Shown here: positions 1 through 64,000 of the stretch, piece by piece
How positions within the stretch are numbered: the stretch's first letter is position 1
Layout: every line of letters begins with the position of its first letter
NCBI GenBank assembly: GCA_963715985.1
Contig: CAVQSP010000010.1
Span: 128,001-192,000, forward strand
Direction: 5' to 3'
Length of the DNA stretch: 64,000 nucleotides
From: an uncultured Thermoleophilia bacterium
GTDB lineage: Bacteria > Actinomycetota > Thermoleophilia > UBA2241
Translations under genes and position numbers: made by a program
The notes under the pieces: generated by a model
The model's input: the letters and a program-made list of their open reading frames with translations, nothing else
What the model was told of the DNA's origin: nothing
The model's database searches: none

Positions 1-483
1 CTAGATGAACAGGTTGACGTTGGCCTCGTCGGCGTGACCGAGGTACGCGGCCACGCCTTCGAACTCGACGTCGTCGATCAGCTCCTCCTCCTTGAAACCG
101 AGGATGTCCATGCTGAGCGTGCAGGCGACGAACTTGACGCCCTGCTCGCGAGCGCTGTCGAACAGTTCCTCGAGCGACATGCCGCCGGCGTCCTTGGTGG
201 CTCTACGCATCATGGGGCTGCCGGCGCCGGCGAAGTTCATCTTGGAGAGGCCGAGCTTCTTGGTGCCCTTGGGCATCATCTTGCCGAACATCGACTGCAG
301 AGTGGTCTTCTTGGCGGCGCTCTCGACCTTCTCCGTCTTGCGCAGGATGTTGAGCCCCCAGAAGGTGCAGAAGATGGTGACGTCGTCGCCCATCGCCGCG
401 GCGCCGTTGGCGATGATCAGGGCGGCCATGACCTTGTCGAAGTCACCGCTGAACAGGATGATCGTCTTCTTGGTGGTGTCCAT
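1..483 (-). CDS. DsrE/DsrF/DrsH-like (DsrE2-type) sulfurtransferase
   Basis: IILFSGDFDKVMAALIIANGAAAMG...FCTFWGL and conserved ACTLSMD Cys motif; start overlaps the upstream stop (TGATG). Confidence 0.9.
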   Translation of the reverse strand: MDTTKKTIILFSGDFDKVMAALIIANGAAAMGDDVTIFCTFWGLNILRKTEKVESAAKKTTLQSMFGKMMPKGTKKLGLSKMNFAGAGSPMMRRATKDAGGMSLEELFDSAREQGVKFVACTLSMDILGFKEEELIDDVEFEGVAAYLGHADEANVNLFI

Positions 484-758
484 CAGGACCCCTCTCTCGG
501 GACAGCTTGATAGGGGAAGTAACCGTCGTCGTCGACCTCTTTGATCTCGGCGATCCAGCCGTACTTGCGCAGGCCCATCACCCAGAAGGTGACTTCACGC
601 GTGGGCTTGCCGACGGCCGCGGCGATCTGCGGGATGGTCTGGGGCCCGTCTTCGAGTGCCTTGAGGATGACGGGCCTCATCGCATGTTCGTCGCGGATGA
701 CCTCGCGCACGGGGCGCAGGGCCGGCGTGGGTGTGGTCTCGGGTGCGGTCGTGCTCAC
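483..758 (-). CDS. Small winged-HTH protein (91 aa) within the Hdr-like cluster
   Basis: ILKALEDGPQTIPQIAAAVG...LRKYGWI HTH pattern; GTG at 758 overlaps the HdrA stop (GTGA). Confidence 0.75.
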   Translation of the reverse strand: MSTTAPETTPTPALRPVREVIRDEHAMRPVILKALEDGPQTIPQIAAAVGKPTREVTFWVMGLRKYGWIAEIKEVDDDGYFPYQAVPREGS

Positions 759-2491
759 TGGCACACCACCTCCAGCATGCCGTCGATCATGCTTCGGATC
801 TGGGCGTCGGTGTAGCCCTGCAGGTCGATGGCGTCGGACGGGCACACCGGGACGCAGCCGCCGCAGCCCTTGCACGCGGTCTTGGAGATCGTCGCGATCT
901 CCTTGCCGTCGAGCGGGACCCTGGCGATGGCGTCGTACGGGCACGTGGTCTCGCAGGCGCCGCACCAGGTGCACGCGTCGGTGTCCACCGTGGCGACCAG
1001 CGGGTCGAGTTCCGCGAACCCCCGCTTGAGGATGGCGGCGCTCTGCGTGACCGCCGCCAGGCCCGAAGCGACACTCTCGGAGGAGGTGCGCGGCGCCTGG
1101 CAGCAGCCACAGATGTAGGCGCCGTCCACCACGGTCTCCACGGGGCGCAGCTTGGGGTGGATCTCGTTGTAGAAGCCGCTCTGACCGATAGGGAGCTTGA
1201 GGGCCTTGGTGAGGCCCTCGTTCTCGCGCGGCACCATGCCGGTGACGAGCACGACCAGGTCGGCGGTGAGCGCGACCTCCTCGCCTTCGCTCAGGAGGTC
1301 GCGGGCGGTCACGGTGACGCCGCCGCCCGGCGCCTTCTCGACGGCCGGCGGCTCGTCGTCGGGGAACTTGATGAAGGCGGAGCCCTTCTCCAGCGCCTCG
1401 GCGTACAGGAGTTCGTACTTACCGTAGGTGCGGATGTCGCGGTAGAAGTGGTACTGGTGCACCTTGCCGGGCAGGTCGGCGACCATGGTCGCCGTGTGCA
1501 CGGCGGCGGTGCAGCAGTAGCGCGAGCAGTAGGTGTTGCCACCCTCGACGTCCTCTCCCTGACGGGAGCCGACGCAGTAGATGTAGGCGACGGTCTTGAC
1601 CGGGCGGCCGTTGTACTGCAGCGGGCCGCCCTCCTCCACCATCTTCTTGAACTCGGCGATGGTGACCACGCCGTCCAGGCCGTAGCCGAGCTCGCCGTCG
1701 GCGGGCTGGTACGTGTCGGCGCCGGTGGCGATGACGATGGAGCCCACGTCCACGGTGATGGTCTCGAGCTGCTCGCCGTGCTGCACGGCCAGCGTGACCT
1801 CGTAGTTGCCGAAGCTGCCCGCCTTGGCGACCAGCTCGGCCTGCGTGAACACGGTGATGGCGGGGTGGCTGCGCACGGCCTGCTCGAGCTTCGCGATCAG
1901 CTCGAGGCCGTTACGACCGTGCGGGAACATGGTCTTGAACTCGCCCACCCGGCCACCGAGCTTGGCCTCCTTCTCGATGAGGAAGACGGAGAGGCCGACC
2001 TCGGCCAGGCCGAGGGCGGCGCGCAGGCCGGTGATGCCGCCGCCCACCACGAGGCTCTTGGGTGTGGTCTCGACGACGATCGGCTCGAGCGGGTCGGTAA
2101 GGCGCGTGCGGTTGATGCCCGCGCGCACCAGGCGCAGGGCCTTCTCGGTGGCGCCGGCGTGGTCGTCGGTGTGCGTCCACGAGCACTGCTCGCGCACGTT
2201 CACCTGTGTGTACTGGAACGGGTTCATGCCCGCGCGCTTGGCGACGTCGCGGAACGTGAAGGTGTGCAGCTTGGGCGAGCAGGAGGCGATGACGAGCCCG
2301 TCCAGGCCCTGCTCCTGCGCGTCGGCGATGATCTCGCTCTGCGTGGCGTCCGAGCACGTGAACATGGCCGTCTTGGCCACGCTCACGCCCTCCTCCTTCT
2401 CGACGGCGGCGACGACCTCGTCCACATCCACGTGGTCGCCGATGTTGCCGCCGCACTGGCAGACGTAGACGCCGATCTTCCTGGCGCTCAT
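755..2491 (-). CDS. hdrA: HdrA/QmoB-like heterodisulfide reductase flavoprotein with N-terminal Fe-S domain and C-terminal ferredoxin
   Basis: IGVYVCQCGGNI, ASCSPKLH, NVREQCSW, GGGITG FAD motif, CVGSR, YCSRYCC, two CxxCxxCxxxCP motifs. Confidence 0.88.
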   Translation of the reverse strand: MSARKIGVYVCQCGGNIGDHVDVDEVVAAVEKEEGVSVAKTAMFTCSDATQSEIIADAQEQGLDGLVIASCSPKLHTFTFRDVAKRAGMNPFQYTQVNVREQCSWTHTDDHAGATEKALRLVRAGINRTRLTDPLEPIVVETTPKSLVVGGGITGLRAALGLAEVGLSVFLIEKEAKLGGRVGEFKTMFPHGRNGLELIAKLEQAVRSHPAITVFTQAELVAKAGSFGNYEVTLAVQHGEQLETITVDVGSIVIATGADTYQPADGELGYGLDGVVTIAEFKKMVEEGGPLQYNGRPVKTVAYIYCVGSRQGEDVEGGNTYCSRYCCTAAVHTATMVADLPGKVHQYHFYRDIRTYGKYELLYAEALEKGSAFIKFPDDEPPAVEKAPGGGVTVTARDLLSEGEEVALTADLVVLVTGMVPRENEGLTKALKLPIGQSGFYNEIHPKLRPVETVVDGAYICGCCQAPRTSSESVASGLAAVTQSAAILKRGFAELDPLVATVDTDACTWCGACETTCPYDAIARVPLDGKEIATISKTACKGCGGCVPVCPSDAIDLQGYTDAQIRSMIDGMLEVVCQ

Positions 2492-5274
2492 GAGGCCACC
2501 TCCACCATCGCCGGCTCAGAGACCGCGGGGGCTTCCTTGGCTTTGGCCTTCTCGATGTGCGCGGCGGCCTGGGCTACCGCGGCCCCCGCGTGCAGGATGG
2601 AGTCGGGGATGTCCTTCACGCCCGAGGCCGAGCCGGCCACGAACACGCCGGGCAGGTTGGTGCGCCCGGGGTCCAGGTCCTCGTCGGCCTCGCCGACGTA
2701 CATGTACTCGTCGAGGGCAAGCTGACCCTCGTCGAACAGGTGGGCGGCCTCCATGTTGGGGCGCACGCCCACGGCCAGCACGACCATGTCGTACTCGGCC
2801 TCCACGATGCCGCCGTCTCCCTCGATGTCTTCGTAGCGGACGATGAGGTTACCGTTCTCCTTCTCCGTGATCTTCGCCACACGGCCCTTGACGAACATGG
2901 CGCCCATGTCCTTGGCCTGCTGGTAGAACTCGTCATAGCCCTTGCCCACGGCGCGCACGTCCATGTAGTGGACGGTCACGTCGGCCAGCGGCAGGGCGCC
3001 CATCACGAGCTGGTTGTGCTTGACGGAGTACATGCAGCAGATGCGCGAGCACAGCGGGTTGTCCACCTGCGCGTCGCGCGAGCCCGTGCACATGATGTAG
3101 GCGATGCTGTCCGGCACCTTGCCGTCGCCGGGGCGCACCACGCCGTTGAACGGGCGCGTCGGGGCGAGCAGGCGGTCCATCTGCATGCCGGTGATGACGT
3201 TGGCGAACTTGCCGTAGCCGTACTCCGGCTTGGCGTCGGCCGGGAAGAGCGTGAAGCCGGTGGCCAGGACGACGGCGTCCACGTCCACCTCGAGGTCCTC
3301 GCCGCGCATGCTGAAGTCGATGCAGTCGGCCGGACAGGCGTCCACGCAGGCGTGGCACTCGGAGCACACGCCGCAGTCCAGGCAGCGGGCCGAGCCGAGG
3401 AAGGCTTCGTCCTCGGTCATGGGGCCCTCGGTCTCGCCGAAGTCCGTGGGGGAGGCGCTCATCTGGGCGTGGGACTCCAGGGGCTCGCGGCGGTCGTACA
3501 CGTCCTGCCGCCCGAGCACCTTCTTCTTGTCCGCGACCGGGAGCGCCTCGTCGAAGGCGTCCGCGTCCAGGGCCTCGCCCTGGAGGTAGCGGTCGATCAT
3601 GAAGGCGGCGCGGCGGCCTTGGCCGACGGCCGTGGTGATCATCGTAGGGCCGGTGACCACGTCTCCGGCGGCGAAGATGTGCGGCACCGACGTCTGCAGC
3701 GTGTCGGGATCGGCCTTGAGCGTGCGGTTGCCGTTGGTCTCGAGGCCGAACTTCTCGGTGTCGGCGCCCATGCCGGCGGCGACGATGACCACGTCGCACT
3801 CCACCGTCTGCTGCTTGCTCTCGTCGTACTCGGGGGCGAACTTGCCCTCGGGATCGAAGACGCAGGAGCAGACCTTGAGCACGGCGCTCTCGACCCTGCC
3901 GTTGCCGGTGAAATGGTTGACGCCCCAGCCGTCGTGCAGCGTGATGCCCTCGGCCTTGGCCTCCTCGACCTCGAAGTCGTGGGCCGGCATGTCCTCGCAG
4001 CACTCCAGGCTGGCCTGGTGGACGGCTGCGGCGCCGAGGCGGCGCGCCGAGCGCGCCGCGTCGATGGCCACGTTGCCGCCGCCGACCACGAGCACCTTCT
4101 TGCCGGTGAGGTCGACGTTGCGGCCGAGCTTGACGTCGGCGAGGAAGGTGAGGGCGCTCATGACGCCGTCCTTGTCCTCGCCGGGCACGTTCAGCTTCAC
4201 AGCCCGGTGCGTGCCCGTCGCCATGAGGACGGCGTCGAAGCCGCCCGCGGCGAGCTCCGCCGGGTCCTCGACCCTGACGCCGGTCTCGATCTCGACGCCG
4301 ATGGCCGTGACGTTGGAGATGTCGTCGTCGATCACGTCGTTCGGAAGGCGGTAGGCGGGGATGCCGAGGCGGAGCATGCCGCCCGCGGCGGGCGCCGCCT
4401 CGAGGATCTTGACGCCGTAGCCCTTGCGCGCGAGCTGCCAGGCGGCCGTGAGGCCGGCCGGGCCCGAGCCCACCACGGCGACCTTCTTGCCGTTCTGCTC
4501 GGGCTTCTCATGGCCTTGCGGCTCCGCCTGGCCGTACCGCTTGTCGGCGATGAAGCGCTTGAGGCGGCGGATGGGCAGCGGCCCCTCGAGCTCGCCGCGC
4601 GTGCACTCGCCCTCGCAGGGCGCGTAGCAGGCGCGCCCGAGCGAGCCCACGAGCGGCGTCGTCTCGAGCACGAGGTCGAAGGCCTGGTCGTACTCGCCGC
4701 TGCGCACGCGGGCCACGTAGCCGTGCGCCTTGATGCCGGCGGGGCACTCGTAGGTGCAGGGCGACACGCCCTCACGCGTGATCACGGCCTTCTTGGGGAC
4801 CGCCTGCGGAAAGGCGATGAAGGCGGCGCGCCGCGACACCATGTCGGCGTTGAACTCGTCGGGCACGGCCACGTTGCATGCCATCTCGCACTGGCGGCAG
4901 CCGGTGCACGCGGCCTCGTCGATGAACTTGGGGTTCTGGCGCACGGTGGCGTGGTAGCCGCCGTTGCCGTCGGTGCGGATGCCCTCCACCTGGGCGTAGG
5001 TGAGGACGTCGATGTTGGGGTGGTGGATGGTGGCGCCCATCTTGGGGGTGGAGATGCAGCTGGCGCAGTCGAGCGTGGGGAAGACCTTGCTGAGCAGGAT
5101 CATCTTGCCGCCCACGCTGGGCGCCTTCTCGACGACGAGCACCTTGTAGCCCATGTCGCCGAGCTTGAGGGCCGACTCCATCCCGCCGATGCCGCTGCCC
5201 ACCACGAGAGCGTCGTACTTGAGCGGTGCACCTTCGGCGCCCCGCTCGATGGCCCCGCTGCGTTCGCCATTCAT
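2488..5274 (-). CDS. HdrA-like flavoprotein with inserted ferredoxin and GltD-like NAD(P)H oxidoreductase module (HdrL-type), 928 aa
   Basis: GSGIGG, FPTLDCASC, CTGCRQC, PCTYECP, GRACYAPCEGEC, GSGPAG, GGGNVAID, CLDCGVCSECHAC, CTGSR, CSRICC; ATGA overlaps at both ends. Confidence 0.88.
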   Translation of the reverse strand: MNGERSGAIERGAEGAPLKYDALVVGSGIGGMESALKLGDMGYKVLVVEKAPSVGGKMILLSKVFPTLDCASCISTPKMGATIHHPNIDVLTYAQVEGIRTDGNGGYHATVRQNPKFIDEAACTGCRQCEMACNVAVPDEFNADMVSRRAAFIAFPQAVPKKAVITREGVSPCTYECPAGIKAHGYVARVRSGEYDQAFDLVLETTPLVGSLGRACYAPCEGECTRGELEGPLPIRRLKRFIADKRYGQAEPQGHEKPEQNGKKVAVVGSGPAGLTAAWQLARKGYGVKILEAAPAAGGMLRLGIPAYRLPNDVIDDDISNVTAIGVEIETGVRVEDPAELAAGGFDAVLMATGTHRAVKLNVPGEDKDGVMSALTFLADVKLGRNVDLTGKKVLVVGGGNVAIDAARSARRLGAAAVHQASLECCEDMPAHDFEVEEAKAEGITLHDGWGVNHFTGNGRVESAVLKVCSCVFDPEGKFAPEYDESKQQTVECDVVIVAAGMGADTEKFGLETNGNRTLKADPDTLQTSVPHIFAAGDVVTGPTMITTAVGQGRRAAFMIDRYLQGEALDADAFDEALPVADKKKVLGRQDVYDRREPLESHAQMSASPTDFGETEGPMTEDEAFLGSARCLDCGVCSECHACVDACPADCIDFSMRGEDLEVDVDAVVLATGFTLFPADAKPEYGYGKFANVITGMQMDRLLAPTRPFNGVVRPGDGKVPDSIAYIMCTGSRDAQVDNPLCSRICCMYSVKHNQLVMGALPLADVTVHYMDVRAVGKGYDEFYQQAKDMGAMFVKGRVAKITEKENGNLIVRYEDIEGDGGIVEAEYDMVVLAVGVRPNMEAAHLFDEGQLALDEYMYVGEADEDLDPGRTNLPGVFVAGSASGVKDIPDSILHAGAAVAQAAAHIEKAKAKEAPAVSEPAMVEVAS

Positions 5275-5708
5275 GCGTCGGCCTTTCGCGACGGACCCAG
5301 GCCCGAGAGGGCCGCGGCGTACTCGTGCATGTAGTTGGTGAAGGGCTCCGCGCACACGGAGCAGACCGCGGCCATGCGCACGCGCTGCGGCTCGTAGCCC
5401 TTCTCGACGAGAAGGTCCTGCGCGGTCTGCATGATGCCGGAGGTGCGCTCCGCGCAGTCCGGCAGGTACGCGCACTCCTCGCCGTCGGCGGCGATGAAGA
5501 CACCGTCGAAGCCCTGCTCCATCGCGTACAGGATCCAGCTGGGCTTCACCGCGCTGGTGCAGGGCAGGTTGATGACCATGACCTTGGGCGAGTAGTGCAT
5601 GTGCGAGCTGCCCGCCAGGTCGATGCCCGGGTCGGAGATGTTGTTGGTGCTGAAGACCAGGATGCGCGGGTCGTAGGCCTGGCCCTCAGATGCCTCGGCC
5701 GCAGCCAT
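5271..5708 (-). CDS. MvhD/FlpD-family iron-sulfur subunit with variant Cys pattern
   Basis: PRILVF...GIDLAG...HY...LPCTS.V...GFDGVFI...ECAY...PQRVRM scaffold; lies directly upstream of the HdrA genes. Confidence 0.82.
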   Translation of the reverse strand: MAAAEASEGQAYDPRILVFSTNNISDPGIDLAGSSHMHYSPKVMVINLPCTSAVKPSWILYAMEQGFDGVFIAADGEECAYLPDCAERTSGIMQTAQDLLVEKGYEPQRVRMAAVCSVCAEPFTNYMHEYAAALSGLGPSRKADA

Positions 5709-5710
5709 CG

Positions 5711-5962
5711 TCACTTCATCTTCCTCACGAAGAGGCGCATGTAGCCCGGCTCCTCGACCACGCCGAGGTACTCGTGACCCATCTTCTTGGACCACGCCGG
5801 GAGGTCCTTGGTGGTGCCGCTGTCGGTGGCCTGGACCTCCATGACGCCGCCGACGGAGACGCTGGGGATGCCCTTCTTGGCGGCGAGGATCGGACCGGGG
5901 CACGAGGTTCCGCGCGCGTCCACGATCTTCTCTACCTGGATGGTGCTGAGATCTTCCGACAT
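5711..5962 (-). CDS. tusA: TusA-family sulfur carrier protein
   Basis: VDARGTSCPGP (CPxP) motif, ATDSGT..DLPAW; AAGGAG RBS upstream. Confidence 0.9.
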   Translation of the reverse strand: MSEDLSTIQVEKIVDARGTSCPGPILAAKKGIPSVSVGGVMEVQATDSGTTKDLPAWSKKMGHEYLGVVEEPGYMRLFVRKMK

Positions 5963-6102
5963 CGTTCTCTCCTTTGTGTCGCCGGCCCCTCGGCGCGGCT
6001 CTTGGACGCTTGTGCTTGTGCTTTCTTTCGCAAACGACGGGCGCAGGAGGCCCTCGTCTGGTGGTGCCTGTGGTCTGCGGTGGCCTTGCTTCCGGGAGGC
6101 GC

Positions 6103-6549
6103 TTATGCGCTCGCGGCCGGTGCGGCCGGTGCGGCCTGAACGGGTGCGACGGCCGGTCTCGCCGACGCCTCGGCGCCGGCGTCGGCCTCCAGAAGCTCGG
6201 CGGCGTGCAGTGACTCGCCCTGAGCCAGGTGCTGCTCCACCAGCGCCTGACGGATCAGGGCGCACGCCTGGATGAACTTCTGGTTGGTGACGCGGTAGTA
6301 CACGGTCTGGGCTTCCTTGCGGGAGGTGACCAGGCCGCGCTCCTTCAGCACGCGCAGGTGCTGCGACACGTTGTGCACCGAGATGCCGATCTCGGCGGCG
6401 AGGTCGCCGACGCACTTCTCGCCGTCGCCGATGGCGTGCAGGATGGCCTGGCGATGATCGTTGGCCAGCGCCTTACACAACTCGGCGTGCATGTGGTAGA
6501 CGGCCTTCAGATCTGGTGACTGGGTGCTGTCTGTGTCCATGGTCTCCAC
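6103..6549 (-). CDS. ArsR/SmtB-family transcriptional regulator
   Basis: CKALANDHRQAIL...EKCVGDLA...VSQHLRVLKERGLV...VYY. Confidence 0.9.
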   Translation of the reverse strand: METMDTDSTQSPDLKAVYHMHAELCKALANDHRQAILHAIGDGEKCVGDLAAEIGISVHNVSQHLRVLKERGLVTSRKEAQTVYYRVTNQKFIQACALIRQALVEQHLAQGESLHAAELLEADAGAEASARPAVAPVQAAPAAPAASA

Positions 6550-6572
6550 GAGTTCATGTATTTGCGTACTTG

Positions 6573-6601
6573 CTTATATACGCTACCGGGAAACGGGTCA
6601 A
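6573..6601 (-). promoter_or_regulatory. Putative sigma70-type promoter of the arsR-hdr cluster
   Basis: Minus strand TTGACC (6601-6596), 17 nt, TATAAG (6578-6573), in an AT-rich patch. Confidence 0.5.
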
Positions 6602-6663
6602 GTGCGGGCATTCACAAGAGCGCCCGGCCGGGGTCCGGCGCAGTCGCGTGGTAAGCTTCGGCC

Positions 6664-7188
6664 ATGAGCGTACTGAGCTTCGAAGGCAAGACGCCGGTCA
6701 TCGGCGAGGGCGGCTGGGTGCACCCTTCGGCCGAGGTCATCGGTGAAGTCACCCTCGGCGCCCGCTGCTGGATCGGCCCGGGCGCCCGCCTGCGCGGCGA
6801 CTACGGCAGCATCGTGTTGGGCGACTGCTGCGCGGTGGAGGACAACTGCGTCGTCCACGCGCGCCCCGGCGAGCGCTGCACCGTCGGCTCGTGGGTCACG
6901 CTGGGCCACGGCTGCGTGGTCCACGGCGTGGCCTTGCTCGGCGACTTCGCCGTGGTCGGCATGAACGCCGTGGTCAGCGACTGGGCCGAGGTCGGCGAGT
7001 GGGGCATGGTCGCCGAGGGCGCCGTGGTGCCGCAGGGCGGCGTGGTGCCGTCCGGCAGGATCGCCGCCGGCATTCCCGCGCGCCTGCTCGAGCGTGCGGT
7101 CGACGACGAGTACCGCGCCGTCTGGCGCGGCTTCAAGGAGACCTACGTGGGCCTGTGCGAGCGGTATCGCACCGGCCTCGGCACCTGA
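6664..7188 (+). CDS. Gamma carbonic anhydrase / hexapeptide-repeat protein
   Basis: HPSAEVIGEVTLG...LRGDYG.I...EDNCVVH...LGHGCVVHG. Confidence 0.9.
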   Translation: MSVLSFEGKTPVIGEGGWVHPSAEVIGEVTLGARCWIGPGARLRGDYGSIVLGDCCAVEDNCVVHARPGERCTVGSWVTLGHGCVVHGVALLGDFAVVGMNAVVSDWAEVGEWGMVAEGAVVPQGGVVPSGRIAAGIPARLLERAVDDEYRAVWRGFKETYVGLCERYRTGLGT

Positions 7189-7200
7189 CCCGGGCCTGAC

Positions 7201-8218
7201 TCAGCCTTGGCGCGGGTCGGCGGGGCCGCGGCCGGCGCCGGAGGCGCTCACGGCGGCGGCGATCTCATCCAGGTCCTCATCGGTGAGCGTCACGCGGGCC
7301 GCCCCGATCCACCCGTCCACCTGCTCCGGGCTGCGGGCACCCACGATCGCGCCGCTGACCCCGGCCCAGCTCGTGACCCAGGCGATCGCCACTGCCGGCA
7401 CCGAGGCGCCGTGGCGCGCGGCGATCGGCCGCAGCGCATCGCGCAGCGCCAGGTTGCGGCCGAGCTGCGGCTCCTTGAACATCGGCGGGCGCCGCCGCCA
7501 GTCGTCCTCGGGGAAGGCGGCCACGCGCGCGGCCGAGAACGTCTCCGTGAGGAGGCCGGAGCCCATGGGGCTGTAGCACAGCACCCCGGTGCCGTGCGCG
7601 CGCGCCCACGGGAGGAGCTCCGCCGCGGTCTCGCGCTGGATGAGCGAGAACGGCGGCTGCAGCGAGTCGACGTGCCCGACGGCCTCGCAGCGCTCGAGCA
7701 GGGCGACGTCGAAGTTGCTGACGCCGATGGCCCGCGCCTTGCCCTCGTCGCGCAGCCTCACCATCTCGGCCCAGGCGTCCTCGATCGGGTTGCCTTCATC
7801 GTCCGGCCAGTGGAGCTGGAAGAGGTCGACGGTGTCCATGCCGAGGCGGCGCAGAGAGTCCTCGATCCCGTGGCGCACCGTGTGCGGCGTGGCGATGCGG
7901 CGGGTCGCTGCCATCGGGTCGGCGTCGTCCCACTCCAGGGCGCACTTGGTGAACACCAGAGGCCGGGCGTCTGCGGGCAGCGCCCGCACGGCCCGGCCCA
8001 CCACCTCTTCCGAATGTCCCAGCCCGTACACAGCCGCGGTGTCGACCCAGGTCACGCCGAGGCCCACGGCGTGGTGGATGGCGGCGACGGACTGGGCGTC
8101 GTCCTGCGGTCCCCAGCCGAACGCCCAGCCGCCCCCGCCGGTGGCCCACGAGCCGAAGCCGACGAAGCTGATCTGGAGACCGGTCGAGCCGAGCGGTCGG
8201 GTGGGGAGGGCGTGTCAT
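7201..8218 (-). CDS. Aldo/keto reductase, frameshifted just after the ATG
   Basis: RPLGSTGLQIS.VGFGSWA, DTAAVYG, DLFQLHWP, IGVSNF, YSPMGSG; ATG at 8218 with RBS is out of frame with the body. Confidence 0.8.
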
Positions 8219-8277
8219 CGTGGATCCTTTCGGCGCGGGTTGCGGCGGCGGCGGGCGGCCGGCGGTCGGCGACGGGG

Positions 8278-8860
8278 TCAGGCCACGTCGTCGGCGAGTC
8301 GAGTACGCGCAGCGGGCGGCGCTCGACGCAGTCGGTCTCGGTGGAGTACACGGTCGAGCTCCATGAGCGGGCGGCGCGTAGACGTGCACGGTCACGAGAT
8401 CCTCGTCCGATGGTGTTCGCCAGCTGGTGGATGCCGTCGCGGTCCAGGCCGGTGTGCGCTCGCCGCCGTGCACGACCTCCTCGGCGTCCAGCGTCACCGG
8501 CCCGGTGCCAGCGGCCTGCCCGGCGGCGGGCGCGAACAGGCGCGACGTCAGCTCGCCGCGGTGCACGCTGATCGTCGTTGAGCGACCCTGCGTGGTCGTG
8601 GACGGTGGACTCCTGTCCGGGGCGCCAGCAGAGCACCAGGAGCTCGAAGTCGGCGGTGCGGCAGACGAGGTTGCGCGTGTAGCCATCTGCGGCGAAGCGC
8701 AGGGCGGCTCTCGATGAGCTCGTCGGAGAGCTCCAGCCGCTGCGTGAGATGACATGAGGCGCTCGTGGCTGAGCGAGCTCACCGGCTCGCGCCCCATCTC
8801 GATGATGAACTGCTCGAGCGTCAGCTGCGGGCCGAGCTCACGTCCGATATCCCTGTCCAT
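8278..8860 (-). pseudogene. Cysteine dioxygenase-family cupin with several frameshifts
   Basis: Stitching frames gives YTRNLVCRTADFELLVLCWRPGQESTVHDH...GIHQLAN...VTVHVYAPP. Confidence 0.7.
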
Positions 8861-8934
8861 GGCGCGGGCCTACCCGGGTGCGAGAGTCGCGAAACGGCCC
8901 TATTTGCCGCCCGGATGCGTAGAATGCGGTCGCG

Positions 8935-9453
8935 ATGGATGGCGAACAGTCAGCACGAGGGGGTCTGCCGGCGGGCGTGAGCGCCGGCATCCTCGCTACG
9001 GTCACGATGGACGCAGCCATGGTCGTGGCGGCGCTCCTGGCGCCCGGGACTTTCGCCACCGACAAGGTCGGTCTCGACGTGATCGGCAGGTGGGCAGAGG
9101 GCTTGGCCCGGGGTCGCCTTCGCAGCCCCGACATCGGCGCGGAGCCGGCAGTGCGCGGAGAGGCGGTCCTGGGGCTGGCGACGCACTACCTCACGGGGAT
9201 CGTGCTCACCGAGTGCTACCTGGCTGCCACGCGCCGAGGGCTTCCCTCCGGTGCTGCGAGCGCAGGTGCGTACGGTGTCGCCACGGCGCTCCTGCCTCTC
9301 GGCATCCTCTACCCCTCGCTCGGGTACGGGTGCTGCGCCCGGAAGGTCGATGACCGGCGCCGCGTGGTGTGCGCCATGCTGCTCGGGCACGCGGCCTTCG
9401 GCGCCGGTATCGGGCTGTGGACTGCCCTCCTCCGGCGCCGCATCCGGGTCTGA
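8935..9453 (+). CDS. DUF2938-like membrane protein
   Basis: GILATVTMD...IGRW...E.VLGLATHYLTGI...GHAAFG. Confidence 0.65.
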   Translation: MDGEQSARGGLPAGVSAGILATVTMDAAMVVAALLAPGTFATDKVGLDVIGRWAEGLARGRLRSPDIGAEPAVRGEAVLGLATHYLTGIVLTECYLAATRRGLPSGAASAGAYGVATALLPLGILYPSLGYGCCARKVDDRRRVVCAMLLGHAAFGAGIGLWTALLRRRIRV

Positions 9454-9499
9454 CGGCCGCGTATCCTGCGGCGCGGCGGCCCGCTCCGCGCGCCGCGCC

Positions 9500-10015
9500 T
9501 CACCACACGAACGGGATGAAACGCCGGCGCACCTGTAGCCGGTACGCGGCGTAGCCCCCATAGCGCTGGAGCAGCCAGGTCTCCTCGCGCCGCCGCTTGG
9601 CCTCCAGGAAGACCGCGGCCACGCCCAGCGGCAGCAGCGCGAGTGGCGAAGAGAGCAGAGCCCACCCCAACAGAAGCAGCAGTGCGCCGCCGTACATGGG
9701 GTGACGGACGTGCTCGTAGACGCCCGACCGTCGCAGCGCGCCGTCGTCCACCGGCCTCGGGAACGGCGTGAGCTGCCGCCCGAGGCCGGCGCCGCCGGCA
9801 AGCAGAAGTCCGATCCCGGCCAGGGCGGCGGCGACCCCCGCGGCCGCGAGCCAGGGGCTCGCGGAGGGCGGCCAGGCCGCCCCCATCAGTCCGCAGCCGA
9901 CGGCCGCGACCAGTAGGAGCCCCTGGCCGGCGACCCAGCCTCCGCCGCGGCGGCCGAGCGCTGGGAGCCGGGTGCGTGCGGCGGTCGTCACGCCGCTCGG
10001 ACCGCCGCTCATCAC
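9500..10015 (-). CDS. Isoprenylcysteine carboxyl methyltransferase-family membrane protein
   Basis: GVYEHVRHPMY motif, KRRREETWL...YAAY...RRFIP. Confidence 0.85.
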   Translation of the reverse strand: MMSGGPSGVTTAARTRLPALGRRGGGWVAGQGLLLVAAVGCGLMGAAWPPSASPWLAAAGVAAALAGIGLLLAGGAGLGRQLTPFPRPVDDGALRRSGVYEHVRHPMYGGALLLLLGWALLSSPLALLPLGVAAVFLEAKRRREETWLLQRYGGYAAYRLQVRRRFIPFVW

Positions 10016-10395
10016 GCTGCCCCGTTGACCGGCGCGCCGCCGTTGAGGGGCGCCGCGCCCGGCTGCTGCCCCTGATCACCGCGGTGACTCCGTTTCGACA
10101 CGGCGGTCACCAGCACCGTCAGCCCGACTGCAAGCGCGAGGCCGGACCACACGATCGTGTCACTCGTCCATCCCTGCGCGTCGGCGAGCAGCGCCACGCC
10201 GAACGCCGCGCACACGACTCCCAGCGCCGTGAGGCGCCTGGCTGCCGCCATCTCGACCAGCGGCCAGCCGATCACCGCCAGAGGCCACCACCGGCCGATG
10301 GTCTGGGTCGAGTCCACGACCCCGGCGGCGTCCAGCAGGCCGCATACCCCTACGGCCACCAGCACGATCCCCAGCCACACTGATCCCGGTTTCAT
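10012..10395 (-). CDS. LiaF/LiaI-like small membrane protein
   Basis: WLGIVLVAVG...RWWPL and four hydrophobic segments. Confidence 0.55.
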   Translation of the reverse strand: MKPGSVWLGIVLVAVGVCGLLDAAGVVDSTQTIGRWWPLAVIGWPLVEMAAARRLTALGVVCAAFGVALLADAQGWTSDTIVWSGLALAVGLTVLVTAVSKRSHRGDQGQQPGAAPLNGGAPVNGAA

Positions 10396-10426
10396 TCGAC
10401 GTCATCCTTTCTCTTGCGTGGGACAG

Positions 10427-10453
10427 TTCGATACTTCGATGAGTATCGAAGTA
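10427..10453. promoter_or_regulatory. Inverted-repeat operator, likely ArsR
   Basis: TTCGATACT-N6-AGTATCGAA overlapping TACTTCGAT-N4-ATCGAAGTA; shares GATACTTCGAT with the site at 10788. Confidence 0.6.
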
Positions 10454-10481
10454 CAGGGCGAAAAAAAGGGGCGCCTGGTCT

Positions 10482-10775
10482 TCACGCCGGCGCGCCTCTC
10501 GAGAACGACTCCAGCTCGCGCAGCACCTGCTGGTCGACCCAGCAGTGCAGCCTTTGTCCGCGCTTCTCGCAGGTGATGAGCCCCGAGCTGCGGAGCTCCT
10601 TGACGTGGTGAGACACCGTCGAGAGCGACAACCCGAAGCGTTCGGCGATCTGTGACAGGCTGTCGGAGACTTCGTCGTCGGTGCAGCCCTCACTGGTGCA
10701 GTCGCGCACCAGCTCGAAGATGGCCAGGCGCGTGGGGTCGCCGAGCGCCTTGAACACTTTGGCCATGTCCGTCAT
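10482..10775 (-). CDS. ArsR-family regulator
   Basis: FKALGDPTRLAIF...DCTSEGC...STVSHHVKELRSSGLI. Confidence 0.9.
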   Translation of the reverse strand: MTDMAKVFKALGDPTRLAIFELVRDCTSEGCTDDEVSDSLSQIAERFGLSLSTVSHHVKELRSSGLITCEKRGQRLHCWVDQQVLRELESFSRGAPA

Positions 10776-10788
10776 GTGAGGTCCTCCG

Positions 10789-10820
10789 ATACTTCGATAC
10801 TTATCGAATAATCGAAGTAT
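10789..10820. promoter_or_regulatory. Inverted-repeat operator upstream of arsR
   Basis: ATACTTCGAT-N12-ATCGAAGTAT containing TTCGATA-CT-TATCGAA. Confidence 0.6.
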
Positions 10821-10942
10821 AGGGCATCGCGTCGCGTTGTCAATACCGAGGGTCGTGCAGCCGTGGCGTCCGTCGGGCCGGCGGGGTAGGCTCCTCGGGG
10901 CAGAGGACGGGGACCCCGATGACCGACGAGGAGGGTGGGAGC

Positions 10943-11295
10943 ATGACGGAGCGACTCATCTCAGCCTGTGGGCTGGTCTGCAGCGAGTGCGACGCGTTCC
11001 TGGCGACCCAGGCCGGCGACGCGGCCGCCATCGAGCGGGTGGCGGCGCAGTGGAGCGAGCAGTTCGGCGCCACCATTCCCGCTGCCGGCGTGTGGTGTGA
11101 CGGCTGCATGACTGGTGGCGAGCGCCGCTGCGGGCACGTGGACGAGTGCAAGATCAGGGCCTGCGTGGTCGGCCGGAGCCTGGCGAACTGCGCCGGTTGC
11201 ACGACTACGTGTGCAGCATGCTCGAGGAGTTCCTCGGGTTCGCCGCGGAGTCGGGCGCGCGGGAGACGCTCGAGTCGCTGCGCACCGGATCGTGA
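10943..11295 (+). CDS. DUF3795 Cys-rich protein, frameshifted near 11200
   Basis: ACGLVCSEC...CDGC...C..RACV...NCAGC; continues DYVCSMLEEF...* in another frame. Confidence 0.7.
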
Positions 11296-11302
11296 ACCGC
11301 CG

Positions 11303-11899
11303 GTGACGACGTTGGTCGCACTGCTCCGGGCCGTCAACGTCTCCGGACAGAACAGGGTGCCGATGGCGGAGCTGCGCGTCGCGCTCGAGAGCGCAGGTGT
11401 GCGCTCGGCCGAGACGTATGTGCAGAGCGGCAATGTGGTCTTCGATGCGGATGGTGACTCCGCGTCAGCGCAGGCGGCGACCGTGCACGATGCCATCGAG
11501 ACTGCGTTCGGTCACGATGTGGCGGTCATCGCGCTGACCGCGGCGGAACTGGCGGACGTGGCCGGCGGGAATCCGTTCCTGGCGGCCGAGGGGGCTGACA
11601 CGGCCTCGGACGTCGCGTCGGCCGCGGCCGCCCCGGGCGTGGACGCGAAGACCTTGCATGTGACGTTCCTCGAGCGGCCGGTGGAGGAGGCCGCGTTCCG
11701 CGACCTCCAGCTTCCGGTCGCGCCCGGCGAGGCGGCCGCCTTGGCGCCTGGCGGCGGCTGCATCTACCTGCACTTGCCCCACGGCTACGGCGGCACCAGG
11801 CTGAGCAACGCCTGGTTCGAACGCGCGCTCAGGGTCCGCGCCACCACCAGGAACTGGCGCACGGTGCTGGCTCTGGCCGGGATGAGCGCGCGCGACTGA
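11303..11899 (+). CDS. DUF1697 protein
   Basis: VALLRAVNVSG.NRVPMAELR...TYVQSGNVVF...ATTRNWRTV. Confidence 0.85.
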   Translation: MTTLVALLRAVNVSGQNRVPMAELRVALESAGVRSAETYVQSGNVVFDADGDSASAQAATVHDAIETAFGHDVAVIALTAAELADVAGGNPFLAAEGADTASDVASAAAAPGVDAKTLHVTFLERPVEEAAFRDLQLPVAPGEAAALAPGGGCIYLHLPHGYGGTRLSNAWFERALRVRATTRNWRTVLALAGMSARD

Positions 11900-11920
11900 C
11901 GCGCTCCGCTCGCGCGCGAC

Positions 11921-12300
11921 TCAACCAGCCGTCGCGACCGCGCGCTCCTCATCGCTGAGCGTCGCCAGCCGCTCCAACTCAGCGACGTCGACCCCCACGC
12001 CCTTGGCCACGCGCCGGCCGTACTCGGGGTCGGCCTTGGAGAGGACGGCGCACTGCCGCAGGCGGATGCGCACCTGCGCGTTCACGAGGTGCCCCGCGAC
12101 GTTGCTCACGAGGTGGTCGCGGTCCTCGTCCGTCACCACGTCGCGGTACAGCATCCCGGCCTGCAACATCTTGTCGTTGGACGGGCCGATGCCGGGGACG
12201 AAGTTGCCGGGCTGAACGCGGCCTGGTCGGCCTCCGCGAAGTAGTCCTCCGGGTTCCTGTCCAGTACCAGCCGCCCGAAGGTGAGCGGCGGGTAGACTTG
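11921..12300 (-). pseudogene. Monofunctional heme catalase remnant
   Basis: [23 protein letters not shown] / [16 protein letters not shown] joined directly to the C-terminal AGMLYR...LVSNVAGHL...ADPEYGRRVAKG. Confidence 0.8.
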
Positions 12301-12391
12301 CCGTCACGGGCCCAGTCCGATCCACGCAGGGAGCGGAGATGACAGCGACGGCAGAAGCGTCCACAGGCAGCGAGCGACGAGGGCGCCGGCC

Positions 12392-13222
12392 GTGACCGGG
12401 TGGGAGCCTGAGCGGAGCGACTGGGACGCGGCCGACTACGTGGCGCACTCGGCCGCGCAGCAGGCGTGGGCGCGCGAGCTGATCGAGAAGCTGCGGCTGC
12501 GCGGCGACGAGAGCGTGCTGGACATCGGCTGCGGCGACGGTCGCGCCACGGCGATGATCGCCGAGCGGCTGCCTTACGGCAGCGCCCTCGGCATCGACAA
12601 CTCGCCGAGCATGATCGCCAAGGCGCGCGAGCAGTTCCCGCCGGAGGACGGCGGCGGGCGCGGCCGGGCCCGCGAACCTCAGCTTCCGTCTGATGGACGC
12701 GCGGGCTCTGGACCTGCCGCCCGCCTTCGACGTGGCCTTCTCCACGGCCGCGCTGCACTGGATACCGGATCACGTGGCGATCCTGCGCGGCGTGCGCGCA
12801 GCGCTGCGGCCCGGCGGCCGCCTGCTCTTCCAGATGGGCGGCCGCGGCAACATCACGGAGGCGCTCGCCGTGGTGGAGGAGGTCATCGCGCCGCCCGCGC
12901 TGGCGCGGCTTCTTCGCGGGCTTCGTGCCGCCGCACCACTTCTTCGGGCCCGAGGAGTACGAGGTCTGGCTGCCTGCGGCCGGCTTCGAGCTGACGCGCG
13001 TCGAGCTCTTCCCGCGCGACATGCCGCACGCCGGCCGCGCCGCCTTTCTCGGCTGGCTGCGCACCACCTGGTTCACGTACATCGAGCGCGTGCCGCCGGA
13101 GCTGGCTGGCGCGCTTCGTTGACGAGGTCGCGGACACCTACGAGGCCGCGCGTCCGCCGGACGCCGACGGCGTGTACCGCGTGCGGCTGGTGCGGCTCGA
13201 GGTGGAGGCGCGCGCCGTTTGA
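12392..13222 (+). CDS. Class I SAM methyltransferase (Tam-like) with several frameshifts
   Basis: WDAADY..HS..Q, VLDIGCGDG, FDVAFSTAALHWI, LRPGGRL across frames. Confidence 0.7.
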
Positions 13223-13257
13223 GAGCCGGGTATCACTCGGCCGCACGGCACCGGCAG

Positions 13258-13819
13258 TGACGAAGGCGAGGCTGGAGGCAGAAGGTGGACGACGCACAGG
13301 TCATCAAGGCGACGGGCAAGTCGCTGGGCGACTGGTTCGCGATCCTCGACGACGGGCTGCGGACGCACGTTGCCCCACAAGGAGCTCGCTCGGCTGCTGC
13401 ACGACGACCTCGGCGTGCCGAGCTGGTGGAGTCAGATGGTGACCGTGGAGTACGAGCGAGAGATCGGCCGTCGCGAGACCGGCCAGTCGGAGAGCGGCGA
13501 GTACACGACCACAGTGAGCAGGACGCTTCCAGGCACCATGGACCAGGCGCTCGATCGCTGGCTCGCGCGGCTGCCGGCGGATGAGCAGAGGGCCGCATTC
13601 GACGGCGTGTCCTTCGCGGCCGAGCCCACCATCAGCCGTACCGAGAAGTGGCGCTACTGGCGCGTCCCACTCGCCGACGGATCCAGGGTGACGGTCTACA
13701 TCTCGGCCAAGCCTGCCGGTGGGGCTGCTCTCTTGGCCGTGGAGACCGCCAAGCTCTCCAGCAGGGACGACATCGCGCGGTGGAAGAGCTTCTGGAAGGC
13801 GTACCTGTCCGAGCTCTGA
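13258..13819 (+). CDS. DUF4287-like hypothetical protein, frameshifted
   Basis: DAQVIKATGKSLGDWFAILD / HKELARLL...WWSQMVTVEYER..GRR.TGQ. Confidence 0.55.
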
Positions 13820-13849
13820 TCGGGCGCCACCACGACCGAGTCGTTCACA

Positions 13850-14075
13850 CCCCCGGTGCCTCCGTCTTCACCGGAGAGGCGCCCAGGGTCAGCCGTGACC
13901 AGCTCTGCCGTGAGGCGGAGGCGCTCGGCCCACGGCCGATGTCGTCGGTCAGCCGCAGGACCAAGGCAGTCGTGGCCTCCGACCCGGACGCCATCAGCGG
14001 CAAGGCACGGAGGGCGCGAGCCTGCGGCGTACCCGTGATCGACTTCGCCGCGAACTTCAGGCTGCGCGACCGCAT
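13850..14075 (+). pseudogene. BRCT-domain fragment
   Basis: VFTG...SRDQL..EAEALG....SVSRRTKAVVA.DPD..SGKARRAR..GVPVI; no convincing start. Confidence 0.55.
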
Positions 14076-14114
14076 TCGCGCGGACGCTGTGAGTACGAGG
14101 CCAGGAGGACACCG

Positions 14115-14373
14115 ATGAGCGACCCCACGACTTCAGCGGACGATCGGCCGTCCGGCGAGACCGTCACGGACGAGACCGATCAGGAGGCGGCGCCCGACGA
14201 TCCCTCGACGGGGACCGCGTACCTGGGCATGGGCGTCACGATCGGCATCGGCACAGGGATCGGCATCGCTCTCGGCGCGGCGCTGGGCAACGTGGCGCTT
14301 GGGGTCGGCACTTGGCGCCGGGTTGGGGACCGTCGTCGGCGCCATCCTGGAGTCCGGCCGCAAGCGTCACTGA
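14115..14373 (+). CDS. Small Gly-rich membrane protein, frameshift near the 3' end
   Basis: AGGAGG RBS; YLGMGVTIGIGTGIGIALGAALGNVALGVG. Confidence 0.5.
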
Positions 14374-14471
14374 CGGCGAGCACTCTCCCGCTCCTTGACA
14401 GATCGTCTCGTCACGCCCATGATATACCAAGAAACCAGAATCGTTTACAGGTATTACAGGGGAGCATCCGC

Positions 14472-15089
14472 ATGCCGGCGACCAAGGACGAGATCGCGCA
14501 GACCTTCATGGGCCTGGCCGTTCGCTACGGCTTTCGCCGCACGGCGGTGGAGGACGTCGCCAAGGCGCTGCGCATCTCCAAGAAGACCATCTATGAGTAC
14601 TTCCCCAGCAAGGACGCCATGCTCGAGTACGCCCTTGAGCTGGCTGCGATCGAGCAACGCCGGCGCGTCGAGTCGCTGCTCACCGAGACCACGGCGCTCG
14701 GCCGCTCTCTCGAGGTCACGCGCATCGCGCTCGCGGACGCGCGAGCGGGATTCGAGCAGAACCCGCATGTGGAGCTGGCCGAGCCGGCCGAGCTCCAGAC
14801 TCGCGTCAACGACCGTGTGTACGGCCCCATGATCGTCGACCTCCTCGAGCAGGGTGTAGCAGCGGGGGAGTTCGAGGTCGCCGACCTCGACCTGACGAGC
14901 CGGTTCGTGCAGGCGATCGGCATGGAGGCGGTGCGGCAGATCCACGACGATCTCGCGAGTCATCCCGAGGAGGCGACCGTCCAGGCGATACGACGGCTGA
15001 TCACCGGCGGGAGCGGGGCGCCGGAGTCCGGGCCTTCGACCGCGCCGATGCCCGCCACCAAGAAGAGCAAGAAGACAAAGAAGAGATGA
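14472..15089 (+). CDS. TetR/AcrR-family regulator
   Basis: YGFRRTAVEDVAKALRISKKTIYEYFPSKD; GGGAG RBS; TTGACA at 14395. Confidence 0.9.
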   Translation: MPATKDEIAQTFMGLAVRYGFRRTAVEDVAKALRISKKTIYEYFPSKDAMLEYALELAAIEQRRRVESLLTETTALGRSLEVTRIALADARAGFEQNPHVELAEPAELQTRVNDRVYGPMIVDLLEQGVAAGEFEVADLDLTSRFVQAIGMEAVRQIHDDLASHPEEATVQAIRRLITGGSGAPESGPSTAPMPATKKSKKTKKR

Positions 15090-15102
15090 TGAGGTGAGGA
15101 CG

Positions 15103-15636
15103 ATGACGCAGGTGCTGGTCGCATACGGGACACGGTACGGATCTACGTGCGAGGTCGCTGAGGCGGTGGCCGCAACGCTCGAGGAACAGGGCATCGACTC
15201 GGACGTGAAGAATGCGAGGGAGGTGCACTCGCTGGACGGCTACGACGCCGTCGTGCTCGGCACGCCGCTCTACATGGGCGCGCTGCACAAAGACGTCCGC
15301 GCCCTGCTCGAGAAGAACCGGGAGGCGCTCGAGCGCACGCCGTTCGCGCTCTTCGCGCTCGGGCCGATCAAGGCTGACGACGGCGTCGACGGCTCGCGCG
15401 CGCAGCTCATCGAGGCGCTGGCCAAGCTGCCGGTGCCGACTCCGGCCTCCACGGCCGTCTTCGTCGGCGCCTACGACCCGGCGCGGCTCGGGTTCAAGGA
15501 CAAGATGATCACCGCACTGCCGGCTTCGCCGTTGCACGGCGAGACGGCTCATGATGAGCGGGACTGGGATGCGATCCGTGCGTGGGCGCGAGGGCTGCCC
15601 GCCGGGCTCGAAGCGCTGGTCCCGACGCCCTGGTGA
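15103..15636 (+). CDS. Flavodoxin-domain protein (HemG-like)
   Basis: VLVAYGTRYGST.EVAE...YDAVVLG.PLYMG...DERDWDAIRAWA. Confidence 0.85.
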   Translation: MTQVLVAYGTRYGSTCEVAEAVAATLEEQGIDSDVKNAREVHSLDGYDAVVLGTPLYMGALHKDVRALLEKNREALERTPFALFALGPIKADDGVDGSRAQLIEALAKLPVPTPASTAVFVGAYDPARLGFKDKMITALPASPLHGETAHDERDWDAIRAWARGLPAGLEALVPTPW

Positions 15637-15859
15637 GCCCGATCTCCTGAGCTGGATGGTCGGCGAGCGTGAGCACGCTGCCGGGCACCGGCCGAACGTC
15701 ACCCTGGGCGGGTGCGACGGCGGCAGGTACTGTCCGATGACGGCAATCAGTCTCCTGCGCGCCCGCGGCGACGACCACCGAAGGCTCCCATCCGTTCCGC
15801 ATCAATTGTGGCACACTCCAATCAGGATACCGGCTGGATCTGAAGCGGAGCACCGACCC

Positions 15860-16188
15860 TCAAGGTCGTCTTCTACCGCTCTGATGCCGGCAACGAGCCA
15901 GTGCGTGAGTGGCTTCTGGGTCTGAGTCGGGCGGACCGCAAGACGATCGGCCAGGACGTCAAGACGGCGCAGCACGGATGGCCGCTGGGGATGCCGCTCA
16001 TCCGCAAGGTGGCGCCTCGATTGTGGGAAGTGCGGTCGCACATTGCCGACGGCGTGGCAAGGGTGGTATTCACCGTCGACGGGAGTGCGATGGTCTTGCT
16101 CCGCGGCTTCGTCAAGAAGTCCCGGAAGATGCCCGCGGCGGAGCTCAGGACGTCCCAGCAGCGCCTGGCCAGGCTTGATGAGGAGTGA
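15860..16188 (+). CDS. RelE/ParE (Gp49/HigB-like) toxin; start uncertain
   Basis: KVVFYRSDAGNEPVREWL...IGQDVKTAQHGWPLGMPLIRK...LWEVRS...GFVKKSRKMP. Confidence 0.8.
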
Positions 16189-16192
16189 CGCG

Positions 16193-16473
16193 ATGAAGCA
16201 ACAGCATCTCGGGGGGGACTTCGACGAGTTCCTGCGGGCAGAGGGCCTCCTTGACGACGCGGAAGCGACGGCAGCGAAGCGGGTGATCGCCTTCCAGATC
16301 GCCGAGGAGATGAGGCGTGCCCGTGTGACCAAGTCGGAGATGGCTACCGCATGAAGACCAGCCGGCCGGCGGTGGATCGCCTGCTCGACCCGAAGAATCG
16401 GTCGGTGACGTTGTCGACGCTGGAGCGCGCTGCCTCGGCGGTCGGCAAGAAGCTCGGGATCGAGCTGATGTGA
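16193..16473 (+). CDS. XRE/HigA-like antitoxin, 1-nt frameshift at about 16348
   Basis: HLGGDFDEFL.AEG...AKRVIAFQI...TKSEMA / RMKTSRPAVDRLLDP.N.SVTL.TLERAA. Confidence 0.8.
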
Positions 16474-16527
16474 CCACTCCGGTCTGGGCTTGCCTCGCCG
16501 GCGGACCGCTCACCGGCCAGGACTGTT

Positions 16528-16553
16528 TACTTAGCGCTCACTAATGGTATACT
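16528..16553 (+). promoter_or_regulatory. TetR operator-like site and -10 of a leaderless tetR
   Basis: ACTTAGCGCTCACTAA followed by TATACT-N7-ATG; a related inverted site at about 17229-17244 precedes the MFS gene. Confidence 0.55.
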
Positions 16554-16560
16554 GCTCGCC

Positions 16561-17242
16561 ATGAAAGCCACGACACGCATCAGCAAGGAAGACCGGCGGC
16601 GTGAGATCGTCGAGGCCGCCGTTCGTGAGTTCGCCGTCGGCGGCCTCCGCGGCACGCCGGTGGACGCGATCGCGAAGCAGGTCGGCGTCTCTCAGCCGTA
16701 CCTCTTCCAGCTGTTCGGTACCAAGAAGGCACTCTTCATGGCCGCGGTGCAGCGCACGTTCGAGCGCACCATCGCGGTGTTCCGCACGGCCGCCGCCGAG
16801 GCGGGCGAAGACGCCGGCCCCGACGACATCCTCATGGCGATGGGCACGGCGTACCAGCGCCTGCTCGACGACCGCAGTCTCCTGCTCATGCAGATGCAGG
16901 CGTACGCGGCCTGCGCAGGACCAGGAGATCCGCGACCTCGTGCGCGAGGAGATGCTGCGCCTCGTGGGCTTCGTGCAGTCGGCCTCAGGCGCGCAGGAGA
17001 CAGCCGTGCGCGAGTGGCTCGCCTACGGCATGCTGATGAACGTGGTCGCCGCGATGGATCTCACCGACGTGGACGCCGACTGGGCCCGCATGATGTGCCC
17101 CGTCACCGGCACCGCGCTGGCAGCCATGGCGGTAGACGCCGTCGGCAAGGAGGACGCGCACGAAGTAGACACGGGCCGGGCGTTCGGCTCGCAGGCCGGA
17201 CCCGGCCTCTCTTTTGGTCGTCAGGAAGTAAGCGAGTACTAA
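16561..17242 (+). CDS. TetR-family regulator, frameshift near 16918
   Basis: EFAVGGLRGTPVDAIAKQVGVSQPYLFQLFGTKK...QMQAYAAC / DQEIRDLVR...AYGMLMNV. Confidence 0.8.
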
Positions 17243-17294
17243 GTCACTACAGTGGCTGGGCAACGAGATCGGCCCCACAGGGCCGGCGAGGGAG

Positions 17295-18755
17295 ATGAGA
17301 GAAATGAGTGCACGAGCCGCAACGTTCTGGACCTTCGTGGTCACCAGCGTCGCCATCTTCATGGTGTCGCTGGACAACCTGGTCGTGACCACCGCGCTGC
17401 CGGTGATCAAGGCCGACCTCGGCGCCTCGCTCTCGGGGCTCGAGTGGACGGTGAACGCGTACACCTTGACGTTCGCCGTCTTGCTCCTCACCGGCGCCGC
17501 GCTGGGCGACCGCTTCGGGCGCAAGCGGATGTTCCTTGTGGGTCTTGCGGTCTTCACCGCCGGTTCCGCGGCGGCCGCCCTCGCGCCGAGCATCGAGTGG
17601 CTCATCGCCGCCCGGGCCCTGCAGGGCGTCGGCGGTGCGATCGTCACCCCACTCACCCTGACCATCCTCTCAGGCGCCGTTCCTCCCGCCCGTCGCGGCA
17701 TGGCGCTCGGCATCTGGGGCGGCATCAGCGGCCTGGCCGTCGCGCTCGGCCCGGTGGTCGGCGGCGCCGTCGTCGAAGGCCTCTCCTGGCAGTGGATCTT
17801 CTGGCTCAACGTCCCCATCGGCGTCGTCCTGCTGCCCATCGCCTGGAGGCGGCTGAGCGAGTCCAAGGGCCCCAACCGCTCGCTCGACCTGCCCGGCCTC
17901 GGCCTGGCCAGCGTCGGCCTGCTCGGCATCGTGTGGGGTCTGGTGCGCGGCAACGAGCACGGCTGGACGAGCCTCGGCGTGGCCGGCCCGATCGCCGCCG
18001 GCATAGTGCTGCTCGGAGCTTTCGTCCTCTGGGAGCGCCGCACGCCGGAGCCGATGGTGCCCCTGCGCTTCTTCCGTAGCCGCGCCTTCTCCGCCGCCAA
18101 CATCACGTCCCTGCTTATGAGCTTCGGGATGTTCGGGTCAATCTTCCTGCTGGCGCAGTTCTTCCAGGTGGTGCAGGGGTACTCGCCGCTCGAGGCCGGG
18201 ATCCGCACCCTGCCCTGGACGGCGATGCCCATCATCGTGGCGCCCATCGCCGGACTGATGAGCGATCGCATCGGCGCCCGTCCGCTCATCGTGGCCGGCA
18301 TGGCCCTGATGGCCGTCGGGCTCGCCTGGATGGCGGTGGTCACCTCCCCGACGGTGGCCTACGCGGAGCTCGTCCCCGCCTTCGTCATGGCCGGCGTCGG
18401 CATGAGCCTCTACTTCGCGCCCGTCGCCAACCTGGTCCTGAGCACCGTGCGGCGCAAGGAAGAGGGCAAGGCCAGCGGCGTGAACAACACCATCCGTGAA
18501 GTCGGCGGCGTGTTCGGTGTGGCCGTGCTGGCGAGCGTGTTCAGCGCCGCCGGGAGCTACCTGAGCCCGCAGGCCTTCGTGGACGGGATGATCCCGGCGA
18601 TCTGGGTCGGCGCGGCGGCGGTGGCGCTGGCGGCCGTGTCGGCCGTCGCGATCCCGCCGCGACAGGACGTGGTGCCCGACTCGGTATCGCTGCTCGAACG
18701 CGGTGAGCGCGGGAGCGACGGCGTCCAGGCGTGCGAACCGGAGGCAGCTGCTTGA
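17295..18755 (+). CDS. DHA2 (EmrB/QacA) MFS efflux permease
   Basis: SLDNLVVTTALP, WTVNAYTL, GDRFGRKR motif A, about 14 hydrophobic segments. Confidence 0.9.
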   Translation: MREMSARAATFWTFVVTSVAIFMVSLDNLVVTTALPVIKADLGASLSGLEWTVNAYTLTFAVLLLTGAALGDRFGRKRMFLVGLAVFTAGSAAAALAPSIEWLIAARALQGVGGAIVTPLTLTILSGAVPPARRGMALGIWGGISGLAVALGPVVGGAVVEGLSWQWIFWLNVPIGVVLLPIAWRRLSESKGPNRSLDLPGLGLASVGLLGIVWGLVRGNEHGWTSLGVAGPIAAGIVLLGAFVLWERRTPEPMVPLRFFRSRAFSAANITSLLMSFGMFGSIFLLAQFFQVVQGYSPLEAGIRTLPWTAMPIIVAPIAGLMSDRIGARPLIVAGMALMAVGLAWMAVVTSPTVAYAELVPAFVMAGVGMSLYFAPVANLVLSTVRRKEEGKASGVNNTIREVGGVFGVAVLASVFSAAGSYLSPQAFVDGMIPAIWVGAAAVALAAVSAVAIPPRQDVVPDSVSLLERGERGSDGVQACEPEAAA

Positions 18756-18940
18756 GAGACTGACCCACCGGTGCTGCGGCAGCTCACTCCCCCGCTGCCG
18801 CGCCGGCCCGGACGCCCGTGCACCACCGCATGGGCGTCCGGGCCGGACGTCGTTCTCCGGCCGGCCGACGCAGACTCGGCTGCCGTGGGGCGCGGCCCCG
18901 GCGCGGGCGCCCCTGAGCGAGTCCGTCATCCAGGAGGTAC

Positions 18941-18965
18941 TTGACTAAGTCATTGACTTAATCAA
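18941..18965. promoter_or_regulatory. MarR operator overlapping the promoter
   Basis: TTGACTAAGTCA-T-TGACTTAATCAA, a 12-1-12 inverted repeat with one mismatch, 11 nt before the marR ATG. Confidence 0.65.
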
Positions 18966-18976
18966 TGATATCTTGC

Positions 18977-19492
18977 ATGGATGACGCGACGCTGCGAGAC
19001 GATCCTGAGTCGAGCCCGGCCACGTACGACGAAGGTCTGTTCGAGCACGAGGCCGGTGGTCAGTACCTGCACCTGATGCGCGAGGTGCTGCTCACGTTCC
19101 GGCTGCTCGTGCGGCGGTTGTCGGAAGAGCTGGGCGTCTCCGGTGCGCAGTTGGCGCTGCTGCGTCAGATGGCGCTGGCGGGCGGCCGGTCGACGACGTC
19201 GGCACTCGCACGTGAGCTGGCCGTGGACCCGGCCGCTGTGACGCGGCTGGTCGCTGGGCTCGAACGCCTCGGGCTTCTCGGCCGCGAGCAGGACGAGCGA
19301 GACGGGCGCCGGCGTCCGGTCGTGCTGACGCCCACCGGACGCCGCCTCGTCGTGGACTTCCACGCGTCCTTGCACGAACGCGAGTCGGCACTCGTGGCGG
19401 AGCTGGATGCGGATTCCGTGGAGACGACGATGCGCGTCCTCCAGACGATCAGAAGCATGCTCGAGTCCGGCGCCTCCGGGCGCCCAGCCTGA
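18977..19492 (+). CDS. MarR-family regulator
   Basis: LGVSGAQLALL...LARELAVD.AAVTRLV.GLE..GL..R..D.RDGRRR.V.LTPTG. Confidence 0.9.
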   Translation: MDDATLRDDPESSPATYDEGLFEHEAGGQYLHLMREVLLTFRLLVRRLSEELGVSGAQLALLRQMALAGGRSTTSALARELAVDPAAVTRLVAGLERLGLLGREQDERDGRRRPVVLTPTGRRLVVDFHASLHERESALVAELDADSVETTMRVLQTIRSMLESGASGRPA

Positions 19493-19512
19493 GCTCGACC
19501 GAGGAGGCTGTC

Positions 19513-19917
19513 GTGATGGCCCAAGGCGAACATCGAAGCGCACACCCACGGACGGGGATCCCTCACGCCGCGTCGTCCGGCGCCTGGGACAAGCGCTCCT
19601 TCGTGGCGACAGGAGCCCTGCTCTCCGGCTCTGCACTGCCGCTCACCGGGCTGCTCGATCATCTGGTGGGCGGTCCGTCGGCTGAGGCTGCCGTCGGATG
19701 GTCCATCGTGCACACGTCTCTCGGCGCCTTGTTCGCCGCGTTCTGCGTGTGGCACGTCCTCCTGAACCGCAAGGCACTGCTGAGGTATCTGCGTGCGTCG
19801 GCAGCGGGCCATGTGATGCGCGGCCGCGCTGCCCCGTCACGTGAGATGGTGGCGGCGATGGCGCTGGTCGGGGGTGTCCTCGCCGCCACCGTCCTTCACG
19901 CCCTGGTCGGGGGGTGA
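19513..19917 (+). CDS. DUF4405-like small membrane protein, possibly cytochrome b-like
   Basis: TM helices with His pair WSIVHTSLG...VWHVLLN.K. Confidence 0.55.
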   Translation: MMAQGEHRSAHPRTGIPHAASSGAWDKRSFVATGALLSGSALPLTGLLDHLVGGPSAEAAVGWSIVHTSLGALFAAFCVWHVLLNRKALLRYLRASAAGHVMRGRAAPSREMVAAMALVGGVLAATVLHALVGG

Positions 19918-20183
19918 TGGCCGTGAAGACGGCGAAGGAACGTGCTCGGCTGCGTCCACCCTCGCACCACCGTCGCGGGGAGACGAAGTTCGTCGCGCTG
20001 GACCGCCGCGCCTGTGAGGCGTGCTGGAAGTGCGTCGACGCGTGCCCCAAGGCTGTGCTCAGACGGGTCGAGGTCGGCCCGCACCGGCACGCGGCCCTGA
20101 GGTCGCCCGACGAGTGCACGGGGTGCCTCGCGTGCGTCAAGGCATGTGAGACCGGCGCGCTCGCGCCCCTCGCCGCCGGGTAG
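19914..20183 (+). CDS. 2x[4Fe-4S] ferredoxin
   Basis: CEACWKCVDACP and CTGCLACVKAC. Confidence 0.85.
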   Translation: MMAVKTAKERARLRPPSHHRRGETKFVALDRRACEACWKCVDACPKAVLRRVEVGPHRHAALRSPDECTGCLACVKACETGALAPLAAG

Positions 20184-20252
20184 ATCGCCGCGAGGCGGCG
20201 ATTGGCCACGCCAAGGTGCTTGCGCGTGCACCCATTGGGGCACACTCGGCTC

Positions 20253-21824
20253 ATGACTTCGAACACGACGTCATCCCAGACCCCTGACGCCGCGTCGCAA
20301 GAGCAAGCCGTCGCGACCGGCCCAACCCCAGGCGGCGGCCTGCGCCTGAAGACCGCGGCCGGCAGGTGGGTCATCTTCGCCACGGTGCTGGGTACCGGCA
20401 TCGTGTTTCTGGACGGCACCGTGGTCAACATCGCCCTGCCGACCATCGGCCGGGACTTCGGCGCCAGCCTCGAGACGCTCCAGTGGACGGCCACCGCCTA
20501 CCTGCTCACGCTGTCGGCGCTGATCTTGAGCGGCGGCTCACTGGGCGACCGTCTCGGCCGCCGCCGCATCTTCGTGGTGGGCGCCCTGTGGTTCGCCGCG
20601 GCGTCGCTGCTCTGCGCGCTGGCGCCCACTGCCGGCGTGCTCATCGCGGCGCGCGCCCTGCAGGGTGTCGGCGGCGCGCTGATGACCCCGGGCAGCCTGG
20701 CCATCATCCAGGCCTCGTTTCACCCCGACGATCGTGCGCAGGCCATCGGCCTGTGGTCGGGGCTGAGCGGCGTGGCGCTCGCCATCGGGCCCTTCCTCGG
20801 CGGATGGCTCATCCAGGCGGCGTCGTGGCGCCTGATCTTCCTCATCAATGTGCCGCCGATCGCAGCGGTGGTCTGGGTCGCGCGGCGGCACGTGCCGGAG
20901 ACGCGCGACCCGAACGCCACCGGGCGGATCGACGTGGCCGGATCCGCCCTCGCCGCGCTCGGCTTGGGCGGGCTGATCTACGGGCTCATCGCCGGTCCGA
21001 ACGCCGGCTGGACTTCGCCGGCCGTCCTCGCTGCCCTGATCGGCAGCGTCGTCGTACTGGCCGCGTTCATCGTCCTCGAACTGCGGCGCCCGGACCCGAT
21101 GCTGCCGCTCAGCATGTTCCGGGTGCGGCAGTTCTCCGGCGCCAACCTCACGACGTTCGCCGTGTACGGCGCGCTGGGCGGCGCCCTCTTCCTCGTCCCT
21201 CTGCAGCTGCAGCAGGTGCTCGGCTACTCGCCCCTGGCGTCTGGGGTGGCGCTGCTGCCCGTCACCATCGTCATGCTGCTGCTCTCCGGCCGGGCCGGGA
21301 AGCTGTCTCAGCGGATAGGGCCACGCCTGCCCATGACGGTCGGGCCGATCGTGGCCGGGGCCGGCCTCGCGCTGCTCTCGCGCGTGGGCCCCGGCGCCAC
21401 TTACATGGGCGCGTTCCTGCCCGCCATCATGGTCTTCGCATTCGGCCTGGTGCTCACCGTCGCGCCCCTGACCGCGGCAGTGCTCTCCGCCGCCCCCTCG
21501 GCGCACGCCGGCGTCGCCTCGGCGGTCAACAACGCCGTGGCGCGCGCCGCCGGGCTGATCGCCGTGGCGGCGCTGCCGGCCGCCGCGGGCATCACCGCAT
21601 CGAGCTACACCGACCCGGCGGCCTTCTCCGCCGGCTTCTCCACCGCGGTGCTGATCTCCGGCGGGCTCGCCGCCGTGGGCGGCGTCATCGCGTTCGTCAC
21701 GATCCCGCACCAGGTCGCCGCGCACCGCGGCGGGGCCGTCGAGCCTGCCTCCGCGCCGCCCGAGCCCGCATGCGCGCTCGAGGCACCGCTGCTCACTCCC
21801 GACTGCGCCGGCTGCGAGGCGTGA
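20253..21824 (+). CDS. DHA2 MFS permease
   Basis: FLDGTVVNIALP, GDRLGRRR, about 14 hydrophobic segments; Cys-rich C-terminal tail. Confidence 0.9.
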   Translation: MTSNTTSSQTPDAASQEQAVATGPTPGGGLRLKTAAGRWVIFATVLGTGIVFLDGTVVNIALPTIGRDFGASLETLQWTATAYLLTLSALILSGGSLGDRLGRRRIFVVGALWFAAASLLCALAPTAGVLIAARALQGVGGALMTPGSLAIIQASFHPDDRAQAIGLWSGLSGVALAIGPFLGGWLIQAASWRLIFLINVPPIAAVVWVARRHVPETRDPNATGRIDVAGSALAALGLGGLIYGLIAGPNAGWTSPAVLAALIGSVVVLAAFIVLELRRPDPMLPLSMFRVRQFSGANLTTFAVYGALGGALFLVPLQLQQVLGYSPLASGVALLPVTIVMLLLSGRAGKLSQRIGPRLPMTVGPIVAGAGLALLSRVGPGATYMGAFLPAIMVFAFGLVLTVAPLTAAVLSAAPSAHAGVASAVNNAVARAAGLIAVAALPAAAGITASSYTDPAAFSAGFSTAVLISGGLAAVGGVIAFVTIPHQVAAHRGGAVEPASAPPEPACALEAPLLTPDCAGCEA

Positions 21825-22444
21825 GCACCGCCGTCGGCATCCTGCTCTACGACGGCGTCGAGCTCCTCGACCTCGCCGGCCCGTACGAGGTCTTCACCGT
21901 GGCGTCGCGCGTGCGTCTGCTCGCCGATCCGGCCGGCGCTGAGCCCTTCACGACGTTCACTGTGGGCAAAGTGGCTGGCCTCGTGCGCACGCACGCCGGC
22001 CTCCTTGTCGCCGCGCAGCACGGCATCACCGACCACCCCGCCATCGACGTGCTCATCGTCCCCGGCGGCGATGTCGACGACGCCCGTGCGGACGTGGCGC
22101 TCGCTGACTGGATCTCCCGCGTCGCCGCCTCGTCGCAGCTCACCGCGTCGGTGTGCACCGGCGCCTTTCTGCTGGCCGACGCCGGCCTGCTCGACGGGCG
22201 CGCAGCCACCACGCACTGGATGGACGTGGACGACCTTCAGGCGGCCCGCCCTGCGATCCGCGCGCTCAGGGACGTGCGCTGGGTGGACGAGGGGCCGGTC
22301 GTGACCGCGGCCGGCATCTCGGCCGGCGTCGACATGAGCCTGCATCTGGTCGAACGTCTGGCCGGCCGCGAGCTGGCCGTGGAGACGGCTCGCTACATGG
22401 AGTACGTCTGGGACGAGGACCCCAAACGGCCGCACGCGGAGTGA
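21821..22444 (+). CDS. DJ-1/PfpI-family protein
   Basis: GVELLDLAGPYEVF, LIVPGG, ASVCTGA, TTHW, AGISAGVD; GTGA overlap with the MFS stop. Confidence 0.88.
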   Translation: MSTAVGILLYDGVELLDLAGPYEVFTVASRVRLLADPAGAEPFTTFTVGKVAGLVRTHAGLLVAAQHGITDHPAIDVLIVPGGDVDDARADVALADWISRVAASSQLTASVCTGAFLLADAGLLDGRAATTHWMDVDDLQAARPAIRALRDVRWVDEGPVVTAAGISAGVDMSLHLVERLAGRELAVETARYMEYVWDEDPKRPHAE

Positions 22445-22481
22445 GGCGCCGCCGCCGATCGCGCGACTCGGCGCGGGCCGG

Positions 22482-22901
22482 TCAGTCCGGCAGCGGAGCC
22501 GTGTCCCACTTGGACGGCGCGAACGCCACTCCGGGCTTCGCGCCCACCACGAACATCACGGTGCCGGCCTCGCGCGCCACCACGCCTCTCACGGTGGCCG
22601 GGTCGGGCACGTAGAGGAGCGTCCCGGCCGGGGCGTCGATCTCCGCGCCGTCCACGCGGTAGGTGGCGTGGCCGCTGACGATGAGGAAGAGCTCCTCGTG
22701 GCCCACGCTCGCCTCGTCGTGATCGTGGGTGAGCACGTCGCCGGCCTGGCCGGCACGGGCGATGTTGGTGCCGAACGAGCCGATGCCGAAGTACCGTCGC
22801 ACGGGCTTCCACTCTGTGGTGGGGTGCTCTTCGTCGGGCTCGACGGGCAGGTCATCGATGTGGATCACGCTGTACGCCGCGCGCTGCTGGTCGTCCGTCA
22901 T
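22482..22901 (-). CDS. Cupin-domain protein
   Basis: HDHDE...HEELFLIVSG.A.Y.VDG...PAGT; GGAGG RBS. Confidence 0.75.
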   Translation of the reverse strand: MTDDQQRAAYSVIHIDDLPVEPDEEHPTTEWKPVRRYFGIGSFGTNIARAGQAGDVLTHDHDEASVGHEELFLIVSGHATYRVDGAEIDAPAGTLLYVPDPATVRGVVAREAGTVMFVVGAKPGVAFAPSKWDTAPLPD

Positions 22902-23017
22902 GGTGCCTCCAGGAGTCCGGTCACGGGGTACCTCTCCTATCTTGACCGTGGTCAAACGGCAGCTGGCGGGGCTGTCCGCGGGGAATGAGGACTGTGGAAC
23001 ACGGAGAGGAGACCATC

Positions 23018-23570
23018 ATGCCGGCCGGCCCGACAGACGAACTCAAAGAGGAGCACATCCTCGTTCTCATGGTCGTGGAGGCGATGGAGCGGGAGGTGAC
23101 GTCCATCCAGGAGACCGGTCGTGTGCACGCGGACAGGGTCGCGCAGATGATCGACTTCACGAGGAACTTCACCGACGGCTACCACCACTACAAAGAGGAA
23201 CGGGTGCTCTTCCCGGTGCTCGAGGAGCGCAGCCGCGCCGGGGCAGGTCAGGTGAGCGTGCTGCTCAGCGAGCATGACGCAGGACGGGAGTGTGTGAGGG
23301 CTGTCGTCGACAATCTGCCCGAGGGCGAACGAAGACGAGGCGGCGCGCAAGGCGGTGGAAGAGAACCTGGGCCTGTACGCCTTCCTGCTGCGGCTGCACA
23401 TCAACAAGGAGGACACCGTCCTCTTCCCCCTCGCCGACGAGGTGCTCAGCGATCAGGAGTCCGAGATCATGGCCGGGGACTTCGCCCGTGCCGAAGCGGA
23501 GAGCGGCTCCGGCTCCCCCGAGCGCTTCCACGCACTCGCGCACTCGCTGGCGACGCCGCCGCGAGATTGA
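23018..23570 (+). CDS. Hemerythrin/HHE-domain protein, frameshift near 23325
   Basis: LKEEH.L, DGYHHYKEE.VLFP, EHD.GR / LRLHINKED.VLFP. Confidence 0.8.
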
Positions 23571-23694
23571 ACCGCCGCAGGTGGATCGACGTGAGGTGAG
23601 GCGTGGCCGCACCTCACACCTCCCGGGATGTTTGAGGATGGCGTACGGAGGTACGAGGACGTAACCTGTCCTCAATACCCCCCGGGAGTACCCG

Positions 23695-25368
23695 ATGAGC
23701 GAAGAGCTTTCCTCGACGTCCACCGCCACGGCCGAGGCCGCTCTGGCGGACGCCGAGGAGATGGACCGGGCGACAAACGTGCCCCGCCATCTGACCCTCG
23801 CGCTGGTCGTCATCGCCGCGGCCCAGCTGATGATCGTGCTGGACGCCACGATCGTGAACGTCGCGCTGCCGCACATCCAGCGGGCGCTGGGATTCAGCGG
23901 CACCGGGCTCGAGTGGATCATCACCGCGTACTCTCTGGCCTTCGGCAGCCTGCTGCTGCTCGGCGGCCGGCTGGGCGACATCTACGGCCGCCGCCGCATC
24001 TTCATCATCGGCGTGGTGGTCTTCGCGGTAGCGTCGTTCGTCGGCGGCTTCGCCACCACCGAGTGGTGGCTGCTGGCCTCGCGCGCCGTGCAGGGCGCCG
24101 GCGCGGCGCTCGCCGCTCCGACGGCGCTGGCGCTCATCGCCACGACGTTCCCCATGGGCGCGCCCCGCAACCGGGCCCTCGGCGTGTGGGCCGGCATGGC
24201 CGGCGCCGGCGGCGCCATCGGCCTGCTGCTGGGCGGCATTCTCACCACGTACGTGTCCTGGCGCTGGGTGCTCTTCGTCAACGCGCCCATCGGGCTGACG
24301 GTGGCCATCCTGGCGCCGTTCGCGCTTGTCGGCACGCCGCGGCTGCCGCGCCGCCTGGACATCCCCGGCGTGGTGACCAGCACGGCGGGCCTGGCCTTGC
24401 TGGTGTACGGGCTGACGCACGCCGCTGCCGGCCAGGACGGCGTGTCTCACTGGGCAGACCCCGTCACGCTGGCGGCGCTCGGCGCCGCGGCCGTGCTCCT
24501 CGTCGGCTTCTTCTTCATCGAGCGTCGCGTGCGCGAGCCCGAGCTGCCGCTGCACCTGCTCAAGTCGCGGCGCCGGTCGGGCGCCTACATCATGATGCTC
24601 GTCATCGGCACCGCCATGTTCGCCGTCTTCTTCTTCCTCACGCTCTACGTACAGACGGTGTGGGGGTACAGCGCCGTCAGGGCCGGCGTCGCCTGGCTGC
24701 CGTTCCCCATCAGCCTGATCGCCATCAACATCTTCGTGGCCCGGTATCTGGTGACGCGCGTCGGGGTGCGGCCGCTGCTGCTGGCCGGCCCGCTCTTCGC
24801 CGGGGCCGGCTTCATGCTCCTGTCGCGACTGAGCCCGACCGGCAGCTACTGGACCAATCTGCTCGGTCCCATGCTCGTGCTGGCGCTCGGCATGGGTCTC
24901 ATGTTCGTGCCGCTCACGCTCATGGTGGTCGCCCACGTCCGCCACGACGAGGCCGGCGCCGCCTCGAGCCTGCTCAACATCGGGCAGCAGATCGGAGGCT
25001 CCATCGGCCTCGCCGCCATCGGCACGATCGCCTGGACCTCGGTGGCCAACAGCGTCCGCGACCAGATGGCCACGGCGGCCGCGGCCGGCGCCACGGCGGC
25101 GGGAGGCGCGGCCCCCGCCGCCGGCTCGGCTGCCCAGGGCGCCGCGTCCTTGCCGCAGGCGGTGCTCTTCCACGGCCTTACCGTGGGCTTCTCCACCGGG
25201 CTCGTGATCGCCGGCTGTGTCGCGTTCAGCGGCTTCTTCGTCGCCCTTGTGGCGACGCGGACGCCGGGCCGCTGGCGTCTGTCCTCGGCCCGGTACGACG
25301 TCACTCCGCCGTGCGACGAAGTGCTCGGCACGTGCCTCGCCGAGGTGGCGCTGGAGCCGCAGGCCTGA
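23695..25368 (+). CDS. DHA2 MFS permease
   Basis: AQLMIVLDATIVNVALP, GDIYGRRR, about 14 hydrophobic segments. Confidence 0.9.
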   Translation: MSEELSSTSTATAEAALADAEEMDRATNVPRHLTLALVVIAAAQLMIVLDATIVNVALPHIQRALGFSGTGLEWIITAYSLAFGSLLLLGGRLGDIYGRRRIFIIGVVVFAVASFVGGFATTEWWLLASRAVQGAGAALAAPTALALIATTFPMGAPRNRALGVWAGMAGAGGAIGLLLGGILTTYVSWRWVLFVNAPIGLTVAILAPFALVGTPRLPRRLDIPGVVTSTAGLALLVYGLTHAAAGQDGVSHWADPVTLAALGAAAVLLVGFFFIERRVREPELPLHLLKSRRRSGAYIMMLVIGTAMFAVFFFLTLYVQTVWGYSAVRAGVAWLPFPISLIAINIFVARYLVTRVGVRPLLLAGPLFAGAGFMLLSRLSPTGSYWTNLLGPMLVLALGMGLMFVPLTLMVVAHVRHDEAGAASSLLNIGQQIGGSIGLAAIGTIAWTSVANSVRDQMATAAAAGATAAGGAAPAAGSAAQGAASLPQAVLFHGLTVGFSTGLVIAGCVAFSGFFVALVATRTPGRWRLSSARYDVTPPCDEVLGTCLAEVALEPQA

Positions 25369-25528
25369 CCGAGCCGCTCTATCTGGACGATCTCGCCGCC
25401 GCCGGGCGAGCGAGGCCGAGGCGAGATAACAGGACTGTATTGAGTCCGGTATTGGGCACAGACCACGGTATGCAAGTGCCGTGGCCACGACCTCCTCAAG
25501 GCCGCGGCGGAGGCGGGAGGAGGACACC

Positions 25529-26485
25529 GTGAAGATCTTCGTAGCCGGCGCCACAGGTGTGGTGGGCCGCCGGCTTGTGCCTCTGTTGGCGGAGGCCGGC
25601 CACGACGTGGTGGGCCTGAGCCGGAGCGAGAACGGGACGGCCGACCTTGCGGCGCGAGGAGTGCGCGGCGTGGTGGGCGACGTGCTCGACCACGAGCGCA
25701 TGCTGGAGCTGCTCGACGACGAACGGCCGGACGCCGTGGTGTTCCAGGTCAGCGGGCGGCCGCGGATGCTCGGCCCCGGGCGCACACAGGCCCAGTTCGC
25801 GCGCAGCGTGCTGGTGCGTACGGTCGGTGCCCGCAATGTGGCGGAGGCGGCGCGTGCCGCAGGCACGCGCCGCATGATCGCGCAGAGCTACGCGCACATC
25901 TACGCGCCGCAGACGGGCTGGGTGAAGCAGGAGAGCGACCCCCTCGACCTGGATGAGGACGTTCCCTCAGGACGCCGTCGCAACGTGGAGGCCGTGGTCG
26001 CTCTGGAGAGGGCCGTCCGGGAGACGCCGGGCCTGGAAGGCGTCGCCCTCCGGTATGGCACGCTCTACGGACCCGGTACGACGTTCGCGGGCGGCGGCTC
26101 GCTGGCGGGGCAGGTGCGGATCCGCCACTACCCGATCGTGGGCGGCGGGACTGGCTGGACGTCGTTCCTCCACGTCGACGACGCCGCACAGGCGGCCGCG
26201 CTCGCTCTCGATGGCCCGCCCGGCACCTACAACATCTGCGACGACGAGCCGGCAGCGATGCACGTGTGGCTGCCGCGCTATGCCGCAGCGCTCGGGGCGC
26301 CGCCGCCTCGATCCGTACCGGCGCTGGCCGTGCGCGCGTTGGGCCGCGAGCACTTCGCGTTCCGCTCCACCGAGCAGCGCGCCGCCGACAACCGCTGGGC
26401 GCGCGCGCATCTGGGTTTCGCTCCGACGTATCGCACGTGGCGCGAAGGCTTCGCCGCCGATTTGGCGCGGGAGGCCGCCGCGTGA
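25529..26485 (+). CDS. NAD-dependent epimerase/dehydratase
   Basis: KIFVAGATGVVG, LRYG.LYGPG, FLHVDDAA, YNICDDEP. Confidence 0.88.
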   Translation: MKIFVAGATGVVGRRLVPLLAEAGHDVVGLSRSENGTADLAARGVRGVVGDVLDHERMLELLDDERPDAVVFQVSGRPRMLGPGRTQAQFARSVLVRTVGARNVAEAARAAGTRRMIAQSYAHIYAPQTGWVKQESDPLDLDEDVPSGRRRNVEAVVALERAVRETPGLEGVALRYGTLYGPGTTFAGGGSLAGQVRIRHYPIVGGGTGWTSFLHVDDAAQAAALALDGPPGTYNICDDEPAAMHVWLPRYAAALGAPPPRSVPALAVRALGREHFAFRSTEQRAADNRWARAHLGFAPTYRTWREGFAADLAREAAA

Positions 26486-26946
26486 GCGAGTCGGTCTGGG
26501 ACTACCCGCGCCCGCCGCGGGTCGAAGCGAGTACGCGGCGGATCCGCGTGGTGCTCAACGGAGTCACCGTCGCCGACACCACGCGGGCCTTCCGCGTGCT
26601 CGAGACCAGCCACCCGCCCGTCTACTACATCCCGCCGCACGACGTGCGCGGCGAGTACCTGCGGCCGAGCCGCCGCAGCACGTTCTGCGAGTTCAAGGGG
26701 CAGGCGAGCTACTATGGCCTGGAGGTCGGCGGCCGGGTCGTAAAGGACGCCGCCTGGTACTACCCGGACCCGGTCCCGGGGTACGAGGCGATCCGGGACC
26801 ACCTCGCCTTCTACCCCGGCCGCGTGGACGCCTGCTACGTGGACGACGAGCAGGTGGCGCCCCAGGTCGGCGACTTCTACGGCGGCTGGATCACCGCCGA
26901 CATCAGCGGGCCGTTCAAGGGCGGTCCGGGCACGACCGGCTGGTGA
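26482..26946 (+). CDS. DUF427 protein
   Basis: ESVWDYPRPP, VLETSHPPVYY, FCEFKG.A.Y, FYGGWIT..I.GPFKG. Confidence 0.9.
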   Translation: MSESVWDYPRPPRVEASTRRIRVVLNGVTVADTTRAFRVLETSHPPVYYIPPHDVRGEYLRPSRRSTFCEFKGQASYYGLEVGGRVVKDAAWYYPDPVPGYEAIRDHLAFYPGRVDACYVDDEQVAPQVGDFYGGWITADISGPFKGGPGTTGW

Positions 26947-26972
26947 GACGCGGGAGGACGAGCGGGAACAGA

Positions 26973-28321
26973 ATGATGGACGACCTGCTGAACGCGACAG
27001 CCGACCGCGCGATCCGCTACCTGAAGGGCCTGGCAGAGCGGCGAGTGGCACCTGACGAGGCGGCGCTGGCGCGGCTCTCACGCTTCGATGAAGGCTTGCC
27101 GGACGAGCCGGACGATCCGCGAGCGGGTCATCGCCCTGCTCGACGATGTCGGCTCTCCGGCCACGACGGCGACGGCGGGCCCGCGCTTCTTCGGCTTCGT
27201 CATCGGGGGTGCGATGCCGGTGACCGTCGCCGCCTCGTGGCTCGCCACGGCCTGGGACCAGAACGCCGGCGCGTTCACCGCCTCGCCCGTCGCGGCGACG
27301 CTTGAACAGGTGGCGCAGCGGTGGCTGGTCGACCTCTTCGGTCTGCCGCAGACGACGGTGGCGGGGTTCGTCACCGGCGCGACGATGGCGAACTTCTCGG
27401 CGCTCGCGGCCGCACGGCACGACGTCCTGGCGCGAGCCGGATGGGACGTCGACGGCCGCGGCCTCGCCGGAGCGCCGCCGCTGACGCGTGGTCGTCGGCG
27501 AGGAGGCGCACCCGTCGTTGCACAAGGCGCTCGGGCTGCTCGGCATCGGCCGCCAGAACGTGGTCCGGGTGCGCGACAGACGGGCAGGGCGCCATGCTCG
27601 CGGACGCGCCTGCCCTACCATCTCCGGCCCCGCCATCGTCTGCACCCAGGCCGGCAACGTGAACACAGGGGCGTTCGATCCGGTGGCGGAGGTGGCAGAG
27701 GTCGCGCACGCGGCCGGTGCCTGGGTCCACGTGGACGGCGCCTTCGGCCTGTGGGCGGCGGCCGCGCCCGGCCGCGCGCACCTCGTCCGCGGCATCGCCG
27801 CCGCCGACTCGTGGGCCACGGACGCGCACAAGTGGCTCAACGTCCCCTACGACAGCGGTCTCGCCTTCGTGCGGGACCCTGAGCCCTTGAGGGCCGCCAT
27901 GGGCGTCACCGCTGCCTACCTGCCCGACAGCATGATGCGCGAGCCGTCCGCGCACTCGCCCGAACTCTCCCGGCGCGCCCGCGGAGTAGAGGTCTGGGCC
28001 GCGCTGCGCGCCCTGGGCCGCTCCGGCGTCGCCGACCTCGTCGAACGCGATTGCCGCCACGCGGCGCGCTTCGCCGAGGGTCTGCGCGCCGCCGGCCACG
28101 AGATCCTCAACGACGTGGTCCTGAACCAGGTGCTGGTCTCGTTCGGCGACGAGGAGACGACCCGCCGCGTGATCGCCGCCATCCAGCAGGACGGCACCTG
28201 CTGGAGCGGAGTCACGGTGTGGCGCGGCCGCACGGCCATGCGCATCAGCGTGTCGGGGTGGTCGACCACCGAGGAGGATGTGGAGCGCAGTCTCGCGGCC
28301 ATGCTCCGCGCGGCGGGGTGA
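26973..28321 (+). CDS. PLP-dependent group II decarboxylase with several frameshifts
   Basis: GPRFFGFVIGG, WDQNA, AGNVNTG.FD, WVHVDGAFG, SWATDAHKWLNVPY. Confidence 0.8.
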
Positions 28322-28363
28322 GCGGGCGAGGCCGAAGGGCCTCGCCGCTTGCCGCTCCGGCTC

Positions 28364-29563
28364 CTACGGCAGCATCCGCGGCGGGTCGCCGGCGCCGCCG
28401 ATCTGCGGCGCCGTGCCGCGCAGCTCGAGCAGCTTCTGCTTGAGGTCGCGCTGCATCTGCGTGAGCTCGCCCTCGGCCACGGCCCTGCGGGCGCGGCCCT
28501 CCGCCTGGATCTGGATCGTCTCCTCCAGCGTGGCGATGAGGTCGGCGTTGACCTTCTGCAGCGTCTCGATGTCCACGACGCCGCGCTCCACCTCGCGCGC
28601 CACCTTGGCGGAGCCGGTCTTGAGCAGCTCGGCGTTCTTGGCCAGCAGCTCGTTGGTCGTGTCCGTGACCTCGCGCTGGAGCTCCACCGCCTTCTGCTGG
28701 CGGTACAGGGTGATGGCGATGACGATCTGGTTCTTCCACAGCGGGATGGTGGTGAGCACGGAGGCCTGGATCTTCTCCACGAGGTTCTGGTCGTTGCCCT
28801 GGATGAGGCGGATCTGCGGCGCCGTCTGCACGGCGATCATGCGCGTCAGCTTGAGGTCGTGGAGGCGGCGTTCGAAGCGCGTCGCCGCCTGCTGCAGGTC
28901 GGTGAGGCGCTGGGCCGCCATGACGTCGCCGGAGGCGGCCACCTCGGCCTCCATGGCCGGGATCTTGACGCGGAAGAGCTCGTCCAGCACCTGCTCGCCG
29001 GCGGCGATGTACACGTCGAGCTGCTTGAGGTAGTCCAGGTTGAGCTCGTACATCTTGTCGAGCACCGTCATGTCCTTGAGCAGGGCCATGCGCGAGCGCT
29101 CGAGGGCGTCGATGATGCGCTCAATGCTGGTGGCGACCTTCTGGTAGCGCGCCGCGAAGCGGTCGAACGTGTTGGCGAAGCGGCCGAAGATGGGGATCCG
29201 GCTCTTGCCCGAGCCGTCGCCGAGCGCGTCTACGTCGATCTCGCGCACCTTCTTCAGCAGGTCGTTGAGCGCCTCGCCGCCGGACCCGGCGTCCTTGTTG
29301 CGTACGTCGCCGAGCAGTGAATCGGCGAAGTTGGCGATGCGGCTCTGGGCGGGCAGGCCGTAGCTGAGCACGCCCTGGGCGTCGGTCACGTCCACCTGGG
29401 CTTTGATCTCGGCGACGCGCGCGAGGTCGGCGGCGTCCAGCGGTCCGGCCACCGGGGCGCTGCCCGCGGCGGTTCCCGCCACGGCGCCGGCGTCGGTTCC
29501 GGCATCGCCTGCGGCCGGCACGATCTCGGGAGTGCCCCCCGCCTTCTGTATCTCGTCGCTCAT
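28364..29563 (-). CDS. telA: Toxic anion resistance protein TelA
   Basis: YGLPAQ..IANF.D..L..VR.KD, Q.APQIRLIQ, TTIPLWKNQ, ERGVVDIETL. Confidence 0.9.
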   Translation of the reverse strand: MSDEIQKAGGTPEIVPAAGDAGTDAGAVAGTAAGSAPVAGPLDAADLARVAEIKAQVDVTDAQGVLSYGLPAQSRIANFADSLLGDVRNKDAGSGGEALNDLLKKVREIDVDALGDGSGKSRIPIFGRFANTFDRFAARYQKVATSIERIIDALERSRMALLKDMTVLDKMYELNLDYLKQLDVYIAAGEQVLDELFRVKIPAMEAEVAASGDVMAAQRLTDLQQAATRFERRLHDLKLTRMIAVQTAPQIRLIQGNDQNLVEKIQASVLTTIPLWKNQIVIAITLYRQQKAVELQREVTDTTNELLAKNAELLKTGSAKVAREVERGVVDIETLQKVNADLIATLEETIQIQAEGRARRAVAEGELTQMQRDLKQKLLELRGTAPQIGGAGDPPRMLP

Positions 29564-30537
29564 GTCGGCTCCCCGGTCTGGCTGTACATGGTCTCGCTGC
29601 GCGCGGTGCGTTCGAGCAGCTCGATCTCGACGTCGAGGTCGAGGGCCCGGTCTTCGAGCACGCCGGCCAGCTGGCGGTCGAACGCCTGCTGCACCACGCG
29701 CAGCGAGGCTTCGGCGCGGGCGAGCGTCGCCGTGATGTCCGGCGAGGCCGGCCCGCGCTCCGTGAGGTGCACGTAGCCCTCGACGATGCGCTGCGCCGCG
29801 TCGAGGTAGTAGGTGAGAAAGCCGCGCGCCGCGTCCAGCTTGCGCGGTTGCGCCGCGAGCTCGGCGAGGATCTGGTCCGCGGTGCGGCACAGCGCCACCA
29901 CCTCGTCGCGGACCTCCTTCTTGCCGATGGACCCGGCGTGCTCGAGGATGACGTCCACCTGCGCCTTGGCCGGGCGCAGCACGTCGGCCGTGGCCTCGTC
30001 CATGCCCTTGGGCAGCTCCGCCCGCGGCACGCTCGCCGTGAGCGACGGCGGCTGCGGCGGCTTGGGCAGGGTGCGCGGCGGCGCGTCGCCGAACATGATG
30101 GCGCGGTAGTAGGGCCGCAGGTACATGGCGTTGGCCACGCTCGCCACCGACACGAGGAGCTGGAGGGCGACCATCGGCCAGAAGAGCGGCGTGCCGATCG
30201 CGAGGATGGTCAGCACCAGCGGGATCGCGTAGACGAAGCCCAGCAGCGTCCAGGGCAGGTGCCGGGCGCGCACGCCGATGTACACGAACGACAGCCAGTT
30301 CATGAAGCCCAGCGTGAAGGTCCAGCCGACCCACAGCGAGTGGCGCCACCACCAGCGGAAGCGGGTCTTGGCCTTCGCCGGCGGGGGAGGCGGTCCTGTG
30401 ACCGCCGGCGACCCGGCCTGGGGCTTGAGCTGCTGTACCTCGCGCACGGCCGAGGCGGGGTGCCCGTTCTGGCACTCCCCGTAGGGGGTCAGCCAGACCC
30501 ACCGGGCACAGACACTGCAATATCCACCGAGCGGCAT
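29560..30537 (-). CDS. XpaC-like protein with N-terminal Cys/His finger and TM segments
   Basis: C-terminal ARGFLTYYLD...Y..L...DLDVEI.LL; ATGA-coupled to telA. Confidence 0.75.
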   Translation of the reverse strand: MPLGGYCSVCARWVWLTPYGECQNGHPASAVREVQQLKPQAGSPAVTGPPPPPAKAKTRFRWWWRHSLWVGWTFTLGFMNWLSFVYIGVRARHLPWTLLGFVYAIPLVLTILAIGTPLFWPMVALQLLVSVASVANAMYLRPYYRAIMFGDAPPRTLPKPPQPPSLTASVPRAELPKGMDEATADVLRPAKAQVDVILEHAGSIGKKEVRDEVVALCRTADQILAELAAQPRKLDAARGFLTYYLDAAQRIVEGYVHLTERGPASPDITATLARAEASLRVVQQAFDRQLAGVLEDRALDLDVEIELLERTARSETMYSQTGEPT

Positions 30538-30761
30538 GTGGCTCCTCGAAACGATGTCGCACTCTGCAGGATAGCCTGCATCGGGCCTGCGCACACATCG
30601 GGGCCGCGGTCGGCGCCGCCGGGCGGCTGCGACGCCACGGCGGGCGACCGCGGCCGCCGCCGGTGGCCGCCTCTCCGCGGCCTGCAACGGCAGGGGCGCA
30701 CGTCTCCGTTGCGTGCTGTACTCTTGGACTTCACCCCGCCATCGAGAGGGAGTCAGCTTCC

Positions 30762-31148
30762 ATGAGCTCCGTGTATGAGAACCGTATCCGTGTCGCCGTG
30801 CCTTCCGAGGCGCCCGGCGGCATCGACGCCGCCCGCTCCGGGCACTTCGGCCGCACTCCGTACTTCACGCTCGTCGACATCGTGGACGGCGACGTCGCCG
30901 GTGTGGACGTGGTGGCCAACCGCCCGCACGAGCACGGCGGCTGCATGTCGCCGGTCGTCACGCTCGGCGAGAACCTCGTGGACGTGGTCATCGTCGCCGG
31001 CATCGGTCACCGACCGCTGCTCGGTTGCCTGCAGTCCGGCATCCGCGTGTTCGCCGGCGAGGACAGGCCGGACGTGCGCAGCGTCGTCAATGCCTTCGTC
31101 GAGATGGAGCTCTCCCCGGTCGGGCCGGACGCCACCTGCCGGCACTGA
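30762..31148 (+). CDS. NifB/NifX-family (dinitrogenase FeMo-cofactor-like) protein
   Basis: RVAVPS...SGHFGR.PYF, HEHGGC, VDVVIVAGIG, C-terminal CRH. Confidence 0.85.
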   Translation: MSSVYENRIRVAVPSEAPGGIDAARSGHFGRTPYFTLVDIVDGDVAGVDVVANRPHEHGGCMSPVVTLGENLVDVVIVAGIGHRPLLGCLQSGIRVFAGEDRPDVRSVVNAFVEMELSPVGPDATCRH

Positions 31149-31411
31149 CGGCCGGCGCGGTGGCGCCGCGGCGGCGTAGCCCGTGCCGCGGCGCCCAGCT
31201 CGCTTCGGGACCGCCCTGCTGGCCAACGAACTCGACAAGCCTGAGCTGCGGGCCACCATCAACGCCGTCAAGGGCACTGCGGACAGCTACGACGACGAGA
31301 TCGAGAAGTGCTGGGGCGGGCAGCGGGTGACCGATCGCTGACGTCATTCGCCCCGCCTTGGGGAATACACCCGCTGACCACGACCAACACCAGTCCAGCG
31401 GGGGTCCCACC

Positions 31412-31873
31412 ATGCAGGCACCGCAGCAGATCACACCGTCCGGCCCGGCCGACTACTTCGACGTGCTCACCAAGGCCATCTTCCAGTCAGGCCTCAGCTG
31501 GCAGGTCGTCGAGTCCAAGTGGCCGGGCTTCCTCGAGGCGTTCGACGGGTTCGACCCGGAGACGGTCGCCGCGTACACCGACGACGAAATCGAACGGCTC
31601 GCCGCCGACACGCGCATCGTGCGCAACCGCAAGAAGATCGAGGCGACCGTGACCAACGCCCAGCGCATGGTGGAGCTGGGGCGCGAGGAGGGCGGCTTCG
31701 CCGGCTGGCTGCGCTCCCGCGGCGACTTCGAGCAGACGGTCGCCGCGCTGCGCGGCGAGTTCCGCTTCATGGGCGACATGGGCGCCTACTACTTCCTCTA
31801 CGTGGTGGGCGAGCCGACCCCGACGCACGAGGAGTGGATGAAGACGCATCAGCCGGCGGCGCGCCGCCGGTGA
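31412..31873 (+). CDS. tag: DNA-3-methyladenine glycosylase I-like
   Basis: IFQSGLSW...AF.GFD...IVRNRKKIEA...NA. Confidence 0.8.
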   Translation: MQAPQQITPSGPADYFDVLTKAIFQSGLSWQVVESKWPGFLEAFDGFDPETVAAYTDDEIERLAADTRIVRNRKKIEATVTNAQRMVELGREEGGFAGWLRSRGDFEQTVAALRGEFRFMGDMGAYYFLYVVGEPTPTHEEWMKTHQPAARRR

Positions 31874-31897
31874 CACACCGACACCGGGAGGTATCCC

Positions 31898-32368
31898 GTG
31901 AAGACCGGCAAGCCCGACGACACCGACCTCAAGGCGCGGCTCACCGAGCTGCAGTACCAGGTGACCCAGCGCGACGGGACTGAGCCACCGTTCGCCAACG
32001 AGTACTGGGACGAGCACCGCGACGGCATCTACGTGGACGTGGTCAGCGGTGACGCGCTGTTCAGCAGCCGCGACAAGTACGACTCCGGCACCGGCTGGCC
32101 GAGCTTCTCGCGCCCGCTGCGCGACGAGGCCGTGACGACGAAGACCGACTACAAGCTCCTGATGCCGCGCACCGAGGTCCGCTCCCGCGCGGCCGGCTCG
32201 CACCTCGGTCACCTGTTCAAGGACGGCCCGGCACCTACGGGTCAGCGCTACTGCATGAACTCGGCGGCGCTGCGCTTCATCCCCAAGGAGGACCTGGAGG
32301 CGGAGGGGTACGGCGAGTACCTCCGCCTCTTCCAGGAGCCCGAGGGCGGCGCCGCGCACGACGAGTAG
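31898..32368 (+). CDS. msrB: Methionine-R-sulfoxide reductase, non-zinc type
   Basis: [35 protein letters not shown]; lacks the CxxC zinc motifs. Confidence 0.93.
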
Positions 32369-32471
32369 GGCCGCACCGCAGCGGACGAGCAGGGAGGCGA
32401 TCCCCGGCTGCGGGAGGCACTGCGCCGGGGCCGTGTCGCGGCGCCCTGCCCGGTTGTCGTAGGATTCGCGC

Positions 32472-33086
32472 GTGGCTCGGTATCGCAACGAAGAAGAAGC
32501 CCTCATCGGCCTCGCGAGGCAGCTGGCCGACGCGTGCCGTGAGGCCAAGTCGGACGAGGACGAGGAGTACGCGACCGACGCCATCAACGACTTCCTCCGC
32601 GACAACGACCAGCACGCCCCCGCCGAGGCTCTCATCGCCCTGCTCGACATGCCCATGAGCAAACGCACGTGGCCGCTCGTGGACAGCGTCGAGGAGACGC
32701 TCATCGGCCGCGGCTGGGAGGTCGTCGAGCCGCTGTTGGCGGCGACGCAGGGCCGCGTGTACGACCTCGCCGGCCCGGTGCCCCAGCGCGCCCGCGAGAC
32801 GCTCTCCGGGCTCAGCCACGCGCGCCTGATCTTCGGCCTCGTCGACGTGCTGCGAGGCAAGGCCGACGACGACCTCAAGCGCGCCGCCGTGACCGACCTG
32901 GTGGCGCTGGGCGACACGGCGGAGCCGGCGCTGCTCGAGGCGCTGGACCATCCCGCCGCGCGCCGCTGGGCCCAGGACGCCCTCGGCGACCTGCGCGCGG
33001 CGCGTGAAGAGGCGAAGCTGACCGAGGACCTGGAGCGGGCGGCCTCGGGTGAGGACCGCGTGGGAGGGAGAACGCGGGATGAGTGA
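32472..33086 (+). CDS. HEAT-repeat-like helical hypothetical protein
   Basis: VVEPLLAA..., AAVTDLVALGD.AEPALLEAL...AQDALGDL. Confidence 0.5.
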   Translation: MARYRNEEEALIGLARQLADACREAKSDEDEEYATDAINDFLRDNDQHAPAEALIALLDMPMSKRTWPLVDSVEETLIGRGWEVVEPLLAATQGRVYDLAGPVPQRARETLSGLSHARLIFGLVDVLRGKADDDLKRAAVTDLVALGDTAEPALLEALDHPAARRWAQDALGDLRAAREEAKLTEDLERAASGEDRVGGRTRDE

Positions 33087-34500
33087 AGGTACGGCGCTCG
33101 CCGGCCTCGCGGCGGGGGTGGCCGCCGGGGAGGTGAGCGCCGAGGCGCTGGTGGCGAGGGCCTACGAGCGCGTCGGCAGTCTGAACGGGCAGGTCAACGC
33201 CGTCGTCGCGCTGCGCGACGAAGAGGAGGCGCTGGCCGAGGCGCGCGCGCTCGACGAGAGCGTCGGCCGGGGCGAGCGTCTCGGCGCTCTGGCGGGGGTG
33301 CCGTTCCTCGTCAAGGACGCGCAGGATCTCGCCGGCGTGCCCACCCGACACGGCTCGCTGCTGTTTGAGCGCGCGCCGCCCGCCGCTCGCGACACCCTTG
33401 CCGTGGCGCGTCTGCGGGCCGCTGGGGCGATCCCGGTCGGCAAGTCCAGCGTGCCGGAGTTCTGCTTCGAGGGATTCACGGCCAGCCGGCTCTCGGGGGA
33501 CACGCTCAACCCGTGGGCCCTGGATTGGTCGCCGGGCGGCTCGAGCGGCGGCTCCGCCGCCGCCATGGCCGCCGGCATGGTCCCGTTCGCCACGGCCACC
33601 GACGGCGGCGGCTCCGTGCGCATCCCGGCCGCCTTCTGCGGCCTCTACGGACTCAAGCCCACCAACGGTGTCATCGCCCGCGACCCCGTCCCCCAGTGGA
33701 TCGACTTCACCACGGACGGGCCGCTGGCGCTGTCGATGGCCGACCTGCGGCTGCTGCTGCACGTGCAGGCCGGCCCCTCCTCCGGTGACCCCACCGCCCT
33801 GCCGGAAGACGCGCTGCGCGGCCTGCTGTCCGGGCGCCCGGCCAGTCGGCCGTCGCTGGTGCTGGCCGCGCCGCGCTTCGTGGACTGGGGCCCGCTGCCA
33901 AACGCCATCGCGGACCTGTTCGACGCGGCCCTGACGAGCCTGGAGAAGGACCTCGGGGTGCGCGTGGAGCCGCTGGCGCCGGGGCAGATCTTCGGCGGGC
34001 TCAACATCGACGAAGACTGGTTCATCACCGGCGCCTGCGAGCAGGCGCGGGCCTTCGGGGAGGAGGCCGTGGAGGCTGAGGCCGACCGGCTGCACCCCGC
34101 GTTTCTCACGGCCATGCGCCACGGCCTGCGCGTGACGCTGGACGAGTACCTGGCGGCGCGCCGCCGGCGCTTCGACTACGTGCGCGCCCTCGACGACCTG
34201 CTGGGCGCCGACCGCGTGATCGTCACGCCGACGATGCCGGTGACCGGGTTCCTGGCGGACGGCCGCGAGGTGGGCGCCGACCACCCGGGCACGGCGTCGT
34301 CCTCCTACAACACGCAGGCACAGAACATGACGGGCCACCCGGCCCTCTCGGTGCCCGCGGGCGTCGCCCCCAACGGCGTGCCCTTCGGACTGCAGATCAC
34401 CGGCCCGCGCTTCGCCGACCCGCTCGTCCTGGCCCTCGGCGAGGCCTGGGAGCAGGTCCATCCGGCGCGCCGCGCGGCGCCCGGCTACCAGGCGTTCTGA
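33079..34500 (+). CDS. Amidase-signature family protein
   Basis: GVPFLVKD, PGGSSGGSAAA, TDGGGSVRIPA.FCG..GLKPT. Confidence 0.92.
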   Translation: MSEGTALAGLAAGVAAGEVSAEALVARAYERVGSLNGQVNAVVALRDEEEALAEARALDESVGRGERLGALAGVPFLVKDAQDLAGVPTRHGSLLFERAPPAARDTLAVARLRAAGAIPVGKSSVPEFCFEGFTASRLSGDTLNPWALDWSPGGSSGGSAAAMAAGMVPFATATDGGGSVRIPAAFCGLYGLKPTNGVIARDPVPQWIDFTTDGPLALSMADLRLLLHVQAGPSSGDPTALPEDALRGLLSGRPASRPSLVLAAPRFVDWGPLPNAIADLFDAALTSLEKDLGVRVEPLAPGQIFGGLNIDEDWFITGACEQARAFGEEAVEAEADRLHPAFLTAMRHGLRVTLDEYLAARRRRFDYVRALDDLLGADRVIVTPTMPVTGFLADGREVGADHPGTASSSYNTQAQNMTGHPALSVPAGVAPNGVPFGLQITGPRFADPLVLALGEAWEQVHPARRAAPGYQAF

Positions 34501-34594
34501 GCCGGAGCGGTCGCCGAGGAGCCGTCACGGCAGCGTGTCCCCGGCGGCACAATCTTCCGCAACGCCGACGCAACACGCACTTCATAATCGCCGA

Positions 34595-34787
34595 CAAGAA
34601 TGGCACCAAGCCATACGACGGCATCGACGGCTGCCCCCCCGGCCGTCGGGACGCGACAGAGTCCGGTGCGCCCCCACCGTGTCGCTCCCAAGTTGCCCGG
34701 GCGGATCACCTCCTGCGCCCGGGAGCCGCTGGCCCCACATGGGCCGCGACGACTGCCCCCCAGTCGTCGCGGCCCATCCCCCTTTCT
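34595..34787 (+). ncRNA. Candidate 6C-like multi-hairpin sRNA with an anti-SD loop
   Basis: -10 CATAAT at 34583-34588; hairpins 34625-34648 (C6 loop), 34653-34685 (CGCCCC loop), 34696-34723 (GAUCACCUCCUG loop), 34739-34777 (17-bp stem, C loop), then a pyrimidine tail. Confidence 0.6.
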
Positions 34788-34845
34788 GGAGCCTGTCGTC
34801 GGCGGCGTACGCCCGCGACCGAGGCCGCTCGGCCGGCGGGCCGTT

Positions 34846-36220
34846 TCAGGGCGTGACCGTCTCCACCGCGAACGACGCCCAGTTGAGTGCCTCGCTCAAC
34901 GTGGGGTGGACGGCGCGCGTGGCCTGAACGTCGTCCAGCGTGGCCCCTGCGCGCACGGCCACGGCGAGGCCGTAGATGAGCTCGGCGGCGTGCGGGCCCG
35001 CCAGGTGGGCGCCCACGAGGCGGCCGTCCTGCTCGGCGAGGAGCTTGACCAGGCCGCCGCGCCGATCGCTGATGATGGCCTGCGCGACCCACTCGAAGTC
35101 CCCGCGGGCGACCTGGTACGGGGCGCCGCGCGCGGCCAGCTCGGCTTCGCCGAGCCCCACGCGCGCCACCTCCGGCACGGTGAAGCAGGTGCTCGGCACC
35201 AGCGTCAGGTCGGGCGCCGTGGGTTCGCCGCCGACGATGCTCTGCGCGACCGCCTCGCCCTCGAGGCCGGCGACCGGCGTGAGCTGGACGCCGCCGGCCG
35301 CGTCTCCGGCGAACCACACGCGCGGGTTGCTCGTGCTGCGCAGGAAGGCGTCCAGGACCGGGCGGCCGCGCTCGTCGACGGCGACCTCGCCGGCGGCGAG
35401 GTCGAGGCCGTCGTAGTCGGGCCGCCGCCCCGTGGCCGCCAGGACCTGCTCGCAGGCCAGAGCGAGCGGACGACCCCCGGCGTCTTCGATCCTCACGGTG
35501 AGCGCCCCCGGGTCTCCCTCGATGCCCCGGATGCGCGCGTCCGTCACGAACGTCACCCCACCGGCCTCGAGGCCGCTCCGCGCGAGCGCGGCGGCCTCCG
35601 GGTCGAAGCCTCTCAGCACCTCGGAGCCGCGGAGCACCACCGTCACCTGCGTGCCGAGGGCGGCGTAGATGCCGGCGAACTCCATGGCGATGTAGCCGCC
35701 GCCCATCACGACCAGCGAGGCCGGCTGTCGCGGGTACCGCAGGGCGTCGTCGCTGGTGCCGGCGAGCTCGATGCCCGGCAGCGTGCGGCTTCACCGGCTG
35801 CGAGCCCGTGGCGACGACGATGTGGACGGGCTCTATCGCGTGGCCGCCGGCCATGACCTCAGCCGCCGACGCGAAGCGGGCGTCGCCGTGGACCACCTCT
35901 ACGCCGAGGCTCCTGAGCGCGCCCTCCTGGTCGCCGGCGTAGGCCTGCTGCATCTCCAGCCGCCACGCCATGAGCCGCGACCAGTCCAGTGCAGGCGGCC
36001 CGGGGGCGAAGCCCATGCGGGCCGCCTCCGCCGCCTCCCGGCGGGTCTGGGCGGCCGTGTACAGTGCCTTCTTGGGCACGCAGCCGCGCCACAGGCACGT
36101 GCCGCCGAACTCGCCGCGGTCCACGACCGTGACCGTGAGGCCCGCGGCCGCCGCGCTCCGCGCCACGCGCGTCCCCGCGGCCCCGGCGCCGATGACCAGC
36201 ACGTCCCGTTTCTCAGTCAT
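34846..36220 (-). CDS. Class I pyridine nucleotide-disulfide oxidoreductase (glutathione/lipoamide reductase-like), frameshift near 35780
   Basis: GAGAAG, GGTCLWRGCVPKK, GGGYIAMEFA, AGDA, HPTLSE. Confidence 0.85.
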
Positions 36221-36373
36221 GGCCTGCCTCCCAAGGGCCGCTGGCTCGGGTCACTCGTACCCTTCGGCTTCACAAAGGGCAACACCCATTCTTCCCGAAC
36301 GTAACCTGAACAGGCGACACTCGCCGGGTACGTCAGGCAACGACCGCTCACGGTCCTCCCGAAAGGAGCCAGC

Positions 36374-36532
36374 GTGGAGCTCATCGTCACCTGTCTCGTC
36401 TGCGGCCAGGACGTCGATCTGGCGCGCCAGCTGGACCTGGCGCCCGAGGCGCCCTTCGGCTGTCCCTACTGCGATCCCGAGGTGGCCGAGGCCATCGGCC
36501 TGAACTTTCCCAAGGCCGACACCGCCGCCTGA
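36374..36532 (+). CDS. 52-aa zinc-ribbon microprotein, not in the ORF track
   Basis: AAGGAG RBS then GTG; MELIVTCLVCGQDVDLARQLDLAPEAPFGCPYCDPEVAEAIGLNFPKADTAA. Confidence 0.65.
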   Translation: MELIVTCLVCGQDVDLARQLDLAPEAPFGCPYCDPEVAEAIGLNFPKADTAA

Positions 36533-36606
36533 GCCGGCCGGCGCAGGCGTGACCTCAGCGGCGGGCTCGCTGCCGCCGCACACACGTGCATGAGCGCGCC
36601 GTTGCC

Positions 36607-37245
36607 TCAGCCCGCGTCTTGTGCCTGCTGCCGCGCCAGCCGCTCGGCCCGCGCCTTGATACCCAGCATGCACTTGCGCATGAACGGGAGATCGCCGAGC
36701 TCCGTGGCGATCTGCTGAGGCAGCACCAGCGGGTTCGACCACCTGTACTCGTCGCGCATCCGGGTGATCAGCCGCGTGTGCGTCTCGTCGACGGCGTCGA
36801 GATACCAGAGCCAGGTGCCGGCGCGATCGCTTGCGCGCCACAGCATCCACCGCGGCTCCTCGAAGTCGTAGCACCGCATCGACGTCCAGGGGCTCATGGG
36901 GAAGGCCTTGCCGACCTCGAGGCCCTGATGCTCGGGGAGGATCTCCCAGGCACTCGGCCTGCCGCCGTTGTCCACCCAGTCGTAGCCGTACCAGCCGGCG
37001 CGGCCCCAGCCGATCTGCACGAGGAACGGCCAGATCTGCTCCGGCCGCGCCGCCACCGTGACCGCGCGAGTCGCGTTCCACTCGGGCAGCACGAACTCCT
37101 CATCGTGCGGGTAGACGCGCTGAAGCTCCTCCCGGCTGGCGCCCCAGGTCATCTGCCACGGTCTGCCCCAACGGACGTAGACCCAGATGCCTGCCGCCGC
37201 CTCGATGGCGACCGCCGCCAGAGCGATCCTGTGCAGCGTCTTCAT
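36607..37245 (-). CDS. SRPBCC-like hypothetical protein, paralog of 56494-57177
   Basis: WGA..E...P.DE...TRAVTV.A....WPFLVQIG.GRAGWY. Confidence 0.7.
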   Translation of the reverse strand: MKTLHRIALAAVAIEAAAGIWVYVRWGRPWQMTWGASREELQRVYPHDEEFVLPEWNATRAVTVAARPEQIWPFLVQIGWGRAGWYGYDWVDNGGRPSAWEILPEHQGLEVGKAFPMSPWTSMRCYDFEEPRWMLWRASDRAGTWLWYLDAVDETHTRLITRMRDEYRWSNPLVLPQQIATELGDLPFMRKCMLGIKARAERLARQQAQDAG

Positions 37246-37381
37246 CGCTCCTCCTCCCCGGGATGGTCGTCACGCGCACGCCTGCCGGAGCGCGGCGACC
37301 CGCCCATGATACGCCGGGGCTGCGCTTTCGCATCGTCTTCCCCGGCGGTGCACAGATGCGCCGTGAGGGTACGATGGGCGC

Positions 37382-38038
37382 ATGTCCGCATCCCTCCAGA
37401 CGCGGTTCCGCGAGGCCCTTGTGGTGGGCAGCCTCCTGGCCCCGGAGGGCGCAGCGGCATACGACACCGCGATGCGTTGGTGGGGCTGGCCCACGGCGCA
37501 GGGCGGGAGGGACGTGGCCGGCGGCCCCCCGGGCGCGGCCGCTGAGCCGCCGATCCGCTTCATCACGCCCAAGCGCAAGCAGGCGATGCGCCCCGAGCTG
37601 CTCGGCGTGCACTTCGAGCTCGTCTTCATCAAGCCGGAGCGCATGTTCGGGGTGGAACTGCTGGGAGAGCCGGGGCTGCGCATCCGCGTCACCGACCGTG
37701 AACGCACGGTGATCGACATGCTCGACCGGAGCGACCTGTGCGGCGGCGTGCCTGCGGCCGCCGCCGCTCTTCTCGCCGCCTGGCCCGCACTTGATGTGGA
37801 GCGCCTGACGGAGCACCTCGTGCGCTTCGAGGGCGGCACGGTGCCCAGGAGGCTCGGCTATCTGGCCGAGCGCCTGGGCCTGCTGCCGCCGGACGATCCG
37901 ATGCTTCTCCGCTGGCGCGGACTCATCGGCGCCGGGTACTCCCTGCTCGAGCGCGGAGGACCCGCGACGGGCACCTACGTGCGCCGCTGGGGCCTGCGCG
38001 ACAACGTCGCCGGCCTGGCTGCGCTTCTCACGCCCTGA
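37382..38038 (+). CDS. AbiEi-like (type IV TA antitoxin) C-terminal-domain protein, orphan
   Basis: VTDRERTVIDMLDR.DLCGG...RRLGYLAE.L...RWGLRDN; no N-terminal wHTH. Confidence 0.6.
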   Translation: MSASLQTRFREALVVGSLLAPEGAAAYDTAMRWWGWPTAQGGRDVAGGPPGAAAEPPIRFITPKRKQAMRPELLGVHFELVFIKPERMFGVELLGEPGLRIRVTDRERTVIDMLDRSDLCGGVPAAAAALLAAWPALDVERLTEHLVRFEGGTVPRRLGYLAERLGLLPPDDPMLLRWRGLIGAGYSLLERGGPATGTYVRRWGLRDNVAGLAALLTP

Positions 38039-38167
38039 CGCCTGCTCCGATCGGGCGCCGGCTTCGCGACCACATGCGCTGCAGTGAACGACACCGGTCG
38101 CAGAGCGCCGCTCACACGGGACGGTGCTCGCCGCTTGGTGAGTCCGGCTGAGCCGCCGCCGGAGCGG

Positions 38168-38368
38168 TCAGCGGCCTCGGGACGTGCGGAGCACGATGAA
38201 CGTGCTCAGGGCCAGGGAACCGGCCGCCATGAGTCCGACCGCGACCAGTTCGAGCGGGCCGCTGCCGTCTGCCACCAGCGCGATCCCGAACAGCGCACAT
38301 GCGGCGCCGATGAGGAAGAGAAGCGGCCGGTCGCCTCGCGGCGTCGGCCGCCCGGTCCGCCGCGTCAC
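38168..38368 (-). CDS. Small two-TM membrane protein
   Basis: GTGA-coupled to the zinc-ribbon ORF; two hydrophobic helices. Confidence 0.5.
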   Translation of the reverse strand: MTRRTGRPTPRGDRPLLFLIGAACALFGIALVADGSGPLELVAVGLMAAGSLALSTFIVLRTSRGR

Positions 38369-38535
38369 GCCGCGCGCCCTTCGTGCTGCGTCTCCTCGTC
38401 GGTGGCGACGCGGCCGAGTCTCGTGCTGCCGCACTGCGGGCACGTGACCACGAAGCGCCGGTCTGCGCGGGCCTCCGCGGTCACGACGAACTCCTCGTCA
38501 CACTCGCTGCATACGTACACCAGCTCGGTTCCCAC
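38365..38535 (-). CDS. 56-aa zinc-ribbon (FmdB-like) microprotein
   Basis: AAGGAG RBS; YVCSECDEEF...TCPQCGS. Confidence 0.65.
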   Translation of the reverse strand: MGTELVYVCSECDEEFVVTAEARADRRFVVTCPQCGSTRLGRVATDEETQHEGRAA

Positions 38536-39020
38536 GTCGGCTCCTTCGCGTCGGTGCTCCGTGACCGTGTTGTACAGAGCCGGTGCTTGCCGGTCGTGAG
38601 ACCACTGTGAGACGAGCGTGAGTGCCGGGCGGGCGGATCGGGCGACGGACGGGCGCACACGTAGCTGCGCCGGTGGGCGCCCCGCAGGGGGGACGGGCGG
38701 TGGCGCCCGCCGGCGCGCTCAGTGGGTGGAGACTCCGGTGGCGGGCCCGTGGGCGCCGCGCTCGGTGGAGCTCGTGCCGGGAGCCGGCCCCGGCTCGTCT
38801 TCGCCGCCGTGCGGCGCCGCGGCGCGGGCTTCCGCTATGCGCAGCTCCTCGCGGCGCTCGTCCTCGGTCAGCGCCGACACGCGGGCGCTGCGCAGGTGTT
38901 CCCGGATCCTGGTGCGATGCGTCTTCATGGCGCTTACATCGTGGGCGCGGCGTGTTAGCGTTCTGTCAGCGGTCGCTGAACGTCTGGTTACGTCTCTGAG
39001 CTCACACCGAAGGAGCACCG

Positions 39021-39305
39021 ATGGGCTGTTGTCTGATCGTAGGGGTCCTCGCCGCGTCGCCGCGCATCATCCTGCTGGGCATGTGGCTGTTCACCGACTA
39101 CCTGAGCCGCATCGGGCTGCCGTTCATCTGGGGCTTCATCGGCTGGATCTTCGTGCCGTGCACGACCATCGCCTATGCCATCGCCGAGAACTCGTTCGGC
39201 GGACTGCAGGGCTGGGGCACTGTGGTGTTCGCGGCCGGCATCATCCTCGACATCCTGCTGTACGCGAGCGGGAACAGGAGCCGGCGGGAGCGCGGCTCCA
39301 CCTGA
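39021..39305 (+). CDS. Small membrane protein
   Basis: AAGGAG RBS; MGCC...SPR...GWIFVPCTTIAY; three hydrophobic segments. Confidence 0.7.
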   Translation: MGCCLIVGVLAASPRIILLGMWLFTDYLSRIGLPFIWGFIGWIFVPCTTIAYAIAENSFGGLQGWGTVVFAAGIILDILLYASGNRSRRERGST

Positions 39306-39377
39306 GCTTCGGCGCGATCTGAGCAGCCGCACCTGGTGGCCGCGGCACCACGGCCACGTCCCGGCGGACCATCCGCG

Positions 39378-40676
39378 TCAGTCGATGGGAGGGACGGCAG
39401 CCGGCGGCTGAGGGATGCCGGGACCTCCGGCGAGAGCCGCCGCCGGCCGCAGCCGCCACACGTCCTTGACGAGCAGCACCCAGAAGGCGGCCACCAGACC
39501 GAGGCCGCCGGTGACCCAGCACATCGTCCCCACGCCGAACGCCTGGGCCAGTGGGCCGGCCAGCGCCAGCCCCGCCGGCCACAAGGCCATCGACGCCATC
39601 CAGTCCCAGGCCACCACTCGGCCCAATGACTCCTTGGGGATCTGCGTCTGCAGGGTCGAGTTCCACACCGCCACGAGGATGCCCACGCTGACCCCGCGCA
39701 GTCCGTAGACGACGCCCAGCACCCACGGGTCGCCGAAGATCACCATCGCCAGCGGCGCCGCCACCGCGGTGGCGCCGGTCAGCGACACGGTGATCATCGG
39801 CCGCTTGGGCCGGTAGCGCAGGGCGATGAGGGCGCCGCCGATCATGCCGGCGCTGAACACGGCCTGGAGCCATCCCCAGGCCGCCGCGCCGTAGCCCTCC
39901 TCGCGCAGCCCGAGCGGGCCGAGGATCTGGAACGGCGCGATCACGATGCACAGGACGAGGCACACGCGCAGCAGCATCACCCACAACCAGGTGCGCGACT
40001 TGACCTCGCGCCAGCCGGCGCGGAGCTCCGCGAAGAACCCCAGGACGGCCTCGGTCTTGACCACGGCCGGCACGCGCAGGGTCGCCAGAAAGGCCGCGCT
40101 GACCAGGAAGGTGACGCCGTCGACGGCGATGGCGCCGCCGGCGCCGATGAGGGCCACGAGGGTGCCGGCGATGGCCGGTCCCACCATCCAGCCGAAGTTG
40201 TCGCTCATGCCCATCAGGGCGTTGGCCTCCTGCAGTCTCGCGGCGGGCACGATCTGCGGCAGGATGGCGCCGGCCGCCGGACGGAAGAAGGCCTCCGCCG
40301 CGCCGTGAACCGCGGCGAGGGCGGCGAGCTGCCAGATCTGCGCCGTGCCGGTGAGCAGCAGCACGGCGCCGGTGATCTGCACTGCCGCGCGGATGAGGTC
40401 GCTGGCCATCATGAGCGCGGCGCGCGGCAGCCTGTCGGCCCACACGCCGCCGACCAGCGCCAGCGCTACCAGCGGCAGGCTCTGCGCGGCGAGCACCAGG
40501 CCGAGGTCGGTGCCCGAGCCGGTAAGATCGAGGACGGCGAAGGTGAGCGCCACCGGCGTGATGCCGTCGCCGAACACGGAGACGCTCTGCGCGAGAAAGA
40601 CGTTGCGGAACTCACGCCGGTGGAGCAGCCCGGCGCCCTCGCGCAGGCGTCCGGGGATGAGGCGCGAGAGACCCAT
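39378..40676 (-). CDS. MFS transporter (DHA3-like)
   Basis: FR..FLAQSVS.FGD, GGVWADRLPR, about 12 hydrophobic segments. Confidence 0.88.
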   Translation of the reverse strand: MGLSRLIPGRLREGAGLLHRREFRNVFLAQSVSVFGDGITPVALTFAVLDLTGSGTDLGLVLAAQSLPLVALALVGGVWADRLPRAALMMASDLIRAAVQITGAVLLLTGTAQIWQLAALAAVHGAAEAFFRPAAGAILPQIVPAARLQEANALMGMSDNFGWMVGPAIAGTLVALIGAGGAIAVDGVTFLVSAAFLATLRVPAVVKTEAVLGFFAELRAGWREVKSRTWLWVMLLRVCLVLCIVIAPFQILGPLGLREEGYGAAAWGWLQAVFSAGMIGGALIALRYRPKRPMITVSLTGATAVAAPLAMVIFGDPWVLGVVYGLRGVSVGILVAVWNSTLQTQIPKESLGRVVAWDWMASMALWPAGLALAGPLAQAFGVGTMCWVTGGLGLVAAFWVLLVKDVWRLRPAAALAGGPGIPQPPAAVPPID

Positions 40677-40681
40677 GGCAT

Positions 40682-40798
40682 CGAGTCTACAAGGCGTGGG
40701 GTCCCTCGCGCCGCCGCCTGCTCTGCCTCGAGCCTCCGAGGCGGGGGTCCTGCGCGAGTCTACAAGGCGTGGGGTCCCTCGCGCCGCCGCCCTGCTCT
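40682..40798. repeat. Direct repeat (37 bp exact, about 43 bp near-exact; period 73) duplicating the MFS promoter
   Basis: CGAGTCTACAAGGCGTGGGGTCCCTCGCGCCGCCGCC at 40682 and 40755; each copy carries a minus-strand TAGACT. Confidence 0.85.
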
Positions 40799-41562
40799 CA
40801 GCTCGACAGCTTGGTGGCTCCCCGCGCTGCCCAGAGCGCCATGATGCCGGTCACGGTGGCGAAGCCGAACGTCACCGCGAAGCCGACGGCCAGCGACGAG
40901 CCGCTCCAGCCCACATTGATCAGCGAGCGCATCGAGTCGAACACGTAGGTGGTCGGGTTGATGGTGGCCGCCACCTTGAGCCAGCCGGCGGTGACGTACT
41001 CCTTGGGCACGAACGTGTAGCTCAGGAAGATGAGCGGGAAGAAGGCGAAGGTCGCCGCCTGGGCCGCCGCCGCGTTCTTCGTCTTCAGCGCCATGAACGC
41101 CGCGTAGCCGGCGAACGCCATGCCCCAGAGGAACGCGAGCACGACGACCAGCAGGAAGCCCACGGGGCCGGTGGCGACCTTGAGCCCCATGGCCAGGGCG
41201 AGCAGCATCACGAGGACCACCTGCGCCGTGAGGATGATGGCGCTGGCCACCATCGGACCCCAGATGACGGCGAGGCGCCGCGTGGGCGTGAGCAGCAGCT
41301 TGGTGAAGTAGCCGTTGTCGATGTCCTTGATGAGCGTCTGGCCGGCGAGGCCGGCGCCGCCGACCGCCGCGGACACGATGCTCACCGGCAGGATGAAGCC
41401 GAGGTAGGTGCCGACGAACCCCGGCAGCTGCGCCACGCTGTTCAGGCCGCTGTTGTACACGAAGAGGAAGAACACGCTGATGGCGATGTTGGGGATGATG
41501 GTCGCCGGCTGCCGCAGGGCGTTGCGCAGGGAGCGCCCGATGAGGATGACGAAGTCGTTCAT
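40798..41562 (-). CDS. ABC-2 type permease
   Basis: DIDNGYFTKLLLTP, FFPLIFLS..FVP, INPTTY. Confidence 0.88.
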   Translation of the reverse strand: MNDFVILIGRSLRNALRQPATIIPNIAISVFFLFVYNSGLNSVAQLPGFVGTYLGFILPVSIVSAAVGGAGLAGQTLIKDIDNGYFTKLLLTPTRRLAVIWGPMVASAIILTAQVVLVMLLALAMGLKVATGPVGFLLVVVLAFLWGMAFAGYAAFMALKTKNAAAAQAATFAFFPLIFLSYTFVPKEYVTAGWLKVAATINPTTYVFDSMRSLINVGWSGSSLAVGFAVTFGFATVTGIMALWAARGATKLSS

Positions 41563-42659
41563 GACGGTGCCTCCTCGTCTGCTGGTGGAACGGGCCTGAC
41601 GCCTCCGGTGGCGTTGGGCGCGTCCTCGATGACGGCGGCGACGAACGCCGCCTCCGCCGCGGCCTTCGCGCCGCCTTCCGCGTCGCCCGCCTCGTCGACC
41701 TCGTGCTCGAGCGCCTCGCCGGTGACTCTGAGGAAGACGTCGTCGAGGCTCGGCTGTTCGATGTTCAGGCCCTGGAGCCTGATGTCTGCGCCGTCCAGGG
41801 CCCGCACCAGCTCCGGCACGTTCTCTGCCGCGCGCCCGAAGTACAGGCGCAGCTCGCGGTTGGCGGCCTGCCGGTTGGGAGCCACCGGCGCGAGCACGTC
41901 GTAGGCGCGCGCCGCGTCCTCGCAGGAGCCGAACTGCAGCTCCACGACCTCCTCGCCGACCTCGCGCTTGAGCTCCGCCGGCGTGCCCTGGGCGACGATG
42001 CGGCCCTTGTTGATGATGGCGACCTCGTCGGCCAGGCGATCGGCCTCCTCGAGGTACTGCGTGGTGAGGAAGATGGTCATGCCGAGCTCGTCGTTGAGGC
42101 GGCGCACCTCCTCCCAGATCGCCGCCCGGCTGGCCGGGTCCAGACCGGTGGTGGGCTCGTCGAGAAAGAGGATGCGGGGGTCGTGGACCAGGGCGAGCGC
42201 CAGGTCGAGGCGGCGCTTCATGCCGCCCGAGTACGAGCCCGACCGCTTGGCGGGGTCGACGTCGTCCAGTCCAACGAGGGCGAGCAGGCGTTCCGCCGTC
42301 TTCTTGCCCTCATCGCGCGGCGTGCCGAACAGCTGCGACTGCAGCAGGAGCAGCTCGCGCGCCGTCATCAGCGGGTCCAGGCCGACGTCCTGCAGCGCCA
42401 CGCCGATGGCCTTGCGCACCTTGCCGCCCTGCCGCTGCACGTCGTAGCCGGCCACGGTGGCGCGGCCGGCAGTGGGGTTCAGGATGGTGGTGAGGATCTT
42501 CACCAGGGTCGACTTGCCCGCGCCGTTCGGCCCCAGAAAGCCGAAGATGCGGCCGCCGGGGATCTCGAGGTCCACGCCGTCCACGGCGTGCAGCTTGCCG
42601 AAGTCCCGGCGCAGAGCCTGCGCGCTGATACTGCGGTCTTCGCCGTTGTGGTCGCTCAT
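41559..42659 (-). CDS. ABC ATP-binding protein (DrrA-like)
   Basis: GPNGAGKST, YSGGMKRR, LFLDEPT, TTQYLEEAD. Confidence 0.92.
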   Translation of the reverse strand: MSDHNGEDRSISAQALRRDFGKLHAVDGVDLEIPGGRIFGFLGPNGAGKSTLVKILTTILNPTAGRATVAGYDVQRQGGKVRKAIGVALQDVGLDPLMTARELLLLQSQLFGTPRDEGKKTAERLLALVGLDDVDPAKRSGSYSGGMKRRLDLALALVHDPRILFLDEPTTGLDPASRAAIWEEVRRLNDELGMTIFLTTQYLEEADRLADEVAIINKGRIVAQGTPAELKREVGEEVVELQFGSCEDAARAYDVLAPVAPNRQAANRELRLYFGRAAENVPELVRALDGADIRLQGLNIEQPSLDDVFLRVTGEALEHEVDEAGDAEGGAKAAAEAAFVAAVIEDAPNATGGVRPVPPADEEAPS

Positions 42660-42690
42660 CGGGGCTCCTCCATTTGCGCGCGCAACAAAT

Positions 42691-42706
42691 TGTGAACGTG
42701 TTCACG
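42691..42706. promoter_or_regulatory. Rex-like palindromic operator
   Basis: TGTGAACGTGTTCACG against the actinobacterial consensus TGTGAACNNGTTCACA, one mismatch. Confidence 0.5.
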
Positions 42707-42809
42707 TGTTCCCCGACCGCGCGCGGGTCAATCCCGTGGCACGGTCGCCATCGGGTGATGCCCGTGGGACTGCCGGGTAGAACCCCGGCAACGATCGAGG
42801 AGGCGGACC

Positions 42810-44180
42810 ATGCCTGTGTTCGAGACGCGCGCTACCATGCCCGTCCCCGTGGACGAGCTGTTCGCGTACCATGCCCGACCGGGCGCGTTTGAACGGCTCG
42901 CTCCGCCGTGGCAGAAGCTGCGCGTCGTCGAGCAGACCGGCGGCATGGAGGACGGCGGCCGGGTGGCGTTCGACGTGTACGCCGGGCCGCTCAAGAAGCG
43001 CTGGGTCGCCGAGATGTCCGGGTTCGAGCCGGGCCGGCAGTTCGTGGACACACAGGTCTCCGGCCCGTTCTCCTCGTGGCGGCACACGCACCGCTTCCTG
43101 CCGGTCGACGAGACGACCAGCGAGCTCATCGACCACGTGGAGTACAGCCTGCCGGCCGGCGGGCTCACCGACTGGCTCGGTGAAGGGCCGGCCGGCAAGC
43201 AGATCGCGCGCCTCTTCGCCTTCCGCCAGGCGCGCACACGCATGGACCTCGAGCGTCACGCGCGGTGGTCCGGCGAGCCGCGCCTGCGCGTGGCCATCGC
43301 CGGCGCCAGCGGGTTCCTGGCCTCGAGCCTGGCCGTGTACCTCACGACCGCCGGCCACGACGTCGTCAAGCTCGTGCGCCGCGAGGCGGCCGGCCCGGCC
43401 GAGATCTCGTGGGACCCGGCCGCGGGTCGCCTCGACCCCGGCGCACTGGCCGGCGTGGACGCCGTGGTGAACCTGGCCGGCGCGACCATCGCGTCCTTGT
43501 GGACGGCCTCGCGTCGCGCCGCCATCATGGACAGCCGGGTGCAGGCCACCGAGACGCTCGTAGCTGCGATGTCCCGCATGGAGGCACCGCCCCGCGTGCT
43601 GGTCTCGGCCTCGGCCGTGGGCGCCTACGGTTCGCGCGGCGGCGTAGCACTCACGGAGGAGAGCGACCTCGGCGACGGCTTCCTGGCCGACGTCTGCCGC
43701 GCCTGGGAAGCGGCGGCGATGAAGGCCGCGGAGTCCGGCGTACGCGTGGTCACTCCTCGCTTCGGCATCGTCGTGAGCGCCTCGGCAGGGGCCGTGGCCA
43801 AGATGCTGCCCGCCTTCAGGGCCGGGCTCGGCACGCGACTCGGCGACGGCACCCAGTGGTGGAGCTGGGTCGACCTCGACGACGTGCTTGCGGCGCTCGA
43901 GTGGGCGCTGCACGACGGCGAGCTCGCCGCTGCGGTCAACGTCACGTCACCGGAGCCGGTGACCAACCTCGAGTTCACCAAGGTCCTCGGTCACGTGCTG
44001 CACCGCCCCGCGGTGCTGGCCGCGCCCGGCGCCGCCGTGTCGCGCGGCCTCGGCGGCATGGGACGGGAGATGTTCCTGGCCAGCCAGCGCGCGGTACCGA
44101 TGCGCCTCAACCAGCGCGGCTTCCGCTTCGCCTTCCCCGAGCTCGAGCCGGCGCTTCGGTACGAGCTCGGGCGTCCGTAG
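42810..44180 (+). CDS. TIGR01777-family oxidoreductase with N-terminal SRPBCC domain
   Basis: FAYHARPGAFERL.PPW, GPF..W.H.H.F; IAGASGFL, VVNLAGA, SASAVGAYG, LGDGTQWWSWV. Confidence 0.88.
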   Translation: MPVFETRATMPVPVDELFAYHARPGAFERLAPPWQKLRVVEQTGGMEDGGRVAFDVYAGPLKKRWVAEMSGFEPGRQFVDTQVSGPFSSWRHTHRFLPVDETTSELIDHVEYSLPAGGLTDWLGEGPAGKQIARLFAFRQARTRMDLERHARWSGEPRLRVAIAGASGFLASSLAVYLTTAGHDVVKLVRREAAGPAEISWDPAAGRLDPGALAGVDAVVNLAGATIASLWTASRRAAIMDSRVQATETLVAAMSRMEAPPRVLVSASAVGAYGSRGGVALTEESDLGDGFLADVCRAWEAAAMKAAESGVRVVTPRFGIVVSASAGAVAKMLPAFRAGLGTRLGDGTQWWSWVDLDDVLAALEWALHDGELAAAVNVTSPEPVTNLEFTKVLGHVLHRPAVLAAPGAAVSRGLGGMGREMFLASQRAVPMRLNQRGFRFAFPELEPALRYELGRP

Positions 44181-44257
44181 GCCGAGCGGCCGGGAGGTCG
44201 CGGTGTGCCGGGCCGGGCGTCCGGTGGACTCCCCGCCCGCCCATCCGCCGGCCCGCG

Positions 44258-44894
44258 TCAATACGCGATGGCCACCGCATGCCCGATGTCGTCACCCAGA
44301 ACGAGCTGGTCGAGCATGAACTCGGCCACGTCGGCGCGTGCGATGCGCCGCCCGCCGGGTATCGAGAAGCCGGGCTCCACGCGGTACTCGCCGCGGGGCG
44401 GGCCGTCCGTGAGCCCGCCGGAGGCCCGTACGATGGTCCAGTCGAGCTGGCTCTGACGGACCGTGGTCTCCATGCGCCGCAGGTCGGCGTAGGCGGCGCG
44501 CAAGAAGAGGGGCTTGACCACAAGCTCGTGCACCCACGGCAGGTTGGGGTCGCGACCCGGCTGGGTGCCTCCCGCCGAGAGGACGACCAGGCGGCGCACG
44601 CCGTAGCGCTGCATGGAGCGGACCGCGTTGAGGGTGCCCAGCGAGTTCACCGGCGGGTCGCTCTTCTTCATCGCCACGCCAAGCGCGACCAGAACAGCGT
44701 CCTGCCCGTCGACGGCGTCGCTCACCACACCGCCGTCGAGGACGTCGCCGCGGACCACGCGCACTGCTGGCGGCAAGCGTGCCCAGCCGGTCGGGGGCGC
44801 GGACCAGCGCGGTCACCGTGTGACCGCGCTCCACCGCGCCCGCCGCCAGCAGCCGGCCCGTGCGGCCGGTGGCTCCGATGACGAGGACGTTCAT
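44258..44894 (-). CDS. NAD(P)H-binding flavin/biliverdin reductase-like protein, frameshift near 44775
   Basis: VLVIGATGRTG...GHTVTALVR / RGDVLD...DWTIVR...IARADVA. Confidence 0.8.
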
Positions 44895-44945
44895 GGCAGT
44901 CGATGCTACCAGCCGGCGACCCCGCGCAGCGCCCGCGCCCGTCCA

Positions 44946-45659
44946 CTAGGCGCTCGCCAGCAGGTCGAGATAGGTGGCGGAGTCGAAGCCGCGGAGGACC
45001 TTCTTGGCCTCCACCAGCCAATCGCCTGCCGATGCGATCTGGCCGGGGTCACGGGTGTTGGGATAGGCGCCCAAGGCGAAGAGTGCCGCGCCCATGGAGT
45101 CGCGCTGTTCGTCGAGCATCGTCATCTTGCCTTGGTACGCCGAGTCGTGGAACACGCTCCAGTCGGGCGGCTGTTCGAAGACGGTGGTGTCGAAGCCGAT
45201 CCCGGTGGTGCCGGTCGCCCATGGCACGCTGAAGCGGTTGCCGGGGTCGAACGGCTCCGCACGGAACGCAGGGGCGAGGTTGTCCAGGCTGGTCACGATC
45301 GCCCGGTCGAGAAGCTGGAGCTGGTCGAGCTGGCGCAGACGCTCCAGCAGGTACTCGGAGGGGACGATGAGGTCGAACGTCGTCGCCTTACGCCCCTTGC
45401 GCCGCTTGACCTCCGCCAGCGCCAGGCGATCGGCCAGTTCATCGTTCGACGCGTAGGTCTCGTAGGTGACCTGCAGCCCGGTCTGATCGGTGAAATCGGT
45501 GAGGATGGTGGGGTCGATATAGTCCTGCCAGTTGAGGAAGTCGATGCGGCTCGCATCGGGGTTGCCGCAGGCCGCGAGCAGTGGCGAGAGCCACAGCGCC
45601 GCGCCGCCGACCACCCCCAGCTCGAGGAGTCGCCTGCGCGTGATCCGCGACCCGTCCAT
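44946..45659 (-). pseudogene. PotD/PotF polyamine-binding lipoprotein, C-terminally truncated
   Basis: Tat/lipobox TRRRLL...LAACG, NWQDYIDP, SVPWATGTTGI; ends at 237 aa just after FDS.TY..LL. Confidence 0.7.
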
Positions 45660-45662
45660 GGC

Positions 45663-46172
45663 CTAGGTCACCACCATGACCGGTACGCTCGCGTGCCGGG
45701 AGACTTTGTCCGCCACACCGCCGGCCATGACCCGGCGCAGCTTGTCGACCCCACTTCCGACCTCATGGCTCAGGCCCTGCCGGCCCATGATGATGAGGTC
45801 GGCCTCCTCCTCCTCGGCGATCTGGAGGATGCCCTCCGCCACATCTCCGCGGATCACGACGCCTCTCGCCCGCACGCCCTTCTCGTGCAGGAGCTGGACC
45901 GATTCCTCCGCAAGGCTCTGCGCCTCTTCGCGAAGACCCGCCTTCACGTCCTCGACGAACGCCGCGCCGCGTCCGCGCATGGTGAGGGGCGGGTCGAAAG
46001 CCACCACCACCACGACCTCGGCGTCGCAGTCGCGGGCCGACAACACGGACCAGGCGAGCGCACGCTCCGCGGAGTGCGAGCCGTCGAACGGCACCAGGAT
46101 CCGGCCGGGAGGCGGCACGTCGGGAATGACGACCGGAGCGTCCCAGTCGTCGGGACGCGCGTACTGTGTCAT
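45663..46172 (-). CDS. Universal stress protein
   Basis: ILVPFDGS.SAERAL...DLIIMG..G...GGVADKV.RHA.VPV.VV. Confidence 0.9.
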   Translation of the reverse strand: MTQYARPDDWDAPVVIPDVPPPGRILVPFDGSHSAERALAWSVLSARDCDAEVVVVVAFDPPLTMRGRGAAFVEDVKAGLREEAQSLAEESVQLLHEKGVRARGVVIRGDVAEGILQIAEEEEADLIIMGRQGLSHEVGSGVDKLRRVMAGGVADKVSRHASVPVMVVT

Positions 46173-47478
46173 GGCGATCCCTCCTCCGTGGCCGGCCCCG
46201 AGAGCCGCTCCGGGCCGTTGCGGCCGATGTCGCGCAATGCACTCGTCTCGAAATCGAAGACCTTGTCGATGCCGCGCCGGCGCTTCGAAGGGCGCAGCAC
46301 GTAGTACATGATGGGCCCCGTCGCCAGGCCGATGGCGGCCCAGCCGATGCCCTGCACGGCGCCTACGTCGAGCACCTGGAAGTACACCGCGGCCGCGATC
46401 ACGAGCGCCGGGAAGAGAGTCACCAGCCCGACGCCGACCCATCCTCCGGGGATCCGGAACGGCCGCGAGATGTCGGGGCGTGTCTTCCGGAGCACGATCA
46501 GTGAAGCGAATTCGAGCAGAAGCGCACAGGCGTAGATGGTGACGTCGATCGCCACGAGGCTGCCGAAGGCGGACAGCACGAGGACCGTGCAGATCGAAGC
46601 CTGGATGATGATGGCCCGGGACGGCGTGCGAAAGCGGGGATGGAGTCTCGTGAGCCACGGGGAGAGGTAGCCGTCCTCGGCCAGTGAGAACGGGATGCGA
46701 CTGTATTGGAGCAGCCACGCGGAGTAGAGGCCGATGGCGGAGATCATCGCGGTGATCGTCATCACCGTGCCGAGCCATGGACCGCCGACCTCGGCGGCGA
46801 TCACGTTGTACGCGCCGGCCGTCCAGTCGACGTTGGTGGTGCCCACGACGGCCAGGCACACGAGCGTCGGGATGAGGTAGATCAGGGTGATGACGGGCAG
46901 CGTGATGGCCAGCGCTCGCGGGTAGTCGCGCCGCGGATCGCGGATCTCGCCCATGACCGTCGAGAGGCCGTCCCAGCCCATGTAGTTCCACATGACGACG
47001 AACAGACCAGCGCCGAACGCCGTGGGCACGCTCAGTCCCTCGAACGTGAACGGCACGAAGGGGTTGTACTGCATCTTGAAGAGTCCGAGGACCGTCACGA
47101 TGACGAACGGCAGCAGCACGATCACGAGGAAGAGCTTGGAGGAGTCACGGACCACGGTCGCTCCGCGGATGTTGACGTAGGCGAACACCCAGACGAGCGC
47201 CACGGCCACCAGCGAGCGGATGAGCTGGTTCTCCTGAAGCACCGGGAAGAAGTACGCGGAGTAGTCGACGAACAGTACCGGGTAGAGCGCCAGGTCGACG
47301 ATGCCTGTGACCCACATCCACCAGGTGAGGTTGAAGCCCCAGAACGGCCCGAGCGCGCTCTTGCCCCAGTGGTAGTACCCGCCCTCCGCCGGGATCGCCG
47401 TCGCCAGCTCGGCGACCATGAGCGCCGTGGGCAGGCTCCAGATGATCGGCGCGATCATGATGAGCAGCAGCAGGGCGG
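46169..47478 (-). pseudogene. APC-family (polyamine/amino acid) permease, N-terminally truncated
   Basis: WSLPTALMVAELATAIP.EGGYY.W, WNYMGWD, GEI.DP.R.YP; TM1 region absent. Confidence 0.7.
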
Positions 47479-47536
47479 GCGACGCATCAACGGGGCCGGC
47501 GCATCGTGGCGCGCAGAGGGACGGTATCATCGGGTC

Positions 47537-48224
47537 ATGAGCATCGACCTCTCCGGCAAGGTCGTCCTGGTCACCGGGGCGAGCATGGGCATCGGCCGCG
47601 AGACCGCGCTGCAGTTCGCCGCGGCCGGCAGCCTGCTGGCGCTGACGTACTTCGAGCACCGCGACGAGATCGAGGAGGTCGCCGAGCTGTGCCGCACGCT
47701 CGGCTCGCCCGATGTGTTCACGGCCTCGCTGCAGCTCGCCGACGACGACAGCATCCGCACGCTGTTGGAGAAGGTCGTCGCCCACTTCGCCGCCGTGGAC
47801 GTCCTCGTGCACAACGCCGGCGTCATCGACTGGCGCCGGTTCCTCGGACCAGGACTTCGGCGCCATCGAGGGCCAGCTGGCGGTGAACCTCGAGGGCACG
47901 ATGAAGCTCACCTGGGTGTTCCTGCCGATGGTCAGGGACACCATGATCGCCATCGGCAGCACGGCGACCCTGCACGACTCGCGCACGCCGCCCACGTACT
48001 GCGCCACCAAGTGGGGTCTGCGCGGCTTCTTCAAAGCGCTGGCGCTCGAGCGCCCGGGCAAGCGCTTCGTCCTCGTACACCCTACGGGCACGGCGACGCG
48101 CATGAACGAGATGCAGGGCATGCCGCCGGAGCGCGTCGCCGACGTGGTGGTGCGGATCGCCGCCGGGGACATCCCGGTGGCGTCGGGCGGCGACGTGGAC
48201 ATGCGGGACTACATCGAGGGCTGA
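47537..48224 (+). CDS. SDR oxidoreductase, frameshift near 47845
   Basis: VLVTGASMGIG, HNAG / VNL.G...YCATK. Confidence 0.82.
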
Positions 48225-48271
48225 GGAGGGAGCGGGCGGGCGCTGTCGCGCCCGCCCACGTGATGCGAGGA

Positions 48272-48303
48272 GGGGCCGGGGCGGCTTGCGCCGCCCCGGC
48301 CCC
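48272..48303. terminator. GC-rich hairpin between convergent genes
   Basis: GGGGCCGGGGCGGC-TTGC-GCCGCCCCGGCCCC, perfect 14-bp stem. Confidence 0.6.
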
Positions 48304-48339
48304 GTCGCATGGAGGCCCGGCTCCCAGGAGTAAGAGCCG

Positions 48340-50899
48340 TCACTCGTACTGGATGGCCTCCAGGATCCTCGTGCCGGCGGCGCGGCGCGCCGGCAGCACC
48401 GCCGCGATCACGCCGACGACCACGGAGAGCACGAGGAAGACCGCGAGCTGCGTGTACGGCAGGCTGAAGGTCAGCCCGTCGCCGCCCAGCTGGGTGACGA
48501 ACACGTAGGCCATGGCGATGCCGACCGCCGTGCCGAGCACCCCGCCGATCACGGCGGTGATGACGCTCTCGTAGCGCACCATCTGGCGGAGCTGTCGCCG
48601 GGTGGCGCCGATGGCGCGCAGCATGCCGATCTCGCGCGTCCGCTCGTGGACGCTCAGCACCAGGGTGTTGACGATGCCGAAGATCGAGATGATGACGCTC
48701 ATCGCGAGCAGACCGTAGAACATCATCAGGATCTGGTCGACCTGCTTGTTGATCGTGTCGAGATACTCGCCCTTGGTCATGACCTTCTGCGTCGGGAAGG
48801 CCGACAGCGCCTTCCGCACCGCGTCCTGCGTCGCTTCGACGTTGGCGCCGTCCTGCATGCGCACCATCGTGATGACGGATGCGGTCGGCAGGTCGAGGGC
48901 CTTGAAGGCGTCCAGGCTGGTGACCATGCCCGTGAACGCCATCTGGTCGCGGTAGAAGCCGAGCACGGTGAACTGGGCCTTCTTGCTGCCCTGCGTCATC
49001 ACGGTGATGGTGTCGCCTGCCTTGACCTTGTCCGCGAGTGGCGAGCCGTCCTCGAGCAGGACGTGGTGGGCGTCAAGCCTGGCGAAGAGGGCGTCGCTGC
49101 CGCCGTGCTTCCAGTCGAGCGCCCAGACGCGGGCGAAGACGGCGGGGTCGACGGCGTAGGCGCTCATGACCCCGCCCTTCTTGACCTTGACATCGGCGTA
49201 GCCGGTGCCGGCGGCGGTGTCGACGCCCTGGACGGCGTCCAGAGAGCGGATGGTCTTCTGCGGCACGCCCATGAACGCGGTGCGGTCCTGTGCGACCAGC
49301 TCTGCCCGCGTGGACTTCTCGATCGCGCCTCCGAACGAGCTCTTCATGAGCCTGGGCGAACACGGCGATGAACACGACCAGGGCGAGGCCGATCATGAGC
49401 GCGGCGGCCGTGGCGGCCGTGCGGCTCGGGTTGCGGCCGGCGTTGTCGCGGGCCAGACGGCCGCTGGTGGGCGCCAGCTTCTCCAGCGGCCAGCCGATGA
49501 CCCGGCTTGCCGGCCGCACGATGTACTTCGCCAGCATCGCGATGGCGACGAAGAGGAGCAGCGCGCCGATGCCCATGGAGAGCAGACGGTTGTTGGTCGC
49601 CCCGTCGCTGAAGATGCCGTAGGCGAGCGAGGCGGCGCCGAGGGCGGCGATGGCCACGGCGATCGCCGTCGTGAACTTCGTGAAGCGGGTCGGCGGCAGG
49701 GCCGCGCCCTCCTGGAGGGCGGCCACCGGCGGTACGCGCGTCGCGCGCATGGCCGGAGCCAGGGCGGAGACCAGGGTCACGCCGACGCCGACGAGTGCGG
49801 CGATGAGGATCGTCCGCGGCTCGAGGGCGATGCCGGCGGTCGGGATGTCGGCACCCATCGCCTTGAAGAGCGCGTTGATGCCCTTGGCGACGCCGAGGCC
49901 GGCGACGATGCCGGCGGCGGAGGCGAGTACGCCCAGCGTGAGCGCCTCGGCGACCACGGAGCGGAGCACCTGGCGCCGGCTGGCGCCGAGGGCGCGCAGC
50001 ATGGCGAACTCGCGGCGCCGCTGCGCCACAGTGATGCTGAAGGCGTTGAAGATGATGAACGCGCCGACGAAGACGGAGACGCCGGCGAACGCGAGGAGGA
50101 TCGGCGTGAGGAAGCCGGTGATGGAGGCGGCCGTTTCGCTGGTCGCGTCGGCGGCCGCCTGCTCGCCGGTCTTGACACTCACCGTCGCCGGCACGACGGT
50201 CTTGACGCGCGCGGCGAGCTCCTTGGGGGTCACGCCGGGGTCGGCGGCGATCGAGACGCCGCTCAGCTTGCCCGGCTCGCGGCCCCAGCGCTGCACGTCC
50301 TGCAGCCTGCCGGCGATCACGATGGTGCCGCCCATGGAGCCGGACTCGCCCCACGTGAACACGCCGGTGACCTTGACGTGCTGCAGGCCGGCCGCGGCGG
50401 CGACGTCGAAGCTGTCGCCCGGCTTCAGGCCTTCCTTGTCGGCGAAGCTCTTGATGATGCTGACTTCGTTGGCTGCCTGCGCGTCGCGCCCGGCGACGAG
50501 ACGGGCCTGGTTGAAGGGCGGGCCCGGGTTCGTGGTCAGCAGGGTCGGGGCGCCGCCGGTCTGGACGGTCTTGCCGTCCACGATCGCGGCGCCCAGCGTC
50601 TGGTACGTGCCGGCGGCCCTGGCGACGCCCGGCACCCCCTGGATCTGCGCGAGCATCGTGGTGTTCAGCGTCTGTGGGGTGGTGCCGCTGCTGTCCATCG
50701 CGGTGAACGCCGTCTTGGGTGACACCTGCACGGCGGTACCTTTGAACGACGTCTGGAAGATGTTGGCGAATCCGTTGTCGATCTGATCTGTCAGCACGTA
50801 CGTGCCGGTGATCATCGCCACGCCGAGCAGGATCGCCAGAAGCGTGAGGACGGTCCGGAGTGGCCGGCTGGCCAGGCTGCGGAAGGCGAGGCGGGTCAT
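48340..50899 (-). CDS. FtsX/MacB-like ABC permease, frameshift near 49348
   Basis: [58 protein letters not shown]. Confidence 0.85.
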
Positions 50900-51738
50900 C
50901 GGACCACCTCGAGATTCTTGATGGTGTCGTAGATGGCGTCGCGGGTCATGCGGTCCTCGTCCAGCTCGATGAGGCCGTCTTTGAGGAAGACGACGCGGTC
51001 GGCGATGCTGGCCGCGCTGGCGTCGTGCGTGACCATGATCACGGTCTGGCCGAACTCGTCGACGCTGCGGCGGAGCAGGTCGAGGACCTCGCCGCCGGTA
51101 CGCGAGTCGAGGTTGCCGGTGGGCTCGTCGGCGAACAGGACGGCCGGCCGGGTGATGAGCGCGCGGGCGACGGCGACGCGCTGCTGCTGGCCGCCGGAGA
51201 GCTCGGAGGGACGGTGCGTGAGGCGGTCCTGCAGGCCGACGGCCTCGATGACCGCGCGCCGCCAGGCCTCGTCCGCGCGGCGGCGGGCGAGCGAGAGCGG
51301 CAGGACGATGTTCTCGTCCGCGGTCAGCGTCGCCAGCAGGTTGAAGCTCTGGAAGATGAAGCCGATCTTGTCGCGGCGCAGCTGCGTGAGCTTCTTCTCC
51401 TTGAGCCGGGTGATCTCGACGCCGTCGATGCTGACCCGGCCACTCGTCGGCTGGTCGAGGCCGGCGAGGATGTGCATGAGCGTGCTCTTGCCGGAGCCGG
51501 AGGGGCCCATGATGGCCGTGAGCCGGCCCTCGGTGATGTCGATGTCGACGTCGCACAGGGCGTGCACGGCGGCGTCGCCCTTGCCGTAGGTGCGCGAGAG
51601 GCCGCGCGCCGTGACGACGGCGCGGCCGGGACCCCGCTCGGTGAAGAGCGACTCGCCGGTGAACTCATGCTCGAGCCGGGCGAGCGTCTCAGTAGCCTGG
51701 TCGATTCGTTCGCGCTCGGGAATGGTGGTGGTCTGCAT
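50896..51738 (-). CDS. ABC ATP-binding protein (LolD/MacB-like)
   Basis: [31 protein letters not shown]. Confidence 0.92.
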
Positions 51739-52023
51739 GATGTCTCCTCCTGAGTGACTTGCCTGAGGAGAACCTACGACCGCCGGTCGCGCTGCGAATC
51801 GCCCGGCGGTGGTCAATCGTGCGGGCGCCGGGGAGGGATATTCGCGCCCGCGCGCCGGCCCCGGTGGGGGGCGGGCGGCTACCCCGCCCGGGAGAGCCGG
51901 TCGCGGCAGGGGTACGCGGCCGGGGCGAGATGTGCGAAGGGCGGCGAGGCCTCAGCCTCGCCGCCCTTCGCACACACTACCCCGGCCGGGGTAGGCCGGA
52001 CTCTTGTTGCGGATGCCGCGCCG

Positions 52024-55000
52024 CTACTTGGCCGCGGCCCCGCGGTGCCTTGCCGTGATCTGCTCGGCCTCGCCGGGGGCGAGCTTCTCCATCTTGACGG
52101 CGCAGACCTTGAACTCCGCCGTCTTGGTCACGGGGTCGCCGGCCGAGTTGGTGAGCTCGTTGACCGGCGACTCCTTGTAGTGGAACGTCATGAACGTGAC
52201 GCCCGGAGCCACGCGGTCGGTGACCTGGATCCGCGTCGTGATGGAGCCGCGGCGCGAGCTCACGCGGATGAGCTCGCCGTCCTCGAAGCCGTACCGCGCC
52301 GCGTCCTCGGGGTTGACCATGGCCAGCTCCCACGGGCGCAGCATCTCGAGGCTCGCCGAGATGCGCGTGGAGATGTTGTACTGGTAGAGCATGCGGCCCG
52401 TGGTGAGCAACGTGGGGTACTCGTCGTCCACGATCTCCGCCGGGGGCTGGAAGGGGATGCCCTGCAGCAAGCCCTTGCCGCGCGTGAACTTGCCCTGGTG
52501 AAGGAACTGCGTGCCGGGGTGGTCCGGAGTCGGGCACGGCCACTGGACGCCGCCCTCGTTCTCGATGCGCTCCCACGTGATGCCGCCGAAGGTCGGGACG
52601 AGTCTGCTGACCTCCTGGAAGACCTCCTCGGGGGAGTTGAAAGGCATCGGGTAGCCGAGCCGCGCGGCCAGGTCGAGGATGATCTCCCAGTCCGGACGGC
52701 ACTCTCCCGGCGGGTCCACGGCCTTACGCACGCGCTGCACGCGGCGCTCGGTGTTGGTGAAGGTGCCGTCCTTCTCGGCGTACAGCGCGGCCGGGAGGAA
52801 GACGTCGGCGTGCGTGGCCGTCTCCGTCATGAAGATGTTCTGCACGACGAGGAGGTCCAGGCTCTGCAGTGCCCTGCGCACATGGTTGGCGTCGGCGTCG
52901 GTGAGGGCCGGGTCCTCGCCCATCACGAACATGGCCTTGAGCTTGCCCTCCACGGCGGCGTCGAGCATCTCGGGGATGCGCAGGCCGACCTTGTCCGGCA
53001 TCGGCACGCCGTAGGCCTCCGAGAACTTGGCCTTGGCGGCCTCGTCGAGCACGCTCGGGTAGCCGGGGAAGGAGTTGGGCAGGGCGCCCATGTCGCAGGA
53101 GCCCTGCACGTTGTTCTGGCCGCGCATGGGGTTGACGCCGGCGTTTGGCTTGCCGATGTGGCCGGTGACCATGCCGAGGTTGGCCAGGTTCATCACGTTG
53201 GCCGTGCCCACCGTGTGCTCGGTGATGCCCAGCGTGTAGAAGATGCCGGCCTTCTCGGTCTTGGCGTACAGCTCGGCGGCCGCGACGATCTGCTCGGCGG
53301 GGATGCCGGTGATCTCGGAGGCCCGCTCGGCCGGGTAGTCCTTGACCGTGTCCCACAGGTCGTCCCAGCCCTCACAGCGTTCGTCGATGTACGCCTGGTC
53401 GTGCCAGCCGTTGGTGATGATGGTGTGCAGCACGCCGTTGACGAACGCGTTGTCCGTACCCGGCCTGATCTGCAGCCACATGTAGGCGTGGTCCGCAAGC
53501 TCGGTACGCCGTGGGTCGATGACGATGAGCTTGGCGCCGCGGGCCGCGGCCTGCTTCATCTTGTTGCCGATGATCGGGTGCGCCTCGGTGGCGTTGGACC
53601 CGATGATGAAGAGCACGTCGTCACCGACGATCTCCCCGATGGAGTTCGTCATTGCGCCTGAACCGAGCGTGGCGGCCAGACCGGCCACCGTTGGAGCGTG
53701 TCAGGTACGTGCGCAGTGGTCTATGGAGTTCGTGTTGAGACCCGCCCTCGTGAGTCTCTGCAGGAGGTAGTTCTCCTCGTTGGTGCAGCGGGCCGAGCTG
53801 AGCACGCCGATGGCGTCCGGCCCGTCCTCCTCCTTGATGCGCAGGAGCCGCTCGGCCACGTAGTCGAGGGCCTCGTCCCAGGTGGCCTGCTCCCAGATGC
53901 CGCCGCGCTTGATGAGCGGGTGCGTGATGCGCTCCGGGCTGTCGATGAGGTCGGTGTGGAAGCGGCCCTTGACGCACAGCGAGCCCTGGTTGACCGGGGC
54001 GTCGTAGGCGGCGGTGACGCCGACCACCTTGCCGTCGACCACGTTGAGGTCGAAGTTGCAGCCCACGCCGCAGAACGGGCAAGTGGTGCGCACCTTGCTG
54101 CGCTCGAAGGCGCGCGTGCGCGTGAGCTGGCGGTTCGTGAGCGCACCCGTGGGGCACATGTCCACGCACTGCCCGCAGAAGCGGCAGAACGAGGTGTCGA
54201 GCTGGTGGTCGAACGGCCCGGCGATCTTGGCGTTGAAGCCGCGCTGGGTGAAGTTGATGGCCTCGGTGACCTGCACCTCGCGGCACACGCCCACGCACTT
54301 GCCGCAGAGGATGCAGCGCTTGGGGTCGTAGGCGATGAGCGGCTGCTCCTCGTAGGCGTCGTAGTCGCGGGCCTCGGCGCCCTGGAAGCGGTTGTCGAAG
54401 ACCTCGTACTCGATGCCGAGGCATTGCAGCTCGCAGTCGCCGTGCGCCTCGCACGTGCACTGCAGGCACAGCTGGGCGCCGCGTACTGCCTCGTCCTCGG
54501 GGAAGCCGAGCTCGATCTGCTCGAAGGTGGTCTTGCGGTCCTCGGGCCAGAGCTTGGGCATGTGCGCCGGGGCGCTGATCTCGGAGATGCCGGCGTTGAT
54601 GTCGATGAACACGGGCGGCACCTCGGCCATGCGGCGGATGCGCGGGTCGATGCCGCCCTTGGCGTCGAGCGCCTCGAGGAACGGCGTGCGGCGCAGGTCG
54701 TGGAGCTGCTGCGAGATGGCCTTCATGTCGTCGCCGCGCAGGTAGGCGTCCATGCTCCAGGCCGCCTTCTTGCCCTGGGCGACGGCCTGGATCACGGTCT
54801 GGGCGCCGAGCACGGCGTCACCGCCGGCGAAGACCTGCGGGTCGCCGGTCTGCAGCGTCCAGTCGTCTACCTGGATGGTGCGCCAGCGCGTGTGGGCGAT
54901 GCCCTGCTCCTCGCCGGCGCCGTCCAGCAGCGGGAACTGGCCGGTGGCGCTGATGATCTGGTCGCATTCCACGACGAACTCGGAGTCCTCGAGGGGCACA

Positions 55001-56286
55001 GGGCGCCGGCGGCCGGAGGCGTCCGGCTCACCGAGCTCCATGCGGATCAACTCGATGCCGTGCACGTTGCCGGCGTCGTCGGTGAGCACGCGCACCGGCG
55101 CCACCTGCAGGACCATGCGCACGCCCTCCTCCTCGGCCTCGTCGACCTCGGTGTGGTGGGCGGGCATCTCCTTGCGCGAGCGCCGGTAGAGGCACGTGAC
55201 CTCGTCGGCGCCCAGGCGCACGGCGGTGCGGCAGGCGTCCATGGCGGTGAAGCCGCCGCCGATGACGCTGACCTTCTTGCCGACCGCGACAACGCCGTGG
55301 CGCTCGTAGTCGCCGAGGAAGTCGACGGCCGTCACGCTGCCGGGGGCCTCCTCGCCGGGGATGTTCATGGTGTTGGAGTTGAAGGCGCCCAGGGCGAGGA
55401 AGACGACGTCGTACTCGGCCTTGAGGTCCTCGAGCTGGAAGTCGGTGCCCAGGCGCACGCCCGTCTGGATCTCCACGCCCATGCGCCAGAGGATGTTGAT
55501 CTCGGCCTCCAGGATGTCGCGCGGCAGGCGGTACGACGGGATGCCGTAGCGGAGCATGCCGCCCGGCTTGGGCTGCGCCTCGAAGATCTTGACGGCGTGG
55601 CCCTCGAGGCGGGCGTAGAAGGCGGCGGCGAGGCCGGCGGGCCCGCCGCCCACGATGGCGATCTTCTTGCCGGAGTCCGGCTTGGGCTCGGCCGGCAGCA
55701 GCAGCTCGCCGGTCTGCTCGGCCGGGCGCGTCTGGTCGGCCATGAAGCGGTGCAGCTGGCAGATGGTGATGGGCTCCTCCACCAGCTGGCGGCGGCACGG
55801 GCCCTCACAGGGCCGCGGGCAGACGCGTCCGAGGATGCCGGGGAAGGGCAGGTCCTGACGCAGCACGCGCATGCCGCCCTCGTAATCCCGCTCGGCGATG
55901 CGGCCGAGGAAGTCGGGGATCTTGATGTGCGTGGGGCAGGCGTCGCGGCAGGGCGGCGTGCAGTACGACGTGTGGTCGCTGAAGATGAGCTCCAGGTTGA
56001 GCTGGCGGATGGCGCGCAGCTCCGCCGTCTGCGTGGTGATGACCATGCCGTCCACGGCCGGCGTGTCGCAGGCGGTGACCGGGTCCTTGCGGCCCTCCAC
56101 CTCGACGATGCACAGGCGGCACGCCGAAGCGACGTGCAGCGTGTCGTGGTAGCAGAGGGTGGGGATGGTGACGCCGGCCACCCGGGCGGCCTCGAGGATG
56201 CTGGAGCCCTCGGGGACGATGACGGGGTGGCCGTCGACGGTGAGCGCGATCACGTCGGTCGCGCGTGAGGCTGCGGACTCGGTCAC
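52024..56286 (-). CDS. fdhF: Selenocysteine formate dehydrogenase alpha fused to [2Fe-2S], GltD-like and ferredoxin domains, 1420 aa, Sec862
   Basis: In-frame TGA at 53703-53701 in DHCART-U-HAPTV; CPFCGVGC, LCVKG, RGQNNVQG; the two ORF-track halves are in frame; GGAG RBS before GTG at 56286. Confidence 0.9.
53671..53703 (-). promoter_or_regulatory. Bacterial SECIS element
   Basis: UGA CACGCUCCAAC GGUGGCC-GGUCU-GGCCGCC: hairpin 11 nt after the UGA, resembling the E. coli fdhF SECIS. Confidence 0.85.
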
Positions 56287-56493
56287 AGCAACTCCATTCG
56301 CTCGCTCGGCACTGGCACCTCGGTCGCACACGCGGCGGCCGGCGCTCCCACGGGAGGCCGTCGCTCGGCCGGATGCCGGCCGGCGAAGGCCGCCTCCACA
56401 GACGGACACTTCCCGAGCGGTCCAGGCGCCCGAGAAGCAGATACAGTGTACAACGCGCGAGGCTGGGGTTGAAGCGCGGCGCTCGAGCGCTGT

Positions 56494-57177
56494 TCAGCCG
56501 GCGGCGCGCTCCGCGCGGGCGCGGATGCCGCGCAGCATCCCCCGCTCCATGAGCAGGTGCGCCGGCCCGAGCATCACGCCGCGGGCGGCGCGCGCCGACA
56601 CAGTGTCGGCCCACGCCGCCCGCGAGCGCACGAGCAGGCGCGTGCTCGCGGGGCCCGGCGTCTGGAGCACGAAGGCCCAGGTCCACTCGATCTCGCCCTT
56701 GAAGAAGTCCCCGGGCCCCTGAGGAGGCTCGCCGGGCGCGCCGCTGCGCAGCACGAGGGCGCGCTCGGGCTCCAGCGTGACGATGGTCATCTTCATGACC
56801 CCGTCCGGGTCCAGCGTGATGAAGTCCTCGCCGGCGCGCAGGTGCTGCCATTCGGGCCGGACTTCGTCGGCGTTGCGGATCTTGAGGCCGGCGAGGTTCT
56901 CCAGGCGGGCGTAGCTGTAGAAGCCGCCGCGATTCTGGCCCAGCTGCAGGAGCCAGGGCCAGACGGCGGCGGCCGGCGCCGCGATGGTGATGGCGCGCGT
57001 CGTCACGTAGAGCGGGTTGTCGATGAGCTCGTCGCCGGGCAGCGGCGCTACGACCTCATCCCACGTGGCGCCCCAGTCCATGACGCGCGGTCGTGCCTCG
57101 GACCAGATCGCCGCGACCGCGCCGGTCACCGCCGCCCCGGCCAGAAGTGCCACCCCTACCGTGCGTCTCATGGTCAC
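56494..57177 (-). CDS. SRPBCC-like hypothetical protein, paralog of 36607-37245
   Basis: WGAT.DEV..PLPGDE...TRAITI.A....VWPWLLQLGQ.RGGFYSY...MERGML.GI..RAE. Confidence 0.72.
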   Translation of the reverse strand: MTMRRTVGVALLAGAAVTGAVAAIWSEARPRVMDWGATWDEVVAPLPGDELIDNPLYVTTRAITIAAPAAAVWPWLLQLGQNRGGFYSYARLENLAGLKIRNADEVRPEWQHLRAGEDFITLDPDGVMKMTIVTLEPERALVLRSGAPGEPPQGPGDFFKGEIEWTWAFVLQTPGPASTRLLVRSRAAWADTVSARAARGVMLGPAHLLMERGMLRGIRARAERAAG

Positions 57178-57203
57178 GCCTCCCTGCCGCCGTCACCGGC
57201 AGC

Positions 57204-57787
57204 TTACCCGCCTGCAGCGACGATCTCGCGCGCGAGAGATACAGCCACCACCTCGGCGCCGGCCTCGGTGAAGTGGACGCCGTCCACCGTGAAGGGGCCG
57301 CGCCCGGCCGCCGCCGCCTCCGCGAACGCCGGGCGCAGGTCCAGGGTGCGTGCCGCGGGCCACGCGCCGGCGCAGCTCGCGAAGGCGTCGCCGAGCTCGT
57401 CGGCGTGAGCCTCCCACACCGAGCCCTCCGCCTCCAGCACGAGAGGCCGCACGCACACCATCCGGGGCGCCCGCTCCGCCGTCCATCCAGCACGCGCGCG
57501 TAGTCGGCGGAGATGCCGGCGAGCCGCGACTCCCAGCTCCACGCGGCCGCGTCGCCGGCCGCGTCCCACACCCCGGCGACGGCGTCGTTGACGCCTATCC
57601 ACACGAAGGCGAGGTCGACGGCGCCGGGGTCCTGCCGGGGCGCGCGCCGCAGGAGGTCGGCCACGGAGTCGCCCGCGCGACCGAGGTTGAGCAGCCGGTG
57701 CGCGGCGAACCGCTCCTCGAGCAGCGGGAAGAAGGCGGCGCCCGGCCACCCCTCAGTGAGACTGTCACCCAGGAAGGCGATCCTCAT
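57204..57787 (-). CDS. SGNH/GDSL hydrolase, frameshift near 57485
   Basis: FLGDSLT, NLGRAGD, IGVND / TVDGVHF. Confidence 0.82.
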
Positions 57788-57857
57788 GGACTGAGTCTAC
57801 GCCGGGCACCGCCTCGGTGTAGGCTGTGCGTCGGCGCCCACCCTGTTGCCGAGGACC

Positions 57858-58319
57858 ATGACCATGAGCCAGCAGTATCGCCATACCCAGGTCGGCTGGA
57901 CGATCATCGTGCTCGTGGTCGCCGCCGTGGTCGCCGAGATCCTCCTCGTGGTCGTCCTCGCTCCCGGCAGCACGCTCGCTCTCTCCCTCTCGGGCGCGTT
58001 GGCCGCCATCCTCGCCGTCACGCTGGTCCTGTTCTCCACCCTCACCGTGACCGTGGACGACGCCGCCGTCCGGCTGGCCTTCGGGCTGGAGGCACTGCGT
58101 CGCGAGGTCTCCCTGGACCAGATCGCCGAGGCCCGCAGAGTACGCAACGCCTGGTACTCGGGCTGGGGCGTGCGCGTCATCCCCAACGGCCGCCTGTACA
58201 ACGTGGGCGGGCTGGATGCCGTCGAGCTGCAACTGGACAACGGACGCGTGGTGCGCGTGGGCACCGACGAGCCAGACGTGCTCCTGGCGGCGGTGCAGCG
58301 CGCGCTGCGGGAGAGATAG
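57858..58319 (+). CDS. Membrane protein with bPH-like domain
   Basis: YRHTQ.G, two TM segments, W..GWGVR....RLYNV.G..AVEL...VGTDEP. Confidence 0.7.
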   Translation: MTMSQQYRHTQVGWTIIVLVVAAVVAEILLVVVLAPGSTLALSLSGALAAILAVTLVLFSTLTVTVDDAAVRLAFGLEALRREVSLDQIAEARRVRNAWYSGWGVRVIPNGRLYNVGGLDAVELQLDNGRVVRVGTDEPDVLLAAVQRALRER

Positions 58320-58331
58320 GAGGCGAGAGAG

Positions 58332-58970
58332 GTGAGCCCCAAGCACCGCACTTGCGACGACGCGGCGGGCGTGCCCGACCCCAGCGGCCTCGAGGTCCTG
58401 CTGACACGGCTGATGCTGCACGGCGTCATGAGCGGGGCGTACAGGAAGTGGGTCATCAGCATCGGGCTGCGCGGCGACGAGCGCGTGCTGGACTACGGCA
58501 GCGGCAGCGGCGCCGCCGCGCGGCACCTGGTCAAGGTCCTTGAGGCCGGCGGCGGCCGCCTGACCTGCGCGGACATCTCGCCGGCCTGGCAGGCGGCGTT
58601 GCGCAAGACGCTGGCCGGCTGCGAGGTGGAGTACGCGCTCGGCGACATCCGCCGGCTGGAGCTGCCCGCCGGCTCCTTCGACGTCGTGGTGATGCACTGG
58701 ATGTTCCACGACGTGCCGGCAGCGGACCGCCGCGCCGTCCTCGACGAGCTGGCGCGCCTCCTGCGCCCGGGCGGTCGCCTGGCCACGCGCGAGCCTACGC
58801 GCCGCGACGAGGGCATCCCGGCGGTGCAGCTTCGTGGCCTCCTGAAGGGCGCCGGACTGCGCGAGCTCCGCGGCTTCGAGGCGTCCGCCTTCATGATGGG
58901 GCCGTACTACTCAGGCGTGTGGGAGAAGCCGGAGGCCGCCGAGGCCGCCGAGGGCGGCGACGGGCGCTGA
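58332..58970 (+). CDS. Class I SAM methyltransferase
   Basis: VLDYGSGSG, GSFDVV...FHD, LRPGG. Confidence 0.85.
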   Translation: MSPKHRTCDDAAGVPDPSGLEVLLTRLMLHGVMSGAYRKWVISIGLRGDERVLDYGSGSGAAARHLVKVLEAGGGRLTCADISPAWQAALRKTLAGCEVEYALGDIRRLELPAGSFDVVVMHWMFHDVPAADRRAVLDELARLLRPGGRLATREPTRRDEGIPAVQLRGLLKGAGLRELRGFEASAFMMGPYYSGVWEKPEAAEAAEGGDGR

Positions 58971-59018
58971 GGCGCCGGCCGGCTCCGTCCGCCCAGTCTC
59001 GCCGCCGCCCCGCGGTCC

Positions 59019-60038
59019 TCAGCTCGCCGGCTGCTGCTGCGTGATGCAGTGGATGTTGCCGTCGGCCTTGGCGAGCTCCAGCGTGGGGAGCTGGACCACC
59101 TGCCGGCGCGGGAAGAGGCCGCCTACGATCCGCGCCGCCTCCTCGTCCGCGGCGTCGCCGAACCCCGGCAGCAGCACAGCGCCGTCGGCGACGTAGAAGT
59201 TGACGTAGGAGGGCGAGAGCAGGGCGCCGCGGTACTCCATCCTCGGCGGCGCCGGAAGCTCGACCACCTCGAGGGCGCGCCCGGCCGTGTCGCGCTCCGC
59301 GCGCAGGCGGGCCAGGTTCTCGTGGACGGCCTCGTGCTGAGGGTCCTCGCGGTCGTCGCAGCCCAGCGCGACGACCACGCCGGGTGCCGTGAAGGCCGCC
59401 AGGTTGTCCACGTGCCCGCCGGTGTTGTCGTGCTCCAGCGGGGCCGCCAGCCAGATGACGCGTTCGGCGCCGAGGTATGCGCAGAGGAGGCGCTCCGCCT
59501 CGTCCCTGGACAGTCCCGGGTTGCGGCGGGGGTCCAGGACCACGCTCTCCGTGGTGAGCAGGGTGCCGGCGCCGTCTGTGTGCACGGCGCCGCCCTCGAG
59601 CACCAGCGGCGCCGCGAAGCGCCGCGCCCCCACCAGGTCGAGGATGCGCCGCGCCATGTTGGCGGTGCGCGCGTACTCCGCGTAGATGCCGCCGTAGGCG
59701 TTGAAGCGCCAGTCCACGCCGGCCAGGCCGCCGCGCCCGTCGATGAGGAAGGTCGGCGCGGTGTCACGGGCCCACGAGTCGTCGCTGGGCACTGCGACGA
59801 CGTCGATCTCGGCGCCCGTGGCCGCAAGAGCGCGGCGGGCCGCCGCGGCGTGCTCCGCGTTGGCCGTCATCGTGACCGGCTCGTGGCGGGCGATGGCGTG
59901 CGCGACCTCCACGAACGTGGCGCGCGCCTTCTCGATGTCGTCCCAGTTCTCCGGGCGGCACGGCCAGGCCATCCAGCACCCCGCGTGCGGGGCCCATTCG
60001 GCCGGCATGAAGAAGCCCGCTTCTCGAGGTGTCGTCAC
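59019..60038 (-). CDS. aguA: Agmatine deiminase
   Basis: MPAEW.PH, DSWARD, LEGG.V.TDG.GT, GHVD, SYVNFY, GNIHCITQQ. Confidence 0.92.
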   Translation of the reverse strand: MTTPREAGFFMPAEWAPHAGCWMAWPCRPENWDDIEKARATFVEVAHAIARHEPVTMTANAEHAAAARRALAATGAEIDVVAVPSDDSWARDTAPTFLIDGRGGLAGVDWRFNAYGGIYAEYARTANMARRILDLVGARRFAAPLVLEGGAVHTDGAGTLLTTESVVLDPRRNPGLSRDEAERLLCAYLGAERVIWLAAPLEHDNTGGHVDNLAAFTAPGVVVALGCDDREDPQHEAVHENLARLRAERDTAGRALEVVELPAPPRMEYRGALLSPSYVNFYVADGAVLLPGFGDAADEEAARIVGGLFPRRQVVQLPTLELAKADGNIHCITQQQPAS

Positions 60039-60161
60039 GCCGCTCTCCTCCCGGGGGACCTTGGCAGCCCGCCTCGCGGTCGCGAGCTGCCCGCAGCATA
60101 CCCCGGCCCATACGGGGCCCCGCGCATCGGCTACAGTAAGGGGGGACGGCAAGGAGGGATC

Positions 60162-60761
60162 ATGGGAGGCGACACGCAGCTGCTGAGCGCACGCGCCGTG
60201 CGCCGGCTGGACGTCGGCACCGTCATCTGGGTGGTCGTGTGGGTGGCGCTCGGCGTGCTCATGTGGCAGGACATCGACGGTCAGACGCAGCTCGCCGGCG
60301 ACGTCGTCAAGGTCGGCGAGGCCGTGCAGAACACCGGGCAGGCGCTGGGAGTGGTCGGGGGGCTGCCGCTCGTGGGGGGCAGCATCGGTGAGTTCGCCGG
60401 CAAGATCGAGGCGCTCGGCAAGGAGGTCACGGTCAGCGGGCAGACGAGCCAGGACGGCATCCACCGGGTGGCGCTGATCGCCGGGCTGGCCGTCGGCATC
60501 CTGCCCGCCGCTCTCGCCCTGTTCCTGTACCTGCCCGTGCGCATGCGCTGGCGCCGCCACGTCAAGGCCGTGGCCGACGCGCTGCCGCAGGCGGCCGGCG
60601 ACCCCGCCTTCGAGCACTACCTGGCGCGGCGCGCCGTGGACGCGCTCACCTGGGACGAGCTGCGCGCGGTGAGCGGCGACCCGTGGAAGGCGATGGCGAA
60701 CGGCGACTACCGGGCGCTCGCCGACGCCGAGCTCGCGCGCCTCGGACTGAGCCGGCCGTAG
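60162..60761 (+). CDS. Membrane protein with two TM segments
   Basis: AAGGAGG RBS; LPLVGG, two hydrophobic helices, LA.RA...LA.AEL.RLGL. Confidence 0.65.
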   Translation: MGGDTQLLSARAVRRLDVGTVIWVVVWVALGVLMWQDIDGQTQLAGDVVKVGEAVQNTGQALGVVGGLPLVGGSIGEFAGKIEALGKEVTVSGQTSQDGIHRVALIAGLAVGILPAALALFLYLPVRMRWRRHVKAVADALPQAAGDPAFEHYLARRAVDALTWDELRAVSGDPWKAMANGDYRALADAELARLGLSRP

Positions 60762-60819
60762 CCGGGGGTCCGGGGCGCTCGCCACGCCTCGCGGCTCTGT
60801 CACCGCACCCGCTGGCGCG

Positions 60820-62742
60820 GTGGTAGAGTGCCGCTGTGGCTCGCCCCGCAGGCGGGGCGCCTCTTCTACCTTGGAGGTCCGGTGCGCAAGTTCACCCGCG
60901 TGGCTGCTCATCGCCGCCGCCGTGCTGCTCGCGGCCGCCGGAGTGGCCGGCCTCGGGGCCGGCCCCGCGGCGGCCAAGGACTACTCCATCGACGACGTCA
61001 CCATCGACGCCAAGGTACTGCGCAACGGCGACGTGCGCGTACACGAGCAGCGCACACTGACGTTCTCCGGCACCTTCCACTACGTCTACTGGGACTACGA
61101 CACCAAGGGGTCGGAGGGCATCCGTGTCAGGGGCGCGGGCGGGCCCTCGGGACCGTACGCGGAGGGTCCCTCCTCCTTGGTCGGCTCGTCGATGATCGTG
61201 CCTGACACCTACGCGGTGCAGGAGGGGCTCGACACGGTGCGCGTGCAGCTGGACTTCGAGCTCACCGACACCGATGCCACCTTCTACGTGGACTACACAG
61301 CGTTCGGCGCCGCCAAGCGCTGGAAGGACACCGCCGAGCTGTACTGGCAGTTCATCGGCGCGGGCTCGGCCAAGCCCGCCGACCGCGCCACCATCACCGT
61401 GCACCTGCCCTCCGGCGTGACCACGAGCGAGGTACGCACGTGGACGCACGGACCGCTGTGGGGCACGGTGACCATCCAGCCCGACGGGAGCGTGGTCAGC
61501 GAGGTCTCGCCGCTCCCCGCCGAGACGTTCGTCGAGTCGCGCATCCTCTTCCCGGCGGACGCTCTGAGCGATGCGGCGCCCTCCGCGGCGCCCAGGCTGC
61601 AGGCCGTGCTCGACGAGGAGAAGGGGCTCGCCGACGCAGCGAACAGGTCGCGCCTGTGGGCGCGCGTCAAGGTCTTCCTGTGGAGCGTCCCCGGCGCCGG
61701 CCTGCCGCTCCTCGCGCTCATCCTCGTGCTGGTGCTGTACTTCAAGTACGGCCGCGAGCCCAAGACCCGGTTCAAGGCCGAGTACCTGCGCGACATCCCC
61801 GAGCCGTCGCTGCCGCCGGCCCTCGTCGGCTTCATCTGGCGCATGGGCAACGTGGCGCGCGAGGACGCCACCGCCACGCTGCTCGACCTGGTCAATCGCG
61901 GCGTGATCGCCATCGAGCGCGTACAGGTCGCCGAGGACGGTCTCTTCGGGGCCAAAGACCAGACCACGTACCGCCTCACGCTGCAGGAGGACCAGCTCGG
62001 CGGCCTGGCGGACTTCGAGCGCGACCTCGTCGACCTCGTCTTCGACACGATGGTGAGGTCGACGAGCTTCCTGCTCAGCGAGCTCAAGGACGAAGTCAAG
62101 AAGCGTCGCACGACGGTGGCCAGCGGGTACAAGTCGTGGACCGACAAGGTGCAGAAGGAGGGCGAGCGCCGCGGGTACCTGGACACCAGGGCCGACCGCA
62201 TGGCGTTCGCCGGGGCGGCCGTCTCCTTCATCGCCATCGTGGGTGCCGGCGCCGCCGCCGTGTTCAGCCAGTTCTGGTGGTTCCTCATCGGGGTCGTGGT
62301 GGGCATCTTGCTCGTCTCCCTCTCGCGCGCCATCAAGCGGCGCTCCCAGGAGGCTGCCGAACTGCACGCGCAGTACGAGGCGCTCAAGCGCTACATGAAG
62401 GACTTCGGGCGCATGGACGAGAAGCCGCCGGACGCCGTGGTCCTGTGGGAGCAGTTCCTCGTGTACGCCGTCGTGTTCGACATGGCCGACGAGGTGGTCA
62501 AGGCGATGCAGGTCAGGATCCCCGAGGTGGTCGAGGACCCGGCCTTCGGGCGCATGTACTGGCTCATGTTCCCCATGTACGGCCCGGGCGGCGGAGGGTC
62601 GCCCTTCTCGGAGATGAGCCAGAGCTTCACCCAGGCCGTGGCCGTGGCCACGTCGTCGTCCTCGTCGGGATCCGGCGGCGGAGGCGGCTTCTCCGGCGGC
62701 GGCGGAGGCGGCGGAGGCGGCGGAGGGTTCGGCGCCGGCTGA
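60820..62742 (+). CDS. DUF2207 (YciQ-like) membrane protein; true start probably GTG 60882 with an early frameshift
   Basis: AELYWQFIG, ATLLDLVNRG, LWEQFLVYAVVF, SSGSGGGGGFSGGGGGGGGGG tail. Confidence 0.85.
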   Translation: MVECRCGSPRRRGASSTLEVRCASSPAWLLIAAAVLLAAAGVAGLGAGPAAAKDYSIDDVTIDAKVLRNGDVRVHEQRTLTFSGTFHYVYWDYDTKGSEGIRVRGAGGPSGPYAEGPSSLVGSSMIVPDTYAVQEGLDTVRVQLDFELTDTDATFYVDYTAFGAAKRWKDTAELYWQFIGAGSAKPADRATITVHLPSGVTTSEVRTWTHGPLWGTVTIQPDGSVVSEVSPLPAETFVESRILFPADALSDAAPSAAPRLQAVLDEEKGLADAANRSRLWARVKVFLWSVPGAGLPLLALILVLVLYFKYGREPKTRFKAEYLRDIPEPSLPPALVGFIWRMGNVAREDATATLLDLVNRGVIAIERVQVAEDGLFGAKDQTTYRLTLQEDQLGGLADFERDLVDLVFDTMVRSTSFLLSELKDEVKKRRTTVASGYKSWTDKVQKEGERRGYLDTRADRMAFAGAAVSFIAIVGAGAAAVFSQFWWFLIGVVVGILLVSLSRAIKRRSQEAAELHAQYEALKRYMKDFGRMDEKPPDAVVLWEQFLVYAVVFDMADEVVKAMQVRIPEVVEDPAFGRMYWLMFPMYGPGGGGSPFSEMSQSFTQAVAVATSSSSSGSGGGGGFSGGGGGGGGGGGFGAG

Positions 62743-62897
62743 GCCCTGCGGGCCCGGCGCCATGAAGAGCTGGGCCGAAGCGGTTTACACTGTCGCGGAA
62801 TGGTTTACCCTGCCGCCGGAGCGGGCATGCTCCGGTCAAACGTGACCGCTACCCCAGGGCTCCGGAAGGCCGAAGGGGTGTGTCGAGGAGGGTTCCC

Positions 62898-63326
62898 ATG
62901 GCACGACCCGACCCCACAGTGTTCGGCGAGAAGGTCCGCCTCGTCTCCACCGCAGTCGCGGCGGCACGCGGCGCCGATCGCCGCCACTTCGATTTCACCG
63001 GGGAGGTGGCCCCGGGCGTGCGCCTCGTGCTGAGCGAAGCCGGCGACATCCCGCTCGCCCTCTCCCTGTGGACCCGGCAGGAGGACATCGCAGCGCTCTG
63101 CGGCGATGGGTCCGTGCCGGCCGCCGCGGCGCTGCTCGCCATCGACGGCGTCCAGGCGCGCGCTGCCACGGACGCCGGCTTCACCGTCGACCTGGCGCAG
63201 TTCAAGCGCAGCCAGCCGCAACCGGACGTCTACTACGCGCTGCTGGACCGCTCCAGCGAACGTCACGTCCACGCAGTCCTGCACGGGCTGGTGCCCGCGC
63301 TCAACGCACACCCGGTCGCCGCCTGA
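62898..63326 (+). CDS. Hypothetical protein
   Basis: GAGGAGG RBS, GC-biased third codon positions; no recognised motif. Confidence 0.6.
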   Translation: MARPDPTVFGEKVRLVSTAVAAARGADRRHFDFTGEVAPGVRLVLSEAGDIPLALSLWTRQEDIAALCGDGSVPAAAALLAIDGVQARAATDAGFTVDLAQFKRSQPQPDVYYALLDRSSERHVHAVLHGLVPALNAHPVAA

Positions 63327-63593
63327 GTGACCCGCTCACCGGTGGCACAACGGGACGAGATGCCTTCCGGCAGCCCGGCGGCCGCGCCCTGCGAAGTGGG
63401 AGCGCGGCCGCGGCGTGGCCGGAGGGCGTCAGGCCGTTCGTCCCGCACGTTCTCACTCCCGGCCCGGCACCAACGGTACTCACCGTTGACACTGGTAGCA
63501 TGAACGTTCCCGACTGATCCACTGATCCGTACCCGAGAGGGCGGCGCGGCCATTGGGGCCACGCGCCGCACACCAAAGGAGGAGCACACCAAG

Positions 63594-64000
63594 ATGGCAG
63601 AGCCGTACAAGAACACGCCGCCGGCACCCGAGGACAAGGGCGCCATGACCGCCCAGAACATCGCCGCCGCGCTGGCCGGCGAGAGCCAGGCCTCGCAGAA
63701 GTACCTGGCCTTCGCCGACGTCGCCGACGCCGAGGGCTACCCCAACGTGGCGCGCCTCTTCCGCGCCGTGGCCTACGCCGAGAGCACGCACGCCCGCAAC
63801 CACCTCAGCGTGCTCGGCGGCATCGGCACCACGACCGAGAACCTCAAGGCCGCGTGGGGCGGCGAGACCTTCGAGATCGACGAGATGTACCCAGCCTACG
63901 ACGCCGTCGCCAAGCTGCAGGGCAACAAGAGCGCGCAGACCAGCATCCGCTACGCCCTCACGGCCGAGAAGGACCACCAGGGCATCTACGACAGCACGCT
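63594..64000 (+). CDS. rbr: Rubrerythrin, truncated by the window end
   Basis: AAALAGESQASQKYLAFA..A..EG...VARLFRAVAYAE..HA, GETFE..EMYP; AGGAGG RBS. Confidence 0.9.
   Translation, partial: MAEPYKNTPPAPEDKGAMTAQNIAAALAGESQASQKYLAFADVADAEGYPNVARLFRAVAYAESTHARNHLSVLGGIGTTTENLKAAWGGETFEIDEMYPAYDAVAKLQGNKSAQTSIRYALTAEKDHQGIYDST

Follow-up and report, generated by a model that had tools for sequence, protein, structure and literature searches.

HdrA-based complexes closest to the locus

Several electron-transferring complexes are built around the flavoprotein HdrA. In MvhAGD-HdrABC of methanogens (PDB 5ODC), one donor module feeds a flavin that serves two acceptors. QmoABC (type I), the quinone-interacting membrane-bound oxidoreductase of sulfate reducers and some sulfur oxidisers, has two HdrA-like flavoproteins and an MvhD-like module. 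According to Ramos et al. (2012, PMC3333476), QmoC is a fusion of HdrC and HdrE, QmoB combines HdrA with an MvhD-like domain, and the complex was proposed to use an unknown low-potential co-donor, which could be ferredoxin, hydrogenase, Fdh or NADH dehydrogenase. Type II Qmo proteins are closer to HdrA, as stated by Neukirchen et al. (2023, PMC10504309). In sHdr systems, TusA and DsrE-family carriers are encoded beside HdrA-like genes (Tanabe et al. 2024, PMC11094781).

The locus described here belongs to a Thermoleophilia bacterium and was found in a window of 64,000 nucleotides, the whole stretch of DNA that was analysed. It shares with QmoABC the pair of HdrA-like flavoproteins, the MvhD-like module and a QmoC in which a di-cluster domain like that of HdrC is joined to a b-type membrane domain, and its assignment to type II is by description, as given by Neukirchen et al. 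It differs from QmoABC in that MvhD comes first, as a gene of its own, a 470-aa NAD(P)H module sits in the QmoA-like subunit, and TusA, DsrE2 and a winged-helix protein are encoded within the operon. With the methanogen complex it has in common MvhD, the HdrA fold and clusters (E 1e-112) and the principle of a single donor module whose flavin supplies two acceptors. It differs in lacking both an HdrB with CCG catalytic clusters and a heterodisulfide, in having HdrC joined to a membrane domain, and in that the ferredoxin insert is gone from HdrA and replaced by a GltD module in HdrL; the expected dimer is a heterodimer, not a homodimer. The carriers resemble those of sHdr; however, sHdr needs HdrB1/B2, HdrC1/C2 and the lipoate-binding LbpA, whereas the operon has no CCG-domain gene, and sHdrA is short (349 aa; 6tjr, E 4.7e-27).

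An operon that continues past the window

Seven co-oriented, intact genes were located on the minus strand (Table 1). The mvhD ATG lies 2 nt past the tusA stop, ATGA overlaps join mvhD to hdrL and hdrL to hdrA, the hdrA/small ORF junction is a GTGA overlap, small ORF and dsrE2 share 1 nt, and window bases 1-3 are the dsrE2 stop codon. Each gene aligned over its whole length as a single tblastn piece to relatives (e.g. L012, L014, L025) and is therefore unbroken. This layout agrees with the first-pass annotation, which had also described much of the window as frameshifted; neither of the two sites checked bore this out, since a suspected gap at 16.2-17.3 kb was an intact 245-aa ORF and an apparent break at 53701-53703 was an in-frame TGA belonging to a selenocysteine-type motif of a formate dehydrogenase.

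Table 1. Features at the start of the window (positions of the 64,000-nt stretch)
Feature	Position	Strand	Evidence and product
dsrE2	1-483	-	full-length match to Pfam DrsE_2 (E 2.6e-60); 160-aa soluble sulfur carrier, DsrE2B-like
small winged-helix gene	483-758	-	91 aa; GTG start overlaps hdrA stop
hdrA	755-2491	-	PDB 5odc_A, E 1.2e-112; 578 aa
hdrL	2488-5274	-	Pfam Pyr_redox_2 E 7.7e-49 and Fer4_20 E 2.6e-14 inside HdrA frame; 928 aa
mvhD	5271-5708	-	Pfam FlpD over the whole profile (1-123 of 123), E 2e-28; MvhD/FlpD-type, 145 aa
tusA	5711-5962	-	Pfam TusA, E 2.7e-18; sulfur carrier, 83 aa, Cys-Pro-Gly-Pro motif
arsR	6103-6549	-	Pfam HTH_5, E 4.6e-13; ArsR/SmtB-family repressor, 148 aa
promoter-like region upstream of arsR	6559..6601	-	TTGACC 6596-6601 and 22-bp motif 6559-6580

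It had been noted that further genes might lie beyond the window end, and we found a QmoC-like gene past position 1, then a DsrE-like gene and a second tusA. The reported lack of hdrB and hdrC is true of the visible part, but only because the window ends there and cuts the operon: an HdrC/HdrE-fusion gene, preceded by GGAG, starts 11 nt beyond dsrE2. Its product (P0001, 379 aa) comprises an HdrC-type 2x[4Fe-4S] domain, which matches solved HdrC (E 1.8e-11), and six transmembrane helices. It has invariant Cys, and invariant His in the membrane domain; these six helices presumably bind heme b. Residues 11-355 match positions 7-360 of 360 of the NCBIfam qmoC model (E 1e-54), with a score of 186 bits that is below the cut-off of 300 and in this respect differs from QmoABC. 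With moderate confidence, we read the seven genes as one end, the upstream seven-eighths, of a conserved operon that encodes a Qmo-type flavin and iron-sulfur complex anchored in the membrane. RNA-library contigs (at least 92 % identity; 4 runs, 3 studies) cover 20 to 30 of 30 operon bins, and could include carried-over DNA.

Because the next gene is QmoC-like, the quinone pool would enter as a third partner and Qmo becomes the frame of reference. A soluble, HdrBC-less Hdr system, with a persulfide in place of CoM-S-S-CoB, is thus not supported; a membrane-anchored, quinone-interacting complex is a reasonable, if not firm, reading in place of a soluble NADH-to-persulfide reductase. A soluble HdrL-HdrA-MvhD unit that takes electrons from NAD(P)H and delivers them to a persulfide on TusA/DsrE2 without a membrane partner would have its NAD(P)H module, carriers and Cys-containing ArsR all present, yet it is highly improbable given how closely the QmoC-like gene follows and that this gene adjoins the small ORF or dsrE2 in all 29 carrier-class loci (see below).

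Subunits

HdrL has an HdrA-type thioredoxin-reductase-like FAD domain in two parts (residues ~17-170 and ~632-919); residues 633-919 match HdrA of PDB 5odc_A (E 2.5e-98). Between them, in place of the inserted ferredoxin domain, lies a GltD/NfnB-like module (~residues 170-640) with predicted 2x[4Fe-4S], FAD and NAD(P)H sites. Residues 170-570 match PDB 9n5u NfnA and the NfnB/GltD-type large subunits 4ylf_B (E 3e-60) and 5jca_L (E 2e-50), and HdrL matches the NCBIfam NAD(P)-binding protein PRK12771 at E 8e-137. In NfnAB and the Pyrococcus "sulfide dehydrogenase" such a module is part of a free heterodimer, whereas in HdrL it is inserted into an HdrA frame; the original description of the Pyrococcus enzyme was as a polysulfide reductase dependent on NADPH. 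In class-2 and Gaiellales-type relatives the alignment is confined to HdrL residues 19-175 and 632-900, so that they miss the insert. HdrL is QmoA-like and stands in QmoA's place.

HdrA starts with a 4-Cys domain, continues with a FAD domain and ends in a ferredoxin domain with 2x[4Fe-4S]; it has Cys residues that are invariant among relatives. Residues 4-234 align to 5odc_A 4-234 and residues 236-573 to 308-650; as the alignment resumes at chain residue 308, 5odc_A residues 235-307 are unmatched, and the inserted ferredoxin domain of methanogen HdrA is absent. HdrA is the QmoB-like subunit. MvhD, which by family binds a [2Fe-2S] cluster, corresponds to the MvhD-like domain of QmoB encoded as its own gene, and HdrA and MvhD together are a split QmoB.

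The reading of TusA and DsrE2 as carriers stands, with invariant active-site Cys in 24/24 aligned TusA rows and, for Cys121 of DsrE2, in 27/27. DsrE2 matches PDB 3pnx (E 1.5e-46) and 2qs7 (E 2.2e-22) and reaches 86.5 bits against the NCBIfam DsrE2 equivalog (cut-off 210). Domain searches of the operon gave no domain known to form or cleave S-S bonds (CCG/HdrB, rhodanese or redox-active disulfide), and CCG domains in the genome occur only beside other Hdr loci. The operon has no identifiable catalytic site for S-S chemistry; it is the gene neighbourhood by itself that links the operon to sulfur chemistry and suggests the persulfide-reduction step.

The small ORF had been labelled a winged HTH, and this label holds. 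It had no Pfam match at E <= 0.01; its AF2 model (pLDDT 87.9) shows three helices and a wing, the best Foldseek match is SmtB (E 5e-4), and VIA-align gave Z 10-11 to ArsR-type/Z-alpha winged helices (10.9 and 10.7 to PH1932 and Z-alpha). The protein is Cys-free and has an invariant R-K-Y-G motif. Its gene directly follows hdrA in 25/25 loci that have both, the other 4 of 29 being cut in or before hdrA. In other organisms it is fused in frame to the HdrA C-terminus (P0252, P0127) or to a TusA-like domain (P0189). It is probably not a free regulator but an adaptor subunit, and may dock the carriers or HdrA to the complex.

Occurrence of the carrier class

Relatives of the QmoC-like protein in the genome collection numbered 492, and the best 80 loci were kept. 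The carrier gene set, with the class defined by the small ORF, recurred in 29 of these 80. Among the 29 loci, dsrE2 was present in 26, tusA in 23 and long hdrL in 23, the misses being mostly contig ends; the QmoC-like gene was present in all by construction, as loci were fetched through QmoC. The carriers are kept across several deep QmoC clades, and the order is conserved across many genomes, so the suggestion that this mixed gene set is a real unit survived the synteny check. Some relatives have further sulfur genes nearby: DsrC-like in L031, L035 and L039, an HdrD/DsrK-like protein in L035, and TauE in L015; flavoprotein oxidoreductases (see below) are found there as well.

The remaining 51 loci contain QmoA-like, QmoC, HdrA and MvhD genes without sulfur carriers. 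MvhA (38/51) and MvhG (40/51) are frequent there and absent from the carrier class (0/29), and L030 and L036 have a molybdopterin oxidoreductase in the hydrogenase's place. This sister class (QmoA-like, QmoC, HdrA, MvhD, MvhG, MvhA) has the same HdrA/MvhD/QmoC core, its QmoC being 55 to 62 % identical, whereas its donor is a [NiFe] hydrogenase and it lacks the NAD(P)H insert, TusA, DsrE2, the winged-helix protein and ArsR. A locus of this type is present in the same genome (C9:23.6-31.8 kb). Also in this genome, at C11:301.6-309.7 kb, an HdrL-HdrA-MvhD module (36 to 37 % identical) lies beside MetV, MetF and an HdrB-like gene; this paralogue is the counterpart here of the MetVF-HdrABC-MvhD methylene-tetrahydrofolate reductase of acetogens. 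It goes with MTHFR and HdrB where the operon has QmoC and sulfur carriers, and its HdrL and HdrA form a single 1523-aa ORF. Since the carrier-free loci hold a hydrogenase or molybdopterin enzyme and this genome has both hydrogenase and MetV/MetF modules, the accessory genes would name the substrates.

NAD(P)H had been proposed as the donor. The GltD/NfnB-type NAD(P)H-FAD module of HdrL agrees with this; however, NAD(P)H is not a universal donor, because L076, L081 and L086 lack the insert while tusA, mvhD, the small ORF and QmoC are kept. No alternative donor module was recognised in these three operons, and in the Gaiellales-type L076 and L081 the sequence left beyond QmoC (2.6 and 1.4 kb) showed no dsrE2.

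Unlike the case of QmoABC, the genome yielded neither an aprBA nor a sat partner: the best AprA match had 38 bits (cut-off 642) and DsrA had no match. With completeness at 88.8 % and contamination at 7.3 %, this does not prove the absence of apr and dsr. No genes for dissimilatory sulfate reduction having been found in this organism, the system may well not serve sulfate reduction.

Proposed working and alternatives

The best reading, to which we give about as much credence as doubt, is that a Qmo-like complex couples NAD(P)H and the menaquinone pool to carrier-bound sulfane sulfur. HdrL and HdrA would form a pseudo-symmetric heterodimer replacing the (HdrA)2 dimer of methanogens, and electrons would move among NAD(P)H, the HdrA-type flavins and, via QmoC, menaquinone. 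The third redox partner would be sulfane sulfur as a persulfide on TusA or DsrE2, where sulfate reducers have APS reductase. The likeliest direction, on weak grounds, is reductive: sulfide would be formed from the sulfur on the carriers with electrons from NAD(P)H, with or without menaquinol, in a flavin-based confurcating or bifurcating reaction. This is the Qmo scheme proposed by Ramos et al., except that the low-potential co-donor is a fixed part of the complex. NADH could reduce a persulfide by itself, so thermodynamics does not demand a quinone link.

A rather unlikely alternative is a sulfur-independent, FixABCX/EtfABCX-like bifurcating NAD(P)H:menaquinone/ferredoxin oxidoreductase, in which an HdrA-type flavin would split NAD(P)H electrons to menaquinone (via QmoC) and a low-potential acceptor, for example ferredoxin, and TusA, DsrE2 and ArsR would be a co-regulated set for sulfide/persulfide handling or for cluster/cofactor sulfur supply. 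The sister class shows that the HdrA-QmoC core works without carriers, as it pairs the same core with a hydrogenase or Fdh-like donor; the want of an S-S catalytic domain and a genome rich in HdrA-type modules typical of bifurcating anaerobes point the same way. Against this, overlapping codons tie in dsrE2 and the small ORF, which are placed between hdrA and qmoC, 23 to 26 of the 29 loci retain the carriers, the fusions of the winged helix to HdrA and to a TusA-like domain physically tie the carriers to the complex, and the relatives that lack the insert would be left with no donor in the operon.

It is improbable that the complex with sulfane sulfur as partner runs in the oxidative direction, with sulfide or the sulfane sulfur loaded on DsrE2/TusA as the donor and the flavins splitting electrons to menaquinone (downhill) and NAD(P)+ (uphill). 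Standard potentials are about -270 mV for S0/HS-, -75 mV for MQ and -320 mV for NAD, and by these the split is feasible; the cell would obtain NAD(P)H as well as quinol and need no reverse electron transport, in a cytoplasmic analogue of sulfide:quinone reductase. Flavoprotein oxidoreductase genes (Pyr_redox_2) just upstream in L011, L015, L031 and L039 fit such a direction. So does the literature: sulfur oxidisers are the organisms in which TusA/DsrE proteins are best known (Tanabe et al. 2024, PMC11094781), and Qmo is thought to run toward the quinone pool in them (Ramos et al. 2012, PMC3333476; Neukirchen et al. 2023, PMC10504309). However, the genome looks strictly anaerobic, with hydrogenase- and MetVF-linked Hdr modules, and the operon has no sulfite-forming or sulfite-handling enzymes.

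Regulation

ArsR-type regulators are also used by sHdr systems. ArsR of this locus scored 85.7 bits against NCBIfam HTH_metalloreg (cut-off 55) and 49.7 bits against the BigR model (cut-off 155), and HlyU, BigR and SqrR are its nearest solved structures. The first-pass annotation had placed the operon under a Cys-containing ArsR; two Cys, Cys25 and Cys96, are indeed invariant (18/18 aligned rows) and Cys46 is variable, but they are not at the BigR/HlyU positions, His38 occupying the alpha-2 Cys position of HlyU/BigR/SqrR. A 22-bp motif, TATATAAGCAAGTACGCAAATA, overlaps the -10 box of the promoter-like region; it is kept in 14/14 aligned upstream regions (the window and 13 loci), occurs once in the 4.35-Mb genome, also when 4 mismatches are tolerated, and is a putative operator. 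The two-Cys ArsR probably represses the operon at this unique motif over the -10 box and is probably released from it by thiol modification. Among the best 80 of the 492 relatives, arsR is directly upstream of tusA in 17 of the 23 tusA-bearing loci.

Organization of the operon and its QmoC-like subunit

The seven genes at the start of the window (arsR, tusA, mvhD, hdrL, hdrA, a small ORF for a 91-aa winged-helix protein, and dsrE2) were intact and co-oriented as the first-pass annotation had described, and each aligned in one piece to relatives, for example in loci L012, L014 and L025. The junctions also agreed, with a 2-nt gap between tusA and mvhD followed by ATGA, ATGA, GTGA and a 1-nt overlap. 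That annotation had proposed the genes as a candidate NADH-driven, persulfide-reducing Hdr-like system with no hdrB or hdrC in view. This was partly right, but it missed a membrane subunit that redefines the system: in the 18 kb examined before window position 1, a QmoC-like gene followed dsrE2 almost immediately. The source genome (4.35 Mb in 22 contigs, 88.8% complete, 7.3% contamination, G+C about 70%) may be a composite bin, given its size and contamination versus the 1.8 Mb of the single other sampled genome from its genus; absences claimed for the organism should therefore be read with care.

Location of the features discussed. G000 is the Thermoleophilia genome assembly, C9 to C11 are its contigs, the window is G000:C10:128001-192000, and L-numbers are fetched loci (L009 is the flank before window position 1).
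Feature	Coordinates	Strand	Description
Operon, seven genes	window 1-6549	-	arsR to dsrE2
QmoC-like gene (P0001)	starts 11 bases after the dsrE2 stop		379 aa; GGAG precedes the start
DsrE-like gene after qmoC	L009:16330-16737 = G000:C10:126330-126737	-	136 aa; just outside the window
Second tusA			follows the DsrE-like gene
Methyltransferase and another ArsR gene		mixed	follow the second tusA
Formate-dehydrogenase-like gene	window 52024-56409	-	molybdopterin enzyme fused to 2Fe-2S and GltD-type NAD(P)H module; seems split into two ORFs (902 and 554 aa)
TGA codon	window 53701-53703		within HCARTUHAPTVAGL
Second QmoC locus of the genome	G000:C9:23657-31817 (L095:3660-11817)	-	QmoA-like (631 aa), QmoC, HdrA, MvhD, MvhG, MvhA, HycI
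HdrL-HdrA locus of the genome	G000:C11:301619-309846 (L094:5619-13846)		HdrL and HdrA as a single 1523-aa ORF; then MvhD, MetV (DUF5981), MetF (MTHFR), HdrB-like CCG protein; further on flavodoxin, corrinoid protein, MtmB-like methyltransferase
Genes just upstream, Gemmatimonadales locus	L035:22-3351		cysteine desulfurase, DsrC with both C-terminal Cys, HdrD/DsrK-like Fer4_8+CCG protein
Genes just upstream, L039	L039:934-3716		Pyr_redox_2, DUF1641, one-Cys DsrC-like protein, second DrsE_2; same layout in L031
Oxidoreductase of two Thermoanaerobaculia loci	L030 and L036, about 14149-16160		molybdopterin oxidoreductase in place of Mvh hydrogenase genes

The QmoC-like protein, P0001, matched the NCBIfam qmoC profile NF038018 over positions 7-360 of 360 (E 1e-54), scoring 186.4 bits, under the curated equivalog cut-off of 300. 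Among solved structures it matched HdrC alone (E 1.8e-11). Two CxxCxxCxxxC motifs stand ahead of its six hydrophobic helices, and several His residues are invariant. Many of the relatives that are 60 to 94% identical were named QmoC by JGI, and several of their source records were named Thermoleophilia by NCBI. An HdrC fused to a membrane domain thus lies downstream, which indicates, at the level of sequence, that the operon encodes a Qmo-type complex; heme binding by P0001 is predicted from the conserved membrane-helix His.

The resemblance to QmoABC extends to the QmoC-type fusion of an HdrC-like 2x[4Fe-4S] domain to an HdrE/NarI-like membrane domain, and to the presence of two HdrA-related flavoproteins (HdrL and HdrA) plus MvhD, which is here a separate gene. 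In the available text of Ramos et al. 2012 (PMC3333476), QmoC is described as a fusion of HdrC with HdrE that holds two hemes b reducible by quinols, and QmoB as a combination of HdrA and an MvhD-like domain. The same text argues that menaquinol alone cannot drive the reaction, and therefore postulates an unidentified low-potential co-donor, which could be ferredoxin, hydrogenase, formate dehydrogenase or NADH dehydrogenase. In contrast to Qmo, which has a functional or genetic link to the APS reductase AprBA, no AprA above cut-off was found in the genome (best match 38.1 bits versus 641.75), an absence that is not proven at 88.8% completeness; at that completeness the genome also gave no match to DsrA. 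As far as the accessible parts of Neukirchen et al. 2023 (PMC10504309) go, "type II" Qmo proteins are closer to HdrA, and no function is assigned to the type II Qmo of organisms that have neither Dsr nor Apr. The operon fits type II Qmo, to which it was matched by description alone.

HdrA and HdrL

HdrA aligned with the methanogen HdrA chain 5odc_A (5ODC) over residues 4-234 and 236-573 (E 1.2e-112), skipping chain residues 235-307, the inserted ferredoxin domain. The FAD domain and Fe-S clusters of the HdrA of HdrABC are present, with a set of invariant Cys, and the Cys pair of the 5ODC stretch FPTNDCSIC is missing; HdrL has its counterpart, FPTLDCASC. HdrL has no N-terminal or C-terminal Fe-S domains. 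Its residues 633-919 match HdrA, and residues 170-640 match NfnA/NfnB/GltD structures (9n5u, 4ylf_B, 5jca_L) and the Pfam families Fer4_20 and Pyr_redox_2, so that a 470-residue GltD/NfnB-like module replaces the inserted ferredoxin domain. This agrees with the definition of HdrL, in which the FAD domain of HdrA is interrupted by a GltD/NfnB-like region that has FAD and NAD(P)H sites and two clusters. HdrL and HdrA are complementary, which suggests that they may form a heterodimer like QmoA/QmoB.

The genome gave 16 matches to CCG (HdrB-type) domains, each of them either on a different contig or at a different Hdr locus; C10 had none near the operon, and Pfam scans of the operon and flank found none. 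The operon thus differs from HdrABC heterodisulfide reductase, whose catalytic subunit HdrB carries CCG domains and was not found in it, and from the sulfur-oxidizing sHdr system, which comprises sHdrB1/B2 and C1/C2 subunits and LbpA, as no CCG protein was found in the operon.

Sulfur carriers, regulator and winged-helix protein

TusA was recognized by Pfam (E 2.7e-18), and the Cys of its conserved Cys-Pro-x-Pro motif was invariant in 24/24 aligned rows. DsrE2 matched Pfam DrsE_2 over its full length (E 2.6e-60) and scored 86.5 bits against the NCBIfam DsrE2 equivalog, whose cut-off is 210; its nearest solved chains were 3pnx and the DsrE2B-type 2qs7. Its active-site Cys121 was invariant (27/27 rows) and Cys39 varied. 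DsrC was considered as a universal partner and rejected, with DsrC-like genes upstream in only three of 29 loci of the carrier class described below (L031, L035 and L039); a tblastn search of this genome at E 1e-8 gave no DsrC-like gene.

In the ArsR regulator, Cys25 and Cys96 were invariant (18/18 rows) and Cys46 varied. Its nearest solved regulators were the persulfide sensors HlyU, BigR and SqrR, and the score against the BigR model was 49.7 bits (cut-off 155). The alpha-2/alpha-5 Cys pair of these sensors is not matched, since their alpha-2 Cys aligns with His38; the Cys pair of this ArsR is therefore a different one. The region upstream of arsR contains TTGACC and, after it, a 22-bp motif that overlaps the -10 box. 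This motif was kept in all 14 loci aligned, amid flanks that are otherwise divergent, and occurred once in the whole genome even with four mismatches allowed.

The small ORF gave no Pfam match at E <= 0.01. Members of its family showed weak matches to HTH_20, TrmB and ArsR models, and AF2 modelled the protein as a winged helix with three helices (pLDDT 87.9), similar at Z of about 10-11 to many families including Z-alpha domains. A possible analogue is DsrD, a small winged-helix accessory whose target is a sulfur redox enzyme and not DNA; the DsrD family was absent among 25 of the 26 Pfam families matched by members of the small-protein alignment. The protein has no Cys, its "recognition" helix is unusually hydrophobic (FWVMGLRKYGW), and its gene always directly follows hdrA. 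Ten longer relatives were Pfam-scanned and six of them read, together with two of 136 aa (P0127 and P0234). In P0252 and P0127 the winged-helix protein is joined in frame to the C-terminal ferredoxin domain of HdrA, and in P0189 to a TusA-like domain without its Cys; P0234 had no recognizable partner domain. P0157, P0219, P0171 and probably P0164 look like read-through from frameshifts or sequencing errors and were not counted. Because of the absent Cys, the hydrophobic helix, the fusions and the constant position, we infer that the small protein is an adaptor subunit. Complex prediction for HdrA and DsrE2 with the winged-helix protein gave 0.00 versus a mark of 0.32, with controls absent, and is uninformative on binding. 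A profile of the small ORF matched eight of 401 sampled Actinomycetota genomes, including this one (E <= 1e-8), with no match in the other genome of the same genus, and 179 clusters among 1.84 billion representative proteins (E <= 1e-10).

Two classes of related loci

A profile of 15 QmoC-like proteins, run against one genome per species, found 492 relatives, and the best 80 loci were kept and divided by tblastn with ten local proteins. A carrier class of 29 loci, all with the small ORF, had tusA in 23 (the other six are cut upstream) and dsrE2 in 26; L031 is cut just after QmoC, and L076 and L081 showed no dsrE2 in their remaining 2.6 and 1.4 kb. HdrL was long in 23 of these loci, short without the NAD(P)H insert in three (L076, L081 and L086) and uncovered in three. 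ArsR was directly upstream in 17 of the 23 tusA-bearing loci. The order was small ORF, dsrE2, qmoC in 19 loci and small ORF, qmoC, dsrE2 in seven. Hosts were mostly Thermoleophilia and other Actinomycetota; L035 is labelled Gemmatimonadales, L018 is a 2.9-kb contig labelled Deltaproteobacteria, and L055 and L085 have no phylum label.

The other 51 loci, the sister class, came from many phyla, had no carriers and followed the order QmoA-like, qmoC, hdrA, mvhD. MvhA was present in 38, MvhG in 40 and the HycI protease in 36 of them; all three were absent from the 29 carrier-class loci. The molybdopterin oxidoreductase of L030 and L036 suggests a formate-linked version of the sister class. A quick IQ-TREE of 81 QmoC rows, which excluded L043 on account of its split match, did not establish a single origin of the carrier class: its members fell into three clades (19, 6 and 4 rows) within an actinobacterial polytomy that was not resolved.

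Possible function of the complex

In the operon and its relatives, subunits of the Qmo type occur with an NAD(P)H module and conserved carriers, and the donor modules are interchangeable across relatives. If, as we infer, the accessory genes name the substrates, the donor would be hydrogenase, a formate-dehydrogenase-like enzyme or NAD(P)H, and the acceptor MetVF, the quinone pool or carrier-bound sulfur. Three loci had no donor module other than the carriers, which suggests that carrier-bound sulfur is itself a redox partner of the complex. We favour a reaction in which NAD(P)H and the quinone pool jointly reduce sulfane sulfur. Two other explanations stay in contention: the complex may work in the oxidative direction, or it may carry out a Fix-like bifurcation independent of sulfur. 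No catalytic site for S-S chemistry could be named in the operon proteins. The favoured reductive reading can be extended to a tentative scheme, to which we give roughly one chance in four, of cytoplasmic quinone-coupled sulfur respiration without Dsr, Apr or periplasmic polysulfide reductase. In this scheme TusA/DsrE2 would hand sulfane sulfur or a thiosulfonate to the Qmo-type complex, the dedicated winged-helix subunit would dock the carriers, and the sulfur would be reduced by flavin-based electron confurcation or bifurcation involving NAD(P)H and the menaquinone pool.

If true, this would be the first natural example of a Qmo complex that incorporates the low-potential co-donor long postulated for it; hydrogenase or the formate-dehydrogenase-like enzyme would fill that role in the sister class. 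How Qmo exchanges electrons with the quinone pool on one side and a cytoplasmic sulfur enzyme on the other has long been an open question. Because the genes themselves supply a co-donor (an NAD(P)H module in the carrier class; in the sister class a hydrogenase or, at two loci, a formate-dehydrogenase-like enzyme), the postulate, as worded in the available text of Ramos et al., can be tested directly with a defined set of five to eight proteins. The neighbourhoods also give concrete partners for the type II Qmo of Neukirchen et al. 2023, as that group is characterized in the accessible parts of the paper, and widen the range of TusA/DsrE carriers, in Thermoleophilia, to a redox machine that belongs to neither the Dsr nor the sHdr pathway. 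No description of the gene set (QmoC/HdrL/HdrA/MvhD with TusA/DsrE2) was found in the literature searched; the HdrA-module review of Appel et al. 2021, which may treat the arrangement, lay outside this search. We rated the operon as a conserved, rare and testable Qmo/Hdr variant.

A near-identical stretch occurs in wetlands, where 18 metagenome runs hold 45 to 68% of its sampled words, a hint that a route by which zero-valent sulfur turns over there has been overlooked. At an identity of at least 92%, contigs from four RNA libraries (three studies: freshwater, ice and sediment) touched 20 to 30 of 30 bins, which is compatible with transcription of close relatives or with carried-over DNA. The arsR bins had low summed depth in these contigs, whose depth cannot rank genes.

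Other Hdr/Qmo loci and apparent gene breaks

The QmoC of the C9 locus is 59% identical to P0001, and its arrangement is the hydrogenase-class one seen in 38 to 40 of the 51 sister-class loci; no description of this hydrogenase-HdrA-QmoC unit was found in the literature searched. The C11 locus, whose HdrL-HdrA-MvhD module is a paralogue of the one in the operon, encodes a methylene-THF reductase of the acetogen type that carries an NAD(P)H module of its own.

The DsrE-like gene after qmoC reads 'VQSRRVRHGPKE', whereas L011, L016 and L043 have the active-site Cys motif H.H.CGTAG at the corresponding site and the same total length; by eye, another frame gives VDVCGTA. This suggests two frameshifts that compensate each other, owing either to misassembly or to decay of the gene. 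In several loci from long-contig metagenome bins (L011, L013, L016, L019, L022, L043, L077 and others), hdrL, hdrA or qmoC was found in at least two tblastn pieces, a pattern typical of indel errors; the copies belonging to the window are whole.

The first-pass annotation had also remarked that much of the window is frameshifted. This was spot-checked only, because a crude GC3 frame plot cannot separate operon junctions from frameshifts, and the spot checks gave no confirmation. The apparent break in the formate-dehydrogenase-like gene is an in-frame TGA in a selenocysteine-type motif. The organism probably uses selenocysteine, in which case some apparent breaks in the window would not be frameshifts.

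Follow-up and report, generated by a model that had tools for sequence, protein, structure and literature searches.

In Firmicutes, the RNAs RsaE and RoxS have C-rich loop motifs that pair with Shine-Dalgarno (SD) regions. The C-rich loops of 6C RNA bind G-rich ribosome-binding sites (RBSs), in panD the sequence AGGGGGG, and the resulting repression of translation requires neither Hfq nor ProQ; pairing has been shown with panD and dnaB (excerpt of PMC6486639). The CcsR or ‘cuckoo’ RNAs contain the anti-SD sequence CCUCCUCCC in each of two loops and are present as several homologous copies, some of which are arranged in tandem (excerpt of PMC8034643). For Thermoleophilia, a literature search on regulatory RNAs and sRNAs found nothing relevant.

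The DNA analyzed in this study is a window of 64,000 nucleotides from an uncultured Thermoleophilia bacterium. We found that a gap between two convergent genes in this window contains, as judged from its conservation, a real, conserved gene for a stand-alone folded small RNA of about 190 nt. The family to which it belongs has not been described previously and is confined to a single uncultured genus within Thermoleophilia (Actinomycetota). The gene probably encodes a trans-acting regulatory RNA with its own promoter-like block and terminator, the loops of which would pair with SD regions.

The locus and its homologues

The gap has a length of 345 nt (34501-34845) and separates an amidase gene from a convergent oxidoreductase gene. 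BLAST with the gap as query revealed similar DNA in 23 of the 24 congeneric genomes, many of which have several such stretches. Sixty-three non-redundant copies were aligned with MAFFT (alignment A1). Three of the 66 copies were left out: L100 is cut by a contig end, the 3' part of L038 diverges, and L054:675-865 is the same DNA as L040:1800-1990. A covariance model of 200 positions (R1) was made from this alignment with a hand-drawn structure. In the genome from which the window was taken, R1 identifies three full copies on contigs C10 (the window copy, 177 bits), C17 (158 bits) and C11 (81 bits). Matches are found in 52 out of 54 genomes of the genus, with one to five per genome, the two genomes without a match being 64% and 90% complete. 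With stricter filters, R1 had no match in 10 sampled genomes of the other genera of the family, nor in 125 sampled genomes of the other families of the class.

An exact-pattern scan of the named genome collection returned 68 loci. Fifty-two of these are true homologues according to nhmmer, and all 52 are in MAGs titled uncultured Thermoleophilia, Actinomycetota or Actinomycetes. The remaining 16 have no nhmmer similarity and were discarded as chance matches; they comprise all those outside Actinomycetota together with the Actinomycetota MAG L088, the Thermoleophilia MAG L104, Sphaerisporangium and Pseudolysinimonas.

Some copies form tandem pairs (G010:C11, G004:C13, G107:C81 and G072:C3), and many are located at the contig ends of fragmented assemblies. 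Multiple copies and their frequent position at contig ends would also suit a non-functional mobile repeat (MITE-like) or a transposon guide RNA. Such an origin is very improbable, however, since terminal inverted repeats are lacking, viral contigs contain no matches, the stems are kept by compensatory changes (see below) and Pfam (E ≤ 1e-5) assigns none of the 67 flanking open reading frames (ORFs) to a transposase, TnpB/IscB or reverse-transcriptase family. In addition, one copy is syntenic across the genus, in the order msrB, a gene for an acidic protein, the RNA, and a glutathione/mycothione-reductase-like or TetR gene. The acidic protein between msrB and the RNA has no Pfam or NCBIfam match. 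The window shows this syntenic order with the amidase gene inserted, and both msrB and the reductase gene near the window RNA have GGGAGG SD sequences. The neighboring msrB and glutathione/mycothione-reductase-like genes hint weakly at redox stress.

Structure, strand and boundaries of the predicted RNA

The preliminary description of the locus had placed a CATAAT hexamer and four hairpins in the 345-nt gap between convergent genes, and all of them were found at the positions claimed. It had also pointed to the sequence CGACG(G/A)CUGCCCCCC as common to hairpins 1 and 4, which is true for the window copy. For 34583-34800, the folding energy of the + strand is -113.7 kcal/mol (z = -6.31), a stability that none of 200 shuffled sequences attains, while the fold of the - strand is weaker (z = -4.48). 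The genes, the upstream elements and the parts of the predicted RNA are as follows.

33049-34500, + strand: amidase gene (Pfam Amidase, 1.2e-81)
Stop at 34846, - strand: pyridine-nucleotide-disulfide oxidoreductase gene, convergent with the amidase gene
34545-34601, + strand: conserved upstream block, a putative promoter and/or regulator site; conservation starts near 34545 in 40 copies
34583-34588, + strand: CATAAT, first candidate -10 hexamer, preserved as CAyayT in the majority of copies
34596-34601, + strand: AAGAAT, second candidate -10 hexamer (nAnnnT); A2 and T6 are invariant in 63/63 copies
34596-34787, + strand: predicted small RNA, based on the R1 match (34596-34792, 177 bits) and the z-score of the fold
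34610-34622, + strand: 5' strand of the tentative closing helix P1 (GCCA at 34610-34613, CGGC at 34619-34622), which pairs with 34725-34733 in the MFE fold
34625-34648, + strand: hairpin 1, CGACGGCUG / C6 / CGGCCGUCG, with loop CCCCCC at 34634-34639
34648-34689, + strand: hairpin 2, a three-part bulged stem with apical GGUG-CGCCCC-CACC and loop CGCCCC at 34669-34674
34696-34723, + strand: hairpin 3, CCCGGGCG / GAUCACCUCCUG / CGCCCGGG, with the 12-nt loop GAUCACCUCCUG at 34704-34715 holding the anti-SD core
34724-34738, + strand: linker AGCCGCUGGCCCCAC, comprising the 3' strand of the tentative P1 (34725-34733) followed by a short C-rich single strand
34739-34777, + strand: hairpin 4, a perfect 17-bp stem, predicted as the stem of an intrinsic terminator
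34778-34787, + strand: 3' tail CCCCCUUUCU, a weak U tract

The stems are supported by covariation. Standard pairs make up 93.4% of the cells in the unfitted MAFFT alignment (63 copies), and 27 out of 55 pairs show two-sided changes, compared to 11.8 ± 1.8 pairs in column shuffles (0 of 500 shuffles reach 27) and to 9-13 pairs when the partners are slid by one to three columns. In the model-fitted alignment (69 distinct rows), which leans towards the structure, the number of pairs with a two-sided change is 35 out of 55. Compensatory changes are present in hairpin 1, in the middle and apical parts of hairpin 2, in the inner part of hairpin 3 and in hairpin 4. Conservation of the entire unit throughout the genus, with covarying stems, makes it more than a chance arrangement. 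The RNA is assigned to the + strand for three reasons. First, G-U pairs are frequent on this strand (one pair in hairpin 1 is U-G in 42 out of 67 sequences) and would be A-C mismatches on the other strand. Second, the U-rich tail is found on the + side only. Third, the same is true of the conserved upstream block.

Hairpin 1 has 99% of its cells paired and two-sided changes at five of its six to seven pairs; its outermost pair shares G34648 with hairpin 2. An uninterrupted run of five or more C residues occupies its loop in 60 out of 66 copies, 47 of which read CCCCCC. The middle stem of hairpin 2 covaries (one pair is GC in 35 and AU in 27 copies), and its apical 14-mer is almost invariant, with a loop that reads CGCCCC in 50, UGCCCC in eight and CCCCCC in five of the 66 copies. 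The outer GGGA/UCCC stem is paired in 77% of the cells and is tentative; we put this local pairing in place of a long-range pairing proposed by RNAalifold, between the GGG at the start of hairpin 2 and a CCC past the terminator. In hairpin 3, the inner stem pairs covary, and the loop contains CCUCC in 61 out of 66 copies with a variable GAUCA part. The following linker (GCCGyUGGCCCC) is nearly invariant. Its 3' strand of P1 forms the pairs GCCA/UGGC and CGGC/GCCG, which are paired in 91-96% of the cells; two-sided changes are few there and mostly stem from divergent copies. In the modeled fold, P1 possibly acts as a closing helix that holds the three hairpins together. The homologues, to which the preliminary description had looked for stem covariation and loop conservation, show covarying stems and conserve loops 1 and 2 and the CCUCC core.

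Hairpin 4 differs in this respect. Although 98.5% of its cells are paired, with two-sided changes at 5 out of 16 pairs in the MAFFT alignment and at 10 out of 16 in the model-fitted alignment, its CCCCC loop in the window copy is replaced by CAAGG, CACGG and others elsewhere, and CCCC is present in 15 out of 66 copies. This C run is not conserved, and hairpin 4 is read as the terminator rather than as a fourth 6C-type loop. From the loop counts in the 66 copies, the feature of the family as a whole is two C-run loops plus one CCUCC loop. The earlier reading of a 6C-like C-loop RNA with an anti-SD loop therefore holds in part, namely for the conserved, structured + strand gene, for the C-rich apical loops and for the CCUCC, while the C run of hairpin 4 falls away. 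The 3' tail is also conserved (consensus CAUCCCCUUUUCUGG, read as AUCCCC(C)UUUCU).

Within the upstream block, AAC at 34572-34574 is invariant. The hexamer AAGAAT sits 13 nt past CATAAT and is followed by six to seven variable nucleotides, after which conservation resumes at CAAGCCA. With AAGAAT as the -10 element, the 5' end would be near 34608, at the conserved AAGCCA. As either hexamer could be the -10 element, the 5' end may lie anywhere between about 34595 and 34609, which gives a predicted RNA of about 180-192 nt with its 3' end in the UUUCU tract. A simple sigma-70 scan called no promoter at the locus, since CATAAT is not accompanied by a -35 match, and a simple terminator scan called no terminator, since the tail has fewer than 5 T in 8. 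Over the 63 copies, RNAalifold gave 0 consensus pairs in the 100-nt upstream region. Variable GC arms around AACAUCUUCCUCAAY, noticed in some copies on visual inspection, had suggested a further hairpin in this block, which was rejected on the same RNAalifold result.

The genes around the copies belong to many families. Flanking ORFs were called with a crude GC3 rule and not with a gene finder. Of 39 copies, 15 are followed by a convergent ORF and 17 by a co-directional one, at distances that differ widely in the latter group, and for seven no downstream ORF was found. This diversity on the downstream side, with its many convergent genes, points to a trans-acting RNA. The position of the window copy between convergent genes and its strong last hairpin could instead suggest a cis-acting element of the flanking genes, such as a shared bidirectional terminator, a leader or a riboswitch. 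We consider this highly unlikely, as the differing and often convergent downstream genes offer nothing consistent to lead into, the minus side has no U tract, no Rfam cis-regulatory family matches, and three conserved hairpins with an upstream block far exceed what a terminator needs.

The upstream gene is co-directional in 28 out of the 36 copies having one, and 12 of the 39 flank sets share one gene for an unknown protein whose end abuts the conserved block, so the RNA might come from a longer transcript. It would then be cut from, or form the end of, a longer mRNA, with the upstream block as a part of the precursor or as a processing site, and its function downstream could be the same as in our preferred explanation. 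The lack of a called sigma-70 promoter fits with this possibility, as does the origin of the Rhodobacter CcsR from a 3' UTR (excerpt of PMC8034643). Nevertheless, we hold processing from an mRNA to be unlikely: the upstream gene is on the other strand in 8 out of 36 copies, the block keeps two TAnnnT-like hexamers with an invariant A and T but no RNA structure, and the block, like the terminator, accompanies every copy including each tandem unit, whatever gene precedes.

None of the sequencing runs contained the locus itself or half of the words of a 601-base query, with RNA runs reaching 0.03-0.09 of the words. Four metatranscriptome runs from four studies (lake water, wetland, soil and ice) each gave one short contig of 128-180 nt. 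These contigs come from relatives (85-99% alike) and are strandless, and DNA carry-over is possible in such libraries.

X2, 34640-34793: strandless contig with 19 letters past 34793, beyond the terminator tail
X3, 34630-34727: strandless contig
X8, 34624-34759: strandless contig with loose letters at both ends, which we take to be sequencing adapter
X7, 34547-34690: strandless contig covering the supposed promoter block

The extension of X7 over the upstream block is in line with a longer, processed transcript. Taken together, the short contigs of relatives are compatible with an abundant small RNA, and this evidence is ambiguous. The parts that are not covered say nothing on the silence of the flanking genes, since the contigs stem from relatives with different flanks.

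Possible targets and the 16S rRNA tail

Base pairing with SD regions is the most likely mechanism, to which we attach somewhat more than even confidence, and it is proposed by analogy with the 6C RNA of mycobacteria and the cuckoo RNAs. In the mechanism that we infer, including its transcription boundaries, SD pairing, targets and physiological signal, the + strand would be transcribed from the conserved promoter-like block and transcription would end at the 17-bp intrinsic terminator. The resulting RNA would expose three apical loops, namely a C run, CGCCCC(C) and (A)CCUCC(U), followed by the C-rich linker and the C-rich 3' tail. These loops would pair with the G-rich SD regions of mRNAs (GGAGG, G runs) and thereby block translation initiation or destabilize the mRNA, without a chaperone.

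We compared the complements of the loops with the starts of supported ORFs in the own genome, using crude GC3 gene calls. The sequence AGGAGGT is located 3-12 nt before such a start at 48 out of 951 sites, versus 7 out of 951 for its reverse complement, and G6 runs are found there at 55 out of 1146 sites, versus 15 out of 1146 in the control. Before ORF starts, there is no enrichment of GGGGGCG, the complement of loop 2 (30/1507 versus 21/1507). For the extended top of hairpin 2, the complement of the 14-mer with at most one mismatch has four sites outside the RNA genes, none of which is in an obvious start region. A CCUCC that pairs on its own would lack specificity.

In hairpin 2, the apical 14-mer is more strongly conserved than pairing requires, and its partner could be a protein instead. 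The RNA would then be a decoy or sponge that titrates a protein for C-rich RNA or for the 16S 3' tail (a KH-type protein, a 16S 3'-end nuclease or a sequence-specific endoribonuclease toxin), for which several copies would raise the dose. In favor of this, GGUGCGCCCCCACC is nearly invariant together with its stem, in which two of the five pairs either stay the same throughout or differ by unpaired cells alone. ORF starts show no enrichment of its complement, the 3' tail AUCCCCCUUUCU looks like the 16S end, and a multi-copy, tandem organization is typical of titrating RNAs. On the other hand, the 67 flanking ORFs contain no conserved RNA-binding or toxin family, the tail-like part of loop 3 outside CCUCC is not conserved, and 6C and CcsR, which carry such loops, act by base pairing in the published excerpts. 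We therefore regard titration of a protein as rather unlikely and retain base pairing with SD regions as the preferred mechanism.

The loop of hairpin 3 had been described as an exact mimic of the 16S rRNA tail. The sequence GGATCACCTCCT at 34703-34714 is indeed identical in all 12 positions to the 3' end of the 16S rRNA of the own genome (G000:C14), which ends in ...GCGGCTGGATCACCTCCTTTCT. It occurs four times in the 4.35-Mb genome, versus 0.43 times expected from base composition: at the 16S end, at the window locus, within a coding sequence and as the complement of a long SD sequence. Among the 66 copies, the longest stretch that hairpin 3 has in common with the 16S tail measures 12 nt in one (the window copy only), 9-10 nt in seven, 8 nt in two, 6-7 nt in 47 and at most 5 nt in nine. 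The exact mimicry is thus peculiar to the window copy, and the perfect match to the tail is a local accident or a recent refinement.

A second likeness to the tail is found at the 3' end of the RNA itself, where the U tract with the preceding AU reads AUCCCCCUUUCU, close to the 16S end AUCACCUCCUUUCU. It is conceivable, although distinctly improbable, that the RNA is a multivalent mimic of the 16S 3' tail that soaks up SD sequences genome-wide and acts as a global, dosage-driven switch of the initiation mode rather than as a regulator of few targets. The internal loop (A)CCUCCU and the RNA's own 3' end would both imitate the tail, flanked by the two C-run loops, and as many as five genes would contribute to its production, possibly in response to redox stress given the msrB and disulfide reductase neighbors. 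If true, translation would shift toward leaderless and SD-less mRNAs.

Finally, the anti-SD loop could reflect the opposite strand, with the minus-strand AGGAGGTGATCC being the RBS of a translated small ORF. The window copy does contain open minus-strand frames of 52 and 74 codons, but the start positions of the two ORFs are kept in only 33/63 and 11/63 copies, respectively, indels that are not multiples of three break all frames, and no Pfam match was found for them. A start codon 4-10 nt behind GGAGG is present in 2 out of 63 copies. This reading, which had been named beforehand as a refutation, is almost certainly wrong.

Comparison with known RNA families

No Rfam family matches the window at the gathering score. 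In a search restricted to 261 bases at E ≤ 10, four families were found below their gathering scores: ar7 (RF02342; 23.6 bits, gathering 60), Scr3202 (RF02833; 23.1 bits, gathering 52), CcsR1 (RF02791; 19.9 bits, gathering 65.3) and ar14 (RF02344; 15 bits, gathering 58.8). Their alignments cover hairpin 3 and the terminator only, leaving hairpins 1 and 2 unmatched. The comparison with Rfam, suggested earlier for 6C and cuckoo or anti-SD RNAs, thus returned no family at the gathering score, and 6C was not listed. The 6C model (RF01066; cut-off 47 bits) had no match at E ≤ 10 in either 2.5 kb or 261 bases, which speaks against the earlier reading as an expanded 6C RNA, and it had no match in the whole own genome. 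None of 101 sampled Thermoleophilia genomes exceeded the 6C cut-off (one hit of 35.3 bits, in G107), although the sensitivity of this search is limited because the control C. glutamicum was detected only below the cut-off.

The new RNA would be the third independent case, after 6C and cuckoo RNAs, of exposed C-rich or anti-SD loops addressing ribosome-binding sites, with the two loop types joined in one molecule and the gene amplified within the genus. The clean covariance model can be used to annotate MAGs of this genus. The RNA also offers a compact construct with three mutable loops, suited to asking whether an anti-SD loop tells SD-led from leaderless mRNAs in a high-GC Gram-positive host.

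Scr3202 of Streptomyces and ar7 resemble the new RNA in having a C-rich loop followed by a GC-rich terminator, over its 3' half only. RsaE and RoxS belong to another phylum, have another architecture and are absent from the Rfam matches at E ≤ 10. The 6C RNA (Mycobacterium, Streptomyces, Corynebacterium) shares the phylum and has two adjacent hairpins with C-run loops (L2 and L3; excerpt of PMC6486639). Its model has 75 positions, whereas the new RNA is about 190 nt long with three functional hairpins and a terminator, has a CCUCC loop that is absent from 6C, and is multi-copy. The CcsR or cuckoo RNAs of Alphaproteobacteria share the anti-SD CCUCC in a hairpin loop and the several copies per genome, some in tandem (excerpt of PMC8034643). 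They carry two CCUCCUCCC loops, whereas the new RNA has one CCUCC loop and otherwise pure C runs, with CCUCCUCC-like loops in few copies only. The CIN1 subgroup of CcsR has an adjacent DUF1127 gene, while no DUF1127 was found among the 67 flanking ORFs. Given the different phylum, the likeness to CcsR represents convergence and not membership. The new RNA is thus of a known functional kind (regulators with C-rich or anti-SD loops) with an architecture of its own: its three loops belong to two types, its 3' end resembles the 16S tail, and the gene is amplified. By analogy, it most likely works like the 6C and cuckoo RNAs and belongs to neither.

Further copies and tandem pairs of the RNA gene

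Besides the window copy, the RNA gene is present twice more in the same genome (G000), with the following positions and scores.

G000:C17:117299-117493, + strand: second copy of the RNA gene, 158 bits
G000:C11:560886-561082, - strand: third copy of the RNA gene, 81 bits

The copy on contig C11 is the most divergent and has a TetR-like gene nearby. In other genomes, the RNA gene occurs in tandem pairs, namely in G010:C11 (locus L020, 1478-1998), G004:C13 (locus L040, 1486-2046), G107:C81, and G072:C3. In the two pairs inspected (L020 and L040), every unit comes with a separate upstream block and terminator. Divergence within the family is greatest in the tandem units, whose 5' region is different. 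Within the upstream block, the AAC at window 34572-34574 is invariant in all 63 aligned non-redundant copies. The position of this AAC could suit a -35-like element, and it resembles the AAC of ECF-type -35 boxes, but no matching -10 was found.

Genes flanking the RNA

window about 31899-33044, + strand: msrB (SelR domain), followed by an acidic protein of ~200 aa
window 34846-36220, - strand: disulfide-reductase-like gene (Pyr_redox_2 and Pyr_redox_dim), downstream of the RNA

The acidic protein has no Pfam or NCBIfam match, with a weak HEAT_2 match in one relative; its family lies directly 5' of the RNA in 12 of 39 flank sets in other genomes. The reductase-like gene is broken into two frames in this assembly, with the break near 35781-35786. 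Compared with the intact homologue of locus L012 (477 aa), residues 12-165 are found in one frame and residues 167-475 in another. Homologues are unbroken in L012, L022, and L028. The split either arose through misassembly of the MAG or marks the gene as a pseudogene.

A possible target and a 6C-like match

A second non-ribosomal GGATCACCTCCT is located at G000:C13:42001. It is complementary to a Shine-Dalgarno sequence of unusual length (GGAGGAGGUGAUCC) that immediately precedes a GTG-started frame on the opposite strand. Loop 3 in the window copy would be a perfect pairing partner for the mRNA of this frame.

The sample of 101 Thermoleophilia genomes yielded a single 6C-like match below threshold (G107:C150:13624-13697, locus L115), scoring 35.3 bits against a cut-off of 47.
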